A stretch of 64,000 bases of DNA from Candidatus Saccharimonadota bacterium. GTDB lineage: Bacteria; Patescibacteriota; Saccharimonadia; Saccharimonadales; UBA10212. The translations under genes were made by a program, and so were the position numbers. This document shows positions 1-64,000 of the stretch, piece after piece (positions within the stretch are counted from its first letter, which is position 1; every line of letters begins with the position of its first letter). A model generated the notes under the pieces. That model was not told where the DNA came from, made no database searches, and saw only the letters and a list, made by a program, of their open reading frames with translations. The stretch is from positions 11,989 to 75,988 of the forward strand of contig JACPKG010000022.1 of assembly GCA_016187175.1 (NCBI GenBank), written 5' to 3'.

Positions 1-1
1 C

Positions 2-421
2 GGCTCCGAGCAGGCGTATGTTGAGCCGCTGCAGCGTATTTCCAGCGATGTTTGGTTTAGGTTGGGAATTTCAGATTTTCCATCGGTGTACAACCAGATA
101 TCACCGAATCCAGTCGCTGCAGTGCCATCTCTGCACGTAGCTTGGGCAGTCCTTCTATTGATCTTTGTAGGCAAACTTTACGGCCGGCGTTGGGGAATGT
201 TGACTCTTTTTTATCCACTGCTACTCATTTTTGGGGTCGTATATCAAGGGGAGCATTATGTCTTTGACGTATTGGCCGGGATGGCCTACGCTCTGGGGGC
301 TTATGCCTCGGCACCTTATATTGTTCGTTTCAGCCACCGCAAGATTTCGCCGCTGCTGCAGCGCTATCGCCAGGCTAAACTGAAGGCCAAACAACGGATG
401 TACAGCGCTTCATCAAAATGA
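2..421 (+). CDS. PAP2-superfamily membrane phosphatase/phosphotransferase, C-terminal part (5' end outside window)
   Basis: The frame is open from base 2. PAP2-like motifs PSLHVAW and GEHYVFDVLAG sit in a hydrophobic context. Track ORF 62..421 is only the part after an in-frame TTG. Confidence 0.6.
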   Translation, partial: GSEQAYVEPLQRISSDVWFRLGISDFPSVYNQISPNPVAAVPSLHVAWAVLLLIFVGKLYGRRWGMLTLFYPLLLIFGVVYQGEHYVFDVLAGMAYALGAYASAPYIVRFSHRKISPLLQRYRQAKLKAKQRMYSASSK

Positions 422-427
422 CTGCTA

Positions 428-433
428 TACAAT
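428..433 (+). promoter_or_regulatory. -10 box TACAAT, 6 nt before the ATG of 440..1264 (leaderless-type)
   Basis: gcTATACAATgtcattATG; there is no room for a Shine-Dalgarno. Confidence 0.45.
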
Positions 434-439
434 GTCATT

Positions 440-1264
440 ATGCGCGTTCTTGATAAAAAAAGACTCCGAGCCATAACCCCAAAACGCTTATTGACATTAA
501 CAGTCATTTTAGTATTAATTGGGTTTATTTGGTGGATATTAGATGGTTGGTCGAAAAACAATTCGTCGCCGGACACTGATAGCCAATCAACTAGTTCGGC
601 TCAAACAAAATTGCCTAACTTGGTTCCTTTTAACAAACAGCAAAGATCGGTTAATGACCCAGGCAGCCTGTGGGTAGTGGTTAATAAGGGCAGAATTTTG
701 CCAATTGATTTTGCTCCATCGCAGGTATTGCCCAATGTATCCCTGCATTATGATGCTTCTGCCAATGATTCCCATCTTCAACCAGACGCGGCTCAGGCAT
801 TGGAGACTATGACCTCAGTCGCTAAAAAAGACGGTATTTTACTGAAGCTTTTTAGCGGCTACCGCTCCTACTCCCAACAACGTTCGGTTTACAGCAATTT
901 TGTGGCTAGCCAGGGACAAGCCTATGCCGATGTTACCAGTGCCCGACCGGGCCATAGCGAACATCAGACAGGCTTAGCGGCTGACGTAGCGGCAACATCA
1001 GGCGAGTGCGATATCGAAATATGTTTTGGCGATATGGCCGAAGGTAAGTGGGTGGCGGCGAATTCATACAAATATGGCTTCATTTTGCGCTATCCCAAGG
1101 ACAAACAAAACCTGACTGGCTATGAGTACGAACCATGGCACCTGCGGTTTGTTGGCATAGATCTGGCTAGCCAGCTGTATAAGACTGGTGAAACGCTTGA
1201 ACAATTCTTCAACCTACCAACCTACGCTGACTACCCGGCCCAACCGTATAAATTAAAGTTATAG
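440..1264 (+). CDS. D-alanyl-D-alanine carboxypeptidase, peptidase M15B (VanY-like) with N-terminal membrane anchor
   Basis: VanY/M15B motifs SGYRSY, SEHQTGLAADV and EPWHLRFVG; hydrophobic helix near the N-terminus. Confidence 0.85.
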   Translation: MRVLDKKRLRAITPKRLLTLTVILVLIGFIWWILDGWSKNNSSPDTDSQSTSSAQTKLPNLVPFNKQQRSVNDPGSLWVVVNKGRILPIDFAPSQVLPNVSLHYDASANDSHLQPDAAQALETMTSVAKKDGILLKLFSGYRSYSQQRSVYSNFVASQGQAYADVTSARPGHSEHQTGLAADVAATSGECDIEICFGDMAEGKWVAANSYKYGFILRYPKDKQNLTGYEYEPWHLRFVGIDLASQLYKTGETLEQFFNLPTYADYPAQPYKLKL

Positions 1265-1283
1265 GGTGAGAGGTATAGGCAAG

Positions 1284-2192
1284 TTAATCCTTAGGATTAA
1301 CTTCGTGGCCGCCAAACTTATTACGCATTGCTGATAATAGTTTTGTAGAAAAGTTCGTCTGGCCTTTTTGACTAGCTAAACGCACATCAAAAGAAGTTTG
1401 AATTGCAGGCAGTGGTATACCCAACTCTCTAGCTGTCTCTAGCGTCCAGCGGGTTTCACCACTTTCGGAAACTATACCATCAATACCCGTAAGACTGGAG
1501 TTTTCGGTTAGGACTTGGCGAGTGAGTTCATTGAGCCAGCTATTTATGACGCTGCCGTGTTGCCAGACCCCGCCAGCGGCGGCTAAATCGATATTCTGAT
1601 AAGGACCTTCCCTCAACATACGGTATCCCTCAGCCAACGACTCCATCATGCCGTACTCAATCGCGTTATGTACCATTTTTACATAATGACCTGCACCGTT
1701 TGGACCAAAATATTGATATGCTCCTGATGGTTTTGACAACGTTTTAAGTGCTGGTTCGATTGTTTGATAGGCTGATTTATCGCCGCCGACCATCATAGAA
1801 AAGCCGTTTTGATATCCCCACACTCCACCGCTAGTACCGACGTCAACTAATACGCAACCGTGGTCGGTAGCTTGTTCCGCTCGCTTCATAGTTAATCTAA
1901 AGTCTGAGTTTCCGCCGTCAATCAATATGCTGCCCGTCGGGACTATAGCTAGCCATTCGTTGAGCTGATCATCAACTACATCAGCTGGGAGCATGAACCA
2001 AAGTACCAATTGCTCGCCCGAAAATAGCTGCAGTACGTCTTGTTTCGCATATGCAGGTTTAGTCCCGTAAGCCATGACTTTGTCTATGGGTTCACGGCTT
2101 CGGTTATGGACAACCACTGCGTGTCTGCCCTCTGCCAGTTTGCGGGCGATTTGTACCCCCATACGGCCCAGGCCAGCAATTGCTATTTTCAC
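1284..2192 (-). CDS. gnd: 6-phosphogluconate dehydrogenase (decarboxylating), short Gnd/YqeC type
   Basis: N-terminal Rossmann motif AGLGRMG and 6PGDH-like sequence throughout; 4-nt overlap with the upstream pgl. Confidence 0.8.
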   Translation of the reverse strand: MKIAIAGLGRMGVQIARKLAEGRHAVVVHNRSREPIDKVMAYGTKPAYAKQDVLQLFSGEQLVLWFMLPADVVDDQLNEWLAIVPTGSILIDGGNSDFRLTMKRAEQATDHGCVLVDVGTSGGVWGYQNGFSMMVGGDKSAYQTIEPALKTLSKPSGAYQYFGPNGAGHYVKMVHNAIEYGMMESLAEGYRMLREGPYQNIDLAAAGGVWQHGSVINSWLNELTRQVLTENSSLTGIDGIVSESGETRWTLETARELGIPLPAIQTSFDVRLASQKGQTNFSTKLLSAMRNKFGGHEVNPKD

Positions 2193-2860
2193 ACTGGGTC
2201 ACCTCGCCGATCGTTATAGATAGTTAGTTTGCCGACTGCCTTTAAGCACTGAGCCGGTAGAACACTGACTGGTAAATGCTTGGCTAATCGGTCAAGCATC
2301 GGCCACTTGGCCTCGCCTAGAGCATATGACACTACTTCGTCAAGGCGGGCTATAGCTCGTGGTGTCAATGTCAAGCGGATAAAATCATCACTTTGGTACC
2401 CAACCGCTAGTTTAGCAGAATTCACAGCCGGGCTGTGAGGCTTGATGCCGCCAGCATGGCCGTCAGGGCCTATCCCAATGAAGCCTAGCTTAAAATCTGC
2501 TTGCGACAAAGCGTCTTCAACAATTGTGCAGTAATCTGATGCAGTTTGCTCTAAGTCCTTGCCTGATAGCACAGGATACAGCTTAGCGCCGGGCAGATTA
2601 AATCCAGCGTCTAGTAATTGCTGCCAATTAGAGTCCGGATGTCCGATCGGGCCATAACGCTCATCTGATAGGGTAACAATTAAATTTCTAAGGTTAGCTC
2701 GGTTGAGCTTTGAAGCAACTTCGACTGCCAGCGGGATAGAAGAACCGCCAGTCACTAGCCATAGAACTCTTTTATCTTTAGCCAGGTGCCTATCCAATGT
2801 GATCGCCAAGTGGGCAACGACAGGTTCAATAGATGAAATCTTGCAAAAATTTATCCCCAT
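2189..2860 (-). CDS. pgl: 6-phosphogluconolactonase (GlcN6P-isomerase/6PGL family)
   Basis: Family motifs GGSS and GIGPDGHAGG; operon partner of gnd. Confidence 0.75.
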   Translation of the reverse strand: MGINFCKISSIEPVVAHLAITLDRHLAKDKRVLWLVTGGSSIPLAVEVASKLNRANLRNLIVTLSDERYGPIGHPDSNWQQLLDAGFNLPGAKLYPVLSGKDLEQTASDYCTIVEDALSQADFKLGFIGIGPDGHAGGIKPHSPAVNSAKLAVGYQSDDFIRLTLTPRAIARLDEVVSYALGEAKWPMLDRLAKHLPVSVLPAQCLKAVGKLTIYNDRRGDPV

Positions 2861-2867
2861 AAAGGGA

Positions 2868-2873
2868 ATTATA
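2868..2873 (-). promoter_or_regulatory. -10 box TATAAT, 7 nt before the ATG of pgl (leaderless-type)
   Basis: Minus sense reads TATAATtccctttATG. Confidence 0.5.
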
Positions 2874-2908
2874 TAGTACGGCTAATACAAAAGATGTGAA
2901 TGTTAATG

Positions 2909-2938
2909 AAAAGGCGCTCTTTTTACGGAGCGCCTTTT
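2909..2938 (-). terminator. GC-rich hairpin with flanking A/T runs (bidirectional-looking intrinsic terminator)
   Basis: aaaaggcgctc-tttttac-gagcgcctttt; lies downstream of the tRNA-Gln/orf100 unit. Confidence 0.45.
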
Positions 2939-3083
2939 CGATAAAGAAGTCATTTCTGACATCTCTATCACCACCTCACGATGGCATAATATAATCTACT
3001 CTCCTCAAAGACGTTTGTCAACTAAGTAGGCTGTGATTTAATGTTGTAATTTAGTCAATGGCTGAGCATACGGGCCTACTAGT

Positions 3084-3386
3084 TTACTTGCCACGTTGAC
3101 CGCGTGTATAGATCTCGGAGCCGATAGAATGTTTATTCCACTCTTTGTCATTAAGAGCGCGCACGTTGCTCCATGAAAAATGTAAATCGGACATGGTTAG
3201 CGCGGAGGATATCCATCTTAGTTTTTTGTCCTTTAAGACGTGTAGTTCGCCTTTGTTTTTCAGATGAACTACTTCAAAAGCACTTCCTATATCACTAACT
3301 GGGAATTTATGTCGATAGTACACAGCTTTAATATGCGGCAGAAGTTTTGCGAGCGCCTGTAGCGCTACCTCCCGTCCTCTTTCCAA
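3084..3386 (-). CDS. hypothetical protein (100 aa, TTG start)
   Basis: ORF only; it starts 7 nt after the 3' end of tRNA-Gln; no recognisable motif or RBS. Confidence 0.35.
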   Translation of the reverse strand: MERGREVALQALAKLLPHIKAVYYRHKFPVSDIGSAFEVVHLKNKGELHVLKDKKLRWISSALTMSDLHFSWSNVRALNDKEWNKHSIGSEIYTRGQRGK

Positions 3387-3393
3387 TTCTTAC

Positions 3394-3467
3394 TGGCTTC
3401 GGGACTTGGATTCGAACCAAGATTGCTGGGACCAAAACCCAGTGTCCTACCGTTAGACGATCCCGAA
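3394..3467 (-). tRNA. tRNA-Gln (anticodon UUG), CCA encoded
   Basis: Hand-folded cloverleaf: acceptor TTCGGGA/TCCCGAA, anticodon arm CTGGG-TTTTGGT-CCCAG, T arm CTTGG-TTCGAAT-CCAAG. Confidence 0.9.
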
Positions 3468-3549
3468 TTATTTAGTGCTGGACAGGCAAAACCCGTGACT
3501 TATTGTAACAGTTTAACGTCCACAGTTTTACAGACTAGACTAAACACCT

Positions 3550-3555
3550 TATAAT
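3550..3555 (+). promoter_or_regulatory. -10 box TATAAT, 14 nt before the ATG of 3570..4502
   Basis: ccTTATAATctgagctagagtttATG; implies a very short 5' UTR without an SD. Confidence 0.4.
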
Positions 3556-3569
3556 CTGAGCTAGAGTTT

Positions 3570-4502
3570 ATGTCGAAAACCGCCAAAAATGCGGCAGAGT
3601 ATATCCTGCCTCTTTATATGAATGGTCTTTCTGGCCGCATGCTACGCTTGCCGCCCAAGAAAAATAAACAGCGGGAGATGTTGCTAGTGTACGGGCACCA
3701 TACAAGTATAGAACGGATGATAGGCATGGCCGAGTACCTGAACCGCTACGGCGGTGTAACTATGCCGGATTTACCCGGTTTTGGCGGCATGGAAGCGTTT
3801 TATAAAATTGGCGAAAAACCGACACTGGACAACTTAGCGGATTATTTGGCTGCTTTTATCAAACTGCGCTATCGAAACAGGCGTATAACTATTGCTGGAT
3901 TTAGCCTGGGCTTCCCTATAGTGACCCGCATGCTGCAAAAATACCCCGAACTAGTTAATAAGGTCGATATGCTTGTAAGTATCGTTGGGTTTGTGCACAA
4001 AGACAATTTTGTTTTTAGCAAACAACGCTACTTGTTTTATCGATTGGGCTCCAAATTTTTTTCGTATAGATTACCAGCAACTTTTTATAAACATCTTATT
4101 TTAAGGCCGATATTCATTCGCTACATTTATCGTCACCTATTTAATGCTAAGCAGAAGTTCGAAGGCAAAAAGGCCCAAGAACTCCAAGAAGCTATTGATA
4201 TGGAGATCTATCTTTGGCGCTGCAATGACCCAAGAACCTATATGTCTACGGGCCATATAATGTTTACGCTTAACTTGTTAGGTTCGCATGTCGATCTGCC
4301 CGTCTATCATGTGGCCGTAAGCAACGACCGCTATTTTAATAATCTGAGGGTAGAACAACACATGCGAACCATATTCAAAGACTTTTATTTAATTAAAACT
4401 AGGATGCCAAGCCATATGCCATCTGTGATTGCAACTGCTTATCAGGCAGGTTCGTTTGTTCCGGAAGCCATGCGTCGGATGCTGCGGAAAGATCCAAAAT
4501 AA
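3570..4502 (+). CDS. alpha/beta-fold hydrolase
   Basis: Nucleophile elbow GFSLG after an HG-type oxyanion region (VYGHH); length and pattern typical of the alpha/beta hydrolase fold. Confidence 0.7.
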   Translation: MSKTAKNAAEYILPLYMNGLSGRMLRLPPKKNKQREMLLVYGHHTSIERMIGMAEYLNRYGGVTMPDLPGFGGMEAFYKIGEKPTLDNLADYLAAFIKLRYRNRRITIAGFSLGFPIVTRMLQKYPELVNKVDMLVSIVGFVHKDNFVFSKQRYLFYRLGSKFFSYRLPATFYKHLILRPIFIRYIYRHLFNAKQKFEGKKAQELQEAIDMEIYLWRCNDPRTYMSTGHIMFTLNLLGSHVDLPVYHVAVSNDRYFNNLRVEQHMRTIFKDFYLIKTRMPSHMPSVIATAYQAGSFVPEAMRRMLRKDPK

Positions 4503-4504
4503 CC

Positions 4505-4510
4505 TATAAT
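4505..4510 (+). promoter_or_regulatory. -10 box TATAAT, 12 nt before the ATG of 4523..5779
   Basis: cCTATAATgcaactaacgagATG. Confidence 0.4.
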
Positions 4511-4522
4511 GCAACTAACGAG

Positions 4523-5779
4523 ATGAAAATAGGATTAGTTTGTCCGTACAACATGTTCGACCGGCCGGGCGGTGTGCCACAGGTGGTTATGCATCTGCAC
4601 GAGGGCTTAAAGAAAAGGGGTCATAGCGTAAAAGTTATTACCCAAAGACCGTCTAGTTTTAAGGGAGAAGTACCAGAAGACTATCTCCTCTTTGGCGTCA
4701 GCCGAACATTTAAGGGTGGTTTTGGTACTGAAGGCAACTGGGGTATGCCGTCAGATAGTGAAGAAATTGCCAAGGTGCTACAACAAGAACAATTCGATGT
4801 TATTAATTTCCACGAACCCTGGATGCCTATGCTGGCATGGCAAATGGTTAAACATTCTCAAGCTGCCCATATAGGTACGTTTCACGCTAACCTGATTGAT
4901 ACTGTCGCTGGTAAATCTTGGACAAGCACCATTTTTAAACCTTATGGCCGCCCCCTGCTTAGAAAGATGGATATTTTTACCGCTACCTCTCCTGCTTCCT
5001 CAGCTATGTTAATTAGTCGAGCTAACATGCATTCACCAATAGAGAGAGAATTGATTGAAAGTCTGCAATATATACCCTGCGGTGTAGATTTAAAAGTATT
5101 TAAGCCACTCAAAAAAAGACAGGCTTTAAGTGGACCAAACACTAAAACCATAGTCTATGTAGGCAGGCTTGAAAAACGCAAAGGGGTTGATTTCTTACTT
5201 TCAGCTTTTGCCGAGCTTCTTAAAACAATGCCGGAGACTCATTTAATTATTGCTGGATCGGGCTTGAGGGCCAATAAACTGAAAAAGCTCGCCGAGACTG
5301 AAAGCATTAAAAACGTCTACTTTCCAGGATACGTAACCGATGAGGAAAAACGACGCTTACTGGCTAACGCTGACTTGGCTTGCTTTCCCTCTACCTACGG
5401 AGAAGGCTTTGGAATTGTACTGCTAGAGGCCATGGCGATGGGTACACCATTGCTGGCTGGTAACAATCTTGGTTATATCAATGTCATGAAAGGTCATGGC
5501 CGAATTGGTCTGGTTGATCCCCAGGCCACTACTGATTTTGCCAATCGTATGGCTGTTTTTCTGTCCGACAATGAGTTACGAAAACTAATAACGGTCTGGG
5601 CCTTAAGTGAGGTGAAAAAATATGACTACCCGAAGATCATCAATCAATACGAGGATGTCTACAAAAAAGCTGTTCTTAAATGGCGTAAGAAACGGCACCT
5701 GAATGGAGAAAATGCCAGGAATGAGAAAAAATTCTGGAAAATTAAGCGTCGCTTTTTGTTACGACGACAGCCTAGATAA
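4523..5779 (+). CDS. glycosyltransferase family 4 (GT-B)
   Basis: C-terminal GT4 signature EGFGIVLLEAMAMGTP and GRLEKRKG. Confidence 0.85.
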   Translation: MKIGLVCPYNMFDRPGGVPQVVMHLHEGLKKRGHSVKVITQRPSSFKGEVPEDYLLFGVSRTFKGGFGTEGNWGMPSDSEEIAKVLQQEQFDVINFHEPWMPMLAWQMVKHSQAAHIGTFHANLIDTVAGKSWTSTIFKPYGRPLLRKMDIFTATSPASSAMLISRANMHSPIERELIESLQYIPCGVDLKVFKPLKKRQALSGPNTKTIVYVGRLEKRKGVDFLLSAFAELLKTMPETHLIIAGSGLRANKLKKLAETESIKNVYFPGYVTDEEKRRLLANADLACFPSTYGEGFGIVLLEAMAMGTPLLAGNNLGYINVMKGHGRIGLVDPQATTDFANRMAVFLSDNELRKLITVWALSEVKKYDYPKIINQYEDVYKKAVLKWRKKRHLNGENARNEKKFWKIKRRFLLRRQPR

Positions 5780-6866
5780 ATATGATGGGGTAGCCCAGTA
5801 CGTTAAGATTTTGGGTCAGTGGCTGAACTCTAATGGCCACAAGGTCGTGTATTTTGTAGGCGAAACTAAAATGCGTGAATGGGTTGGCGATCCAGTTTTT
5901 AGCATGTCTAAAAATAAAGAAGTTGTTTTTAACAGAAACTACGTTACTATCCCCTTGCCTGCCAGCAAGGAGTATATCAACAGAGTGCTAGCCAAGCACA
6001 ATATAGATATTCTACACGTTCAGATGCCTTACTCTCCATTTATGACTGGCAGGATTATCAACCGCATTAAACCGCAAACAGCAGTAGTCGGCACTTTTCA
6101 TATTTACCCGGCTGGTTTTCTAGCTAGCTTCGGTACCCGACTATTACGACAACTTTGCCGACGATCATTACGGCGTTTTTCGACCGTTCTAGCGGTCAGT
6201 CCTGCGGCCGCGGACTTTGCCAAAAAGACCTTTGGTATCGATGCGGCTGTCTCGTCCAATGTAGTTGAACTGGCAAGATTTAAAACGGTAGACGTCAAAC
6301 CGCAAAAGAATCACATAGTTTTTCTGGGCCGGCTCGTTAAGCGCAAGGGTTGCAGAGAACTACTGATGGCCTTTCGCCTTTTAAGGCTCCGTGTACCTGG
6401 CGTCAGGTTAACTATTGCCGGCGATGGTCCTCAGCGGCGTCGATTAGAGAAGTTAGTCAAACGATACAAGTTAGGCGAGTCAGTAAAGTTCACCGGATTT
6501 GTTAGCGAGAAGGATAAGCCAGACTTGTTGGCGACAGCCGACATTGCTTGCTTTCCATCACTGGGTGGTGAGAGCTTTGGCGTAGTCTTGGTTGAAGCCA
6601 TGGCCGCCGGCGCCGGTGTGGTAGTTGGCGGCAATAACCCCGGATATGCAACAGTGCTGTCGGGGCGGCCAAAAACCTTAGTTGATCAACGTAACATATC
6701 TAATCTGGCGCGGCAGCTAGAGTTATTTCTAACTGACCGAAAGCTTACCCAAGACGTACACGCCTGGCAGCAGAAACTTGTTCAACGATACGATGTAGAT
6801 TTGGTCGGTAAGCAAGTCGTTGAAGTTTACCGCCACGCGCGATTGCTAAAGCTGCAAGAAAGATAG
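5703..6866 (+). CDS. glycosyltransferase family 4 (GT-B); start uncertain (5703, 5712 or 5721)
   Basis: GT4 signature ESFGVVLVEAMAAG and GRLVKRKG; overlaps the 3' end of the upstream GT4 gene. Confidence 0.8.
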   Translation: MEKMPGMRKNSGKLSVAFCYDDSLDKYDGVAQYVKILGQWLNSNGHKVVYFVGETKMREWVGDPVFSMSKNKEVVFNRNYVTIPLPASKEYINRVLAKHNIDILHVQMPYSPFMTGRIINRIKPQTAVVGTFHIYPAGFLASFGTRLLRQLCRRSLRRFSTVLAVSPAAADFAKKTFGIDAAVSSNVVELARFKTVDVKPQKNHIVFLGRLVKRKGCRELLMAFRLLRLRVPGVRLTIAGDGPQRRRLEKLVKRYKLGESVKFTGFVSEKDKPDLLATADIACFPSLGGESFGVVLVEAMAAGAGVVVGGNNPGYATVLSGRPKTLVDQRNISNLARQLELFLTDRKLTQDVHAWQQKLVQRYDVDLVGKQVVEVYRHARLLKLQER

Positions 6867-6871
6867 ATAAT
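6866..6871 (+). promoter_or_regulatory. -10 box GATAAT, 7 nt before the ATG of 6879..7976 (leaderless-type)
   Basis: taGATAATtaagcccATG; overlaps the stop codon of the upstream gene. Confidence 0.4.
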
Positions 6872-6878
6872 TAAGCCC

Positions 6879-7976
6879 ATGGAGTCTGGCCAAAAAGTTA
6901 CGGTTAGTGTTGCCAACCGAACAATTGTCCGAGCAATCTTGTGGGTTGTAGCAGCTATACTTATTTATCGGTTTATCGGACAAATCTCTCATGTACTGAC
7001 TCTTATTCTGGCGGCCATATTCTTAGCTTTGGCGCTTAATCCGGTTGTTGCCTGGATTCGTCGTCGCCTGCACATTGACAGCCGCATCAGAGCTACCGCT
7101 GTGGCTTATTTATTGGTTGTAGTATTTTTGAGCGCTTTCGTGGCCCTGATAGTTCCGCCATTAGTCCGCCAGACCAGAGATTTTATTAAGGACGTTCCGA
7201 CAACTGTTGAGAACTTTCAAAAACAGAATTCCTCGCTGGCAGCAGCAGCCAAACGTTACAACCTAGACGAGAAGCTAAGTCAAGCGGCTAAGGATTTTAC
7301 ATCTAACTACGGCAACTTTGGCACTACTTTGCTGGATACTGGACGAAGGGTAGCTGAAGCAGTGATTTCATTCTTCGTGGTCTTGGTTTTGACATTTATG
7401 ATGCTTGTCGAGGGGCCGCGGTGGCTAACTTGGTATTTGGAAACACTACCCGAAAAACAGCGTAGCCGTCACAAAAAAGTATTGAATAGAATATATAAAG
7501 CCGTCAGCGGCTTCGTGAATGGACAAGTCATATTAGCGGCCGTGGCTGGTTTTTTTGCATTTATTGCTCTAGAAATCGCCAGCCAAATTCTAGATGTTAG
7601 CGTCAATGCTGTGGCTCTAGCCGGCATTGTGGCAGTATTTGGCATTATTCCACTTTTCGGTAATCCTATCGCTGCCGCAGTGGTAGTACTTGTTAGTTTG
7701 CTCAGCTCTGTCAGTTTAGGCATTACTATGGCTATATATTTTACGATTTACTTTTTTATCGAAAACCATACTTTTCAACCCTATATACAGGCCCGGCTCA
7801 ATGAGTTGTCGCCACTGCTGGTACTTATTTCGGCTTTAGTAGGCGTGGGCTTTGGTGGCATACTTGGGGCAATAATTGCCATCCCAGCCGCTAGTACAGT
7901 CAAGATTATATTAGAGGATCAGTTACTGCAGCGCGGTATTAACACTAGCCGTAGCACCCGTAGCGCGTCAGGCTAA
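6879..7976 (+). CDS. AI-2E family transporter (PerM/YhhT-like permease)
   Basis: Multi-pass membrane protein with the typical AI-2E C-terminal region GGILGAIIAIPAA. Confidence 0.8.
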   Translation: MESGQKVTVSVANRTIVRAILWVVAAILIYRFIGQISHVLTLILAAIFLALALNPVVAWIRRRLHIDSRIRATAVAYLLVVVFLSAFVALIVPPLVRQTRDFIKDVPTTVENFQKQNSSLAAAAKRYNLDEKLSQAAKDFTSNYGNFGTTLLDTGRRVAEAVISFFVVLVLTFMMLVEGPRWLTWYLETLPEKQRSRHKKVLNRIYKAVSGFVNGQVILAAVAGFFAFIALEIASQILDVSVNAVALAGIVAVFGIIPLFGNPIAAAVVVLVSLLSSVSLGITMAIYFTIYFFIENHTFQPYIQARLNELSPLLVLISALVGVGFGGILGAIIAIPAASTVKIILEDQLLQRGINTSRSTRSASG

Positions 7977-9352
7977 TAGGTACGAGACCAGACGGGTCCG
8001 TGGGGTGTATCATTGATTTCAATGTCCTGGAGCTCTAACTGTTTGCGCAGCTGATCGGCCCTTTTCCAATTACTGTTCTTTCTAGCTTGCTCACGACGGA
8101 CTATGATGTCTCTAACGTGATTGGTGATATCACTGCGACCAGATAACGCCAGGCCGAAAAGCGCGTCAAGGTCGCTCAGCAGAGAGCTTTGCTTGTCAAT
8201 GTCAATGCCCTCTTGTTCGGCCAGTGAAACTAAACCAGATAACTCCGCCAGACCCAGACCAGTGTTCAGGTCATCGGAGAGCGCTTGTATGATCTTAGCC
8301 AGCGATTGCCCATAGCTTTGGCCGGCACCTTTTTTGCGGCCTAACTCTGGTTGAAACTTTAAATCAGCCCACGCTTGCAGGCGCCTCAAGAAAGCCTGGG
8401 CGGCAGCTAGACTTTCCCACGTGAAGTTCAGTTGGCTTCGATAGTGTGCCTGTAGGACTAAGAGACGAAAAGCTAGAGGGTCAAATTGCTTTTTAGTAAT
8501 ATCGTTTAGTGTATAGAAATTTTTTAGACTCTTGCTCATTTTGCGCCCATCAACCAACAGATGCTCACTATGCAAAAAGTAGTTAGCCAGCGGCTTACCG
8601 AAAGCAGCCCGACTTTGAGCTATCTCATTTTCATGGTGCGGAAAGATTAGGTCAACACCACCGGTATGTATATCGAAAGGTTGACCCAGATATTTGACTG
8701 ACATGGCAGAGCATTCAATATGCCAGCCGGGACGGCCCGTCATATCCCGGCCTTCTATAGCAAAATCCCATGACGGCTCATCGCCAGCCTTGACTTTCCA
8801 AAGAGCGAAATCGGCTACGTGGTCCTTATCATATTCGTCATTGTTGATCCGGTGGTGTGTATGTGTCCGGTCGAGCTTTATTAGTACGCCGTAATTTGAG
8901 TCATTGGTAATATCAAAATATACTCCGTCCTCGCTAAGGTATTTATTGGGAATATTTTTGATGAGGACTTGCATATCATTAATGTGTTGGGTGGCGCGGA
9001 CAATTTTAGAATCTGAAAAATCAATTCCAATTTTTTGGGCATCGTTAAAAAAAATCTTTTCGTAGTGTTCGGTTAGCCTCGACAAGGCCTCTGCTGGATT
9101 TAAATTAGGATATTTTTGGTGACTACGCTTGATCGTCTTATCGTCAATGTCAGTAATATTCATAACGTGGTTTAGGCGGTAATTGTTCCTTTTTAGGATG
9201 CGCCGCAGTGTGTCTTCAAAGATATACGTTCGCAGGTTACCAATATGCACATGGTCATAGACAGTCGGACCACAGGTGTAAAGAGTCACCTGGCCGGGCT
9301 TAATTGGCCTAAAATCTTCGAGTTGGCGAGTTAGTGAATTATAAAATTTCAT
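7973..9352 (-). CDS. cysS: cysteine--tRNA ligase
   Basis: Class I motifs HIGNLRTY and KMSKS. I trimmed the start to MKFYNS (9352), because the track ORF extends upstream into the DHH gene. Confidence 0.92.
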   Translation of the reverse strand: MKFYNSLTRQLEDFRPIKPGQVTLYTCGPTVYDHVHIGNLRTYIFEDTLRRILKRNNYRLNHVMNITDIDDKTIKRSHQKYPNLNPAEALSRLTEHYEKIFFNDAQKIGIDFSDSKIVRATQHINDMQVLIKNIPNKYLSEDGVYFDITNDSNYGVLIKLDRTHTHHRINNDEYDKDHVADFALWKVKAGDEPSWDFAIEGRDMTGRPGWHIECSAMSVKYLGQPFDIHTGGVDLIFPHHENEIAQSRAAFGKPLANYFLHSEHLLVDGRKMSKSLKNFYTLNDITKKQFDPLAFRLLVLQAHYRSQLNFTWESLAAAQAFLRRLQAWADLKFQPELGRKKGAGQSYGQSLAKIIQALSDDLNTGLGLAELSGLVSLAEQEGIDIDKQSSLLSDLDALFGLALSGRSDITNHVRDIIVRREQARKNSNWKRADQLRKQLELQDIEINDTPHGPVWSRTY

Positions 9353-10367
9353 CCGCTCTCTCCTGTTCAAGCTTATCGAGTAGTTGAGCGGCTGTTTTGA
9401 TAGTTTCGCTCTTGATCTCTTCATAGCTGCGACCATCGGTAATTTTAAAACCGCTGGCCAGCGGATGGCCACCGCCACCAAAATGCTCGGACAGTTTATC
9501 GGCGATGCCATAGCCATAGTTGCAGCGGATTTTAGCCGTTACTTTACCTTCCTTATATATTTTAAAAGCGATAGCTACATCGGTGCCTTTGGCTAGGCGC
9601 ATATCGTCAATGACCAACATTGACGGGTTATAAAGCGGACTGTATTGCTCTATTTCTTCCCAAGGAATACTAACAATAGCCACACGATTATCACTGTAAA
9701 ACTCTACTCGTTGAAGTAGCCGACCCTTGTAGTGGATTAGCTCGGCATCGCGTCGTAAGGTTTCACGGCGCAGACTCTCAAGCTCTGCCAAATCTACGCC
9801 TGTCTCTACTAGTTCAGCAATGATATGGATAGAGCGGGCGTTGGTTGATTGGCTCATCAGTCCCAAGCTATCGCTCAAAATACCCATGGCTAATAGCTCG
9901 TTAGTTTCCTGATTGAGTTGCCAATTAAGTTGGCTCGCTAACTCGTAAATAATCTCGGCAGTAGCTACGGCCGGATAATGACAAAGTACAGTAGCGAAAC
10001 CAATAGTTGTGTCTGTGGCGTGGTGATCGACGACGATTACCGGCTTAGCAGCTAGCCAGGACTTAGCCCCGAATTTATCCAGCTGTTCTAATAAGCTATC
10101 GCTACTGGTATCAACAATGATGGAGGCGTCAAATTTTTTTGGCAGGTCTTTAACCACCCTGCCCCAGCCCGGCAAATAGTGTAAATAACCGGGCAGATCA
10201 ACTCCGCAGTAAAGTGTAACTTGCTTGTCCTGGTTTTCTAGGATTGCCTCAATTGCCAGCGAGCTAGCTAAGCTATCAACGTCGGGGTTGTCGGCCTGCA
10301 CTACCACAATATGCTTGGCCTCATCTAGTATCTCCTTAATCTTTTTAGCTTCAGGGTATCTAGTCAT
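9339..10367 (-). CDS. DHH/DHHA1 phosphoesterase (NrnA-like oligoribonuclease/pAp phosphatase)
   Basis: DHH-family layout with DHHA1 motif GGGGHPLASG. Confidence 0.8.
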   Translation of the reverse strand: MTRYPEAKKIKEILDEAKHIVVVQADNPDVDSLASSLAIEAILENQDKQVTLYCGVDLPGYLHYLPGWGRVVKDLPKKFDASIIVDTSSDSLLEQLDKFGAKSWLAAKPVIVVDHHATDTTIGFATVLCHYPAVATAEIIYELASQLNWQLNQETNELLAMGILSDSLGLMSQSTNARSIHIIAELVETGVDLAELESLRRETLRRDAELIHYKGRLLQRVEFYSDNRVAIVSIPWEEIEQYSPLYNPSMLVIDDMRLAKGTDVAIAFKIYKEGKVTAKIRCNYGYGIADKLSEHFGGGGHPLASGFKITDGRSYEEIKSETIKTAAQLLDKLEQERADEIL

Positions 10368-10373
10368 TGCTTA

Positions 10374-10979
10374 TTACCACCTCTGGCGGCCCTCCAGGGC
10401 TTTGGTTAAGGTAATTTGATCCGCATATTCTAAATCAACTCCCACGGGCAATCCACGGGCTAGCCGGGTTACTTTAAGTCTCTTATTTTCAACGGCTTGC
10501 GTGATAAGTAGCGCTGTACTTTCTCCTTCGACGCTCGCGTTAGTTGCTAGGATTAACTCCTTGACCCTGTCATCATCTATCCGCTTGATAAGTTCTGATA
10601 TACGCAAATTTTCTGGACCAATTCCCTCAATCGGTGACACCAAACCGCCTAATACATGATAGGTGCCACGAAAAACGTTGGTTTTTTCCAGGGCGACTAT
10701 ATCAAAAGGGTCAGCTACTACTGCAACCAGCTTTTTGTCACGCTTGGGATTGGTGTAAAGAGGACTTAGCTTCTGTCCTGACTCCATTAATGCAAAAGTT
10801 TTGGGGCAGTAAGCAACACTCTTGTGTAGTCTACCCAGAGTTTCAGCCACATTGACTGCTTTACTGGGGTCGCTTCGCAGCAAATAATAAGCATAGCGTT
10901 CGGCCGTTCGAGGTCCGACTCCCGGCAGTTGGCCAAAAGCCTCAATCACTCCTTGTAATGCTCGAGGTATCATAGCCAT
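10374..10979 (-). CDS. recR: recombination protein RecR
   Basis: Full-length RecR-like sequence with a Toprim region. Confidence 0.93.
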   Translation of the reverse strand: MAMIPRALQGVIEAFGQLPGVGPRTAERYAYYLLRSDPSKAVNVAETLGRLHKSVAYCPKTFALMESGQKLSPLYTNPKRDKKLVAVVADPFDIVALEKTNVFRGTYHVLGGLVSPIEGIGPENLRISELIKRIDDDRVKELILATNASVEGESTALLITQAVENKRLKVTRLARGLPVGVDLEYADQITLTKALEGRQRW

Positions 10980-10985
10980 ACTTGC

Positions 10986-11279
10986 CTACAGACCTAAACT
11001 GCTAAGGGCTCCCATCATCGGCTTCATCTTTTCGGCAGCTAACCTTTGACTAGCAGCAATTGCTTCTTTAACAGCTTCTTCTACCCAGTTTTCCAGCTGA
11101 CCGATATCACTAAGGTCTACGGCCTTCGGGTCTATATGGATTGCTTTAATTTTTTGCTCACCGGATATTTCCACTTTTACGGCTCCATCGCCGGCTTCTG
11201 CGACAATTATTTCCTTCTGCAACTCCTTTTGCAGCTTACGAGCTCTCATAAGCAATCTGGCTTGGTCAAATTTACTCAC
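10986..11279 (-). CDS. ybaB: nucleoid-associated protein YbaB/EbfC
   Basis: 97-aa YbaB-family sequence in the conserved ybaB-recR pair; GTG start with SD GAGGGGA. Confidence 0.88.
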   Translation of the reverse strand: MSKFDQARLLMRARKLQKELQKEIIVAEAGDGAVKVEISGEQKIKAIHIDPKAVDLSDIGQLENWVEEAVKEAIAASQRLAAEKMKPMMGALSSLGL

Positions 11280-11379
11280 CTAAAACTCCCCTCGTTACTT
11301 AAAAAACCAAGAACAATGCACAAAAAGCAGTCAGCTTGAGACATTTTGCCTTTGTTCTCTGCTCATTGCTCACTGATTT

Positions 11380-12561
11380 TTATTTTAGCACGTAGGTAAC
11401 CCGAGTTTCTTTAGTGTTAGGCCAAGCCGACAGACTATACCTGAGTCCATAAAAAATATGCAGTCCAACTACACCAAGCAGCAACACTAGCGCTAAGTAT
11501 TTGGGTATAGGATTCTTGGGAAATACGCTGCGCCATTCCATATACAAATAGCGTAACCCGGCGGCAACTAAAACTGCGGTTGCCGGTAAGGCCAGCGTCA
11601 AAAGTACTGGGTTTTTGTTTATGCCAGCGCCGATTACAGATACTATTATCAGCCCCATTAGTATGTACAACTTATTTCTAGCTAGTCTATAAAGTGCAAA
11701 GCCTCCGAAGAAAGCTAGAATTATCTGTACGTAATCTAAAATCGGTAAGCGGCCTATCAGAATGTCGATATGGGCAGGCGTCCGCCAAATCAGGCTAAGT
11801 GTACTCCAGGCGATAGATTTAATAGTCTCTGTTACCTGTGGCCATGCGTCCGGTAAAAAGAACAAGGGTTTAAGTAATGATGGACTTTTGGCGCTGCCAT
11901 ATATTAAGGGAGCCAGTAAGATTAACCCTAAAACAGTAGCTAACGATTTGCGGCCTTTACTTAAATGAGAGGCGGCTTTAGCTATATTGCTTTTAGCGGC
12001 CACTGCGCCTATCACAACTAGCCAGACCATACCGGGAACGTAAAGGCTAAGAGCGCTGGCAGCCACTAGCCCGATGAGGGATAGGCTACTCTTAGATTTA
12101 GTTAGCCAATAGTAACAGGCTAAAATGACGGCTGGAGCAAGTAATAGAATGTCCGCCGAGGCGTTTCTGGAAAGAAGGACAACCCACGGTGTGGCGCCAA
12201 GGATTAAAGTAGCCAAAAAACCTATCTGTCGCCCAAACCAGCCCTTTACCAAAACATAAAAACAGAACAATATACCGATGGCAAAAACCGACGACACGAT
12301 TCTTAAATTTGCAGCCGTGGGGCTAGCAGCCTTTTGGGTAGCGTACTGGACAATTTTATGGGGAGCATAGACAGGGTTGTCGATAATTGATTGCAGGGAT
12401 GAAGATGCCATTCTGGCCGAAACTTCTGCCGGACTTAAACCCTTAGTTAGATTACCGATATGCCAAAAGTAAAGAGGGAAAATAATAAGGCTGAAGAAAA
12501 CTATCGCCAACAAAGTTTTGACCGGTTGGAACTTCCTGCCATAGAGCAACCTTGTCAACAT
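11380..12561 (-). CDS. polytopic membrane protein, possibly a GT-C (ArnT/PMT-like) glycosyltransferase
   Basis: About 10 predicted TM helices; the family assignment is only by general resemblance. Confidence 0.5.
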   Translation of the reverse strand: MLTRLLYGRKFQPVKTLLAIVFFSLIIFPLYFWHIGNLTKGLSPAEVSARMASSSLQSIIDNPVYAPHKIVQYATQKAASPTAANLRIVSSVFAIGILFCFYVLVKGWFGRQIGFLATLILGATPWVVLLSRNASADILLLAPAVILACYYWLTKSKSSLSLIGLVAASALSLYVPGMVWLVVIGAVAAKSNIAKAASHLSKGRKSLATVLGLILLAPLIYGSAKSPSLLKPLFFLPDAWPQVTETIKSIAWSTLSLIWRTPAHIDILIGRLPILDYVQIILAFFGGFALYRLARNKLYILMGLIIVSVIGAGINKNPVLLTLALPATAVLVAAGLRYLYMEWRSVFPKNPIPKYLALVLLLGVVGLHIFYGLRYSLSAWPNTKETRVTYVLK

Positions 12562-12568
12562 GAATATA

Positions 12569-12574
12569 AGTATA
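12569..12574 (-). promoter_or_regulatory. -10 box TATACT, 7 nt before ATG 12561 (leaderless-type)
   Basis: Minus sense reads TATACTtatattcATG. Confidence 0.4.
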
Positions 12575-12613
12575 ACGGACTTGGTCCGATTGTAGCGTAC
12601 TCTTTATTGGTTG

Positions 12614-13978
12614 CTAGGTGTCGAAGGGTTGATCGTGTTTAGTGTCCAAATCATGGAACCTTTGACGAGTCCGGTCAAAATACAACTCAACCTTTCCTAC
12701 CGGGCCGTTACGATGTTTTTTAATGAACACATCGGTGATATTTTGTCGATCGGTTTCAGGATTATAGTAATCCTCGCGGTACAAGAACATAACCACATCG
12801 GCATCTTGCTCAATAGAGCCGGACTCACGCAGATCAGCTAACTGTGGTATCTGAGGTGAGCGGTTTTCGACCGAGCGGCTAAGCTGCGAAAGAGCGACCA
12901 CAGGCACATTTAACTCACGAGCTAAAATTTTTAGACTACGGCTAATTTCGGAAATTTCTTGGACGCGGTTGGCTACTGTTGCAAACCGAGAACCACCGCT
13001 CATTAGTTGTAAATAATCGACCATGATGACTGCTAGTGGTGAGCTATGATGTAGCCGGCGGGCCTTTGTCCTAAGGTCGCTAACGGTAATGCCGGAAGTG
13101 TCGTCTATAAAAATTGGCGCCTCGGCTAGTTCGCCCATGGCCGCGCTGATACGTTCGAAATCGTTATCGCTCAGCCCCTCACCGGTTCTAAGGCTCCAAG
13201 CATCTACGCCGGCTTCGGCTGCTAGTAACCGGTCCACCAATTGCTCCTTGCTCATCTCCAGACTAAAAATCAACACAGCCCCCTGCTTGGCTTTAATGGC
13301 GATGTCAAGTGCGATATTAAGCATCAGAGCGGTCTTACCCATAGACGTACGGGCAGCGATAATATCGAGGTCGGATCGCTGCAAACCAGCCAGCATTTTA
13401 TCCAAATCCTTGAGGCCCGTCGGTATACCCCTAATGCCGCCCTTGCGTCGGTGAAGCTCGTCTAGCCGGTCAAAACTTTCGCCAAGTATAGACTCTAAAC
13501 TGGTTATGTCCTGTCTGACATGTTGTTCGCTAACCTCAAAAAGACGAGTTTCAGCCTCCTCTATTAACGCCTGAAGCGATTTATTTTCCTCAGACCCAAT
13601 GGCTGCTATATCCTGGGAGGCTTTTATGAGACGTCGGCGAATAGACTTGTCGGCCACAATCTCCGCATATTGTTCGAGATGGGCCGCAGTTGGCACAAAA
13701 TTAGTCAGTTCGGTTAAGTAACTGGCTCCGCCAATCTGATCCAGCTCACCCCTGCTTTTTAGCTGTTCGCTAAGTGTTAGAATGTCTATTGGACTACGCT
13801 TGTCGTGTAATGCACGCATAGCTGTGAATATAATTTTGTGCTGTTCGTTATAAAAGTCGTCAGGTTTTATCAAATCGGCGATTTTAACAAATGCATCACT
13901 ATCAATCATCAAACTGCCAAGCAAGGATGCCTCAGCGTCTAGGCTTTGAGGTGGACTAGTAGCTATGGGGGAGTCCAT
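12614..13978 (-). CDS. dnaB: replicative DNA helicase DnaB
   Basis: DnaB N- and C-domains; Walker A ARTSMGKT; typical C-terminus. Confidence 0.95.
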   Translation of the reverse strand: MDSPIATSPPQSLDAEASLLGSLMIDSDAFVKIADLIKPDDFYNEQHKIIFTAMRALHDKRSPIDILTLSEQLKSRGELDQIGGASYLTELTNFVPTAAHLEQYAEIVADKSIRRRLIKASQDIAAIGSEENKSLQALIEEAETRLFEVSEQHVRQDITSLESILGESFDRLDELHRRKGGIRGIPTGLKDLDKMLAGLQRSDLDIIAARTSMGKTALMLNIALDIAIKAKQGAVLIFSLEMSKEQLVDRLLAAEAGVDAWSLRTGEGLSDNDFERISAAMGELAEAPIFIDDTSGITVSDLRTKARRLHHSSPLAVIMVDYLQLMSGGSRFATVANRVQEISEISRSLKILARELNVPVVALSQLSRSVENRSPQIPQLADLRESGSIEQDADVVMFLYREDYYNPETDRQNITDVFIKKHRNGPVGKVELYFDRTRQRFHDLDTKHDQPFDT

Positions 13979-13979
13979 T

Positions 13980-15323
13980 TTACGATTCTACCAATTCGGC
14001 CTTACCGAATATATTACTAATAGTTGTTAACTGCGCAGGTTCCTTGGGCAAAACACCCAGCGTGCATTTAATCTCGACTTTTGCGCCGCTCAACTCTTCT
14101 ATGACCTCACCGATTAACTTAATGTTGTGCGATCCACTGACCTTATTCTTGTGTAGAGGAAACTGAAACGTCAACTTCAGTACATTGCCATCAACTTCAG
14201 GCTCGGCCAGGCGAAGAGCTGTATAAAGCGCTGCGGCGCGGCCTTTTATAACAGCAACTACCTGAGGCCATAGATCCAGGTTAAAACCTGACCTAGCTGG
14301 ACCCTTTGCCTCATCGGTACTGACTTCATCACCAAACTTTTCATTTAGTGGCTTAGCTTTTGACTGACTATTGCCGATAGCGGTCTCTATAAGGGCTATT
14401 TCTAGGACTTCATATGGTTGTTTGGCAGCACTTATATCCAATAATTTTCTAAGCAAATCTGCCATCCAATTGGCTGATTGGCTGCTGTCAATAATCATTT
14501 TCCGCAGGTTCTTAGACAGTTGCGAAGCTACCTCGACGGCGTTAGTGCCTTGCTGACGCAAGTTATCAAGCAGTGATACTATGACTCTCGGATCTCCCTG
14601 GCTAACACTCTTAAATAGTTGCTGGATGATATTTACAGCCGGCAGGCCTAACAGTTCACGAGCGGACTGCTCGGTGATTATTCTACTCTTACCACCAAGT
14701 TGGTCTAGCATACCGATACTGTCTCTCAGACTGCCATCAGCGTGTTCGGCCAGAAGTTCCAGGACAGCTGATTCAATTTCAATAGCCTCTTTTTGGGCTA
14801 TATTTTTAAGGTGAGCGATGGCCTGGCTTTTTTCGGTTGGCTTAAAGTTAAAGCGCTGCGTGCGGCTGATGATAGTTTCGGGCAATTTATGGACTTCGGT
14901 AGTAGCTAAAATGAAGATGCAGTGGTCCGGTGGTTCCTCTAGGGTTTTTAAAAGAGCATTAAAGGCCTCCCGGGTCAGCATATGGACTTCATCTATAATA
15001 TAGACTTTGTATTTAGCAGAAGTCGGAGCGATGTGTACGCGTTCGCGAAGATCCCGTATTTCATCAATTCTTCGGTTGCTGGCAGCATCAATTTCAATAA
15101 TATCTAAATGGACAGACTCGTCCTTGTAGGCCAAGTTATTAACTGCGTGGGCTAAGATTCTGGCGACACTGGTTTTACCCACGCCACGCGGTCCGCTAAA
15201 TAGATAAGCATGGCTAATACGTCCACTTCTGATGGCTTTTTGCAAAGTCTGGGTTATTGGTTCCTGACCAACTACCTCACTAAATGACCTCGAACGATAC
15301 TTTCTGTATAAAGCCTGACCCAC
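13980..15323 (-). CDS. dnaX: DNA polymerase III subunit gamma/tau
   Basis: AAA+ clamp-loader motifs GPRGVGKT, DEVHML and SRTQ; GTG start. Confidence 0.9.
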   Translation of the reverse strand: MGQALYRKYRSRSFSEVVGQEPITQTLQKAIRSGRISHAYLFSGPRGVGKTSVARILAHAVNNLAYKDESVHLDIIEIDAASNRRIDEIRDLRERVHIAPTSAKYKVYIIDEVHMLTREAFNALLKTLEEPPDHCIFILATTEVHKLPETIISRTQRFNFKPTEKSQAIAHLKNIAQKEAIEIESAVLELLAEHADGSLRDSIGMLDQLGGKSRIITEQSARELLGLPAVNIIQQLFKSVSQGDPRVIVSLLDNLRQQGTNAVEVASQLSKNLRKMIIDSSQSANWMADLLRKLLDISAAKQPYEVLEIALIETAIGNSQSKAKPLNEKFGDEVSTDEAKGPARSGFNLDLWPQVVAVIKGRAAALYTALRLAEPEVDGNVLKLTFQFPLHKNKVSGSHNIKLIGEVIEELSGAKVEIKCTLGVLPKEPAQLTTISNIFGKAELVES

Positions 15324-15327
15324 GTAC

Positions 15328-15376
15328 TAGATTATAGACGTTTGATGCTTGAGTTTCGAGTGTATAAATTACAAAG
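15328..15376 (-). repeat. 49-bp promoter cassette, copy 1 (upstream of dnaX)
   Basis: 46/49 identical to 19904..19952. It contains TATAAT (15331..15336) 7 nt before the dnaX GTG and overlaps the last 2 codons and stop of orf170. Confidence 0.8.
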
Positions 15377-15881
15377 CAGCTTCTAAAGCGGCCCACTCGG
15401 CATCCACATTCTCGTCCTCTGGAATATTGACACTGACTTGGTCACCCGGCTTTGCCTTAAAGTAAGTAACACTTGCCAACAGCACCCGATATTGCTTGTC
15501 ACCGACATCTACAAAATAATGGCCATCCTTTTGGTTTAAAACACCCACGACCTGCTTACGTGGAATAGGTCCTATTTGCTTATACATAAAAGCGCCGTCG
15601 TCAGCAATTGTTAGTTTTAAAATATCGCCTTGGACCAGCTTTGACTTACTGGCGTAGTTGGCAGGTACGGGGTAAGTCTTGCCATCAGAGCCAACCATGT
15701 TTTGACCATCAAAAACGCCTTCTATAATTTTGCCAAGCGCCTTATCTTTGACCTTCTCGGTTAACACAGGATCTTCACCAACTAAACTAACCAGAAGTTC
15801 CTTAGCAGCTGCCAGACTGGTCTCGGCCTCGTTAATTAACGAGCGCAAGCGTTTTATTTGTTTCTCGGGTATATCTGTCAT
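15369..15881 (-). CDS. hypothetical protein (170 aa)
   Basis: Long ORF with coding-like composition between rplL and dnaX; no motif recognised. Confidence 0.55.
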   Translation of the reverse strand: MTDIPEKQIKRLRSLINEAETSLAAAKELLVSLVGEDPVLTEKVKDKALGKIIEGVFDGQNMVGSDGKTYPVPANYASKSKLVQGDILKLTIADDGAFMYKQIGPIPRKQVVGVLNQKDGHYFVDVGDKQYRVLLASVTYFKAKPGDQVSVNIPEDENVDAEWAALEAAL

Positions 15882-16068
15882 ATTTGTTCTTGACTCCAGT
15901 CTTTGGTCTTTGTTTGCTCCCAGCCGACTTATCCCAAACCTAACATAGATATGTGGCTAAGTCAAAAAGTCAAGTCAAGCGTTGTGGATAATTTTTTTAC
16001 TCTTGGTCGCAATTCTCAGGACATCCACATAACTGCGTACAAAAAAATTAGTCGGTGCTCTGGTAGAC

Positions 16069-16584
16069 TTATGTCAACTCAACTGACGCGCCGGCACCCT
16101 CCAGTGCTTTTTTAGCTTGTTCGGCTTCGTCCTTGCTAACCTTTTCTTTGACGGCTTTTGGTGCGCTGTCAACGATGGCTTTAGCTTCTCCGAGGCCTAA
16201 GCCGGTAACATCCTTAACGGCTTTAATAACTGCTACTTTTTGACTGCCAGGATCCTTGAGCATAACATTGTACTCACTTTTTTCATCAGCCGCCGGAACA
16301 CTGGCTTCACTGCCAGTCGACGCAGTGGCTACCGCAACTGTAGGCGCCGCAGCGGATACACCCCAATACTCCTCTAGGAATTTAACAAACTGGCTGATTT
16401 CAAGGGCTGACAGCTTATCAAGTTCCTTGACTAATGCTGAAAATGCTTTGGGCACATCTACGGCCTTCTTCTTTTCAGTTGTCGGTTTTCCTTCAGTCTT
16501 GGCCTCCGCTAAGACATCGGCTTTTGGTTCCTTTTTGACCGCCTCTACTTCTTTGTGACCAACCGCTTGATTATTGTCTGCCAT
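16069..16584 (-). CDS. rplL: 50S ribosomal protein bL12 (L7/L12) with ~45-aa Lys-rich N-terminal extension
   Basis: The core [24 protein letters not shown] ... [12 protein letters not shown] is canonical bL12. A strong SD (AAGGAGG) lies 5 nt before the listed ATG. Confidence 0.9.
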
Positions 16585-16602
16585 AGTTCCTCCTTGAATT
16601 AC

Positions 16603-17133
16603 TTAGCTTATAACCTCACTCCGCGCATTCAACACGTTCATCAAACTCCTGATGTTGCCGGCCAGAACGTTAACGAAACCACTGACTGGCGCGCTGATTG
16701 TACTGATTAGTTGGGCGCGAAGAACTTCTTTACTCGGTAGATTAGCCAGGCTTTTGAGCTCATCGGCGCTCAGCACAGTTCCATCTGGATTTAAACCAGC
16801 CACAAATTCAATGTGAGGGTTTGTTTTGGTGAATTCTGACAGGCTTCTAGCGGGCGCTACCTCGTCGTGATTATTGAAACCGTATAACAACTGGCCTTGA
16901 AATTGGCTGGTGTCGACATTCTTAAACCTGCCATCACTAGCCAGAGCTATTTTGAATAAGCGATTCTTAGCGACTTTCAGCAAGCTACCTTGGACAGCCG
17001 CACTGCTGCGTAATTGCTGCATAGATTTTACAGGCGTACCCTGATACTTAGCAATGACGGTTAGCTTAGAATCTGCTAGAAGCGCTTGTAGCTGTGCCAC
17101 CATTTGTTCTTTCTTTTCTCTGCTTAGTGCCAC
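16603..17133 (-). CDS. rplJ: 50S ribosomal protein uL10
   Basis: uL10-like sequence directly upstream of rplL. The start was moved to the GTG at 17133, which has GGAG 5 nt upstream (track ORF starts at 17151). Confidence 0.85.
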   Translation of the reverse strand: MALSREKKEQMVAQLQALLADSKLTVIAKYQGTPVKSMQQLRSSAAVQGSLLKVAKNRLFKIALASDGRFKNVDTSQFQGQLLYGFNNHDEVAPARSLSEFTKTNPHIEFVAGLNPDGTVLSADELKSLANLPSKEVLRAQLISTISAPVSGFVNVLAGNIRSLMNVLNARSEVIS

Positions 17134-17263
17134 TAAAACTCCTTTATACAAAAAATCCTTGGCCTAAAAATACCAAAGATCTATTACAAGCTAGTAGTTT
17201 GTAACCTCGGCGACATTATTAATCCGCCTCAGGCGGACGTCGCTGTCTTTGGCAACTAGCAAT

Positions 17264-17292
17264 AATCTAGCATATCTGCGGGGCGATGGCAA
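17264..17292 (-). promoter_or_regulatory. candidate sigma70-type promoter of rplJ-rplL (TTGCCA-17-TAGATT), followed by a ~125-nt leader
   Basis: Minus sense reads TTGCCAtcgccccgcagatatgcTAGATT. The leader contains the hairpin CCGCC-TGA-GGCGG and may be an L10-leader analogue. Confidence 0.4.
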
Positions 17293-17296
17293 GCTC

Positions 17297-19186
17297 TTAA
17301 GTAGTACTTTTTTTAACTTTCACAACCTCTGGCTTTGATTTTAACGTGGCCTGCTTTTTTGATGCACTCGACTGCATAAGTGCCCGCGCTATGTGTGGGT
17401 GCAACTCAGATACAGCTTCTATCAATAGCTGGCTAAAATGACGATATTTTACCGGCCATTTTTCCTTTACTGATAGAGCTAGTTGAGCACCCGTGACGCT
17501 GAATTGCCAGCGAGTCTTATGACCCAACAGGATAGTGTAAGCTCCGATGCTCTCTTTACCAGCCGATTGTAGCCTATTGTAAAGTTCCAGGCTATGGTCA
17601 AAGGCTTCTAGAAAATCATCATCAAGCTGAGTCTGCTCGATAATCTCCGGAACTTCATAACCGTACCTAGGCGTTACATTTTGAGCATGAATGGCTTTGG
17701 CTAGGTTATTTTTTAGCATGTGCCTCAAAGTGAGTCTATCAGACAGAACATCGAAGCGATATGACGTCAGTTCTAGGATGCTGTCGGGGTATTTATTGAG
17801 GGCTGTTTTAAGAGCTGCCTGTTTTTGAGCATAGGTCCAAATATCAATCTGCGCAGCAATCTCAGCCCGCGACAAATTACTGTAAGGGTACATACTCTCG
17901 ATTAACAGTTCAAATTCATTTCTTGGTCGAGGCTCAAGTAACTTGACGGTCTCGTCGGCATCAGCCAGATTTTGAGGTAAGCGAGTTTCGGCTAACCGTT
18001 TTATAATTTCCTCTACTGCTCTGGGTTCATTATCGGCAGTTCCAGGTTCAGCCAAAGCCTTAACTTCGGTGATATCACTTGAGGCTAATTTAGCCATTAG
18101 GCTGGGATTGGCTAAAACATTAGGAGCGATCTGGGACTCTACTAGAACTCCAAGCGGAATAACAGAGGCTAAGGCAGCATATAGCTCCGATTTATTAATA
18201 TTTTTTGCCAGGCCAGATACCCGGCGATGCATTTTCAAGTAAAGATTAAGAATCTCCTGCATTCCTTTCTGGTACTCTTTGCGTAGCCTGCCTCTTAACT
18301 CGTTAGGGGTATAGAATTTTAATTTGTCACGGCTTTCTAAGCTACTCCAAGCTTCGCTACTGCTCGGCGTGGTTTCGGACATGGCGGCAATAGTATCGGC
18401 AGCCAGTAGACTGAATCCACTCCTATTCTTTTGGCTTGGACTGGTTGAGGCTAGGGAGGAATCATCATGGCTAGACAGATTTAAAACCACGCCTTTGCCT
18501 TTTCGTGACGGCTCAGGCAGCAGCGGCTTCACAATGTCCCAGATCCGATCATTAATCTCGGTAATGTTCATAATTTGTCCATTATGAGCACATTCGACAG
18601 CCCGAAAATCCTTCGGGAATAACTTACACAACAAATCATATGTGGTAACTGCCTTTCTGATATGGTCGAGGTCGGCCTCATGCTGGTCACGTTGCTTATC
18701 TGTATAGCTGCGCGCTCCCTTTTGGGTTATGAGGGTATACGAAATCTCGGGGGGAACGCGGAGAAAAATGTTAATTGTTGGGCGTGGTATCCCAAGTAGT
18801 TCAAATTCTAGACTGTCAGCCCATATAAAAAAGCCACGCTGCTGTCCCAAAGAGCCAAATTTTGCGCCTTGATGCGCCATATTGGAGCCAACGTAACGGT
18901 TAGCCAGGACAATTTTATCAGCCTTTAGCGCCTCCCTAATTTGTGGAGCCGCCTCATAACGGTCAAGCGCATAAAACATCGAAGCAGTATACGGGCTAAT
19001 CTCGCTGGCAGGACCATAGTCACCGTTTAAATAACTCTTTACGAAATGACTGGAAGATTTCTCGTAACGTGGAAAGTCAAAGGTTACTACGTCGTGGCCA
19101 ACTGCTTTTAAACGCTCGTTTGTTAGGCGAAACTGAGTCTCTTTACCCGACCCATCGGCTCCTTCTATAACGATAAATAAGCTCAT
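17297..19186 (-). CDS. tmk: thymidylate kinase fused to a ~400-aa C-terminal region that ends in a degenerate ThyX-like domain
   Basis: The N-terminal ~210 aa are dTMP kinase (P-loop IEGADGSGKET, DRY-like LDRYE). The C-terminal segments YRFDVLSDRLTLRHMLKN...TPRYGY and ILLGHKTRWQFSVTGAQL resemble ThyX core blocks, but the RHRxxS motif is not intact. Confidence 0.8.
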   Translation of the reverse strand: MSLFIVIEGADGSGKETQFRLTNERLKAVGHDVVTFDFPRYEKSSSHFVKSYLNGDYGPASEISPYTASMFYALDRYEAAPQIREALKADKIVLANRYVGSNMAHQGAKFGSLGQQRGFFIWADSLEFELLGIPRPTINIFLRVPPEISYTLITQKGARSYTDKQRDQHEADLDHIRKAVTTYDLLCKLFPKDFRAVECAHNGQIMNITEINDRIWDIVKPLLPEPSRKGKGVVLNLSSHDDSSLASTSPSQKNRSGFSLLAADTIAAMSETTPSSSEAWSSLESRDKLKFYTPNELRGRLRKEYQKGMQEILNLYLKMHRRVSGLAKNINKSELYAALASVIPLGVLVESQIAPNVLANPSLMAKLASSDITEVKALAEPGTADNEPRAVEEIIKRLAETRLPQNLADADETVKLLEPRPRNEFELLIESMYPYSNLSRAEIAAQIDIWTYAQKQAALKTALNKYPDSILELTSYRFDVLSDRLTLRHMLKNNLAKAIHAQNVTPRYGYEVPEIIEQTQLDDDFLEAFDHSLELYNRLQSAGKESIGAYTILLGHKTRWQFSVTGAQLALSVKEKWPVKYRHFSQLLIEAVSELHPHIARALMQSSASKKQATLKSKPEVVKVKKSTT

Positions 19187-19899
19187 TAACCTGCCTTGTG
19201 GTCTTTTAGACCCTCAATTCTTATTGGAGCCAATCGTGTATCTTTATAGGCTCTTGGAAGCATTTGCTCGGGACGCCAATGGCGTACTAGCTTACTCAAG
19301 TCCGTGCTTGCGCTGGGCTGGTACTTACCGCTTAATTTTTTATACTCGCCCTCTACAGGTCCAGTTTCATAAAAGACCATCTGGGCAATCCGCTCACCGA
19401 CTGGCAAAACAACGCTTTCATGCTGGTTCATATTGTAGATTTCTAGTGTCCAGCGATTAATATAGCCTGGATCGCCCCAACCAGCATCTATGCATACGGC
19501 TACGCCGTTTCTTCCCCACGTACTACGGGCTTGCAAAGTACTTGTACCAGGCGCTTTAATACCGATAAATTCGTGGGTATGACCCAGAAGTCGCTCGCCT
19601 GGCCTGACAACAATAATTGGTTGGTTAGGGGGTATACCTTCAAAAAGTTGCCGACCGTTAGCTTTCGACCAATACTTATGAATTTCGGCCTTGTACGGGC
19701 CGTCAAAATAACGTGCTACATCGTTCCTGTCGAAGGGATTGTAAAAACCACTGACGCCTGTTCGCTCTGTACGGTAATACCAATTGCCCAAAGTAACATC
19801 CAGGCTGCTGCCGGCTATATTAGCTTTAATAAATGGATGACAAACGATATGTCCTTCCTTGACAGCTTTTCGTATCTGGACGTTACTATAAACAGACAT
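19186..19899 (-). CDS. dcd: dCTP deaminase / dUTPase-superfamily protein
   Basis: dCTP-deaminase-like N-terminus and beta-barrel core; its stop overlaps the tmk start by 1 nt. Confidence 0.8.
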   Translation of the reverse strand: MSVYSNVQIRKAVKEGHIVCHPFIKANIAGSSLDVTLGNWYYRTERTGVSGFYNPFDRNDVARYFDGPYKAEIHKYWSKANGRQLFEGIPPNQPIIVVRPGERLLGHTHEFIGIKAPGTSTLQARSTWGRNGVAVCIDAGWGDPGYINRWTLEIYNMNQHESVVLPVGERIAQMVFYETGPVEGEYKKLSGKYQPSASTDLSKLVRHWRPEQMLPRAYKDTRLAPIRIEGLKDHKAG

Positions 19900-19903
19900 T
19901 AAT

Positions 19904-19952
19904 TAGATTATAGACGTTCGATGCTCGAGCTTCGAGTGTATAAATTACAAAG
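19904..19952 (-). repeat. 49-bp promoter cassette, copy 2 (upstream of dcd)
   Basis: 46/49 identical to 15328..15376; TATAAT at 19907..19912 lies 7 nt before the dcd ATG. Confidence 0.8.
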
Positions 19953-19985
19953 TCTCACTTCTAGCATCAAACATCTAACGTCGAG

Positions 19986-20957
19986 TCATAAGGCGACTTT
20001 AATACTCGGGCCCATGGTGGTGGTGACGTACGCTGAGCTAATATAAGCACCTTTTAGACTTGACGGTTTAGCCGCCTTGATGCTAGCCAGCACGGCATCG
20101 GCATTTTGGCGTAGTTTATCTGGACCGAAACTGACTTTGCCGATCCCCAAATGGATTATGCCAGCCTGGTCCACACGGTACTCGACGCGCCCGGCTTTAG
20201 CCTCTTTAACAGCTTTAGGGATATCAGCAGAAATTGTACCGCTTTTAGGGTTAGGCATTAGACCTTTTGGCCCAAGCAGCTTAGCGTATTTACCAAGTCG
20301 AGGCATTAGATTTGGACTGGTTATCAAAACATCAAAATTAACTTCCTCCTTATCGAGCTTCGCTAGTAAATCTTCATTACCGGCGATATCTGCCCCGGCG
20401 GCTTTGGCTTTAGTAACCCCGTCGCCATCCGTAAACACAGCCACCCTGGTTGTTCTTCCTGTGCCTGAAGGCAAGGTCAAACTATCGCGAACGTTTTGGT
20501 CGGCCTGCTTAGGATCAACATTTAAGTTGACATGAATCTCTATACTCGCATCAAATTTAGTTGTCGAGGTTTTAACTGCCAAATCTAGTGCCTCGGCAAC
20601 TGTATACAGCCGGGCTTTGTCTATAAGTTTAGCTGCCTGACGGTATTTTTTGCCGGCTCGCTCTAATCGGCTGCGCGGTGGTTTTTGGATAACTTTTGGT
20701 ATCTCGTCCTTAACCTCTGCTGCAGCAGCTGCTTGTTTGCGTTCCTGACGGGCTTTCTCTGCCTCGACTTCCCTGATAGCCTTAGCGCTACGGCGACCAG
20801 CTTTAGCTTTAACATTGGGCTCTTCAATTGCAGTAGCTTCCTCAACTACTTTTTCAAGCTCAGGTTTAATTTCGTCTTTTTTAGTTATTTTTGGTTTTTT
20901 CGCATTAACTTCAGTTTTCTTAGCTTTAGGCTTGAGGCCTGTTTTCTTGTCTACCAT
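19986..20957 (-). CDS. rplA: 50S ribosomal protein uL1 with ~95-aa K/E/A-rich N-terminal extension
   Basis: The canonical uL1 core starts near GKKYRQAAKLIDK. There is no in-frame start codon near the core, so the extension appears to be translated. Confidence 0.9.
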   Translation of the reverse strand: MVDKKTGLKPKAKKTEVNAKKPKITKKDEIKPELEKVVEEATAIEEPNVKAKAGRRSAKAIREVEAEKARQERKQAAAAAEVKDEIPKVIQKPPRSRLERAGKKYRQAAKLIDKARLYTVAEALDLAVKTSTTKFDASIEIHVNLNVDPKQADQNVRDSLTLPSGTGRTTRVAVFTDGDGVTKAKAAGADIAGNEDLLAKLDKEEVNFDVLITSPNLMPRLGKYAKLLGPKGLMPNPKSGTISADIPKAVKEAKAGRVEYRVDQAGIIHLGIGKVSFGPDKLRQNADAVLASIKAAKPSSLKGAYISSAYVTTTMGPSIKVAL

Positions 20958-20959
20958 TG

Positions 20960-21385
20960 CTACTCAATCTCTACGCCCATGCTACGAGCGGTGCCGGCAA
21001 CCATTTTTTTAACAGCGTCAATATCCGGGGTGTTCATATCTGCCGCCTTAACTTGGGCAATCTCAGTTAGCTGTGAATCGCTTAATTTCTTTTCGAGTTT
21101 AGTTTTATTCGGCTCACCTGAACCCTTCTCTAGCTTCAAAGCCGACAGGATAAGTTCGTCAGTAGGCGTCCCAACAACCCGCCAATCCATTGTTCGGTCA
21201 TCGTAAATTCTGATGTGAACAGTTAAATTCTGGCCCATGCGGTCCTTGGTCTGTTCATTAAAGGGATTAATAAAATCCATCATGTTTACGCCGTACTGAC
21301 CTAGGGTTGAGCCTACCGGTGGTCCAGCGCTGGCCTGTCCGCCGCGGAGCTTCATCTTTAGTGTTGCCTTAACTTCTTTTGCCAT
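20960..21385 (-). CDS. rplK: 50S ribosomal protein uL11
   Basis: Canonical uL11. The ATG at 21385 is preferred (GGAGG 5 nt upstream); the track start 21388 is an adjacent TTG. Confidence 0.95.
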   Translation of the reverse strand: MAKEVKATLKMKLRGGQASAGPPVGSTLGQYGVNMMDFINPFNEQTKDRMGQNLTVHIRIYDDRTMDWRVVGTPTDELILSALKLEKGSGEPNKTKLEKKLSDSQLTEIAQVKAADMNTPDIDAVKKMVAGTARSMGVEIE

Positions 21386-21388
21386 CAA

Positions 21389-21535
21389 AACCTCCTTCAG
21401 TCGGTATAGTGAACAGTTGCCCGTTACCTGTTGTCTGTGGGTTATCGGTTATCAGTGACCAATTGGTAAATACTAAATGATAATTTATCGGTAATTGATA
21501 ATTGTAAATTGATAATCGGAGTGATTTTATCACGA
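21389..21535 (-). repeat. ~150-nt intergenic element X (nusG-rplK spacer), homologous to 35137..35288
   Basis: Alignable over its whole length with element Y (roughly 70% by eye), including CAATTGGTCACTG and GGCAACTGTT. It has a stop-proximal hairpin GTGAT-AAA-ATCAC. Confidence 0.7.
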
Positions 21536-22078
21536 CTAGACCCTCTTTACCTGTAGGCCGTCTAGCTCCACTGGGGTTTCGCGGCCAAACATATTAACCA
21601 ATACTTTAAGTTTACCCTTTTGGACGTCAATCTCGTTAATCGCGCCGTCAAAGCCCTTAAACGGACCATCAACTATATTGACTACTTCTCCGACCCGATA
21701 GTCAAATTTATGTTTGGGCTCTTCTCGACCCATGCGTTTCATGATTTTATTAATTTCGTCTTGCGATAATGGTGTTGGCTCGGTGCCTGTACCAACAAAA
21801 CCAGTGACGTTTGGGGTGTTGCGCACTATATACCAGGCATCTTCAGAAAGCTTCATTTCAACCAACACATAGCCTTGAAAGATGCGTTTCTCGACGATCT
21901 TACGCTTGCCATTTTTGATCTCAATCATTTTTTCCTTGGGCACTAAGACCTGAAAAATCTTGTCGCCCATGTCCAAAGAATCTGCCCGTTGACGGATACT
22001 CTCGGCCACCTTTTCTTCGTACCCACTATAGGTGTGAATAGCGTACCAATGCTTGGTCGAGTCGTATCGCTTAGCCAT
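21536..22078 (-). CDS. nusG: transcription termination/antitermination factor NusG
   Basis: NGN plus KOW domains (GEVVNIVDGPFKGFDG). The ATG at 22078 is preferred over the adjacent TTG at 22081. Confidence 0.95.
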   Translation of the reverse strand: MAKRYDSTKHWYAIHTYSGYEEKVAESIRQRADSLDMGDKIFQVLVPKEKMIEIKNGKRKIVEKRIFQGYVLVEMKLSEDAWYIVRNTPNVTGFVGTGTEPTPLSQDEINKIMKRMGREEPKHKFDYRVGEVVNIVDGPFKGFDGAINEIDVQKGKLKVLVNMFGRETPVELDGLQVKRV

Positions 22079-22136
22079 CAAACGCTCCTTCCAGTCGCTA
22101 TAGCTAAAAGTTGGAAGCCAAAAGCTAACTGGCTGT

Positions 22137-22478
22137 TCATTGTTTGAGTATTACTTTCTTAAATCCCTGATCAAGTACCCAGTCGACACCAGCAATCAGA
22201 GCGCCAAAGACGATAGCAAAGACGAATACGGCTAAGGTGAGACGCCACGTTTCTCGGCGGTTGGGCCAGCTTACTTGCTTTACTTCTCGCCATGAATTGA
22301 TGAAATAGGTAGGCATCAGCCAACCAATCGGACGTGCAAAAGGCCGTAGGAGACGCCACAAGAGTCTTTTTTTAGCGCTCAATCCTCTCGAGAGGCCGGA
22401 ACTAGCAGTGTTAGAAGTGATTGTTTCGGCTTGCTCCTGAGTAGTTGGGGCCTTACGAAGGCGCGGCTTTTTAGCCAC
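22137..22478 (-). CDS. secE: preprotein translocase subunit SecE (extended N-terminus)
   Basis: C-terminal SecE signature REVKQVSWPNRRET plus a TM helix; GTG start with SD AAGGAG. Confidence 0.8.
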   Translation of the reverse strand: MAKKPRLRKAPTTQEQAETITSNTASSGLSRGLSAKKRLLWRLLRPFARPIGWLMPTYFINSWREVKQVSWPNRRETWRLTLAVFVFAIVFGALIAGVDWVLDQGFKKVILKQ

Positions 22479-22523
22479 TTTTTCTCCTTTTACCCGCTTC
22501 AGCTTTAAAAAAACAGGCGGGAT

Positions 22524-22550
22524 AATTAAAGAACCTACTTGTTAAGTAGG
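22524..22550 (-). terminator. intrinsic terminator candidate after the DUF45 gene
   Basis: Minus sense reads CCTACTT-AAC-AAGTAGG followed by TTCTTTAATT. Confidence 0.5.
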
Positions 22551-22606
22551 CCGTCGCTGTCAATAATAGCACGATTGACCACTGTATGCAAGATGTAATA
22601 GTTAGA

Positions 22607-23323
22607 TTATAGGCTCCAGGGTTCAATTCGGGGTTTATGCGCGCGTACAATTTTTTGTTTTTTCTTAGCTTGCGGCGCAAGTGTCTCTAAGGTCTGCCAG
22701 AACTGAGGACTGTGGTTCAAATATTTAGTATGAACCAGCTCATGCAGTATCACGTAATCAATAAGCTCCCAAGGTAGCTGCATTAAAAAATAACTAAGGG
22801 TAATGCTGCGCTTACTGGAACAACTGCCCCAACGAGATGTTAATTTGCGGATTCTTAGACTGGAGTATTCAAAACCATATCTGTCGGCTAGCTCTTTCAA
22901 CCTGTAAGATAGAAGAACCAGTGCTTCATTCTTAAGTGCCTGCTCGCAGGCACTGCGAGCCTTGACCTGAACTTGTTCGTCAGTAGGAACTAAATTACTC
23001 TTTAGCAGTATTGCTGTCTTAGTCACTTGTGATTTGGGGGTGCTATTACTAGCTGACACAAAGTAGAGTGTGTGAGCTTTACCGATCCTCTGATTGTTTT
23101 TAAGCACGCTAGGGGGATTACCGGACATATGGGCAACTATCCAATTTCTTCGCTCCTTGGCATATGATATTGCTGAGTTATATGACGCCCAATAGGGTAG
23201 GCCAATCCTGACCTTACCGTCAGCACTGATGCTAATTCGTAGACTTCTGGAACCGCGGCGTTTTGTCAGGAACACATCACCAATGTCATCTATATGAACT
23301 TGATGAACTCGTTTTTGGGCCAT
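22607..23323 (-). CDS. DUF45/YgjP-like zinc metallohydrolase (M48/WLM-like HExxH)
   Basis: HELVHTKYLNH motif near the C-terminus; YgjP-like length. Confidence 0.72.
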   Translation of the reverse strand: MAQKRVHQVHIDDIGDVFLTKRRGSRSLRISISADGKVRIGLPYWASYNSAISYAKERRNWIVAHMSGNPPSVLKNNQRIGKAHTLYFVSASNSTPKSQVTKTAILLKSNLVPTDEQVQVKARSACEQALKNEALVLLSYRLKELADRYGFEYSSLRIRKLTSRWGSCSSKRSITLSYFLMQLPWELIDYVILHELVHTKYLNHSPQFWQTLETLAPQAKKKQKIVRAHKPRIEPWSL

Positions 23324-23328
23324 TTGTT

Positions 23329-23988
23329 TTAGGTGATCGAAATGTTACGACGGCTAAAATCTACGCGGCCGGCCTGCGGATTAGGGATCAGATTTATAAG
23401 ACCGGGTTTGATTATATTGCTTTGAACCATTTCGCTGGTTATTATACCTATTTGGTAAAGCCGGTTTACTATAGCGTTTTTTTGCGTTACAAAGGCATGT
23501 TTACCGCTAATCACTATGTAGTTCTCGTCTTTTGGATTTTGCATATCAGCTAGCTGTTGGTTAAAGGTTGAGCGCGTCTGGGGTTGTGCGTACTTGTCGT
23601 CAAAAGTACGCCTGTCGCGGCGCTGGGTGCGCATGTAAGCACTTTCTATGTCTATTTGCAGCCAGACTAGCAGGTAGACTGCCTTATGGTTAGTGGCCAG
23701 GCCACGCAGACGCTGCCGTTGGTTGATCCGCATAGCATTGGCGTCGTAAACTACGCTTACGCCAGCGCTTAGGAATTCTTCAGTCATATAATTCATCAAG
23801 TGTGTAATGATAGCGTTTTCTTGGGCGTCATAGCGGGGCTTGGCAAACAATTCATTGCGAATGCGATCTGCACTAACGTGCGCCGTCTGAATGTCTTGCG
23901 TCAAATTGCGGGCAAGAAAACTCTTGCCAGAACCTGGAAAACCATAAAGACAGATTAAAATGGGCTTGTTAAGCACGATTTTAGCCAT
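23329..23988 (-). CDS. P-loop kinase-like ATPase (AAA_33 / zeta-toxin / PNK-like fold)
   Basis: Walker A GFPGSGKSF at the N-terminus and DA (Walker B-like) at VVYDAN; no further specificity visible. Confidence 0.65.
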   Translation of the reverse strand: MAKIVLNKPILICLYGFPGSGKSFLARNLTQDIQTAHVSADRIRNELFAKPRYDAQENAIITHLMNYMTEEFLSAGVSVVYDANAMRINQRQRLRGLATNHKAVYLLVWLQIDIESAYMRTQRRDRRTFDDKYAQPQTRSTFNQQLADMQNPKDENYIVISGKHAFVTQKNAIVNRLYQIGIITSEMVQSNIIKPGLINLIPNPQAGRVDFSRRNISIT

Positions 23989-23995
23989 CTATCTG

Positions 23996-24001
23996 ATACT
24001 A
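23996..24001 (-). promoter_or_regulatory. -10 box TAGTAT, 7 nt before ATG 23988 (leaderless-type)
   Basis: Minus sense reads TAGTATcagatagATG. Confidence 0.4.
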
Positions 24002-24117
24002 TCACCTCTGATGGACTTCATAAAGTGATTGCGCTTATTGGTCCCTTGACGTCGCTTAGGACATGCCTCTCGGCCGTAGGCCATGAGCGAGGCTTAATTT
24101 GTTCGAGCCGAGTCGAA

Positions 24118-24192
24118 TGGCAGGGGCACGTGGAATTGAACCACGATCTAGAGTTTTGGAGACTCTTATACTAGCCGTTATACTATGCCCCT
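24118..24192 (-). tRNA. tRNA-Trp (anticodon CCA), CCA encoded
   Basis: Hand-folded: acceptor AGGGGCA/TGCCCCT, anticodon arm AGAGT-CTCCAAA-ACTCT, T arm CGTGG-TTCAATT-CCACG. Confidence 0.9.
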
Positions 24193-24244
24193 CTAAATGC
24201 ACTTTCTAATTCTACCCAATTTTGTGAAATCCCGCTCTGACGGT

Positions 24245-24448
24245 TTAGCGGCGGGTCGGGACGATGTTGCGGCCGAGGTTCTTGTTGGTCTCTGATTGCT
24301 TAGCTATGGTACGTTTGACCGGGCAGTACTTTTTAAGTTCAACTTTATCAGGCACGTTCATAATATTTTTGGTTGTGTAATAGTGGCGGGCGCCACAGGC
24401 GTCGCAAACCAAGCCAATAATTTTGCGCTTCTCGCTTTTCTTAGCCAC
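24245..24448 (-). CDS. rpmG: 50S ribosomal protein bL33 (C-terminally extended, 67 aa)
   Basis: bL33 pattern KIIGLVCDACGARHYYTTKN...KKYCP; GTG start. Confidence 0.88.
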   Translation of the reverse strand: MAKKSEKRKIIGLVCDACGARHYYTTKNIMNVPDKVELKKYCPVKRTIAKQSETNKNLGRNIVPTRR

Positions 24449-24455
24449 TTATCTT

Positions 24456-24461
24456 ACTCTA
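24456..24461 (-). promoter_or_regulatory. -10 box TAGAGT, 7 nt before the GTG of rpmG (leaderless-type)
   Basis: Minus sense reads TAGAGTaagataaGTG. Confidence 0.35.
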
Positions 24462-24525
24462 TGCGTACATGATCGTAGCCACATTCGTGCAATACTATCA
24501 AATAACAGATAAAAAAACAACACTA

Positions 24526-24554
24526 TTCAGCAATACTAAATTACGCGATATACT
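24526..24554 (+). promoter_or_regulatory. candidate promoter of tRNA-Thr(GGU): TTCAGC-17-TATACT
   Basis: The hexamers have 17-nt spacing and the -10 ends 14 nt before the tRNA 5' end. Confidence 0.4.
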
Positions 24555-24568
24555 GGTTTGGGCAAATT

Positions 24569-24644
24569 GCCGAGATAGCTCAGTTGGCAGAGCATGTCAA
24601 TGGTAATGACAAGGTCACGGGTTCGATTCCCGTTCTCGGCTCCA
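24569..24644 (+). tRNA. tRNA-Thr (anticodon GGU), CCA encoded
   Basis: Acceptor GCCGAGA/TCTCGGC, anticodon arm TGTCA-ATGGTAA-TGACA, T arm ACGGG-TTCGATT-CCCGT. Confidence 0.9.
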
Positions 24645-24670
24645 AAAAATCAGAAAAATAAGATTATCGC

Positions 24671-25711
24671 TTAGTTTTTTGATTCGTGGATAACGGCTTG
24701 GACTTTTTGTATGGCTTCGTGGACGTTACTGGCATGGATTTTGGCACCGGCAGCCTGCTTATGGCCTCCACCACCCAATTTGTGGGCCAGGTTTGCTACG
24801 TTAACCCCGCCTGTCACTGATCGAAAAGAGACAGCGTAAACACTTTGGCCAGCAGCTAGTTCGGGATAAACCACGAACCCCCAATCGTTATTTTCAAAAT
24901 TCCTAGCAAAATGACTGCTAAATATTTCAGTGGCAGCCTTGAATACCACGATTTTATTATCTTGACTCATCGGTTGATTTGTAAAATCTTGATCAATGAA
25001 TGAATACGTGTAGCCTCGGCCGCTATCTTGAATGTTGGCAATCAATGCCGCGATGGCTTGTACTTGATTGGTGCTGTAGCGTTCGATTTTATTTTCTAGG
25101 TGCTCTATGCTGGCGCCGGCATCGATCAGTTCGCTAACAATCTTAAATGTTTCCCGATGGCGTGGGTTGTCGTATTTGTGGCGGGCGGTGTCAGAAATTA
25201 TGCCGAGTAAAGTAGTCTGGGCGTAGCCTTCGGGCTTCTTTAGTCCTAGTTCGTAAAACAATATCTCGTAAAGTTCTTGAGAGGTAGCCGGGTTCTTTTT
25301 ATTAAAATATAGCGCTCCGGGTTCTACGTCTAACTCTTCATGGTGATCAATAACCACTATTTTTGTCTTTAATCCAATGACGGCTTCACGGACTTTTGTG
25401 CCACCCAAACGCGAGCAGCGTTCAAAGTTCATAGCGTCAACCATGATTAGTAAATCAGGCTGCAATTCCTGAATTATCTGGAGTAAGGGTTTAAATTCTA
25501 ATGCTGAGTAGTTATCTAGGAATGAAATGTCCTTCAATGGCTTTTCTTCCAGGACCATCTCAACTTTTTTATCTGGGAAATTGGCCTTTAGGGTTGTGCC
25601 TAACAATAAAACAGATGCTACAGCATCCGGATCCGGCGAAATATGCGAAGTTATAAGAATTCTTTTTGCACCTTTAATAAATAATCTAAATTGTTCGATT
25701 TGCCGTTCCAT
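24671..25711 (-). CDS. DHH/DHHA1 phosphoesterase (second NrnA-like paralogue)
   Basis: DHH-family layout with DHHA1 motif GGGGHKQAAG. Confidence 0.8.
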   Translation of the reverse strand: MERQIEQFRLFIKGAKRILITSHISPDPDAVASVLLLGTTLKANFPDKKVEMVLEEKPLKDISFLDNYSALEFKPLLQIIQELQPDLLIMVDAMNFERCSRLGGTKVREAVIGLKTKIVVIDHHEELDVEPGALYFNKKNPATSQELYEILFYELGLKKPEGYAQTTLLGIISDTARHKYDNPRHRETFKIVSELIDAGASIEHLENKIERYSTNQVQAIAALIANIQDSGRGYTYSFIDQDFTNQPMSQDNKIVVFKAATEIFSSHFARNFENNDWGFVVYPELAAGQSVYAVSFRSVTGGVNVANLAHKLGGGGHKQAAGAKIHASNVHEAIQKVQAVIHESKN

Positions 25712-25719
25712 TTAGGCCC

Positions 25720-25725
25720 ACTATA
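25720..25725 (-). promoter_or_regulatory. -10 box TATAGT, 8 nt before ATG 25711 (leaderless-type)
   Basis: Minus sense reads TATAGTgggcctaaATG. Confidence 0.4.
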
Positions 25726-25736
25726 TCATATGCTCG

Positions 25737-25765
25737 TTGAATCTCATCTGTTATTTTGCTAAAAT
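25737..25765 (+). promoter_or_regulatory. candidate promoter of the tRNA-Thr(UGU)-tRNA-Tyr unit: TTGAAT-17-TAAAAT
   Basis: The hexamers have 17-nt spacing and the -10 ends 12 nt before the tRNA 5' end. Confidence 0.5.
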
Positions 25766-25777
25766 AGGCAATGGTAC

Positions 25778-25853
25778 GCCACCTTAGCTCAGCTGGTAGA
25801 GCGCTACTTTTGTAAAGTAGATGTCGTCGGTTCGAATCCGTCAGGTGGCTCCA
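25778..25853 (+). tRNA. tRNA-Thr (anticodon UGU), CCA encoded
   Basis: Acceptor GCCACCT/AGGTGGC, anticodon arm CTACT-TTTGTAA-AGTAG, T arm TCGGT-TCGAATC-CGTCA region. Confidence 0.9.
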
Positions 25854-25952
25854 TAGTTCTCGGATCTCTTTCTCCGGAAAATACCCCGAGTGACGGATTT
25901 ATTCCGCACCCGGCGGTGATAAGAAACCGCGAAGGGGTGTCTTATAGTCCTA

Positions 25953-26039
25953 GCTGGGGTAGCGAAGCGGCCAAACGCATCTGACTGTAAATCAGACGGC
26001 TTAACGCCTTCGGGGGTTCGAATCCCTCCCCCAGCACCA
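25953..26039 (+). tRNA. tRNA-Tyr (anticodon GUA), long variable arm, CCA encoded
   Basis: Acceptor GCTGGGG/CCCCAGC, anticodon arm TCTGA-CTGTAAA-TCAGA, class II variable arm, T loop GGTTCGAATCC. Confidence 0.9.
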
Positions 26040-26067
26040 CAGATTAGAGCATTCAGTACGTTAGAAC
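26034..26067 (+). repeat. direct repeat DR-1 (3' end of tRNA-Tyr plus 28 nt), att-like
   Basis: 28/34 identical to 26669..26702; the two copies bracket the toxin-antitoxin pair. Confidence 0.6.
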
Positions 26068-26069
26068 CC

Positions 26070-26330
26070 TTATTTATACAATTGCGAGTGTGAACCAACA
26101 GCTATAAATAGAACGTTTTGGTCGTCGATAATTCTGTAATGTAACCGCAGATCCCCACCAGCACTCATTGAACGATATCCCCTCCACTCGCCTTTAAGTG
26201 GATGATTGCGTAATGAATGGTGGTTGGGATCTGTCAAAAATAAAGTAATTGCCTCTTTGATTTGTTTTCTCTGAGCTTCTTGTAGTTTTTCAAACTGTTT
26301 GTTAAATGTTTTGTGAAAATTAGCCTTCAT
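26070..26330 (-). CDS. type II toxin, RelE/YafQ/ParE-superfamily mRNA interferase
   Basis: 86 aa; pattern HPLKGEWRGYRSMSAGGDLRLHYRI...LFIAVGSHSQLY is typical of YafQ/RelE toxins; 4-nt overlap with the upstream antitoxin. Confidence 0.8.
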   Translation of the reverse strand: MKANFHKTFNKQFEKLQEAQRKQIKEAITLFLTDPNHHSLRNHPLKGEWRGYRSMSAGGDLRLHYRIIDDQNVLFIAVGSHSQLYK

Positions 26331-26605
26331 AGACTATTGAGATGATCTAAGGCTTCTTCTAATGAATTAGTTCTAGTAATGTTTTTGCCTGTTTTTAGGT
26401 CAGCTTCAACTTCTCTCATAATCTTTTCAAGATATGGGGTAGGTTCCAGCTCAGTGCTCAGTACAACTTTACGATCCCTAAGCATTTGTTTAATCTGGGC
26501 GTTCATAATGACACTAACGGGCACTCCCAGCTCAGCAGCAAATTCCTGAATCTGTTGCTTGGTTTGGGGGTCGGTCCTAATATTTAGTATTATGGTTTTA
26601 GTCAT
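26327..26605 (-). CDS. type II antitoxin, RelB/DinJ-like (ribbon-helix-helix)
   Basis: 92 aa; the N-terminal beta-strand/helix pattern ILNIRTDPQTKQQIQEFAAELGV resembles DinJ/RelB; it lies upstream of and overlaps the toxin. Confidence 0.72.
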   Translation of the reverse strand: MTKTIILNIRTDPQTKQQIQEFAAELGVPVSVIMNAQIKQMLRDRKVVLSTELEPTPYLEKIMREVEADLKTGKNITRTNSLEEALDHLNSL

Positions 26606-26611
26606 ACACCC

Positions 26612-26640
26612 ATTGTACTACCGTTGTATATACGTGTCAA
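26612..26640 (-). promoter_or_regulatory. promoter of the TA operon: TTGACA-17-TACAAT, 6 nt before the ATG; GTATATAC palindrome in the spacer
   Basis: Minus sense reads TTGACAcgtatatacaacggtagTACAATgggtgtATG. The palindrome is a plausible antitoxin operator. Confidence 0.6.
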
Positions 26641-26668
26641 TAATATTCTACTATCCTTATATCACGCT

Positions 26669-26702
26669 GCACCATAGATGAGAGCAAGCGGGACGTTAGA
26701 AC
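26669..26702 (+). repeat. direct repeat DR-2, att-like partial copy of the tRNA-Tyr 3' end region
   Basis: 28/34 identical to 26034..26067. Confidence 0.6.
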
Positions 26703-26778
26703 TTTGATTTTGCTCATGCTTGCATTTCTACTATAAAAACACATAATAAAAACACATAATAATTCATAAGGAGTAAGT

Positions 26779-27036
26779 ATGAGTGAAATACCTAAACCAG
26801 TAGGTCAACCAGGTGAAGGTGATGTTGGCTATGTTCTTAGCCCACTTGACATTGCTCGGGAACAGAGCGGAAGCATAGCGATTGCTCTGGCTTCACCCAC
26901 GTTTCCCGAAGAGGCAAAGGAAATAATACGGCAGGATACTGCCGAGAAACGGGACCGTTTAGTAGAGGCAGGAGAACTCGAAGCCGCAGATTGGTATGAT
27001 GCTGTACTTCAAGACAGATGGCTAGAAAAAGTCTGA
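26779..27036 (+). CDS. hypothetical acidic protein (85 aa)
   Basis: ATG preceded by AAGGAG at 6-nt spacing; no motif recognised; upstream tandem AAAACACATAATA x2. Confidence 0.5.
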   Translation: MSEIPKPVGQPGEGDVGYVLSPLDIAREQSGSIAIALASPTFPEEAKEIIRQDTAEKRDRLVEAGELEAADWYDAVLQDRWLEKV

Positions 27037-27151
27037 AGGATACAATCCGTTAGAGGCTAAACCGTAGAATAGCTTAGTAGTAGCATCCTAGCTTCGGCAA
27101 CTATGCTGCACCAAATTAATGTTTTTTGCTTTTTTGTTTATTGTTCTCTGT

Positions 27152-27832
27152 TTAGATAACAACACGGCGGGGTCGGAGGATTTTATTAGACTTGCTGGCC
27201 GGCAAGCTTCGTTTGTTAAGTTTTTTCCTGACAGTTGCAGCCTCTTCGATCATTCCAAGCGAGGCATAAGATTCTGCTAGCAGTGTGTATGTTTCGGCGT
27301 TAGGCTCCAGTTCGGCAGCCTTTTCGAGATGTTGCAGCATCAATTTATCGTTGCCGAGTTTTTCTTGAACTTTAGCGTAGGCTATGTGACGGGCAGCTAA
27401 ATTATCTTCCAATTTAATGGCCTGCTCAAAAGCGGTAGCGGCCTTTTGGTAATTCTCGGTTTCGTAGTAAATAAGCCCGAGATTGTGCAGGCTGGAGGCG
27501 CTAGGTTCAATACTGCTGGCGATCTCAAAACAATCAATAGCATCGCGGTATTCACGCTGTTTGGCATACAAGATACCAAGTCGGTTATAAGCCGCGGCGT
27601 TCTTCTCGTCAATTTTGAGGATAGTTAAAAGCGCCTTTTCGGCCCGCAGGAAACGGTTTTCGCGCATGCCATGGTGGGCAATTTCCCATAGCTTGGCCAA
27701 TCGGTCACCAAAACGTCGGGGTACAACTGATACGTTCTGCGATAATCGATAACCATGCTTGTAGACCAAAAAGGCAAATACTAAAAGCACTATAATAGCG
27801 TACATCCTGCTAGAGCTCCGATTGACTGCCAA
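27152..27832 (-). CDS. tetratricopeptide-repeat protein with N-terminal membrane anchor
   Basis: Several TPR-like 34-aa units (A..Y..LG..Y....Y..A...F..A); N-terminal hydrophobic helix; start codon uncertain (TTG 27832 or ATG 27805). Confidence 0.72.
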   Translation of the reverse strand: MAVNRSSSRMYAIIVLLVFAFLVYKHGYRLSQNVSVVPRRFGDRLAKLWEIAHHGMRENRFLRAEKALLTILKIDEKNAAAYNRLGILYAKQREYRDAIDCFEIASSIEPSASSLHNLGLIYYETENYQKAATAFEQAIKLEDNLAARHIAYAKVQEKLGNDKLMLQHLEKAAELEPNAETYTLLAESYASLGMIEEAATVRKKLNKRSLPASKSNKILRPRRVVI

Positions 27833-27897
27833 CAGTAAATCGGCAGATTTTATCTTTGATAAAATACTTAGCTCTAACGGGATACATCAGCCACTTA

Positions 27898-28791
27898 TTA
27901 TACCAGGTTAAGACTTAGCTCTAATGTGATGAGTTTAGGTGAAACGTTGGCTTTAAGCGCTTTCTGGAGGTCGTAAACCAATTTACGGCTGATGAGTAGC
28001 TTGTTTTGTTGAGCGGTATTGCTATGTTTTTGGCTAAGAGAGTTACGATGAAGCGCAGCCATTAGACGCGCTAAAGCCTCCAGGAAGATCGATAGTTGGA
28101 CTTTGTCACGGCTGAGAACATCTGCCAGCAACAACTTCCCGTATGTATCATTACGTAAAAAGGCTTTGGCCTGGTCAATGGCTAGCTTTAGGGGATGATT
28201 ATTATCCTGCGCCAAAATAGCGGCCATTAAACCAACACTACCCTGGCTGAGGCGCCAAGCACTTGCAATCTGTTCTTTTTTATATTTTTGCTCAAAAAAA
28301 AGCAGGGATTGCTGTAGATTAACGGAATAAACCACCAGACTCTGCATTCTTGAAGTTATTGTCGGTAGAAGATCGCCTTCGGATTCGACGCTCAGGATAA
28401 AAAAAGTTCCAAGCGGTGGTTCTTCCAACATTTTCAGCATGGCGTTTTGGGCTGGCTCACTTAAGTTCTGGGCGTCTTCTATCAGCACAATCCTGCTCGT
28501 GTCTTTCGCGTCAGGAACCTTAAGTTTCAGAAGTCTTGTTATTTGACGAATGCTGTCGATCGGTATGTCTTGTTGACCTTCCGCTAGTTTGATATGGATA
28601 AAATAGGCATAGGTGATTAGCTTCTTAATGGAGTCTAGCCCTAGCAATTCGATAGCAATGGCCTGAGCAATAGTCAGTTTACCACTACCACTCGGTCCAA
28701 TTATTACTAGGCCGTGTGAGGGCCTATTGATAATACTTAGTAACTGTTTTTTCGTCCGATTATTTAGCAATAGCTCGTCAAATGTCTTCAT
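27898..28791 (-). CDS. holB: DNA polymerase III subunit delta' (clamp-loader AAA+)
   Basis: GPSGSGKLT P-loop-like motif, DEAQ-like IEDAQNL and SRMQ sensor motif. Confidence 0.78.
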   Translation of the reverse strand: MKTFDELLLNNRTKKQLLSIINRPSHGLVIIGPSGSGKLTIAQAIAIELLGLDSIKKLITYAYFIHIKLAEGQQDIPIDSIRQITRLLKLKVPDAKDTSRIVLIEDAQNLSEPAQNAMLKMLEEPPLGTFFILSVESEGDLLPTITSRMQSLVVYSVNLQQSLLFFEQKYKKEQIASAWRLSQGSVGLMAAILAQDNNHPLKLAIDQAKAFLRNDTYGKLLLADVLSRDKVQLSIFLEALARLMAALHRNSLSQKHSNTAQQNKLLISRKLVYDLQKALKANVSPKLITLELSLNLV

Positions 28792-29687
28792 GGTTGTGCT
28801 AACATCTTAAAATAATTAGGCTCAGGCGCTTCAAATAAATGTTTTCGGCCGTCAGTTAAAATCAACTCCAACGATTTGGCGTGCAAATATAGGTGCTTGT
28901 CCGCCTGAAATCTCGGAGAAATTTTGGCGGGTGAACCATGCTTCCCATAAACATGGTCACCGATTATTGGATGGCCAATGTATTTCATATGGACACGTAG
29001 CTGATGTGTCCGGCCTGTCAACGGTTGCAGTTCTAAAAGAGCACCTTGGCTGATTGTTGTTAGAATTTTGTATCGCGTTTTAGCCGGCCTGCCGCCAGCA
29101 CCGACGCGGAACGATTGCGGTCTTTTTGGATTACGTTCAATAGGCGCATCAATTATGGCTTCGGCAGGTTGTGGGACTCCTTCTACAATAGCCTCATATA
29201 TCTTTTTAACTTTGCGGGTCGAGAATTGTTTTTGCAGCCACTGCAGTACTGATTCTTTTTTCGCGGCAATAATAACACCACTTGTCGCTCGATCGAGGCG
29301 GTGTACAATACCGGCTCTATTTCCCTTCAAATTCTTATCTGTCAGCTTGGGTTTGATAAAGCTAGCAACCGTGGCTTCCGTATTTAATGTCCCTTTGCTA
29401 TGTGTTAAAATCCCGGCTGGCTTATCAATTACAATCACATTCCCGTCTTCGTAAAGTACCGGCAGATCAATTTTTACTGGTCGTGTCGTCAGTGGGCTAG
29501 TGTTGGCTTGTAGCCTATCATGACGCTTGAGTTTGTAACTGGCCTTAATAGGTTTAGCGTTAACCAGTACAAAGCCTTGACGAAATAACTCTCCGAGGCT
29601 TGAGCGTGTAAATTCGGGAAGCTTTTCAGCTATGTAAACATCCGCTCGTTGGCCGATGTCGCTGACAGCTACCTGGACATCCAACAT
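28788..29687 (-). CDS. rluD: RluA-family 23S rRNA pseudouridine synthase (RluD-like, S4 domain)
   Basis: Catalytic motif HRLDRATSGVII and an N-terminal S4-like domain. Confidence 0.9.
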   Translation of the reverse strand: MLDVQVAVSDIGQRADVYIAEKLPEFTRSSLGELFRQGFVLVNAKPIKASYKLKRHDRLQANTSPLTTRPVKIDLPVLYEDGNVIVIDKPAGILTHSKGTLNTEATVASFIKPKLTDKNLKGNRAGIVHRLDRATSGVIIAAKKESVLQWLQKQFSTRKVKKIYEAIVEGVPQPAEAIIDAPIERNPKRPQSFRVGAGGRPAKTRYKILTTISQGALLELQPLTGRTHQLRVHMKYIGHPIIGDHVYGKHGSPAKISPRFQADKHLYLHAKSLELILTDGRKHLFEAPEPNYFKMLAQP

Positions 29688-29693
29688 CGAAAT

Positions 29694-30728
29694 TTAGGCC
29701 GGACGAAGTCCTACCACCTTCTGGACATTTAAGAGAGTCGCGCTAGCTACCTGGCGCATGGCCTCCTCATCAACTGCCAGTTTTCGCATTAGTTTGTGGT
29801 CATCGATAGTTAATAGCTTGGTTTGTAAATCAGCTAAGAAGTTCTTAACCGCATCAGCGACTTCTTCTTTAAGTTGGCTGTAGCTTAACTTGCCTACAAA
29901 CCGCCCATTAATTTCTGTCTGAGGTTTATTAGATAGATGCGCCAGAATTTGTAATAGGTTAGATACACCTGGTTGTTTATCGAAGTCAAGGTTTATGACA
30001 CCAACTGAATCGGTAGTAGCACTAATTACCTTATTAGCTGCCTCGTCGGGATTGTCGCTTAACATAATAGTACCGGCCGGATCCCCAATACTTTTACTCA
30101 TCTTTCTATCGGGGTTACGTAAACTGCGGATCCGCACCGGCTGACTGCGACCGGCAAACGCCATTTGCTTTTTGTTATCCTCCGGCACCACAAAGATATC
30201 GCCAAATTTCCTATTCATCCGAATAGCAATGTCTCTAGCAAACTCTACATGCTGCCGCTGATCCTCGCCAACCGGCACCCATTTAGCCCCGTAAAGCAGG
30301 ATATCCGAAGCCATAAGGATAGGGTAATTAAAAAGTCCAAGCGTGATGTGGGCAGCTCCGACAGTCTGCGCTTTATCTTTAAACTCTGTCATTCGGCTCA
30401 TTTCACCAAAGCCCGTAAAGCAGCCCAGTATCCAAGCCATTTCGCTGTGGGCTGGAATGAAGCTTTGACGATAAATAAAGGTATCCGGCTGGTCTATTTC
30501 TAGCCCGGCAGCTACAAATATTTTTAGATTTTGGTGTGTCTGCTCGTACAACTTTCCGTGCTCGACTGGAGTGGTAAAACTGTGAAGATCCGGCACAAAC
30601 ATATTAAGCTGATATTTGCCGGCGTGCTTTTTTTGTAGGTTCACCATAGGCGAGATCGCGCCCAAATAATTTCCTAGATGAAACTCGCTATTAGATCTAA
30701 GACCCGTCAAAATGACTTCTTTGTCCAT
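29694..30728 (-). CDS. trpS: tryptophan--tRNA ligase
   Basis: Class I motifs (HLGNYLG, KMSKS) and TrpRS-like sequence throughout. Confidence 0.95.
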   Translation of the reverse strand: MDKEVILTGLRSNSEFHLGNYLGAISPMVNLQKKHAGKYQLNMFVPDLHSFTTPVEHGKLYEQTHQNLKIFVAAGLEIDQPDTFIYRQSFIPAHSEMAWILGCFTGFGEMSRMTEFKDKAQTVGAAHITLGLFNYPILMASDILLYGAKWVPVGEDQRQHVEFARDIAIRMNRKFGDIFVVPEDNKKQMAFAGRSQPVRIRSLRNPDRKMSKSIGDPAGTIMLSDNPDEAANKVISATTDSVGVINLDFDKQPGVSNLLQILAHLSNKPQTEINGRFVGKLSYSQLKEEVADAVKNFLADLQTKLLTIDDHKLMRKLAVDEEAMRQVASATLLNVQKVVGLRPA

Positions 30729-30736
30729 TCAGTGGT

Positions 30737-30742
30737 ATTATA
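30737..30742 (-). promoter_or_regulatory. -10 box TATAAT, 8 nt before the ATG of trpS (leaderless-type)
   Basis: Minus sense reads TATAATaccactgaATG. Confidence 0.5.
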
Positions 30743-30744
30743 GC

Positions 30745-30972
30745 CTATTCTTCTGTTGATAAGCCACGCTCTACGGTAGAATTTAGGCCTAGACGACCTA
30801 TGCTCAAATCCTCGACTATTCTTGAAGGCGAACGCCGATCTTGAGGGTCAATTTCTACACTCCAGGCAGCTAAAACCTCCAGTGCAGTTGATGCATCACG
30901 TCTCGCTAGCATCCCCTCTCGTATAGCTGTACTTTCTTCTGGGGTTATGCCTAAATTTTCTGGCCCTGGCAT
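30745..30972 (-). CDS. hypothetical protein (75 aa)
   Basis: ATG preceded by AAGGAGAA at 6-nt spacing; no motif recognised. Confidence 0.5.
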   Translation of the reverse strand: MPGPENLGITPEESTAIREGMLARRDASTALEVLAAWSVEIDPQDRRSPSRIVEDLSIGRLGLNSTVERGLSTEE

Positions 30973-30998
30973 TGTTGATTCTCCTTGTCCTTAAATTT

Positions 30999-31024
30999 AA
31001 GAAACCGCCTTTTGGCGGTTTCTT
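30999..31024. terminator. perfect 11-bp hairpin AAGAAACCGCC-TTTT-GGCGGTTTCTT
   Basis: Located between rpsI and orf75; it is palindromic and so could act on either strand; the U-tract is partly inside the stem. Confidence 0.45.
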
Positions 31025-31166
31025 AAATATTCTCGAATTTTGATTTACGAACGCACAGAACAAACCGCCAAGCTGCTTGGTGTAAACCAATAGGCAAAAA
31101 CGGTCTGAAATTTACTCATTGAGAGAAGACTATATAGTTGGCTTGAAGTCTTGTCAATATTTTTGT

Positions 31167-31202
31167 GAGGTCCGACCTTTGCTTTTTCCTAGGTCGAACC
31201 TC
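31167..31202 (+). repeat. GAGGTCCGACC palindromic element, short (core-deleted) copy C
   Basis: GAGGTCCGACCTttgctttttcctAGGTCGAACCTC; lies 13 nt 3' of the rpsI stop. Confidence 0.65.
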
Positions 31203-31214
31203 AGGATAAAAAGG

Positions 31215-31613
31215 TTAGCGTTTGGTGAATTGGCGTTTCTTGCGGGCACTGCGAAGGCCGAATTTCTTGCGCTCCTTTTCACGAGGATCTCGCCCCAATA
31301 GTTCTGCCCGTTTCAGAGTACCCCGATAGTCCTCATTTAGTTCTACTAGAGCTTTAGCCACGCCAAGACGAATGGCGTCAACCTGGCTGGCGTGGCCGCC
31401 ACCAACAACCCGGACGCTAACATTATATATATCCGGATCTAATTCTAATGTTGTGAACGGTTTAATCAGCTCATGATGCAAGTATTTGCTACCAGCAAAA
31501 TACTCAGCCGCTGGTTTATCATTGATGATAAATGTACCCTTGCCACTAGACAAACGCACACGAGCTGTGGCGCTTTTGCGGCGACCGAGAGCATAAAAAT
31601 AATGATCAGCCAT
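31215..31613 (-). CDS. rpsI: 30S ribosomal protein uS9
   Basis: Canonical uS9 sequence ending KKRQFTKR. Confidence 0.95.
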   Translation of the reverse strand: MADHYFYALGRRKSATARVRLSSGKGTFIINDKPAAEYFAGSKYLHHELIKPFTTLELDPDIYNVSVRVVGGGHASQVDAIRLGVAKALVELNEDYRGTLKRAELLGRDPREKERKKFGLRSARKKRQFTKR

Positions 31614-32050
31614 TATTTACTACCCTTTCGTGAGATCGTAAAGTCAACTGGATTCTGAGCCGTATGGCTGTGCTGGGCACCGCTGTAGATCTTTAGCCGG
31701 GCCAAACGGCCTTGGCGTAGTTTATTGTCTGGCAGCATACCACGAATAGCATGTTCAATCACAGATACCATATTCATCTCACCAAGTGTTCGTTTATACA
31801 GCCCACCAGGAAAGCCGCTATGGCGATAGTAGATCTTTTTAGCCACCTTATTGCCGGTAGTAATTAAAGAGCTGGCATTGATAACAATTACGTAATCACC
31901 GACGTCAATATGGCGTGTGAAGCTGGGCTTATCTTTGCCTATGAGTAAACGGGCAGCAACGGTCGAGAGCCGTCCCAGCGGCGCCTTAGAAGCATCTAGA
32001 ACATGCCAGCTGCGGTTTACATTATTTGGTTTAGCACTGTATGTTTTCAT
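31613..32050 (-). CDS. rplM: 50S ribosomal protein uL13
   Basis: Canonical uL13 sequence; 1-nt overlap with rpsI. Confidence 0.95.
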   Translation of the reverse strand: MKTYSAKPNNVNRSWHVLDASKAPLGRLSTVAARLLIGKDKPSFTRHIDVGDYVIVINASSLITTGNKVAKKIYYRHSGFPGGLYKRTLGEMNMVSVIEHAIRGMLPDNKLRQGRLARLKIYSGAQHSHTAQNPVDFTISRKGSK

Positions 32051-32595
32051 TAACGGTTTCCTCTTCTGCCAGTGCGGCGGGCAGCTTGGGTGATAGCAGT
32101 CTTAATACTAATCTTTTGCTTATCTTCACGGAGCATTTTAGCGGGTTTTTCTGTAGTCTCTGGTTCTTTGGTATCAACTTGGGTTTCTTTAGTCTTCTTA
32201 GCTGCCTTAAGCTCTGTTTTGGCTGTTTTCTTGGCCAAATCATCGACAAAGCTGACCTTAGCCATCTGGGCGTTGTCGCCACGACGAGCAGTGGTTCGCA
32301 CAACCCGGAAATAGCCGCTGTTTCTGCCGGAGAGCTTAGGCGTTAGTTCATTTACCAGCTTATGGGCAGCTTCTAGCGTCGCAAGAGCAGATATTACTTG
32401 GCGGCGGTTATGTAAATCACCGACTTTAGCCTTGGTAATTAGTCTTTCGGTATAGCTAGCCACGGCTTTAGCTTTGGGTAGCGTAGTCTCTATAGACTCA
32501 CGCAAAATCAGTGAATCGGCCAAGGATTTGAGCAACGCCCGGCGCTGGTCGCGCTGTTTGCCAAATTTAGTCCCTTTGTAGCCGTGGCGGTGCAT
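32050..32595 (-). CDS. rplQ: 50S ribosomal protein bL17 with ~60-aa K/E/T-rich C-terminal extension
   Basis: Canonical bL17 N-terminal 120 aa followed by a low-complexity tail. Confidence 0.93.
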   Translation of the reverse strand: MHRHGYKGTKFGKQRDQRRALLKSLADSLILRESIETTLPKAKAVASYTERLITKAKVGDLHNRRQVISALATLEAAHKLVNELTPKLSGRNSGYFRVVRTTARRGDNAQMAKVSFVDDLAKKTAKTELKAAKKTKETQVDTKEPETTEKPAKMLREDKQKISIKTAITQAARRTGRRGNR

Positions 32596-32605
32596 GATTT
32601 ATCCC

Positions 32606-33553
32606 CTATAGCTCCAGTTCGGCCATTTTTTCTTTAACTTCGTCAAGCGCCTTGTTGCCAAAGCCTTTTAGATCGCGCAGCTCGGCCTCGCTGAGGCTGA
32701 GTAAATCTTTAATGGTATGAATATCGTTATTAACTAGCGCATTAGTGGTACGTGCGCTAAGGTTCAAGTCTTCTATCGAGGTCATTAGCTCAGCTGGCTC
32801 CTCAACCTCATCTGTTGAGCTCAAATGACTGTCATCTCCGCCAGGTGGCGTTCCTACATCCACCTTGGTCTGACCCGCCAGGGCCGTGTATTGATTAACC
32901 AAAATTGCTGCTGCCTCTTCAAAAGCCTCCCGAGGGGTAATCGAACCGTCGGTTTCGACAGTAATAAGCAGCCTATCTAGGTCGGTCATTTGTCCAACTC
33001 GAGTGTTTTCCACCTTATAGCGAACTCGCAAAACAGGTGTGAATAGGGCGTCCAGCATTATCATGTCGCTGACTTTTTTACCTATACCTTGTTCGTCAAG
33101 TGCACGATAACCACGACCTGTCTCAACCAGTAGTTCTAGTTCGATTGAGCCTTTAGGGTCATCAATTGTGGCTATCACTTGGCCAGGGTTAACGATCTCT
33201 ACGTCGGCATTTAACTTTAAATCTTTAGCCTTGACTACGCCTTTGCCTTTTTTACTAAGACTTAAGGTTTGCGGTTCATCTGCATAGACCTTGAATCGAA
33301 TATTTTTGAGATTTAACATGATTGCCACAACATCCTCTTTGACTCCGGGAATAGTTGTAAATTCATGACTTACACCAGTCATCCTAAAGCCCGTAATAGC
33401 GGCTCCAGCGATACTAGAAAGCAAAACACGCCTGAGGCTATTGCCTAATGTCATGCCATAGCCGGTATGAAGAGGTTCTATGACAAAAGTAGCACTAGTG
33501 TCGCTATGATCCGTTACGCTGGCTAAAGCGGGTGTGTGGATTAACTTACTCAT
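32606..33553 (-). CDS. rpoA: DNA-directed RNA polymerase subunit alpha
   Basis: NTD and CTD (helix-hairpin-helix LNLSARTTNAL) recognisable. Confidence 0.95.
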   Translation of the reverse strand: MSKLIHTPALASVTDHSDTSATFVIEPLHTGYGMTLGNSLRRVLLSSIAGAAITGFRMTGVSHEFTTIPGVKEDVVAIMLNLKNIRFKVYADEPQTLSLSKKGKGVVKAKDLKLNADVEIVNPGQVIATIDDPKGSIELELLVETGRGYRALDEQGIGKKVSDMIMLDALFTPVLRVRYKVENTRVGQMTDLDRLLITVETDGSITPREAFEEAAAILVNQYTALAGQTKVDVGTPPGGDDSHLSSTDEVEEPAELMTSIEDLNLSARTTNALVNNDIHTIKDLLSLSEAELRDLKGFGNKALDEVKEKMAELEL

Positions 33554-33575
33554 ATTTACCTTTCTCGTCGCATCC

Positions 33576-34190
33576 TTAGCGTGAGTAATACTCGACGATT
33601 AGCTGTTCTTTTATATCTGGTTCTGCGTCATCACGCGTCGGCAGCCCCTTGACTTTAACTTCAAATTTTCGACGATTAACACTCAGCCAGGCAGGAATGG
33701 CAGCCGGTGCTGGGCTTAGTGTGTCTATTTGTTTAAAATACTCGGTAGTTTTACCGTGATCACGAAGGATTATTACATCCCCAACGGCAACTCTTATAGA
33801 AGGTACGTCCGTACGGCGACCATTAAGCATGAAGTGTCCGTGAGTCACCAATTGTCTGGCAGCCCGTCGCGAGACGGCAAAACCAGCTCTGTATATGACG
33901 TTGTCAAGTCGTCGCTCCAAAAATTGCAGGAGAGTACTTCCGGATTGGCCACGGGTTCTGGCGGCATCGCTCATCAACTTGGAAAACTGTCTTTCTAGCA
34001 AACCGTAAAGCCGCTTAACTTTCTGTTTTTCACGCAACTGAAGGGAGTATTGACTTGCCTTAGACCGCCTACCGCCGGTTTGTTGGCCGGGTCGCCCCGA
34101 GCGTTTTACCAGCGCTTTATGGGCTTTGGGGTGCAGAGCATATTCTTCTCTTCGCGACCGCTTAACAATTGACTCTAAATCCCTAGCCAT
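33576..34190 (-). CDS. rpsD: 30S ribosomal protein uS4
   Basis: Canonical uS4. The start was trimmed to MARDLESIV (34190), which has GGAGG 6 nt upstream. Confidence 0.93.
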   Translation of the reverse strand: MARDLESIVKRSRREEYALHPKAHKALVKRSGRPGQQTGGRRSKASQYSLQLREKQKVKRLYGLLERQFSKLMSDAARTRGQSGSTLLQFLERRLDNVIYRAGFAVSRRAARQLVTHGHFMLNGRRTDVPSIRVAVGDVIILRDHGKTTEYFKQIDTLSPAPAAIPAWLSVNRRKFEVKVKGLPTRDDAEPDIKEQLIVEYYSR

Positions 34191-34289
34191 AAACAGCCTC
34201 CAGCTGTAGAATTGGGAATTGTGAAACACGAAATACGAATTCTTGTTTCATGTTTCTTGTTTCATGTTTCATGAAAATGTTACACACTT

Positions 34290-34748
34290 TTAGTTCCTTT
34301 TCGCCTTTCGAGGTCGGGTGCCTCCGTGCGGAACACCAGTTACGTCCTTAATACTGTCAACTTCAATCCGCTGGGCCACTAGTGTTCTAATGGCTGCTTC
34401 TCGTCCTAGGCCGACTCCTTGAACAAAGACATCGACCCTACTGACTCCGAATGTTTTAGCCGCTGCCAAAGCCTTTTCGGCAGCGACCTGCGCGGCATAG
34501 GCTGTACCTTTTTTAGATCCGCGAAATCCAATACTACCAGCGCTGGATGATGCGAGAGTGTTACCTTTATCGTCTGTCACGGTAATGATCGTGTTATTAA
34601 AGGTCGCCAAAACATGCACCTGGGCGCGGCTAACACTGCGACGGACTTTTTTTCGCTTGGTAGCTTTAGGCTTTATCTCGGTTATGGAGGCTTGTTCGTC
34701 AGTCGCAGTTGGTATCACCTCATTCTTCATTCTGCCAATGCCTTGCAT
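34290..34748 (-). CDS. rpsK: 30S ribosomal protein uS11 (N-terminally extended)
   Basis: Canonical uS11 core from VHVLATFNNT onward. Confidence 0.93.
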   Translation of the reverse strand: MQGIGRMKNEVIPTATDEQASITEIKPKATKRKKVRRSVSRAQVHVLATFNNTIITVTDDKGNTLASSSAGSIGFRGSKKGTAYAAQVAAEKALAAAKTFGVSRVDVFVQGVGLGREAAIRTLVAQRIEVDSIKDVTGVPHGGTRPRKAKRN

Positions 34749-34749
34749 T

Positions 34750-35136
34750 TTATGTTTTGGCCGCTACTTTCTTAGCTGTTCCGCCAACAGTTACCTTTTT
34801 GCCTCGTTTGGTGCGGGCGTTAGTACGGGTTCGCTGACCTCTAACTGGTAAGTTCGCTTTATGGCGTAGCCCACGGTAAGCATTGATATCCTTGAGACGT
34901 TTAATATTACTGGTCACTATACGTTGCAGTTCGCCTTCGGTTGTAAAATCACTGGTAATAGTTTCTTGGAGACGCGAAAGTTCAGCATCTGTTAGATCCT
35001 TGACTCTTAGGGTCGGCTCAATTTTAATCGCCGTCAAAATCTTAGAACTAGTACTCGGCCCAATCCCGTAGATATAAGTCAGGGCTACACGCACCTGTTT
35101 ATTATCCGGAATGTTAACTCCAGCAATCCTAGCCAC
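34750..35136 (-). CDS. rpsM: 30S ribosomal protein uS13
   Basis: Canonical uS13 (MARIAGVNIP); GTG start with SD AAGGAGG. Confidence 0.95.
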   Translation of the reverse strand: MARIAGVNIPDNKQVRVALTYIYGIGPSTSSKILTAIKIEPTLRVKDLTDAELSRLQETITSDFTTEGELQRIVTSNIKRLKDINAYRGLRHKANLPVRGQRTRTNARTKRGKKVTVGGTAKKVAAKT

Positions 35137-35288
35137 TAAACGCCTCCTTGTGTCGGCTCTGTTAACAGTTGCCTATTGCCGATTAGCTGTGAGTTATCTG
35201 TTACCAGTGACCAATTGATAAATGGAAAATGGTAATTTATAGGAAACGGTAAATTGATAACTGAGAATTGGAGCAATTTCATTGCGAC
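35137..35288 (-). repeat. ~150-nt intergenic element Y (rpmJ-rpsM spacer), homologous to 21389..21535
   Basis: Shares blocks TTATCAATTTAC, CAATTGGTCACTG and GGCAACTGTT with element X. The stop-proximal hairpin GCAAT-GAA-ATTGC shows compensatory changes relative to X. Confidence 0.7.
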
Positions 35289-35405
35289 TTAGCCCTGCCT
35301 TTGCTTATGCCTTGGCCTATTTTTATTGATGATATAAACACGGCCTTTACGGCGCACTACTTTATCATCCGGACTAATTTTTTTGACGCTAGCACGCACT
35401 TTCAT
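35289..35405 (-). CDS. rpmJ: 50S ribosomal protein bL36, Cys-less (C-minus) form, 38 aa (not in the ORF track)
   Basis: Hand translation gives [38 protein letters not shown], a clear bL36. The zinc-ligand Cys positions are replaced by S, D and N. Confidence 0.9.
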
Positions 35406-35513
35406 CCCGTTAGAACCTCACCCTTAGCTTGCGATTATCTTCAAACGCTGGCTGCCCAAAACGACTCCAACGCAAAATTAACTTTAGAGTTGCAGGCTGA
35501 GGTCTAACGGGAT
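35404..35513 (-). promoter_or_regulatory. long-range inverted repeat in the infA-rpmJ spacer that can sequester the rpmJ start codon
   Basis: In mRNA sense, AUCCCGUUAGACCUCA (35513..35498) is complementary to UGAGGUUCUAACGGGAU (35420..35404). The second arm includes the first bases of the rpmJ AUG. Confidence 0.4.
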
Positions 35514-35602
35514 TCATCCCAAAGCTCATTCTGATAACATTTGCACGCATTACCATGCGGATCATCACTCCTTTAGCGTGGTGACACACTGCTTCATTAA
35601 TT

Positions 35603-35824
35603 CTAATTTTCGCGGTAGGTTATCCGACCCTTCGTCAGATCGTAAGGTGTCAATTCAACCTTGACGCGGTCGCCAGGTACCAAGCGGATGTAGTGCTTCC
35701 GCATACGTCCAGCGACATGAGCTATAATTACATGGCCGTTTTCCAGTTCGACTCGAAACTGTGTCCCTGGCAGAGCCTCAACGATAGTGCCGACTAGCTC
35801 GATTACCTCTTTTTCACGGGCCAT
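35603..35824 (-). CDS. infA: translation initiation factor IF-1
   Basis: Canonical S1-like IF-1 sequence (73 aa). Confidence 0.95.
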
Positions 35825-35876
35825 AAATATAACCTGGACATCTTAACAAATTTATCATCTGTTGTAAAGCGTTGAT

Positions 35877-37406
35877 TTACTTGCTTTTTTTTCTAAGTCT
35901 TGGCCTGGGAATAAAACGCAGTCGCCGAGCACCCATGGCGGCTGTACCAGCCGGTCCTGGTTCATAAAAATAGTCTGGCTGTTCGTATTGATCGTACGTT
36001 ATCATCAAAGCTCGTGATTCGACTTGGCGCAGTGTGTCAAGCGAGACAGAAACCAAGATCAGGATACTGGTACCGCCAATGGCGATACTTTGACTAATAT
36101 ATACTTGGCCGACAACCGGCATCACAGCCAAAAGCCCCAGTGCAATGGCGCCAAATAGCGTCAAGCGATTAACAATTTGACTCAAGTACTTTTCGGTTTG
36201 CTTACCGCTTCTGACATTAGCAATAAAACCGCCCTGTTTTTGCAGGTTTTCGGCAATTTCCTTAGAGTTAAAAGTAACGCTGGTATAAAAATAGGTGAAA
36301 ATGAACACCAAAAAGAAATAGGTGGCCGGGTAAACCCAGGGTTTCCAACCACCAGCAGCAAAGCCCTGAGCGGTAGGATTTTGAAATAGCTCGCTTAAGG
36401 TGACCCCAAAATTTTCCCAGCCGGTTTGAGCAGCTAAGGCTACACCTTGTCCACGGGTCAATATTTGGCCCAAAAAGCCTGGAACGGACAAGAAAGCCAC
36501 AGCAAAGATAATGGGGATAACCCCTGCAGCAATCAGCTTAACCGGAAGAGTAGTTGTTATGCCACCGTAAGCACGATTGCCCTGGACACGCTTAGCGTAA
36601 TTGACGGTTAGCTTCCGGGAAGCTTCGTTCAGCTTGACTACTGCCCACGTGACGAAAATGGCAGCCGTCGTCATAATGCCGACGACGATTAATCCTCGTT
36701 TAGAAAATGCGTGACCCAAAATTGATAATTTGTCGCCAATTGGACTAGCTGGAACGTAGCTGGTAGAGCGAGCCAGATCGGATATCAAGGATGGCAGCAC
36801 GCTGACTATCCCTACGGTAATAAGAAGAGAAATGCCGTTGCCAATTGATCTTTCAGTTATGAGTTCGCCTAGCCACATTAAAACCATCGAACCGCCGGTA
36901 ATAGCTGCTATCATCAGCACCCACTCCATGGCTGACGTATTGGCCGTAATATCTCCCAGCCCGCCAATACTTTGAGCCGCCTGACGAATTAAGTAAATCA
37001 TGCCGATAGATTGAATAACGGCCAGTGGAAAGGTCAGTACGCGTGTATATTGGTTGATCTTCCTGCGTCCAAATTCGCCTTCTTTATTCATAGCTTCGAA
37101 TTTGGGAATAGCTTTAGTTAGCAACTGCATGATAATCGAAGCGTTAATGTAGGGACCCAAACCAACAAGCATGATGGAGAAGTTAGCTAAAGCGCCGCCA
37201 GAAAAAACATTCAGAAAGCCTAGCAATTGGTTAGCGCCAGTTTGGGTATATAAATTTTCTAGAACCTGGCGCAAGGTCTGGGGGTCGCTGAGCGGTACTG
37301 GTATATGGGCAAGGATACGAAAGACCAAAAGCATACCTAGTACAGCTAAAATGCGTTTGCGCATTTCGCTATGACCGAGCGATTTGACAATTATTCCCCA
37401 GTTCAT
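35877..37406 (-). CDS. secY: preprotein translocase subunit SecY (C-terminally extended)
   Basis: 10-TM SecY pattern; basic C-terminal tail. Confidence 0.95.
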
Positions 37407-37876
37407 CCGGTTCCAGTCGTTTTCGTGATAGGACGACCGATGCGTTCAGTTTTAGTGAAGCTACCGCCAGCTTTTTTTAAAGCCTCGATCGCCGAGCTGC
37501 TGGCCCTTGGCAATTTGACATCTTTTTTGGATCCCACCTCACCATTGAACAGTAGTTTTACATTCACATAAGGACTGCTTATTAGACCGGCTTCGGCCAA
37601 AGCAACTGTGTCAATAATGACTTTTTTAACATGATTAAGTTGACTGCTATCAATAATCTCTTGCTTTATTCTATGACTCCTAAAACCTCGTAGTTTTGGC
37701 AGGCGCATGTAAAGCGGCATTTGGCCACCTTCAAAGCCGGGTCGGACTCCGCCACTTTTTCTGGAGCCCTGTCCTTTGGTGCCTCTGCCGGCTGTTTTGC
37801 CTCGACCAGCCGCAATACCGCGACCTGAACGTCGCATTTTGGTCTGCTTGGCCACCGCAATTTCGTTGTACTTCAT
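37403..37876 (-). CDS. rplO: 50S ribosomal protein uL15
   Basis: Canonical uL15 Gly/Arg-rich N-terminus; 4-nt overlap with secY. Confidence 0.93.
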
Positions 37877-37931
37877 AAACAGCCTTCGGATATAGTCGTT
37901 AGTCTAGCGTCATTAGTCGATAGCTTACTCA

Positions 37932-38459
37932 TTAGTTTTTTCTCTCGAGCCGCCTTTGTGAAGTGTCTTGCTTCGCTTTGGTGACCCACCTGTTCGATGG
38001 TACCATTGTCTTCAAAGCCTCAATGGTAGCGTAAACCGTGTTTATACGGTTAGACGACCCGTGCGATTTAGACAGGGCGTTTTCGAAACCTGCCACTTCC
38101 AAGACCGTACGGACCACTCCCCCTGCTATCAAACCTGTACCTGGAGCTGCTGGTAGTATTAATATACGGGCACCGCCGATTTTAGCCTGAACTTCGTGGG
38201 TAAGCGTAGCTTTATAAATAGGTAGTTTAACAAGGTGCTTTTTGGCTACTTCTGTAGCTTTAGTAACAGCTGCCGTAACATCGGCACCCTTGCTGACACC
38301 TACGCCTACTTGACCTTGATGATCGCCAACTATAACAAGCGCTTGGAATCGGAAGCGGCGACCTCCCTTAACGACACGCGCTACGCGATTGACAAATACG
38401 ACTCGCTCATCAAACTCCTTAGCCTCTACGTGAATATTTTGGTGTCGTCCGTCAGCCAT
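37932..38459 (-). CDS. rpsE: 30S ribosomal protein uS5
   Basis: Canonical uS5. The ATG at 38459 is preferred (GGAGG 6 nt upstream) over the adjacent TTG at 38462. Confidence 0.95.
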   Translation of the reverse strand: MADGRHQNIHVEAKEFDERVVFVNRVARVVKGGRRFRFQALVIVGDHQGQVGVGVSKGADVTAAVTKATEVAKKHLVKLPIYKATLTHEVQAKIGGARILILPAAPGTGLIAGGVVRTVLEVAGFENALSKSHGSSNRINTVYATIEALKTMVPSNRWVTKAKQDTSQRRLERKN

Positions 38460-38471
38460 CAAGCGCCTCCA

Positions 38472-38825
38472 CTAAAACTCCAGACCTTTGGCTCTGGCAG
38501 CATCGGCTAATGTTTTAATCCGGCCATGATACCGCTTAGAGCCTCTATCGAATACTACTTTCTTGATCTTGGCAGCTTTCGCGGCTGTAGCGATTTCTTC
38601 GCCAACCAAGGCAGCCTTTTGAGTCATGTTGCCGTCCAACTTTCGACCAACCGTAGATACATAAACTAGTGTGGAGTCTTTAGCGTCGTCTATAATCTGA
38701 GCAGTAATATTCAGATTACTGAGATGGATACTTAGACGAGGTCGGCCAGCCGAGCCAGACAAACTAGCGCGTACCCGACGGGCCCTGCGGATTTGACTCT
38801 TTTTGTTGTGCATCAACCTATCCAT
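38472..38825 (-). CDS. rplR: 50S ribosomal protein uL18
   Basis: Canonical uL18. Confidence 0.95.
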   Translation of the reverse strand: MDRLMHNKKSQIRRARRVRASLSGSAGRPRLSIHLSNLNITAQIIDDAKDSTLVYVSTVGRKLDGNMTQKAALVGEEIATAAKAAKIKKVVFDRGSKRYHGRIKTLADAARAKGLEF

Positions 38826-38830
38826 AATCC

Positions 38831-39370
38831 TTAAGTCTCCTTACTGCTCTTACCGCTTTTACGGATAACTCGTTCATGTTCGTACTTAATACCTTTACCT
38901 TTATAGGGTTCGGGTTTTTTAAGCGCCCGGATTTCGGCGGCTACTTGACCTACTTGCTGCTTATCAATACCGGCAACGGTTATAGTGTTTTGTTCCACAA
39001 ACACCTGTACGCCAGCTGGTACTTTATACACTACATCATGCGAAAATCCAAGATTGAATTTTAGATCAGAGCCTTGAGCCTCTACGCGGTAACCCACACC
39101 GTGAATCTCTAACCTACGCTCGAATCCACGGCTGACACCAATAACCATATTATTAATAAGCGACCGCATAAGGCCATGATTGGAGCGTACGCTCCGCAGA
39201 TCGTTTTTTCGTTCCACTATCACTTGGTTATTATTAACAGATACCCTGATTCCGGGCATCGTAAACTGAGAAAGCAAGCCTTTTGGTCCACTAACGTTAA
39301 TTTTATTGTTATCAACAGCAACTGATACACCGCTAGGCAGATCAATTGGTAGTTTGCCTATACGACTCAT
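38831..39370 (-). CDS. rplF: 50S ribosomal protein uL6
   Basis: Canonical uL6 (MSRIGKLPI). Confidence 0.95.
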   Translation of the reverse strand: MSRIGKLPIDLPSGVSVAVDNNKINVSGPKGLLSQFTMPGIRVSVNNNQVIVERKNDLRSVRSNHGLMRSLINNMVIGVSRGFERRLEIHGVGYRVEAQGSDLKFNLGFSHDVVYKVPAGVQVFVEQNTITVAGIDKQQVGQVAAEIRALKKPEPYKGKGIKYEHERVIRKSGKSSKET

Positions 39371-39488
39371 TAGACGCTTCCCCTGGTCGCTCCGTTAGCA
39401 ATTAGCCATTGACCACTTACCCTACATTTACCATTAACCATTAACCATTGATCACGGATAACAGGTAACGGGAATGGCGTAGTCATGA
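39371..39488 (+). repeat. rpsH-rplF spacer containing a partial, inverted copy (Z) of the X/Y element
   Basis: In mRNA sense, CCCGTTACCTGTTATCCGTGATCAATGGTTAAT matches the antisense strand of X (CCCGTTACCTGTTGTC...CAGTGACCAATTGGTAAAT). It also has a CCATTAA tandem and the 12-nt palindrome TAGTCATGACTA at the rpsH stop. Confidence 0.5.
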
Positions 39489-39878
39489 CTAGTAGACCTC
39501 GCAGATTAGCTCACCACCCAGCTTTTTAACTCTGGCTTCTTCGCCAGTCATTATGCCAGCCGAAGTCGAAATCACAACTAAACCTCGACCACGCCTAACC
39601 CTAGGTATATCCTTGGCTGTAACATATTGGCGACGGCCAGGGCGACTCAATCGACTAATCTCAGTGATATTGGCTGAAGCGTCTTCGTCGTTGATTGTGA
39701 TGACTAATGCATTGAGACTGTTTTTCTTAGACGATTTAACGTCTTTCAAAAAGCCGTTCCTGAGCAAGATTTGGGCCACTTTTTCCTTAGTTTTCGAATG
39801 CGGTAAGCTAACTACTGCCTTATTCACAGCAATGGCGTTTTTGATACGGCTTAACATGTCAGCTATAGGATCGGTCAT
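39489..39878 (-). CDS. rpsH: 30S ribosomal protein uS8
   Basis: Canonical uS8 (MTDPIADMLSRIKNA). Confidence 0.95.
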   Translation of the reverse strand: MTDPIADMLSRIKNAIAVNKAVVSLPHSKTKEKVAQILLRNGFLKDVKSSKKNSLNALVITINDEDASANITEISRLSRPGRRQYVTAKDIPRVRRGRGLVVISTSAGIMTGEEARVKKLGGELICEVY

Positions 39879-39952
39879 AAAAAATCCTCCGGAGTCGCTA
39901 GAATTCGACTGTAAAACTGTTGAGCGTTGACTATTGACTGTTGACTCATGTT

Positions 39953-40222
39953 TTACCAGCTACTCTTAGTTACGCCTGGAATTTCGCCCTTGCTGGCATG
40001 CTCCCGAAAAGCGATTCGCGATAGTCCAAACTGTCGCATATAAGCCCTAGGTCGGCCAGTTTCGGTACAACGATTCTTCTGCCTGGTAGGGCTGCTGTTC
40101 CTAGGTAAACGCGCCAAACCTTCTAAGTCGCCGGTAGCCTTAAGCTCCGCCCGCCTGCGGGCGTACTTTTCAATCAGTTTTTGGCGTTTAGCATCTCTAG
40201 CCAACACCGATTTTTTAGCCAT
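39953..40222 (-). CDS. rpsN: 30S ribosomal protein uS14 (long, non-zinc form, 89 aa)
   Basis: Canonical uS14 ending GVTKSSW. Confidence 0.93.
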
Positions 40223-40318
40223 AGATGCTCCTTCCAGTCGCTTCAGGTACTAGTTTATAGGTGCTAGGTGCTAGAACCACGAACCTAGAATCTAAAACCT
40301 TATGATTTACGCAGTGAA

Positions 40319-40885
40319 TCATTGGGTCTCCTTTTCGAAGGGCACGCCTAACTTTTCTAGTAATGCGCGGGCATGCTGTGAATTCTTGGCTTTAATTGCA
40401 AAGGTAATTTGCAGGCCGTGAGGCGTCGCCGTATCTTCGTACGTCAGTTCGGGAAAAACCGACTGATCGGCCAGCCCGATAGAGTAATTGCCTTGCCTGT
40501 CAAAAGATCTAGCCGAAACACCATGAAAGTCTCGCAGCCGTGGTAATACTAAATTAATGAACCGATCAGCGAACTCATACATACGAGCGTCACGAAGTGT
40601 AACCATTAGTCCAATCTTGCTGCCCTGTCGTAGCTTAAAGCTGGCAATCGATCGCTTAGCGGTCGTCTGCACTGGCTTTTGACCTGTTATTTTAGACAGG
40701 GTATTTTCGGCCACCTCCAATAAGCGTTTGTCATCCTTAGCCCGGCCCAAACCGACATTGACTACAATTGCCTCAAGTCTTGGTGTCTCATGTAAGTTAG
40801 CCAAACCCAGCTCATCTTTTAGCTGCTTCATCCAGCTCTCGAAGTATAGCTGTTTGAGTCGTGACCGATAACTTCTGACTTCCAC
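40319..40885 (-). CDS. rplE: 50S ribosomal protein uL5
   Basis: Canonical uL5. Confidence 0.95.
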   Translation of the reverse strand: MEVRSYRSRLKQLYFESWMKQLKDELGLANLHETPRLEAIVVNVGLGRAKDDKRLLEVAENTLSKITGQKPVQTTAKRSIASFKLRQGSKIGLMVTLRDARMYEFADRFINLVLPRLRDFHGVSARSFDRQGNYSIGLADQSVFPELTYEDTATPHGLQITFAIKAKNSQHARALLEKLGVPFEKETQ

Positions 40886-41241
40886 TATTTGATCTCCCTC
40901 CCGGAGGTCTTTAAGATTCGGGATCTAGTGCCATCTTTTGAGATTGTCATACCAACTCTAGAAGGCCTTTTTGCAACTGGATCCAATAAACCAACCTTGC
41001 TGACCCAGATGGGCTTTGTCAGTTCTAAAATGCCGCCTTGAGGATTTGTCTTAGTCGGCTTTTGATGTTTCTTGACTACATTTACACCCTCGACAGTAAT
41101 CTTGTTGAGTGTCGGATACACTCCCAAAACCTTACCTGTATGGCCTTTATACTTTCCAGACCTCACCATTACCACATCACCGACCTTCAAACGTACCTTG
41201 AAGGGTTTGATCTTTGATCCTTGATCTTTGATCCTTGTCAT
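40885..41241 (-). CDS. rplX: 50S ribosomal protein uL24
   Basis: KOW motif [18 protein letters not shown]; the N-terminal codons are a GATCAAAGATCAAG tandem. Confidence 0.93.
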
Positions 41242-41609
41242 AGCACCTCCGGAGCTAGCGAGATAATACGACTGTACCCTTTTTCGCGAAGTTCACGAGG
41301 TACTGGGCCAAAAATACGCGTGCCTAGGGGAGAGCGATTATCCTCAGATAAAACGACTGCGGCGTTATCGTCAAATTTGATTAGGGAACCGTCGTTACGT
41401 CGAATAGGGGTACGAGTTCGCACAACCACTGCTTTGACAATACTTTTACGCTTAAGTGTACCTGCCGGATTAGCTGTTTTGACACTCGCTACTATCACAT
41501 CTCCCACACGCGCATAGCGGCGGCCGCTTCCGCCGAGCACCCTGATACAAAGCAGCTGGCGGGCGCCACTGTTATCGGCGGCGATTAAGCGTGATTCCTG
41601 CTGGATCAT
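41238..41609 (-). CDS. rplN: 50S ribosomal protein uL14
   Basis: Canonical uL14 (MIQQESRL). Confidence 0.95.
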
Positions 41610-41989
41610 GTAACGCTCCCTTCGGTCACTTTAGCTGAAAGCTGAGAGCTGGAAGCCGAAAGCTTACCTGAAGCGGCTTTGGGCTTTTGGCTTGGGACTT
41701 TTGGCTCTTGTGGCATGTCGGCCGTGGCATCCGTTTCTCTGAAGGCTACGCGGGCTTTTTCGATAATCTTATACAATACAAAACGTTTGCGAGCACTTAA
41801 AGGTCTAGATTCCCGTATTACCACTAAATCACCCACGCTAGCTTCATTTTTCTCGTCATGAGCCATAAACTTGGCCTTTACGGCGTACTGCTTTTTATAG
41901 ATAGGGTGTGTTTTGCGCTTGACGACAGAAATTACGATAGTTTTATCTGGACTACTGCTTAGGACTCTACCTGTCAATAAACGAGCCAT
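41606..41989 (-). CDS. rpsQ: 30S ribosomal protein uS17 with ~45-aa C-terminal extension
   Basis: Canonical uS17 core followed by a Ser/Lys/Pro-rich tail. Confidence 0.93.
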
Positions 41990-42189
41990 CAGATACTCTC
42001 CTTATGTAATTGTTCACCCAATACAGTCATAACGCGAGCAAGGTCTTTACGTTTAGCGCGGATGGCCCGGCTATTAGTAACTTCACCACTATATAGCCTG
42101 CGACGCATTTCAGTGATTTCTTCACGCAGCTTGGTGCTTTCACGAGCTAAATCGTCAGTGCTTTTTTTGCGGATATCAGCAATTTTCAT
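41989..42189 (-). CDS. rpmC: 50S ribosomal protein uL29
   Basis: Canonical uL29. Confidence 0.93.
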   Translation of the reverse strand: MKIADIRKKSTDDLARESTKLREEITEMRRRLYSGEVTNSRAIRAKRKDLARVMTVLGEQLHKESI

Positions 42190-42191
42190 AA

Positions 42192-42608
42192 TTACTGTTC
42201 TTCCTTAACGCTAAATGACGTTTTAACGGGCAATTTGTGTCCGGCTAGCCGCATAGCTTCTTTGGCGGTCTCTTCAGAAACTCCGTCCATTTCAAAAAGA
42301 ACTGTTCCTGGTTTTACTTTGGTAATGAATAACTCAGGGTTACCCTTACCGCTACCCATCTTGGCACCTAATGGTTTTTGGCTGACAGGCGTATGCGGAA
42401 ATACCCTGATCCAAATCTGGCCACCGCGTTTTATATAGCGAGTCATAGCTTGACGGGCAGCTTCAATTTGACGGCTAGATACGCGTTCGGCTTGCTGACT
42501 GACTAGACCGTAGCGACCATACGTCAGTTCGTTTAACGACGTGGCGCTACCACCATGCACCCGTCCCTTACGGACCTTACGGTACTTGGTGCGTGATGGC
42601 ATCAACAT
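42192..42608 (-). CDS. rplP: 50S ribosomal protein uL16
   Basis: Canonical uL16. The start was trimmed to MLMPSRTKYRK (42608), which has AAGGAG 6 nt upstream. Confidence 0.95.
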   Translation of the reverse strand: MLMPSRTKYRKVRKGRVHGGSATSLNELTYGRYGLVSQQAERVSSRQIEAARQAMTRYIKRGGQIWIRVFPHTPVSQKPLGAKMGSGKGNPELFITKVKPGTVLFEMDGVSEETAKEAMRLAGHKLPVKTSFSVKEEQ

Positions 42609-42695
42609 AAGAAGCTCCTTACAGTCGAGGAGAATGGAGCATGCAGAATGTAGGATGGGCAGAACCCACACTTCATACTTCTTACTTCATACTTC

Positions 42696-42717
42696 TGAAA
42701 AATGATGACATTTTTCA
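42696..42717. repeat. AT-rich stop-codon palindrome TGAAAAATG-n4-CATTTTTCA (rpsC stop)
   Basis: 9-bp perfect inverted repeat that includes the rpsC TGA. Confidence 0.6.
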
Positions 42718-43347
42718 TTGGGTTTCTCCTCGGTATATCCAGACTTTAACACCTATAATGCCAGCACCTGGGTATTGAGCCTTGGCACTAGCAAAGTCTA
42801 TATCGGCCCTAATCGTGTGCAACGGCACACTGCCCTGAACTTCTTTTTCACGCCGTGACATCTCATTACCGCCCAGGCGTCCGGCAATCTCGACACGAAC
42901 CCCTTTGGCTCCAGCCCGCATCGTGGCGGCGGCGGCGGATTTCATAGCTCGACGAAAAGCGATGCGTCGCTCTAGTTGGTGGGCAATATTTTCAGCAACC
43001 AATTTGGCTTGTAGTTCGGGGCGTTTGATTTCTTCGATATTTATCCTAACTGGTACCCCGTAAAGTCTTTCTATCTGCTCTTTCAGCTCAGTCGCGCCTG
43101 TACCGCCACGCCCAATCACTACACCGGCTTTAGCCGTCTGAATAGTAATCGTCACTAGGTTAGGCGACCGCTCAATGTCAACTTTACTGACCGCAGCTCT
43201 TGAGCCAAGTTTATTAAGAATTAATCTGCGAGCGGCAAGGTCGGCCGTCAGGTAGTTGGCATACTCTTTCTTATTGGCAAACCATTTACTGCGCCAGTCT
43301 TTGTTAACTTGGAGTCGCATACTGATGGGATTAATTTTCTGACCCAT
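42715..43347 (-). CDS. rpsC: 30S ribosomal protein uS3
   Basis: Canonical uS3. The start was trimmed to MGQKINPIS (43347), which has AAGGAG upstream. Confidence 0.95.
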   Translation of the reverse strand: MGQKINPISMRLQVNKDWRSKWFANKKEYANYLTADLAARRLILNKLGSRAAVSKVDIERSPNLVTITIQTAKAGVVIGRGGTGATELKEQIERLYGVPVRINIEEIKRPELQAKLVAENIAHQLERRIAFRRAMKSAAAATMRAGAKGVRVEIAGRLGGNEMSRREKEVQGSVPLHTIRADIDFASAKAQYPGAGIIGVKVWIYRGETQ

Positions 43348-43423
43348 CACACACTCCTTGCAGTCGCTTGAGGTGACAGGTTGTAGGTGACAGGTGACAG
43401 CTCGAACAGTGTTATAGGATAAA

Positions 43424-43810
43424 TCATTCTTGAGTCTCCACAGGCTTCGCTTTTGATACAGTCTTTTTTGTAACTCTTTGCTCGCCATCAACGAGAACTC
43501 TTATGTTGCTAGTACCTCGAGTAAAGCGTCGGGTCCGGCCGAAAGCAGCTGCCCGATAGCGCTTATAGCGAACGCCTGGAGTCACGCTGATTTCGGAAAT
43601 AAATAGCGTAGCAGGTTTGTAGTTATGATTATGTTCTGCGTTAGCCCTAGCACTGACGACTACTTGCTTGACGGCTTGGGCAGCCCGCCTAGGTGTATGA
43701 TCCAGAATTGTCACCGCATCAGTAACCATGCGCCCGCGGACTAAGGCCGCCACCACATCGACTTTGCGCGGACTCATACGGACACCTTTATATAGGGCTA
43801 GGACAGCCAT
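43424..43810 (-). CDS. rplV: 50S ribosomal protein uL22
   Basis: Canonical uL22 (RMSPRKVDVVAALVRG). Confidence 0.93.
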   Translation of the reverse strand: MAVLALYKGVRMSPRKVDVVAALVRGRMVTDAVTILDHTPRRAAQAVKQVVVSARANAEHNHNYKPATLFISEISVTPGVRYKRYRAAAFGRTRRFTRGTSNIRVLVDGEQRVTKKTVSKAKPVETQE

Positions 43811-43812
43811 GA

Positions 43813-44130
43813 TTACACCTTTGCCTCCGCCCTTGGGGTAGAGCTGGATGCACCAGTCTCCTGGCTTTTAGCCAGCTTGCCACCATGACCCCGGAATTTT
43901 CTAGTCGGCGAAAACTCACCTAGTTTGTGGCCGACCATGTTTTCGGTAATAAAAACTGGCACATGGACTTTACCATTATGAACAGCAATGGTTCGACCAA
44001 CAAATTCTGGTGCAACTACGGATGCCCGCGCCCAAGTCTTTATAACAGAGCGGTCGTGTGGCCCAAGTGCTGCAATCTTCTTGGCCAGTTTAGGGTCTAC
44101 AAACGGCCCTTTTTTCAATGAACGACTCAT
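43813..44130 (-). CDS. rpsS: 30S ribosomal protein uS19 (C-terminally extended)
   Basis: Canonical uS19. The start was trimmed to [10 protein letters not shown] (44130), which has AAGGAG upstream. Confidence 0.95.
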
Positions 44131-44239
44131 CTCTTCGCTCCTTCGTCGTTCGGTAACAAGTAACAAACAATAAGTAACAAGTTATATTTGATGAAATTAT
44201 GCAGCAGTCCTTGTTGCATGTTACATGTTGCCTGTTGCT

Positions 44240-44260
44240 TAAAAATGCTTTGCATTTTTA
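44240..44260. repeat. AT-rich stop-codon palindrome TAAAAATGC-n3-GCATTTTTA (rplB stop)
   Basis: 9-bp perfect inverted repeat that includes the rplB TAA. The same arms occur at 45496..45516. Confidence 0.65.
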
Positions 44261-45094
44261 TTTCCTTTTTCCTTGGTGTCGACTACGGACAATAAATTTA
44301 TTACTTGCCTTTCGGCGACGTGTTTTGTAGCCAAGAGTCTTTTGGCCCCAAGGTGTTGTGGGTGGGCGGGCCATCCTATGTCTACCACCATCACCACCGC
44401 CATGCGGATGGTCGGCGGCTGCCATTACCACACCACGCACAGTCGGACGGATACCCATGTGACGCTTACGGCCGGCTTTGCCTATTTGGACGTTCTGGTG
44501 TTGCTCATTGCCAACTTGACCAACTGAAGCCAGGCATTCGACACTGACCAGACGAACTTCACCACTTGGCAACCTTATTTGAGCCCATTCATGATCTTTA
44601 GCCACCAGTTGGGCTACGGCGCCGGCAGTGCGAGCCAGTTGTGCGCCTTTGCCAGGTTGTAGTTCAACAGCGTGAATTACCGTACCGTTAGGTATATTTT
44701 TAAGCGGTAGACGATTACCCCGTACAACAGGCGCTTCCTCCTCAACTACCAGTTTTCTACCCGGCTTCATCCCTTTAGTGGCCAGAATATAGTGGTATCG
44801 GCCATTTTGGTCCTTGATTCGGGCAATTCGCGCGCTGCGATTAGGATCATATTCTATATGCTCGACAACCGCTGATGTGCCTGATTCTAGCTTGAAGTCA
44901 ATCAGTCTTAAGTAGCGTCTCGCTCCGCCGCCGCGGTGGCGCGTGGTAATGCGGCCTTGATTATTACGGGCCACCGGACCTTTTTTAATTACCACCAGGC
45001 CTTTCAAAGGTTTCTTGACCGTAATAGCATCAAAGTCCTGACTGCTCATGCCGCGCCGCGCCGCTGTAACTGGTTTGTACTCTCTGACAGCCAT
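44258..45094 (-). CDS. rplB: 50S ribosomal protein uL2
   Basis: Canonical uL2. Confidence 0.96.
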   Translation of the reverse strand: MAVREYKPVTAARRGMSSQDFDAITVKKPLKGLVVIKKGPVARNNQGRITTRHRGGGARRYLRLIDFKLESGTSAVVEHIEYDPNRSARIARIKDQNGRYHYILATKGMKPGRKLVVEEEAPVVRGNRLPLKNIPNGTVIHAVELQPGKGAQLARTAGAVAQLVAKDHEWAQIRLPSGEVRLVSVECLASVGQVGNEQHQNVQIGKAGRKRHMGIRPTVRGVVMAAADHPHGGGDGGRHRMARPPTTPWGQKTLGYKTRRRKASNKFIVRSRHQGKRK

Positions 45095-45417
45095 TATATG
45101 GTTTCCTTAGCTTTATCATCTGTGCCAGCAAAAAGCGGGATACGCTCACCCTCTTTTAGAGTTACGTAGGCTTTACGAATACCAGCGCGTAACGCTGTTA
45201 CATGACGGCCTCGTTTCCTATAAGCCCGCAGGGGTTTAGGCGCGGTATTGGCAATCTTAACAGACACAACGTTGACTTTGTACTGGTCGGTTATAGCACT
45301 AGCAACTGTGTGGCGATTGGTGTTCGTTGGCACGTCAAACACATAAGTATTACGCTGTTCACTCAAGGCATAGGCTTTTTCTGACAATCTGGGCTTCAGA
45401 ATCAATGTTTTAGACAT
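45094..45417 (-). CDS. rplW: 50S ribosomal protein uL23
   Basis: Canonical uL23; 1-nt overlap with rplB. Confidence 0.93.
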   Translation of the reverse strand: MSKTLILKPRLSEKAYALSEQRNTYVFDVPTNTNRHTVASAITDQYKVNVVSVKIANTAPKPLRAYRKRGRHVTALRAGIRKAYVTLKEGERIPLFAGTDDKAKETI

Positions 45418-45495
45418 CAGCTCTCTCCTTTCGCTGTAACAGGTAGCTAGTAATAAGTAACAAGCTATGTTGCCCGTTGCGTTTTACATGTTGCT

Positions 45496-45516
45496 TAAAA
45501 ATGCTACGCATTTTTA
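45496..45516. repeat. AT-rich stop-codon palindrome TAAAAATGC-n3-GCATTTTTA (rplD stop)
   Basis: Arms identical to 44240..44260. The rplD TAG lies in the loop, and the flanking AGCAACATGTAA is also shared. Confidence 0.65.
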
Positions 45517-46145
45517 GCTCCCAGCCATTCGTGGACAATATCAAGTGCTTTTTTGCTAATAACTATCTGGTCAGAGTTCAAGATGTCATAAACGCTCAGA
45601 AACTTGGCAGGAACAGCTTTAACTCGACTGATATTGCGGGTTGCACGTTCAACTAAGCTGTCTTTTTGGCTCACAACTAACAAAACGCTGCCATTGGCAC
45701 CAATCCTATTAAGTAGAGCAAGAGTTGGCTTAACCTTCCCATCGGGGCAGGCAAATGTTTCGATAACTATCAGTTTGTTTGAATCGGCCGCCAAGGTCAA
45801 TGCTTGGCGAATAGCCAGTCGCTTAGCCTGGGTACTAATTTTCCGACTGTAATTTTCCTTCCCACTCGGACCAAAAGCCACGCCACCCCCTGTCCAAATA
45901 GGATTACGAGACGAACCAAAGCGGGCCCGGCCGGTACCTTTTTGGCGCCATGGTTTAGCACCACCACCGCGAACATCGCCGCGCGTTCTAGCCTTAGCGA
46001 TATTCTTACGAGCGTTAGCCAGATGCGCTAAGTAGGCGTCCTTTAGTAATTGGTGGCTTTTAGCCTCCACACCAAAAATAGTCTTATCCAGCTTGACAGG
46101 AGATGACGCTTTAGCACCGGATTTTGTATATGTTGCCACAGCCAT
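45504..46145 (-). CDS. rplD: 50S ribosomal protein uL4
   Basis: Canonical uL4. The start was trimmed to [10 protein letters not shown] (46145), which has GAGGAG upstream. Confidence 0.95.
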
Positions 46146-46207
46146 CAGAGAACTCCTCGGTTCATGTTCTGGCTGCGGTAGAGGCTCGAAGCCTTGTGCG
46201 TAGTGCC

Positions 46208-46843
46208 TCATTTTTCTACTCCTCTGAGTAAGACAACTCCTTTTCTGGGACCTGGTACGGCGCCTTTGACGCCAATAACATTGAGGTCCGTATCGACAAT
46301 GGCGATCTTAAGGTTGCGGGTAGTTATTTGTGTGTGGCCCATCTGGCCAGCCATTTTCTTACCTGGAAAGATACGCTGTGGGAACATCGAACCAATTGAA
46401 CCAGGCCGGCGATAGCTTCGACCACCATGAGTTTTGCGTCCGCGGTGGAAATTATGGCGTTTAATCGTGCCGGCAAAACCCTTGCCCTTACTGATACCTG
46501 TCACTTTGACAACATCGCCGACGGAAAAAGAATCGGCGGCCAATTGGTCGCCGACTTTCAGGCTTAAGCCATCACCTTCCGCAATGCGAAATTCGCGTAC
46601 AATCTTCGGTGATCCGCCAACTGGCGGATTTGAGGCTTTAAAATGACCAGCTTGTGGCTTAGCTGGTCGTTTGTTGGCTTCGAAACCGAGTTGCAGGGCG
46701 CGATAACCGTCTGTGTCAGCGTTCTTAATCTGCGTAACCACATTGGAGCTGGCCGAAAGCAGGGTCACAGGCGTAGCTGCACCCTTCTCGTCCAGGATGC
46801 TGGTCATGCCAAGTTTTCTGGTGATCAGCGCTTTCACTGACAA
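46208..46843 (-). CDS. rplC: 50S ribosomal protein uL3
   Basis: Canonical uL3; TTG (46843) or GTG (46837) start. Confidence 0.95.
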   Translation of the reverse strand: MSVKALITRKLGMTSILDEKGAATPVTLLSASSNVVTQIKNADTDGYRALQLGFEANKRPAKPQAGHFKASNPPVGGSPKIVREFRIAEGDGLSLKVGDQLAADSFSVGDVVKVTGISKGKGFAGTIKRHNFHRGRKTHGGRSYRRPGSIGSMFPQRIFPGKKMAGQMGHTQITTRNLKIAIVDTDLNVIGVKGAVPGPRKGVVLLRGVEK

Positions 46844-46972
46844 TTCGCCCCTTCAAATAGTTATTGATAGTTAATACTACTGTCATATTTGACTATAAAT
46901 ACACATTAGGATAAGTCTGCATTTAGGTGGCAACCCAAAGCAGGACCCAGCTCCAAATGCTGTATCCATAAC

Positions 46973-47002
46973 AGATTACCACAAATAGCTGACAAGTGTC
47001 AA
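46973..47002 (-). promoter_or_regulatory. candidate promoter for rplC and downstream genes: TTGACA-18-TGgTAATCT (extended -10)
   Basis: Minus sense reads TTGACActtgtcagctatttgTGgTAATCT, about 130 nt upstream of rplC. The leader contains the hairpin GCATTTGG...CCTAAATGC. Confidence 0.45.
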
Positions 47003-47506
47003 TCCGCTGTAAAAATCACTCCAGTCGCAAAAATACCGAACGCGACCCCACCGTGAATAGCTGATTGTCAAAAATAAGTTTGGTCTTGGCACTCCTCGTA
47101 ATTCAGCCACTGGCTAATTTACTCGTCAAACAGCCAATGCCAGCCAAGCTCATTTATTTATTGACAACATCTAATCAGGGCTCGGCAGATGTTCGGATAT
47201 TTTGCGACTCTCGTTCAACAAAATACTTGACTAGTTAAGGATCTATATGCTCTTCTGGTCACAAGGCTAATCAGTGAGTACTCAAGGTAAATAAATCCTG
47301 GGTAAAACATAACTCAAGGTTAACAAGCGAGCCCTATCTTTCTTCTGGGCACCGGAGACAACATGAGTAGATGTTGTTTATAAAGAGGCGTACTTGGTCA
47401 CTAAAGCATGTTCGACGAAGCAAAGTTGCCAGTGGCAACTTTGTGAGGAGTTCTTTAGCGAGCCTGTTTTAAACAACAGATACATCAAGTTGGTCGACGC
47501 GTCCGG

Positions 47507-47555
47507 AAAAAGATAGGGCGAGCGACCCCTCACATTTTGATTTCGGCGCTTGCCC
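47507..47555 (-). terminator. possible terminator after rpsJ
   Basis: Minus sense reads GGGCAAGCG-loop-CGCTCGCCC (8/9 pairs), followed by TATCTTTTT. The loop is large (~22 nt), so this call is weak. Confidence 0.3.
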
Positions 47556-47632
47556 CGCACTAAAACCTGAGCGGAACAGTCTGCAATCAGATTGTGGAGC
47601 TTCAAGTTTTAGTACTGGGGTCGCAGCCGTGT

Positions 47633-48157
47633 TCACATCTTAATCTCAGCGTCGCAGCCAGCGGGTAGACTGAGATTCATAAGAGAGTCGACGGTTTTCG
47701 GGGTTGGATCGCTAATATCAATCAGGCGCTTGTGGACACGCATTTCGAACTGCTCGCGACCCTTTTTGTAAACGTGCGGGCTTTTAACAACTGTAAACGT
47801 ACTTTTACGTGTCGGTAAAGGAATCGGCCCAGCTATGGTGGCACCCGTACGCAAGGCTGTCTCTACGATTTGTTTAGCCGACTGGTCAATAACCTTATGG
47901 TCATAAGCCTTAAGACGGATTCGTATTCTTTGTTTGGGCTCATCAGATGATTGCCGCTCTCTAGAAGTAGAAGCCTTTGGCTTCACTACGGGACTCCGCC
48001 GCCCACCCTTCGAGCCATTCGACTCGTCAGTTGCAGGCTCAGGGTCGCCCTGTCTTCGACTCCGAGGTTGCTCAGACTCGAGGAGAGTCTGTCGAATGGG
48101 CGACGAGCTCAGGGTTTTGCTTCGCTTGATTGCCGACTGTTTTTTTGTGTCTGCCAT
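47633..48157 (-). CDS. rpsJ: 30S ribosomal protein uS10 with ~70-aa basic/Ser-rich N-terminal extension
   Basis: The canonical uS10 core starts at [12 protein letters not shown]. There is no in-frame ATG, GTG or TTG near the core. Confidence 0.9.
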
Positions 48158-48194
48158 GTGAGTTAGCTATTAGCCGTTAGCTTTAAGCTTATAG

Positions 48195-49376
48195 CTACTT
48201 TACGATTTTAGTGACGACGCCGGCGCCAACGGTCCGGCCGCCTTCGCGGATAGCAAAACGCAGACCTTGTTCCATAGCAATCGGAGCCTGTAATTTAACC
48301 TTAAAGGTCACGGTGTCACCCGGCATAACCATTTCTTTGTCGGCCGGTAGCTCGACTTCGCCAGTTACGTCCGTGGTGCGAAAGTAAAACTGCGGTTTGT
48401 AGCCTTTGAAAAATGGGGTGTGGCGCCCGCCTTCTTCCTTGGTCAGAATGTAGACTTCGCTGTCAAACTCGGTGTGCGGCGTGATGGTGCCCGGCTTGGC
48501 CAATACCTGTCCGCGTTCGATATCCTCACGTTCAACACCGCGCAGCAGGACTCCAACATTATCGCCAGCCTGGCCTTGGTCGAGATTCTTTTTAAACATC
48601 TCAACACCTGTAACCACGCTTTTGGTGGTCGGGCGGATACCAACAATTTCCACTTCTTCGTTAACCTTGACCACGCCCGTTTCAATACGGCCGGTAGCCA
48701 CCGTGCCGCGGCCCTTAATGGAAAAGACATCTTCAATAGCCATCATGAAAGGCTTATCGAGGTCACGCTTTGGCTCGGGAATGTATTCGTCCATGGCTTT
48801 AACCAATTCCATAATGGCGTCTTCGTTAGCCGTATCACCTTCCAGCGCCTTAGTAGCAGAACCCTTAATGATTGGCGCGTTTTCGTCGAATTCGTATTTC
48901 TTTAACAATTCGCGGACATCAGACTCAACCAACTCGACAAGTTCGGGGTCGGCCAAGTCCATTTTGTTTAGAAAAACAAGAATGGATGGCACGCCAACCT
49001 GCTTAGCCAGCAAAACATGTTCGCGTGTTTGCGGCATAGGACCGTCAGCCGCCGATACGACCAAGATAGCGCCGTCAATCTGGGCGGCACCGGTAATCAT
49101 ATTTTTGATGTAGTCGGCGTGGCCGGGCATGTCAACATGCGCGTAGTGGCGTTTCTCACTCTCATATTCCTGGTGCGAGGTCGCAATAGTAATGCCGCGG
49201 GCTTTTTCCTCAGGAGCGTTATCAATCTGATCATAAGTTACTGGCTTGTTAATATCACTCGGGAGTTTCTTAGCTAAGACGTGCGTAATTGCAGCTGTCA
49301 GTGTTGTTTTCCCGTGGTCAACATGGCCCATGGTGCCAACATTAAGATGCGGCTTGCTGCGATCAAAATCTGCCAT
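48195..49376 (-). CDS. tuf: elongation factor Tu
   Basis: Canonical EF-Tu ([15 protein letters not shown]-like [12 protein letters not shown]). Confidence 0.98.
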
Positions 49377-49451
49377 AAAAAATAACTCCTTTAAAAGATT
49401 AGTTGTAGTTTAGCATGGCAAGCAATAGCCACCCCATGCGATTACCAAAGC

Positions 49452-49481
49452 ATTATAGGATAAATCGTAGACTTTTGTAAA
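49452..49481 (-). promoter_or_regulatory. candidate tuf promoter TTTACA-18-TATAAT with a ~75-nt leader and SD AAAGGAG
   Basis: Minus sense reads TTTACAaaagtctacgatttatccTATAAT, immediately after the fabD-like stop. Confidence 0.5.
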
Positions 49482-49485
49482 GGGG

Positions 49486-50391
49486 TTATCGCTTGAGACA
49501 ATCTTCGGCATGTTCGACATGCACACCTTTATCTTTCAATTGCCTCTTTACCATACTAGACAAAACATCTCCATGGCCAAATTCGCGAAATTGCCTTACT
49601 CCGGCTTCATAAAGTTCTTCAACACTTTGGCTCCATCTAACAGGTAGCTTTAACTGATTAGGATAAGCATCCTTAAGCTGGTCCGCTAGTGTGATAATCC
49701 TTCCAATGTTTGCGGCTATGGGAACTGAAGGATCTTTAACCCTAATACTGTTCATAAATCGCGCAACTCTCTCGATACCTCCTGACATAAGTGGCGAGTG
49801 TGCCGGTATCGTTACGCCTAACACTACAGTTCGCCTGGCTCCTTCTTCGTTTGCCTCTTCTATAGTTCTGTCAACTTCGTCATTTCCTCCAGAAACTACA
49901 ATTTGTTGGTCGGGAATATTATAATTTGCTACAACCGAACCGTTATTTGCGGTAATCCGTTCAACTACTGCATCTTTTAAGCCAAGGATTGCTGCCATTT
50001 TCCCGGGATGACGTTTGCCTTCCTCCTCCATTGTTAAGCCGCGCTCATTAACCCATGCAAGCGCGTCTTCTTCATCTATTGCATCGGCGGCTACAGCAGC
50101 CGCTCCTTCGCCGACGCTGTGACCTATTACATAATCTGGGATTTCAGCCTTGTGTCGTTTTCTGTAGACAGCCAATAGGCCGAGAGAGACGGCGACTACG
50201 GCGATCTGAGTGTTAGAAGTTCGGTCCAGGAATTCTTTTGGCCCGTTCCGCATCATTCCACTTATAGGTCTGCCCGTAATGCGATCGGCTCTTGTAATTA
50301 CTGCTAAGAATTCAGGAAATGCATCCATCAGTTCTCTAGCCATACCAACTTCCTGCGTTCCCTGCCCTGAGAACATCCATGCTTTTTTCAT
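49486..50391 (-). CDS. FabD-like acyltransferase (malonyl-CoA:ACP transacylase family)
   Basis: Family blocks FSGQGTQ, GHSVGE (active-site Ser), MAAILGL, ANYNIPDQQIVVSG, PAHSPLM and VRWSQSVE. It starts 14 nt after the fusA stop. Confidence 0.8.
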   Translation of the reverse strand: MKKAWMFSGQGTQEVGMARELMDAFPEFLAVITRADRITGRPISGMMRNGPKEFLDRTSNTQIAVVAVSLGLLAVYRKRHKAEIPDYVIGHSVGEGAAAVAADAIDEEDALAWVNERGLTMEEEGKRHPGKMAAILGLKDAVVERITANNGSVVANYNIPDQQIVVSGGNDEVDRTIEEANEEGARRTVVLGVTIPAHSPLMSGGIERVARFMNSIRVKDPSVPIAANIGRIITLADQLKDAYPNQLKLPVRWSQSVEELYEAGVRQFREFGHGDVLSSMVKRQLKDKGVHVEHAEDCLKR

Positions 50392-50405
50392 ATGTTGACC
50401 TTAAT

Positions 50406-52493
50406 TTACTTACCGGATTTGGCAATGATACCTTCAGCGACGTTTGATGGCACATCGGCGTAATGATCCAGTTCCATGCTACTGCTGGCCCTACCCTGCG
50501 TAGAGCTACGCAAAGATGTGGTGTAGCCAAACATTTCGCCAAGTGGGACATAGGCGGTAATTTCTTTGATGCCGGATGAAAGATCTTCCATAGACTCCAC
50601 CCGGCCACGCTTGGAATTAAGATCGCCGATTACGTCGCCCATAAAGGCTTCGGGCACCACCACGACGATTTTCATGATGGGCTCAAGAAGCACCGGAGCA
50701 GACTTTTTAAAAGCATCTTGAAAGGCCATAGACCCGGCAATTTTAAAGGCTACTTCGCTACTGTCCACGTCGTGGTAGCTGCCGTCATACAGTTCAACTT
50801 TGACGTCTACGACTGGATAGCCAGCAATTACGCCGTTAGCCATGGCCTCTTCAATACCAGTCCGCGCCGCCGGGATAAATTCGCTGGGGATGGCGCCGCC
50901 TTTAATTCTGTTGATGAACTCAAAGCCGGCGCCGGTTTCGTTTTGGAAAAGCCTTAGCCAGACATGGCCGTATTGGCCACGGCCTCCAGTCTGGCGAATG
51001 TACTTACCTTCGGCTTCAACTCCGTCTTTACGGATGGTTTCACGATAAGCCACTTGTGGCTGACCGACGTTAGCCTCAACTGCAAATTCACGTTTCATGC
51101 GGTCGACAATGATTTCCAGGTGCAGCTCACCCATGCCGGAAATTATAGTTTGGCCTGTTTCGGTGTCTGACTTAATCCTAAAGGTCGGATCTTCTTCGGC
51201 TAGACGTGATAGAGCTATGGCCATTTTTTCTTGATCGGCTTTAGTCTTCGGCTCAATAGCGATACTAACTGGCGGTTCCGGAAAAGTGATGCTTTCTAGC
51301 AGTATCGGATGCGTTGGATCACAAAGAGTATTGCCAGTGGTTGTGCCTTTTAGGCCGACTATGGCCGCTATGTCGCCGGCGTCCACATGAGAAACGTCCT
51401 CGCGCTTGTCGGCATGCAGGCGTACGATACGGCCGACACGCTCTTTATCGCCAGTCGAACTGTTTAAGATATAGCTACCGGCTGTGATCTTGCCAGAGTA
51501 AACTCGGAAAAAGGCCAGCTTACCAACAAAGGGATCAGTTGCTATCTTGAAGGCTAGCGCGGCAAACGGTTCGGCGGGATCGGGCTGGCGTTCGATTTCA
51601 TCTCCGTTTTTAGGATTGGTTCCCCAAGTCGATCCTCTGTCCAGCGGTGAAGGTAGGAAATCAGTAATAGCATCCAGTAATTTTTCAGCAATCACGCCGC
51701 GGCCATCTCCTCCCGAAACGACAAAAAACTTACCCGTCAGAACAGCTGTTCGAATAGCCTGTTTAACTTCTTCTTCGCTCAACCCGTCCTCGCCGACTTC
51801 AAAATACTTCTCAAGGGTTTTTTCGTCCTCGGCGACAGCGTTTTCGACAAGCAGCGAGCGATATTTTTTGACTTTATCGATCATTTCGGCCGGAATTTCT
51901 CCTTCAACTAAATTCTTATCCGTGAAGTCTTTGTAGGAATAGGCTTTCATCGTGATCAGATCTACCACGCCTGTAATAGATTGTTCAAAACCAATTGGCA
52001 GATGGATTGGGAACGCGCGCTTGGAAAGCCGGTGGTGAATAGAATCTAAACTTTTATAAAAATCACCGCCGGTTTGGTTAATCTTATTTATAAAGCAAAT
52101 ACGCGGTACTCCGTATCTATCGGCCTGCCGCCAGACGGTTTCAGATTGACTCTCCACGCCCATCTTACCATCAAAAACCACAACCGCGCCATCTAGTACA
52201 CGTAAGCTGCGCTCAACCTCAACCGTGAAGTCAATGTGGCCCGGCGTATCAATAATGTTAATTTTTTTATCTTTCCAAAAACAAGTCACAGCAGCAGCCG
52301 TAATGGTGATGCCGCGTTCTTTCTCCTGGGCCATCCAGTCGGTTGTGGTATCGCCAGCATGGACTTCGCCAATTTTGTGCTTTAAGCCCGTGCGGTAAAG
52401 AATAGCTTCGGTGGTTGTCGTCTTGCCAGCATCAATATGGGCAATAATCCCGATGTTTCTAACCTTCTCTAGTTCGTATTTTTTATCTGCCAT
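50406..52493 (-). CDS. fusA: elongation factor G
   Basis: Canonical EF-G ([17 protein letters not shown], domains I-V). Confidence 0.98.
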
Positions 52494-52528
52494 AAATTAG
52501 CTCCTAGCTATTAGCTCATAGCTATTAG

Positions 52529-52765
52529 CTATTGCATCCTTTGTCGTAAACTTGCAGCCGTAGTATAAATAGCAAAAATGGCGGTTCTACCAACACAGCT
52601 CCCAAATGCTTTGTAAAATTCCCATTGACTACCTAGAACCCCTTTATCTGCAAATCGTTTATGTTCAGTTTTCCATCTTTCTACTTCGTCGTGGTATCTG
52701 AAATACGATGTGTCCATACGAGTCCCACTTGCCAACATTCTTTGTCGCCTTTCTTCCAAATTCAT
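52529..52765 (-). CDS. hypothetical 78-aa protein, translationally coupled to rpsG (TGATG overlap)
   Basis: The ATG shares its A with the rpsG TGA stop; no motif recognised; hydrophobic C-terminal segment. Confidence 0.5.
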   Translation of the reverse strand: MNLEERRQRMLASGTRMDTSYFRYHDEVERWKTEHKRFADKGVLGSQWEFYKAFGSCVGRTAIFAIYTTAASLRQRMQ

Positions 52766-53244
52766 CAGGTCCTCGCGAAATGGGCGAAGGCCCTGTTGGC
52801 TTCGGCCATTTTATGGACGTCTTCCTTTTTCTTCACGGCCGCACCGGTGTTGTTATAAGCGTCAACTAATTCTTGGGCTATACGATCTTCCATGCTCATA
52901 CCCTTACGGTCACGCGCGGCAGCAACGAACCACAAAATTGTCAGGTGCTGCTGGCGCTGGCCTTTAACCTCAAAAGGAATCTGGTAGTTAGCGCCGCCAA
53001 CCCGCCGCGAACGTGTTTCTAGATAGGGTTGAACATTTTTGAAAGCTTGATCAAGAACTTCTAATGGATTTTGAACTTTGAGTTTATTGGCCGCCTTTTG
53101 CATACCACCGTATACCAGTCGTTCAGCTAGTTGTTTTTTGCCGCCCAGCATAACACGATTAATCAATTTAGCAATTTGCTGGCTGTTATACAGCCGGTCT
53201 GGCTCAACATCCCGTACAAGCGACTTGGTAGTTTTTCTAGGCAC
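52765..53244 (-). CDS. rpsG: 30S ribosomal protein uS7
   Basis: Canonical uS7; GTG start with AAGGAG upstream. Confidence 0.96.
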   Translation of the reverse strand: MPRKTTKSLVRDVEPDRLYNSQQIAKLINRVMLGGKKQLAERLVYGGMQKAANKLKVQNPLEVLDQAFKNVQPYLETRSRRVGGANYQIPFEVKGQRQQHLTILWFVAAARDRKGMSMEDRIAQELVDAYNNTGAAVKKKEDVHKMAEANRAFAHFART

Positions 53245-53307
53245 CGGACGCTCCTTGCAGTCGCTTAAAATTCAAATACCAAACATCAAGCATCAGATCA
53301 CGCTTAA

Positions 53308-53387
53308 GAGGTCCGACCTGGTAAAAAGATAGGTAAAATCTAGTGATTTTGCCTAAAATCTCTTTGCTTTTTACAAGGTCGGACCTC
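53308..53387 (+). repeat. GAGGTCCGACC palindromic element, copy A (80 bp, rpsL-rpsG spacer)
   Basis: 21-nt arms GAGGTCCGACCTGGTAAAAAG / CTTTTTACAAGGTCGGACCTC. The core GTAAAATCTAGTGATTTTGC is shared with copy B. Confidence 0.8.
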
Positions 53388-53447
53388 CCGCAAAGAAAGC
53401 TGCTTGAAGTTTGAAATTTGAAGTTTGAAATTTGAGTATGGGACATC

Positions 53448-53858
53448 CTATTTTCCTTTTTTGGCCCCATACTTTGAGCGCCCTTGCTTACGGTCAGAAA
53501 CACCTTGTAGATCAAGATTGCCGCGGACAATATGATAGCGCACACCAGGCAAATCCTTAACTCGTCCGCCACGCACTAATACAACGGCGTGTTCTTGTAA
53601 GTTATGGCCTTCACCACCAATATAGGCCCAGACTTCGTGGCCGTTAGTCAAGCGCACGCGGGCAACTTTACGCAGCGCTGAGTTCGGTTTTCTAGGAGTC
53701 TTGGTAGTTACGCGAATACAAACTCCGCGTTTAAAAGGTGACGCTTTTTCGTAACTCTTAGTCTTGAGATTGTTGACCACGCGCTGCAAAGCCGGCGACT
53801 TGGTTTTGCCTCGGGAAATGGTTCTTGGCTTTCGGACTAGTTGATTAACTGTTGGCAA
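53448..53858 (-). CDS. rpsL: 30S ribosomal protein uS12
   Basis: Canonical uS12; TTG start with GGAGG 7 nt upstream. Confidence 0.96.
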
Positions 53859-53970
53859 AAAGCAACCTCCGGTTGCGAAATTAGAAAATAGAAATTAGAA
53901 AATAGCTTTGCGATCTGGTTTCTTCTAATGCCTAATTGCTGATTATTCATTGCTGATCTGAAGGAGTTTA

Positions 53971-56900
53971 TCACCTATCTGCCTCTGTTGCAACGCTTTT
54001 GGTTGCTTTTCGGGCACCGGTACCAACGGGAATCAAACGCCCTAGAATGACATTTTCTTTTAGACCGTAAAGCTTATCAACCTTACCGCTGGTCGCAGCC
54101 GCAATTAACACGCGGGTAGTGTCCTGGAATGAGGCAGCTGATAAGAATGAGTCTGTACTTAAAGAGGCCTTAGTAATCCCAAGTAACAGTTGGTTGTACT
54201 TAATTAGCTTTTTCTTCTTCTTGGCAAGCTCCTCGTTAGCTTCGACGACTGCCAGCTTACTAACGATATCACCAGTAATGAACTCACTATCACCCGAGTC
54301 TTCAACTTGAACTCGGCTAAACATCTGATGAACGATGACTTCCAGATGTTTATCGGCAATAGTCTGACCTTGACTGGCAAAAATATAGAGAATTTCGTTC
54401 ATGATATAGCGTTGAGTAGCTTCGATACCCTGCAAGCGCATAAGTTCATGTAAATTAATCGAACCGTTAGATAATCGCTGTCCGGCTTCTACCGTGTCCC
54501 CGTCTTTGACCACAAGCTGTTTGAAGCCTGGAATCTCATAACGGACTACGCTCTTGCTGGTCGGTGAGATTGTAATTTGGCTGTCTTTAACTTTAACTTT
54601 ACCAACCATAGTGGCAGTCAGCGGGTCACCACCATCTTCGTTGGCAGCAATTACATCACCGATACTAATTTCATCGCCGTCTTTAATCTTGGGTTGGCGC
54701 TCTCCGATTGATATCTGTACCGGCTTTTGCTTCTTGGCGGTAACTTGGACGACATACTGGTCACCCTCGTCCCAGGCACTGACCGTACCAGTTATATCAC
54801 TCAGATAGGCCTGACCTTTTGGTGTACGGACTTCCAAAAGCTCTTCCACGCGTGTCAGGCCTTGTGTCACGTCATCCCTAGCAGTGACAGCGCCGGCGCG
54901 GTGCTTGGAGTCCAAGCTTAACTGAGTGCCAGGTTCACCAATACTCTGGGCAGCAATAACACCAATTGGATAGTCGCTAGCTACTAGCTCACCGGTTGCC
55001 AGGTCGATACCGTAAGATTTTTGACTAACTCCTCGTACAGAAGTGCAGGACAATGCGCTCATAATACTTACGCCACGAATCTGCTCGTCTTCATCAATAG
55101 CCTTAGCAATTTCGGGTGTGATTAGCTGGCCAGCCTTGACATACCTTTTGACATTTTCGGCTGCAAAACGGCCAACTAAACGCTGCCCAAGGCTAACACT
55201 TATTATGTCCGAGTCGGATCTCATGATCATGTAACCTGGGTCTTCAGCTTCATACTCAACAGTGAATACATCTTGGGCAACATCCACCAACCGGCGAGTC
55301 AAATAACCAGAATCGGCTGTCCGAAGAGCGATATCGATCAGTGACTTTCTAGTACCGCGCGTAGCCGTAAAATACTCCAGCGGCGTCAAACCGTATTTAT
55401 AGTTAGACCTAACGGGTAACTCGATAGCTCGGCCGGTAGCGTCGGCGAACATACCCAGCATACCGACGCTCTTTTTCATCTGAGATATATTGCCGCGGGC
55501 ACCAGAGGCGATAGCAATCGACATAGTGTTATCCTCTGCGGCAAATTGTTCGGCCAGAGCCTGTTCTACCTTGGTATCAATATCAGTCCATGTGTCGACT
55601 GTCAAGCGATAGCGCTCATCATCGGTGATGAAACCAGCGGCATATTGCTTAGATATTTTAGTAGCTCTGTCTTCGCCCTCTTCAACAATGGCCGGCAGTT
55701 TATGCAGGTCGGTAAAGTCATCCATACCAATAGATAAACCAGAGTATGTGGCATAGCGAAAGCCGAGATCTTTTAGGTCGTCGGCTATGATGGCTGTGGC
55801 GTCCTGGCCATAACGCTGATAAATCATAGCCATAACAGCATGTATTTTTTTATTAGTCATGGCTTGATTTTGATAAGGAAAATCTTCAGGAAAAATTTCA
55901 TTAAACATTAGCCTACCGAGTGTTGTGTCACGAACCTCGCCACGAAAAGGTACCAAAATATGACTCTGGAGTGACGTTGATCCACGATCTAGCGCCAGTA
56001 TTGCCTCCGCCAGACTACTGAACGGCTTGGCTGCTTGATTCTCGGTACCCGGACGCTGGTAAGTAAGATAGTAGCAGCCTAGTACGATGTCTTGCTCAAC
56101 ATGTAAGATTGGTGAGCCATCGGCCGGCTTTAAAAGGTTTTTATTACTGACCATAATTTCGCGGGCTTCGGCCTGTGCTGCAGCACCAAGAGGAAGATGA
56201 ACAGCCATTTGGTCGCCGTCAAAATCAGCATTAAAACCCTTGCAAACAAGCGGATGCAACTGGATAGCTTTGCCTTCGATAAGGACCGGTTGAAAGGCTT
56301 GGATACTTAAGCGATGCAGACTTGGTGCACGGTTAAGTAGCACGTATTTTTCTTTGATAACTTCATCTAACGCGTCCCAAACAACAGAGTCGCCGGCTTC
56401 AAGCATCCTGGTAGCACTTCTGATATTGTGCGCCAACTCCTGGTCAATTAAGCGACCGATAACAAACGGCTTAAAGAGTTCCAGGGCCATGGTCTTTGGC
56501 AGACCACACTGGTGCATTTTAAGATCCGGCCCAGCTACAATCACCGAGCGTCCTGAATAGTCTACACGCTTCCCAAGCAGGTTTTGGCGGAAACGTCCCT
56601 GTTTGCCTTTAAGCATATCCGAAAGCGATTTTAAGCGACGGCGTTGACCAGTGGCAGCAACAGCCCGTCCGGAACGAGCATTATTGTTATCGATGAGAGC
56701 ATCAACTGCTTCTTGCAGCATACGTTGTTCGTTCCGCCGTATCACTTCTGGTGCGTGAAGTTCCATCAATTTCTTTAGACGGTTATTACGATTTATAACG
56801 CGGCGGTATAGGTCGTTGAGATCAGACGTTGCAAAACGACCGCCCGTCAGTTGTACCATCGGTCTTAGGTCCGGAGGGATAACTGGTAGAACAGACACGC

Positions 56901-57780
56901 ACAGGCTTGATGGTTTAATGCCCGCACGCTGCATGCTTTCCAAAAGACGCAGGCGCTTCATGATTTTTTTCTTACGCTGGCCTTTGGCTACATCAGCCTC
57001 CTTAGTTAAATCAGCGATCAATTGGCTAAGGTCGACTTCTTCTAGTAAATCTTTCAAGGCAGCACCCCCCATACCGACAGAAAGTAAAGACTGAAGCTCG
57101 CCAGACAGATTGCGATAGTCGGTCTCAGAAAGAAGTCCAAATTTAACAAGGCCGGAAACTTGGTTTCGGAAAGCATCGACTTCCCTAGCCAGCTCCTCAA
57201 GTTCCTTACTTTTAGACTCTGATAATGTCTTAATAAACGTCGGGGCTTTCTTGGCCTCTATCTCGTAACGGGCTTTGATAGCTGCTTCCGAAGCGCTAAA
57301 GCTTGCTTCGCGGTCAGCTACAACTTTATTAAGTTTCTCGATGTCGACTCCCGTAATGATGTAGCTGGCAAAATAGGCTACCCGCTCTAAATTCTTCACG
57401 GTCATACCCAGTAGTAGACCAATGGCGCTAGGCGTACCGCGCAGAAACCAGATGTGAGCCACCGGACTAGCTAGGCTGATATGAGCCATACGTTCACGGC
57501 GGACTATGCTACGCGTAACTAACTCGCCATTTTTGTCTACAGCTGCCTCGCGTGAACGGACCCCTTTATACTTGGCATCATGCGGGTTGATATCTTTAAC
57601 CGGCCCAAAAATACGTTCACAAAAGAGACCGTCACGTTCTGGCTTTTGAGTACGGTAATTGATAGTTTCTGGCTTGGTAACCTCGCCGTAACTCCATTCT
57701 AAAATGTCATCAGGGCTAGCGATAGCTAACCGGACAGCATCGAAATCTGAAATGTTAGCACTGGATCTGTAGTGCCTCAC
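53971..57780 (-). CDS. rpoC: DNA-directed RNA polymerase subunit beta'
   Basis: Canonical beta' (NADFDGD). The start is set at GTG 57780, which has GGGAGG 6 nt upstream. The track ORF begins at an upstream GTG (57807) inside rpoB. Confidence 0.96.
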   Translation of the reverse strand: MRHYRSSANISDFDAVRLAIASPDDILEWSYGEVTKPETINYRTQKPERDGLFCERIFGPVKDINPHDAKYKGVRSREAAVDKNGELVTRSIVRRERMAHISLASPVAHIWFLRGTPSAIGLLLGMTVKNLERVAYFASYIITGVDIEKLNKVVADREASFSASEAAIKARYEIEAKKAPTFIKTLSESKSKELEELAREVDAFRNQVSGLVKFGLLSETDYRNLSGELQSLLSVGMGGAALKDLLEEVDLSQLIADLTKEADVAKGQRKKKIMKRLRLLESMQRAGIKPSSLCVSVLPVIPPDLRPMVQLTGGRFATSDLNDLYRRVINRNNRLKKLMELHAPEVIRRNEQRMLQEAVDALIDNNNARSGRAVAATGQRRRLKSLSDMLKGKQGRFRQNLLGKRVDYSGRSVIVAGPDLKMHQCGLPKTMALELFKPFVIGRLIDQELAHNIRSATRMLEAGDSVVWDALDEVIKEKYVLLNRAPSLHRLSIQAFQPVLIEGKAIQLHPLVCKGFNADFDGDQMAVHLPLGAAAQAEAREIMVSNKNLLKPADGSPILHVEQDIVLGCYYLTYQRPGTENQAAKPFSSLAEAILALDRGSTSLQSHILVPFRGEVRDTTLGRLMFNEIFPEDFPYQNQAMTNKKIHAVMAMIYQRYGQDATAIIADDLKDLGFRYATYSGLSIGMDDFTDLHKLPAIVEEGEDRATKISKQYAAGFITDDERYRLTVDTWTDIDTKVEQALAEQFAAEDNTMSIAIASGARGNISQMKKSVGMLGMFADATGRAIELPVRSNYKYGLTPLEYFTATRGTRKSLIDIALRTADSGYLTRRLVDVAQDVFTVEYEAEDPGYMIMRSDSDIISVSLGQRLVGRFAAENVKRYVKAGQLITPEIAKAIDEDEQIRGVSIMSALSCTSVRGVSQKSYGIDLATGELVASDYPIGVIAAQSIGEPGTQLSLDSKHRAGAVTARDDVTQGLTRVEELLEVRTPKGQAYLSDITGTVSAWDEGDQYVVQVTAKKQKPVQISIGERQPKIKDGDEISIGDVIAANEDGGDPLTATMVGKVKVKDSQITISPTSKSVVRYEIPGFKQLVVKDGDTVEAGQRLSNGSINLHELMRLQGIEATQRYIMNEILYIFASQGQTIADKHLEVIVHQMFSRVQVEDSGDSEFITGDIVSKLAVVEANEELAKKKKKLIKYNQLLLGITKASLSTDSFLSAASFQDTTRVLIAAATSGKVDKLYGLKENVILGRLIPVGTGARKATKSVATEADR

Positions 57781-57781
57781 T

Positions 57782-60700
57782 TTAAGCCTCCCGTCCCATA
57801 TCTTCACTTATGCTAATCATATCGGTCTCGTTCTCTACCCCTACGCCGCCTTCTGTCAGCGCTAGCTCGTCAGACACAGGATTCTCTAATACGTCGCTAT
57901 CCTGTAAGCTTTGATCCGGATTGGTGATGGTTGGCAGATGTTTAGCCTCGTCCTTAATATTACGCGCTAATATTTCTTCAGCATCTATTATTTTGTTGTC
58001 AGAAGTCAGTAAGTCAACTTTAAGACCCAGACCCTGGAGTTCTTTAACCAAAACATTAAAGCTTTCCGGTACCTTTGGACCCTGAATGGTCGTGCCCTTG
58101 ATAATTGACTCGTAAGCCTTGGCTCGACCGTAGACGTCATCAGATTTAATGGTCAGCATTTCCTGCAATGTATGCGCGGCTCCGTAAGCTTCCAGCGCCC
58201 AAACTTCCATCTCGCCAAAGCGCTGACCGCCGTTTTGAGCCTTTCCACCCAAAGGCTGTTGGGTCACCATAGTGTATGGTCCGGTGGAGCGGGCGTGGAT
58301 TTTGTCGCTGACCATGTGGTTAAGCTTAATGATGTACATGCTGCCGACGGTGGTGCGTTCGATAAATGGTTCGCCGCTGCGGCCGTCATAAAGCTGTTGC
58401 TTACCGTCCGCAGGCAAACCAGCTTGTTTTAGCAAATCCTGAATTTTATCAATCGGCACCCCGTTAAATGCCGGGCTGGCAACTTTGATACCGAGCGCCT
58501 GGGCTGCCATGCCAAGGTGTGTTTCGAACAACTGACCGATGTTCATTCTGGATGGAACTCCAAGCGGGTTGAGGATAATGTCGATCGGCGTGCCTTCTTC
58601 GTTAAACGGCATATCTTCTACCGGCAAGATACGAGCAATGACTCCTTTGTTGCCGTGACGACCGCCCAGTTTATCACCAACGGATATTTTTCGCATCTGG
58701 GCCACAAACACTTGGATCTGCATAATGACACCGGCTTTCAATTCATGGCCGGAGGCGCGGGAAAAGATTTTAACCCCAACAACTTTGCCATGCCGGCCAG
58801 TACTCATCCGCTGCGAAGTATCACGAACCTCTTTGGCCTTTTCGCCAAAGATAGCCCGCAGTAGACGCTCTTCGCTAGACAGTTCCTGCTCGCCCTTGGG
58901 CGTGATTTTGCCAACTAGAATATCGCCGGGGTGGACTTCGGCGCCAATTCTGACAATCCCGTCTTCGTCCAAGTGACGTAGCGATTCTTCGGACACATTA
59001 GGAATATCCCGGGTGACAATTTCCGGTCCCAACTTGGTTTCGCGAACCTCGGTCATATAATCGACAATGTGGATAGAGGTCAGGGTATCGTCCTCAACCA
59101 ATTTGCGCGAAATGATAATTGCGTCTTCAAAGTTATAACCAGCCCAGGGCATAAATGCTACTAGCAGATCTTTACCTAAGGCTAGTTCGCCACTCTCAAT
59201 GCTCATACCTTCAATTAAGGACATACCGGCTTTAACCTTGTCGCCACTGTCGACTACAACTACCTGATTAATAGAACTGCCCTCGTTGCTGCGCATAAAA
59301 TGCACTGGATTATAAGTCACTTTTCTGCCGTTCTTATACTTAACTACGACCTCATCGGCCGTAGCTTTCAAGACTGCACCATCGGCTTCGGCCTTAATCA
59401 GCTGACCGGTATTTTCGGCGACGACTGATTCCATGCCAGTGCCCACAATTGGACTACTGGGTTTAATTAGCGGCACGGCTTGACGCTGCTGGTTAGATCC
59501 CATCAAGCTACGAAGAACGTAGTTTTTTTCAACAAAAGGGATCAGTCCAGCACTGGAGCCAATACTTTGAGCTCGGCCAGCATCCATGTGTGTAACTGCA
59601 TTGGCATCGACTTCACCAGGCTCCAACCGGTTGCGCACACTGAGGCGATCTTCTTTAAAATAACCATTTCGATCGACTTCACTACCCGCACCGGCAATCA
59701 CAGCTTGTTCTTCCTCGGCGGCATCCAAATAGACGACTTGGCTAGTAACTCTAGCTTTTACAGGCCATGTCTTTTGGGTTTTAACGGCTGCCAGACGCTT
59801 AGCGGCGGCTGAGGTAATAGTGGCGCCGGCTTTGACTATAACTTTGCCCTTTTCATCTTCTAAGTTCAGCGCAGCAATATGGCCTAGTGCTTCCTTGGCA
59901 GTCACGGCGTTGATGACTTTTCGATAGGGAGTTTCTATAAAGCCGTATTCGTTAATCCGAGCGTAACTGGCAAGATTTAATACCAAGCCAATATTGGCGC
60001 CCTCAGGCGTTTCTACCGGACAAATTCGGCCATAATGGGTGGCATGAGCGTCGCGGACTTCAAAGCCGGCCCGCTCCCGACTTAAACCGCCAGGACCCAT
60101 AGATGACAATCGTCGTTTGTGGGCTAACTCAGAAAGAGGGTTAATTTGATCCATAAACTGGCTAAGTTGTGAACTAGCAAAAAATTCCCGCACAGCCGCA
60201 ACTACCGGACGTGCATTGATTAACTGAGCCGGTGTTACTGTCTCGATATCGGACATGCTCATACGGTCTTTAGCGTTCCGCTCCATCCTCAGCAATCCAA
60301 TACGAAACTGTCTCTGTACTAACTCGCCAACCAACTTTACCCGGCGGTTAGCCAGCGAGTCTATTTCATCGGCTGGTTCTTGTGTGGCATTTAAGCGGAT
60401 AATCTCGGCAATGATAGCCGTCAGATCCTCAATGCGCATCACCCGATTGGCGGGTATGTTGGGAGCTTTTAGATCGAGTCGTTTATTAATCTTATAACGG
60501 CCGACTTTGCCAAAGTCAAAACGCTTAAAGTTATAGAGCATGTTTTCAATCAGTGAGCGGGCGTTCTCTACAGTAGCTAAATCACCCGGACGCAATCGCC
60601 GATAGACTTCGATCAACGCCTCGCTTGTACCTTGGGCCGGGTCCTTTTCAAGCGTGGCATCAATATAACTGATTTCAGCTTGGTCAACGTGTTTAAAAGC

Positions 60701-61318
60701 AGCCTTTATCTGCTCGACGCTCATACCTAGCGCCCGCAGCAGCGTGGTAACTGGGATCTTACGTTTACGGTCAATCTTGACATATAACGCTCCGCCACTT
60801 GTCGTTTCAAATTCCAGCCAAGCACCACGAACCGGAATGACCTTGGCGCCATACAGTGAAATTGTGCCATGTGGTTCAGAAGTAAAAAATACACCGCTAC
60901 TTCTAATTAATTGACTAACCACAGCCCGCTCGGCACCATTAATTACAAAAGTACCCCTGGATGTCATCCACGGGTAGTCGCCTAAATAAATTTCTTGTTC
61001 TTTGACCTCGCCGGTAACCTTGTTGGTAAGCTCAATCACCGCCTTCAGCGGCGCTTCAAAGCTGACATTGTTGTCGCGGGCTTCGGCCTCAGTCAGTTTT
61101 GTCGCTTCAAAGTGATATTTCTTGAAGCGTAGCGACAACTTGGTGCCAGTATAGTCTTCGATAGGACTAACCTCCTCAAGCAGCTCACCTAAACCTTCGT
61201 CAACAAACCACTTGAACGAAGAGTTCTGATGATCTACCAGATTGGGCGGTCTTAAAATATCATCTTGCTTCGTAAAGTACTGGCGTGCTGGCGCTACGCC
61301 TGTTTTTTTTGCGCTCAA
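57782..61318 (-). CDS. rpoB: DNA-directed RNA polymerase subunit beta
   Basis: Canonical beta subunit; TTG start with GGGAG upstream. Confidence 0.97.
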   Translation of the reverse strand: MSAKKTGVAPARQYFTKQDDILRPPNLVDHQNSSFKWFVDEGLGELLEEVSPIEDYTGTKLSLRFKKYHFEATKLTEAEARDNNVSFEAPLKAVIELTNKVTGEVKEQEIYLGDYPWMTSRGTFVINGAERAVVSQLIRSSGVFFTSEPHGTISLYGAKVIPVRGAWLEFETTSGGALYVKIDRKRKIPVTTLLRALGMSVEQIKAAFKHVDQAEISYIDATLEKDPAQGTSEALIEVYRRLRPGDLATVENARSLIENMLYNFKRFDFGKVGRYKINKRLDLKAPNIPANRVMRIEDLTAIIAEIIRLNATQEPADEIDSLANRRVKLVGELVQRQFRIGLLRMERNAKDRMSMSDIETVTPAQLINARPVVAAVREFFASSQLSQFMDQINPLSELAHKRRLSSMGPGGLSRERAGFEVRDAHATHYGRICPVETPEGANIGLVLNLASYARINEYGFIETPYRKVINAVTAKEALGHIAALNLEDEKGKVIVKAGATITSAAAKRLAAVKTQKTWPVKARVTSQVVYLDAAEEEQAVIAGAGSEVDRNGYFKEDRLSVRNRLEPGEVDANAVTHMDAGRAQSIGSSAGLIPFVEKNYVLRSLMGSNQQRQAVPLIKPSSPIVGTGMESVVAENTGQLIKAEADGAVLKATADEVVVKYKNGRKVTYNPVHFMRSNEGSSINQVVVVDSGDKVKAGMSLIEGMSIESGELALGKDLLVAFMPWAGYNFEDAIIISRKLVEDDTLTSIHIVDYMTEVRETKLGPEIVTRDIPNVSEESLRHLDEDGIVRIGAEVHPGDILVGKITPKGEQELSSEERLLRAIFGEKAKEVRDTSQRMSTGRHGKVVGVKIFSRASGHELKAGVIMQIQVFVAQMRKISVGDKLGGRHGNKGVIARILPVEDMPFNEEGTPIDIILNPLGVPSRMNIGQLFETHLGMAAQALGIKVASPAFNGVPIDKIQDLLKQAGLPADGKQQLYDGRSGEPFIERTTVGSMYIIKLNHMVSDKIHARSTGPYTMVTQQPLGGKAQNGGQRFGEMEVWALEAYGAAHTLQEMLTIKSDDVYGRAKAYESIIKGTTIQGPKVPESFNVLVKELQGLGLKVDLLTSDNKIIDAEEILARNIKDEAKHLPTITNPDQSLQDSDVLENPVSDELALTEGGVGVENETDMISISEDMGREA

Positions 61319-61424
61319 ATACTAAACTCCCTACTCAATTAGTTTGCCGCGCGAAGCCCACTACGTTAGGCGTAACAATACTGTCATACACAGCAACGCC
61401 AAAGTACACTACTTCTTGCATACT

Positions 61425-61453
61425 AGAGTACAGAGTTAAGAGTTACGAGTCAA
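61425..61453 (-). promoter_or_regulatory. candidate rpoBC promoter TTGACT-17-TACTCT
   Basis: Minus sense reads TTGACTcgtaactcttaactctgTACTCT, about 100 nt upstream of rpoB and just downstream of repeat copy B. Confidence 0.4.
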
Positions 61454-61469
61454 GAGTTTTCTCATTCAT

Positions 61470-61551
61470 GAGGTCCGACCTTGTAAAAAGATGTGTAAAA
61501 TCTGGTGATTTTGCAAAAAAATCACTCTTGCTTTTTGCAAGGTCGGACCTC
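61470..61551 (+). repeat. GAGGTCCGACC palindromic element, copy B (82 bp, clpP-rpoB spacer)
   Basis: 21-nt arms GAGGTCCGACCTTGTAAAAAG / CTTTTTGCAAGGTCGGACCTC; inner hairpin GTGATTTT-n5-AAAATCAC; starts 8 nt after the clpP stop. Confidence 0.8.
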
Positions 61552-61558
61552 CCAAGAA

Positions 61559-62161
61559 CTATCTATGCTGGATGACTTTGTCGACCAAACCATATTTTTT
61601 GGCCTCTTCGGCAGTCATCCAATAATCACGGTCCACATCTTTTTCTATCCTACTGACTGGTTGGCCAGTGTTTTTAGCTAGAATTTCATTTAACAGTCTC
61701 TTGACCCTTATACCCTCCCGCAAGTCAATCTCCAGATCAGTTATTTTGGCCCGCTCAGCCGCCGCGCTGGGCTGGTGGATCATAACTGTAGCGTGCGGCA
61801 AAAGCAGCCGCTTGCCTTTGGTACCGGAGCTTAATAAAAAGGCGGCAGCACTGGCATTCACGCCAATGCCAACTGTTTGAACGTCGCACTTTACGTACTG
61901 CATGGTGTCGTAAATGGCAAAGGCGTTATAAACACTGCCACCTGGACTATTGATGTAAAAGATGATGTCTTTATCTGGATCCTGGTTTTCCAAGAAAAGC
62001 ATCTGAGCGACAACAATATTGGCTGTATGCTCGTTTACTTCATCGCCTAAAAAGATTACCCTGTCCTTTAGCAGACGACTGTAGATGTCATAAGCCCGCT
62101 CGTACCTACCTTCTTGCTCGATAACGGTAGGCACCAGAATCTGGCTAGTTGGTTTAATCAT
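61559..62161 (-). CDS. clpP: ATP-dependent Clp protease proteolytic subunit
   Basis: Canonical ClpP (catalytic Ser in GxSxA-like context, His and Asp present). The start was trimmed to MIKPTSQ (62161), because the track GTG (62191) would lie inside the promoter/terminator. Confidence 0.93.
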
Positions 62162-62170
62162 ATAAGCTTG

Positions 62171-62198
62171 ATTATAATCAAAAATTAGCACTCGTCAA
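62171..62198 (-). promoter_or_regulatory. clpP promoter TTGACG-16-TATAAT, 9 nt before the ATG
   Basis: Minus sense reads TTGACGagtgctaatttttgatTATAATcaagcttatATG. Confidence 0.55.
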
Positions 62199-62211
62199 CC
62201 CAGAGTGCTAA
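62179..62211 (-). terminator. intrinsic terminator of tig
   Basis: Minus sense reads TTAGCACTC-n9-GAGTGCTAA followed by TTTTTG. It overlaps the clpP promoter. Confidence 0.6.
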
Positions 62212-62269
62212 TTTGTTGGCTCAATTTCTTCAGTAGGTATATCTACATCTCGACGGTAGACTTCAAATT

Positions 62270-63580
62270 TCAAGATTTTTGGGCAAACTCAACCAATCTG
62301 GCGACGGTTTTTTCGGTCATCAGGCGGGCAGCAATCTCGCGTTGGTTTTCTGGCTTATCCAGCTCGGCCTGCATTTGCGGATCTTGATATTGCCCTTTCA
62401 ATATCTGGATTCGGATTTCTAGCTCTTCTGGAGTCACAAAAATATTTTCCCGCTCGGCAATTTCGCTAAGCACTAATCCAGCTTTGACGCGTTGCTGCGC
62501 CTCCGGACGTTGCCTCTCAAAATGTCCTTCTGCCGTTATGCCTTCGGCATCCAGATGTTCTTGCCAAGTCTGACCGCGATACGCAAGATCGCGCTTTTCG
62601 TCCTCTTCGCCTCGGGCAATCTGCTCGTCAACCAAACTTTTGGGTACTTCTACCTCTGTTTTTTCGGAGATTTGTATAATTAGTTCGTTTTCGTATTCGC
62701 GGTCGGCTGGCATTTGTTTTTCGGCTTTCAGCTGCTTCTTGATATCAGCCTCTAGATCGGCCATTGTTTTAAACAGCCCAACTTTAGCAGCGAAGGCATC
62801 ATCTAATTTTGGCCTAGTAACTTCATTGACTTTTTTGACGCCAACTGTAAAGGTGACCTCCTTATTCCGAAGACCGACAGCGCCATAATCGTTTGGAAAA
62901 GTAATCGTGAAGTCATATTTACCACCAGCTTTGGTGCCTATTAGATTTTCTTCAAAGCCTGGAATAAACTTGCCGCTGCTACGTACCGTCTGGTGCGTGG
63001 CGCCGCCAAGCATGAGTGGATAGTCCTTGCCATCTGCTCCGGCAATTGGATCGCCCATTTTATCCTTACCTTCAAAGTCAATTACTACTTCATCGCCATC
63101 TTTAGCGGCTCGCTCAACTGCTTTGCGATCAGCTAGGCGCAGCCGCAAAGACTCGATCACACTGCTTATTTCTTCGGCCCTAATTTCAACCGGTTTTTTG
63201 ACCAATTTAATTTTTTTATAATCAGGTAGTTTGATCGGGCCAATAATTTCTAATTCTGCTTCGAATTCCAGATCTGTGAATGGTACAAACTTTTTTAGAT
63301 GAACTTCCGGCCGGCTGGCTGGCCGTAGTTTTTCTTGGTCAATTGCCCGCCCATATAGACTATTGAGAGCATGTTCGATAAACTCATCAGCCAGCGCTCT
63401 TTGATCAACGTGTTTTTCGATCAGCGCCACCGGCGCCGTACCAACGCGGAAGCCCGGCACTTTGACTTTGCTAGCAAAGTGTTTCAGCACATGGTCTTTG
63501 ATTGGCGTCAAATCAAACTGGTCAGCCGTAATAAGCAATTTCAGTCGCGTCGCGGATTCTTCGGTTTTCGAAATTCGCAT
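62270..63580 (-). CDS. tig: trigger factor
   Basis: Ribosome-binding N-domain with a GFRxGxxP-type motif (PGFRVGTAP), an FKBP-like middle domain and a C-terminal domain. Confidence 0.93.
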   Translation of the reverse strand: MRISKTEESATRLKLLITADQFDLTPIKDHVLKHFASKVKVPGFRVGTAPVALIEKHVDQRALADEFIEHALNSLYGRAIDQEKLRPASRPEVHLKKFVPFTDLEFEAELEIIGPIKLPDYKKIKLVKKPVEIRAEEISSVIESLRLRLADRKAVERAAKDGDEVVIDFEGKDKMGDPIAGADGKDYPLMLGGATHQTVRSSGKFIPGFEENLIGTKAGGKYDFTITFPNDYGAVGLRNKEVTFTVGVKKVNEVTRPKLDDAFAAKVGLFKTMADLEADIKKQLKAEKQMPADREYENELIIQISEKTEVEVPKSLVDEQIARGEEDEKRDLAYRGQTWQEHLDAEGITAEGHFERQRPEAQQRVKAGLVLSEIAERENIFVTPEELEIRIQILKGQYQDPQMQAELDKPENQREIAARLMTEKTVARLVEFAQKS

Positions 63581-63588
63581 ACCGCCAG

Positions 63589-63594
63589 ATTATA
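63589..63594 (-). promoter_or_regulatory. -10 box TATAAT, 8 nt before the ATG of tig (leaderless-type)
   Basis: Minus sense reads TATAATctggcggtATG. Confidence 0.5.
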
Positions 63595-63601
63595 GCTCAG
63601 A

Positions 63602-64000
63602 CTAACTTATTTCCGTAACTACTTCTTCTATACCAAGATTCTTTTCGTCGCCTGACTCGAGATTTTTGAGTTTGAATTTTCCAGTTTTGATTTCCTGCTC
63701 GCCAATAAAAATGGCGTATTTCATGCCAGATTTGGCGGCGTTTTTGATCTTAGCGTCGAGTTTTCGATCGGTACCGTCTACAGCAATCCTTAAGCCTTTG
63801 GCGCGCATAGTGGACAAAACTTTCTGAGCTGCATCGTAAACACCGCCAATTAAAATCACGACAGCGTCAGTCTCGGATTTTAGCTTCGGTAGCAATTTGT
63901 GTAGTTCCAGAAAGTTTTGCAGCGTTACATCGCCCATGCCAAAACCGACAGTCGGTACCGGCTCCACGCCGAAAGCACCAACTAGACCATCATAGCGACC
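63602..64000 (-). CDS. hisS: histidine--tRNA ligase, C-terminal part (5' end outside window)
   Basis: The frame is open to the window edge. It contains RYDGLVGAFG, the motif-3 region GFGMGD and a class IIa anticodon-binding domain. Confidence 0.85.
   Translation of the reverse strand, partial: GRYDGLVGAFGVEPVPTVGFGMGDVTLQNFLELHKLLPKLKSETDAVVILIGGVYDAAQKVLSTMRAKGLRIAVDGTDRKLDAKIKNAAKSGMKYAIFIGEQEIKTGKFKLKNLESGDEKNLGIEEVVTEIS

Follow-up and report, generated by a model that had tools for sequence, protein, structure and literature searches.

The window analysed here, by which we mean the whole stretch of 64,000 nucleotides, contains three copies of a palindromic repeat that share one orientation and lie in the spacers of genes assigned by NCBIfam, all of them on the minus strand. 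Read along that strand, copies B and A belong to the gene order tig, clpP, copy B, rpoB, rpoC, rpsL, copy A, rpsG and fusA, and copy C to the order rplM, rpsI, copy C and, further on, trpS. Copy A (53308..53387, minus strand; nhmmer 78.5 bits) is a full-length inverted doublet of 80 nt in the rpsL-rpsG spacer, copy B (61470..61551, minus strand; 72.6 bits) is a full-length doublet of 82 nt that begins 7 nt downstream of the clpP stop codon, and copy C (31167..31202, minus strand), a partial match to the profile, is a derivative of 36 nt that starts 12 nt after the rpsI stop codon. The first-pass annotation of this DNA had placed the three copies and their common orientation correctly and had counted 8 and 13 nt for the two gaps. 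Downstream of copy B lies a promoter-like site for rpoB (TTGACT-17-TACTCT, 61425..61453, minus strand), which is kept in relatives with and without copy B, as the aligned spacers of the window and of four related loci (L052, L055, L056 and L012) show, and 9 nt downstream of copy C a second promoter-like site (TTGACA-17-TATAGT, 31129..31157, minus strand) was read from the sequence. The arm sequence GAGGTCCGACC, allowing at most one mismatch, occurs seven times in the window against an expectation of 0.35, a count that none of 100 shuffles reached, and six of the seven matches are arms of copies A, B and C.

The 21-nt terminal inverted arms that had been described for A and B, as well as the shared core with its own hairpin, hold up on closer measurement, the arms being 95% complementary within each copy and the core 88% identical between the two over 51 nt. 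On the plus strand, the arms of copy A read GAGGTCCGACCTGGTAAAAAG (53308..53328, including the REP-unit core GAGGTC-C-GACCT) and CTTTTTACAAGGTCGGACCTC (53367..53387); the forward orientation, in which GCAAAG comes first, is on the minus strand and thus on the sense strand of the genes. The inner hairpin of copy A (53330..53355) is built on the AAAATC/GATTTT core, in which two pairs, 44:51 and 45:50, covary across the family by UA to CG exchange, and the inner hairpin of copy B (61495..61514) reads GTAAAATC-TGGT-GATTTTGC on the plus strand. Copy C consists of an arm, 12 nt and a second arm, and its minus-strand reading is GAGGTTCGACCTAGGAAAAAGCAAAG|GTCGGACCTC, with the junction at an AAG microhomology. 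The GCAAAG that remains in copy C comes from the core's 5' side, so that this copy is what an internal deletion leaves of a full copy oriented like A and B; the proposal that it is a core-deleted derivative therefore stands as to the deletion but not as to the outer arms alone being left.

The first-pass annotation had also suggested folding the copies, searching for others outside the window, and looking for target-site duplications and for empty sites in relatives. Against shuffled sequence, the folds of A, B and C gave z-scores from -4.4 to -9.2 on either strand (-41.5 kcal/mol and z -6.9 for copy A; -22.4 kcal/mol and z -6.0 for copy C), with minimum free energies of -38 to -44 kcal/mol for full doublets. 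For the rpsL-rpsG spacer as a whole, the fold reaches -71.9 kcal/mol (z -7.2), and a low-complexity stem carries copy A at its end; the 5' half (53403..53423) and the 3' half (53271..53291) of this stem, both on the minus strand, are joined partly by G-U pairs in the sense RNA. No U-tract follows A, B or C on either strand, nor any of 19 oriented copies, in agreement with the earlier statement that these are not classical terminators, and a canonical terminator is present nearby in the same genome. The recurrent peptide RSDLVK in the predicted small ORFs is, as had been noted, the repeat itself in translation (AGG TCC GAC CTT GTA AAA, read from the arm). It is of note that a Logan groundwater contig (L074), 99.7% identical to positions 51825-53350 of the window, stops inside copy A, which is an assembly break typical of repeats. 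The window itself is a fragment of a Saccharibacteria (TM7) genome, and the homologues of its S7 protein bear the names Saccharibacteria, Saccharimonadales or Patescibacteria.

The arm pattern was scanned in representative genomes and metagenome contigs, and an nhmmer profile was then run over all fetched loci. This yielded 29 distinct full-length copies (78-82 nt) on about 24 contigs, plus short forms, so that the suspicion of a genuine dispersed palindromic family with deletion variants proved right. Nearly all copies come from Saccharibacteria-like contigs, and a Curtissbacteria MAG has short forms as well. The densest locus (L023) holds five copies in 12 kb, the MAG JACPKF01 at least three (L009, L056 and L059) and the 64-kb window three, and the exact arm pattern gives one to three matches per representative genome; the copy number per genome thus appears to be low, unlike that of classical REPs, with a few copies per 10-60 kb at most. 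The arm pattern had no match in the viral contig collection. Rfam gave nothing at the copies at the gathering threshold, and below it only generic miRNA-hairpin models that were far under threshold; for the repeat sequence our literature search brought up nothing but an unrelated pig qPCR primer, and it found no paper on a palindromic intergenic repeat of Saccharibacteria and none linking RAYT or REPIN to Patescibacteria/CPR. The label "undescribed" given to the repeat can therefore be kept for this particular family but not for the kind of element, which is well known; it is the family and its host group that appear to be new.

Throughout the family, two arms of about 21 nt enclose a conserved spacer of 38-40 nt that holds its own small hairpin. 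The outer 21-bp helix is 95% paired in the family alignment, with nine pairs changed on both sides, and the inner helix (AAAATC/GATTTT) shows UA to CG swaps at the two pairs given above; none of 500 shuffles reached the observed covariation values, and sliding the pairing partners made the signal collapse. Six arm subfamilies can be told apart, GAGGTCCGACC, GGGGTCTGTCC, GAGGACCATCC, GCGGACCATTC, GAGGTCGATCA and GAGCTCAGTCC, and in each of them the arms are mutually compensated at the variable positions, the outer GAGG and the inner TTG..AAAAAG being fixed. The core of the standard arm, GAGGTC-C-GACCT(C/T), is self-complementary over 5-6 bp, and this self-palindrome is weak or absent in the variant subfamilies. 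Outer stems are perfectly paired in 10 of the 29 copies, and in the others the mismatches, counted relative to the orientation of the element, comprise 12 G-U, 17 A-C and 19 other. Relative to the transcript, there are about seven G-U and about eight A-C mismatches, which suggests that perfectly paired masters have decayed neutrally, not that one RNA strand has been under selection. The core of copy A is 97% identical to that of L009 at a different locus, and cores are 95-97% identical between genomes whose S7 proteins are only 87% identical. Concerted evolution, that is, a clustering of cores by genome, was considered and is overall unsupported, since cores average 0.72 identity within a genome and 0.69 between genomes and core subfamilies are common to several genomes.

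The arm also leads to a protein. A tblastn search with approximate IS200 TnpA and E. coli RAYT queries flagged the locus L029 and was used only as a lead, to be followed by Pfam, NCBIfam and fold checks. Among about 35 independent loci retrieved by the arm pattern alone, three carry a Y1_Tnp gene; the loci L029, L039, L005 and L050, all retrieved by the arm pattern, each encode a Pfam Y1_Tnp protein of about 205 aa. In NCBIfam these proteins match one model only, NF047646 (REP-associated tyrosine transposase), with an E-value of about 1e-10 and a score of about 40 bits against a cut-off of 80, and the HUH and YIHLNP motifs are invariant among them. In an AlphaFold model of a RAYT-like protein (pLDDT 91.9), the predicted fold is closest to 4ER8, the E. 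coli RAYT-REP complex (E 9e-7, TM 0.68 on the target), with the IS608 and ISDra2 TnpA structures ranking behind it; a sequence search of the PDB with the RAYT profile was uninformative. No tnpB is adjacent to the RAYT-like genes. The single copy, the conserved site and the RAYT-type fold speak for a RAYT rather than an IS200/IS605 TnpA.

The L050 gene bears ACAGAGGTCCGACCTCCGTACAGAGGTCGGACCTCTGT on both sides, an inverted doublet of the exact outer arm of the 80-nt element. Homologues of the L050 protein that were found by protein similarity only (L069/70, 66% identical; L071, 58%; L072/73, 51%) are flanked in all three loci by GAGGTC(C/G)GACCTC units with differing outer stems, and such units likewise flank the gene at L050/L075. 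The stems of these RAYT-flanking units are lengthened to 9-10 bp, as in ACAGAGGTC-G-GACCTCTGT and TTACGAGGTC-G-GACCTCGTAA. In several of the single-arm metagenome matches from other phyla, this REP unit stands alone as a perfect palindrome. No Saccharibacteria were seen among the source-named entries within the top 120 matches of the L050-type clade, most of which carry no source name, and the 64-kb window has no Y1 gene.

Within Saccharibacteria, RAYT-like genes are of more than one type. The first (type 1) occupies one conserved site, in the order folD, murI, murD, RAYT and response regulator, which was seen in at least five genomes, including L029/L039, JACPKF01, the complete genome CP064993 and L063-68. 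It is a single-copy gene that is always flanked by TGTGAnAGGTnnnACCTnTCACA units, and upstream of it these units form an inverted doublet (23 + 38..60 + 23 nt) that matches the 80-nt element in architecture and size. The start codon of the gene lies inside the second upstream unit. The core of the type-1 unit varies by genome, and in L039 it is AGGTCCGTCCT, one base away from the arm of the 80-nt element. The type-3 genes (L005 and the second gene in L059) are flanked by YTRCAAGG-N5-CCTTGYAR, and no 80-nt copy was found in type-3 RAYT loci. JACPKF01 has two RAYT-like genes flanked by units other than the arm (AGGTTWAACCT; CAAGGATWATCCTTG), together with its own 80-nt copies with AGGTCCGACCT arms. 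In none of the examined genomes carrying the 80-nt form was a RAYT flanked by GAGGTCCGACC found.

Since the arm is the palindrome that flanks genes for REP-associated tyrosine transposases, the repeats are most likely mobile DNA of the REP/REPIN type, and we regard A, B and C as probable members of a RAYT-associated family of REP/REPIN-type repeats in Saccharibacteria and other Patescibacteria. The terms REPIN and RAYT are used here as in the work on Pseudomonas fluorescens and E. coli (PMC5581495, PMC3116915). The repeats fit the definition of REP and REPIN published in these papers in their anatomy, in how they are distributed, in having no target duplication, in the varying state of their sites and in an arm identical with a RAYT-flanking unit. 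As in REPINs, two short inverted palindromic units surround a short conserved spacer to form one long hairpin, and the elements are dispersed, extragenic, found in both orientations and accompanied by singlets and deletion derivatives. As in REP-RAYT systems, the unit stands on both sides of a Y1/HUH gene, which in the Saccharibacteria with type 1 is single-copy and syntenic. The family, its structure, its variable site occupancy and the connection of RAYT genes with the arm unit are established.

Several features set the family apart from known REPINs. The hairpin lacks a GTAG or CGTC tag at its 5' foot, a tetranucleotide that belongs to the REP super-families of E. coli and Pseudomonas (PMC3733652) and is a mark of those particular super-families, not of RAYT association as such. 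The self-palindrome of the arm spans just 5-6 bp and is gone in variant arms, the copy number is apparently low, the associated proteins score below the NCBIfam cut-off for RAYTs, and the RAYT-like genes found in Saccharibacteria bear units related to but different from the arms of the 80-nt element. The hosts differ as well, having CPR genomes of about 1 Mb, for which no report of a REPIN-RAYT system was found in the literature.

For the Saccharibacteria with the 80-nt form, we infer mobilisation by a RAYT. The doublet, as single-stranded DNA, would fold into a hairpin, which would be recognised, cut and re-inserted in trans by a REP-associated tyrosine (HUH/Y1) transposase. The target would be a short spacer between genes, in many cases directly behind a stop codon or where a hairpin already present in the spacer has its tip, and no target duplication would be left; the inserted copies might later decay, lose their core through a deletion at microhomology, as copy C may have done, or disappear outright. 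The copies fill spacers inside and between operons and are thus transcribed, and numerous copies lie only 3-23 nt from the Shine-Dalgarno sequence or the start codon of the gene that follows, that is, they abut its ribosome-binding site and must be transcribed through. Transcription of copies in operon spacers would add to the mRNA a hairpin of about -40 kcal/mol with a 21-bp stem, and by analogy with REP, ERIC and Correia repeats such a hairpin would be expected to serve as an RNase III site or as a barrier to 3'-exonucleases.

The sites themselves bear on the question of whether these repeats serve the host. All copies are intergenic or touch just the last codons of a gene. The impression of the first-pass annotation that they sit in spacers of highly expressed operons arose because the window is rich in ribosomal-protein genes and did not extend to other loci, where the neighbours are housekeeping genes unrelated to one another (pnp, udg, rnj, truB, tyrS, prfA, rplS, a pilB-like ATPase gene, an ABC transporter, prs and pgk/tpiA). 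Their contexts are co-directional in 19 cases, convergent in 5 and divergent in at most 2, the last being uncertain. At the site after clpP, where the rpoB promoter and leader downstream are conserved in all compared loci, the window has a full copy in sense orientation, JACPKF01 (L056) an inverted full copy whose arms are variant, and L012 a short form that overlaps with the stop codon; the site is empty in L052/53 and L055. The rpsL-rpsG site is occupied by copy A in the window and in L074. In the most similar long-contig relatives fetched (L052-54, S7 91% identical) the two genes abut (TAATG), and other relatives have unrelated spacers; synteny of the rpoB-rpsG region is conserved in relatives. 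Empty sites were thus found at both positions. A third site, between pnp and udg with a small ORF in between, holds a copy of one and the same orientation in three genomes (L002, L009 and L023), and in these loci the last codons and the stop codon of the small membrane-protein ORF upstream of udg lie inside the arm. In L023, two inverted copies flank udg, and a composite transposon was considered but rejected, udg and its neighbours being ordinary housekeeping genes.

From such observations it might be argued that the repeats are cis-acting RNA or DNA structures of the host maintained by selection, for example processing or stability hairpins, RNase III sites, non-canonical terminators or operon insulators. 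This is an unlikely primary explanation in our view, and we keep host function as a secondary or minority reading. The very stable hairpins and the covariation in two helices would suit it, but G-U mismatches are not in excess over A-C when counted relative to the transcript, and, despite an asymmetric core, the elements between co-directional genes occur in both orientations (12 sense and 7 antisense), which disfavours the strand-specific RNA role that had been offered as an alternative. Copies B and C fall precisely in the interval from a gene end to a promoter-like site, and copy A caps a longer stem of the spacer that has G-U pairs in the sense RNA; on the other hand, the closest relatives do without the element at both the rpsL-rpsG and the clpP-rpoB sites, and no U-tract accompanies the copies, though the genome has a canonical terminator nearby. 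The site upstream of udg, filled in the same orientation in three loci despite diverged flanks, speaks for selection, whereas the inverted copy with different arms after clpP in another genome and the lack of relation among flanking genes speak against it. A selected host structure is also compatible with the REP/REPIN reading, as a secondary effect.

A related scenario would have the 80-nt doublet be a domesticated REPIN without a cognate RAYT, near-invariant across genera in core-operon spacers both orthologous and non-orthologous, and kept in these genomes of about 1 Mb as a structured intercistronic module (an RNase III site or an operon insulator). We consider this scenario rather improbable. 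In a similar vein, members of the RAYT clade to which the unit belongs have it within their own coding sequence, and this could allow autoregulation. As a counterpoint to a mobile origin, the very high conservation of the cores (95-97% identity where the S7 protein differs by 13%) and the stable udg site would also suit selection for a host function.

The REP/REPIN reading has further to be set against other classes of small palindromic elements. Correia repeats of Neisseria and ERIC/IRU repeats of enterobacteria are, like the present family, imperfect palindromes (about 80-150 bp) that are intergenic and transcribed, occur in both orientations with internal-deletion variants and form long RNA hairpins. 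In the Neisseria and enterobacterial families, RNase III or RNase E acts on these hairpins, which affect how stable the flanking mRNA is. For ERIC we know of no transposase. Correia elements have 26-bp terminal inverted repeats, duplicate a TA target and contain promoter and IHF sites; in our repeat, on the contrary, no promoter-like site scored inside A or B, and target duplication is lacking, as 24 of 27 copies have no direct duplication of 2 nt or more and the three 2-nt matches are at chance level. Of the first-pass comparison with Correia, REP and MITE-type elements, it is thus the likeness to REP that has held, through an arm that is the unit flanking RAYT-type Y1 genes. That the repeats are classical MITEs (Correia/RUP-like), deletion derivatives of a DDE-type IS moved through their terminal inverted repeats, is very unlikely. 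The 21-nt inverted ends, the small size, the intergenic location and the deletion variants are those of a MITE, and an IS1595-type DDE transposase does occur at one locus of a related genome (L067), but no larger element with these ends was present in about 710 kb of fetched loci, and compensated variable positions together with fixed GAGG and TTG..AAAAAG suit the recognition of a hairpin better than that of two duplex ends.

Among elements moved as single strands, IS200/IS605-derived PATEs and the IS608 and ISDra2 elements are mobilised by a Y1 HUH enzyme that recognises a single-strand hairpin. They resemble our family in lacking target duplication, and the RAYT-like proteins have the predicted fold of a TnpA. 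The IS200/IS605 elements have asymmetric subterminal hairpin ends and a fixed target of 4-5 nt 5' of the left end. In our 27 copies, by contrast, no constant flanking tetranucleotide was found, the bases beside the arms being variable, and the associated genes are single-copy and syntenic, unlike a multicopy IS. Integron attC sites, too, are imperfect palindromes (57-141 bp), and it is their folded single strand that is recognised. Palindromes directly after stop codons are common to attC and to our repeat, and this candidate was rejected as RYYYAAC/GTTRRRY boxes are absent, the neighbours are core housekeeping genes and not cassettes, and no integrase was seen. The idea of a DNA-uptake sequence was likewise rejected because the 11-mer occurs almost solely inside the elements.

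Paired operators for a dimeric DNA-binding protein, with the arm (AGGTC-C-GACCT) as a palindromic half-operator and the two arms about 70 bp apart, would be one more way to explain the symmetry. The standard arm GAGGTC-C-GACCT is indeed self-complementary, and many contigs have its 13-mer as a perfect palindrome standing alone; these isolated palindromes, however, are REP units beside RAYT genes, the variants GGGGTCTGTCC, GAGCTCAGTCC and GAGGTCGATCA drop the self-palindrome and retain the complementarity between arms, the sites are found after genes as frequently as before them, and the flanking genes have no common theme. We therefore think operators highly improbable, and the reading of each arm as a palindromic protein-binding site was rejected on account of the variant arms. 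A chance match or a purely local duplication, to which the mere three copies in 64 kb might point, has a negligible probability given the shuffling results and the dozens of copies in independent genomes and metagenomes.

To our knowledge, REP/REPIN-RAYT systems have been studied almost solely in Proteobacteria. For those working with genomes of this group, the copies break assemblies, as at the end of L074, and create spurious small ORFs, such as the RSDLVK peptides and the C-termini of a small membrane protein; they also mark strain-level insertion polymorphisms that are useful for MAG typing. From a functional point of view, since copies lie inside the str operon and beside the rpoB promoter, they may influence the expression of core genes. 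If our interpretation is true, a conserved REPIN-like family together with syntenic, single-copy RAYT-like genes would represent long-lived intragenomic replicators that survive extreme streamlining in episymbiont genomes of about 1 Mb.

Pairs of copies of the 80-nt element that lie on the same contig in relatives (L023:8890-8969 and 10181-10260; L048:1887-1967 and 9815-9895) have cores that are identical or 92% identical, whereas their arms differ, and one of them, the copy at L023:10181, is a chimera that joins a standard left arm to a variant right arm. Taken together, these shared cores with different arms and the chimera suggest recombination or conversion between copies. The element also contributes to coding sequence. 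In the pnp-udg spacer of three relatives (L002, L009, and L023), a small conserved membrane-protein ORF terminates within the arm, so that its C-terminal residues and stop codon come from the element, and the reading frame taken through the arm differs by genome (...KRSDLVKR* or ...KRGPTLEKGR*).

A second intergenic repeat family (window 34244-34297, 44212-44265, and 45468-45521; also L056:9893-10003, in a relative's contig) is positioned directly after stop codons in ribosomal-protein operons. In it, a small hairpin rich in A/T, TAAAAATGCAAAGCATTTTTAAGCAA, precedes low-complexity repeats of the GCAACA/TGTTAC type that are able to pair into a long imperfect stem. In a relative without copy A, the rpsL-rpsG spacer is occupied by the same motif. 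Of the two genes bordering that spacer, the one for ribosomal protein S12 (window 53448-53858, minus strand) encodes in this lineage a protein of 136 aa into which about 13 aa are inserted relative to the 124-aa bacterial model, and rpsG is among several genes whose start codons are directly preceded by a conserved motif, AAGCGACTG(C/G)AAGGAG, longer than a plain Shine-Dalgarno sequence (window 53245-53266, 43332-43369, 22063-22100, and 40212-40246, minus strand). A conserved promoter-like site precedes the conserved rpoB 5' leader (window about 61319-61424, minus strand), AAGAAGTAGTGTACTTTGGCG ... ACGCCTAACGTAGTGGGCTTCGC..GCGGCAAAC, in each of the rpoB-region relatives (L052, L055, L056, and L012), and in L056 an additional hairpin is inserted in the leader; this conserved leader may be an undescribed leader RNA. 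The L10_leader upstream of rplJ (Rfam, 50.7 bits; window 17141-17270, minus strand) is an ordinary match to an already-known element.

Directly downstream of copy C, the minus strand (window 30994-31157) carries a perfect promoter-like site, TTGACA-17-TATAGT, then a 24-codon ORF rich in aromatic residues, MSKFQTVFAYWFTPSSLAVCSVRS, and a canonical terminator, AAACCGCCAAAAGGCGGTTTCTT, with a 75-aa ORF and trpS lying further downstream. Given this position, the region is a possible leader-peptide attenuator; its Rfam match to Phe_leader is weak, at 34.5 bits, short of the gathering score of 55.

In one clade, genes for REP-associated tyrosine transposases (RAYTs) are flanked by a GAGGTC(C/G)GACCTC unit, and this unit is also found inside their coding sequence (L050:1905-1925, L069:431, and L072:10172), where it codes for E-V-R/G-P-R-E/K-K, located in 7 aa that are inserted as compared with the other RAYT types; the intragenic unit of L050 agrees at 20 of 21 positions with the left arm of the 80-nt element. 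In all type-1 loci, the Saccharibacteria site at which the RAYT gene follows folD, murI, and murD, the upstream REP unit contains the RAYT ATG (..TCAC|ATG). At this same site in two strains (L029:3963-4704 and L039:12-755), the RAYT alleles are only 66% identical, whereas the neighboring murD-like and murI genes are near-identical, and the flanking REP cores differ between the two alleles (AGATCTGATCT against AGGTCCGTCCT). The RAYT and its REPs seem to behave as a cassette that is exchanged or whose parts co-evolve.
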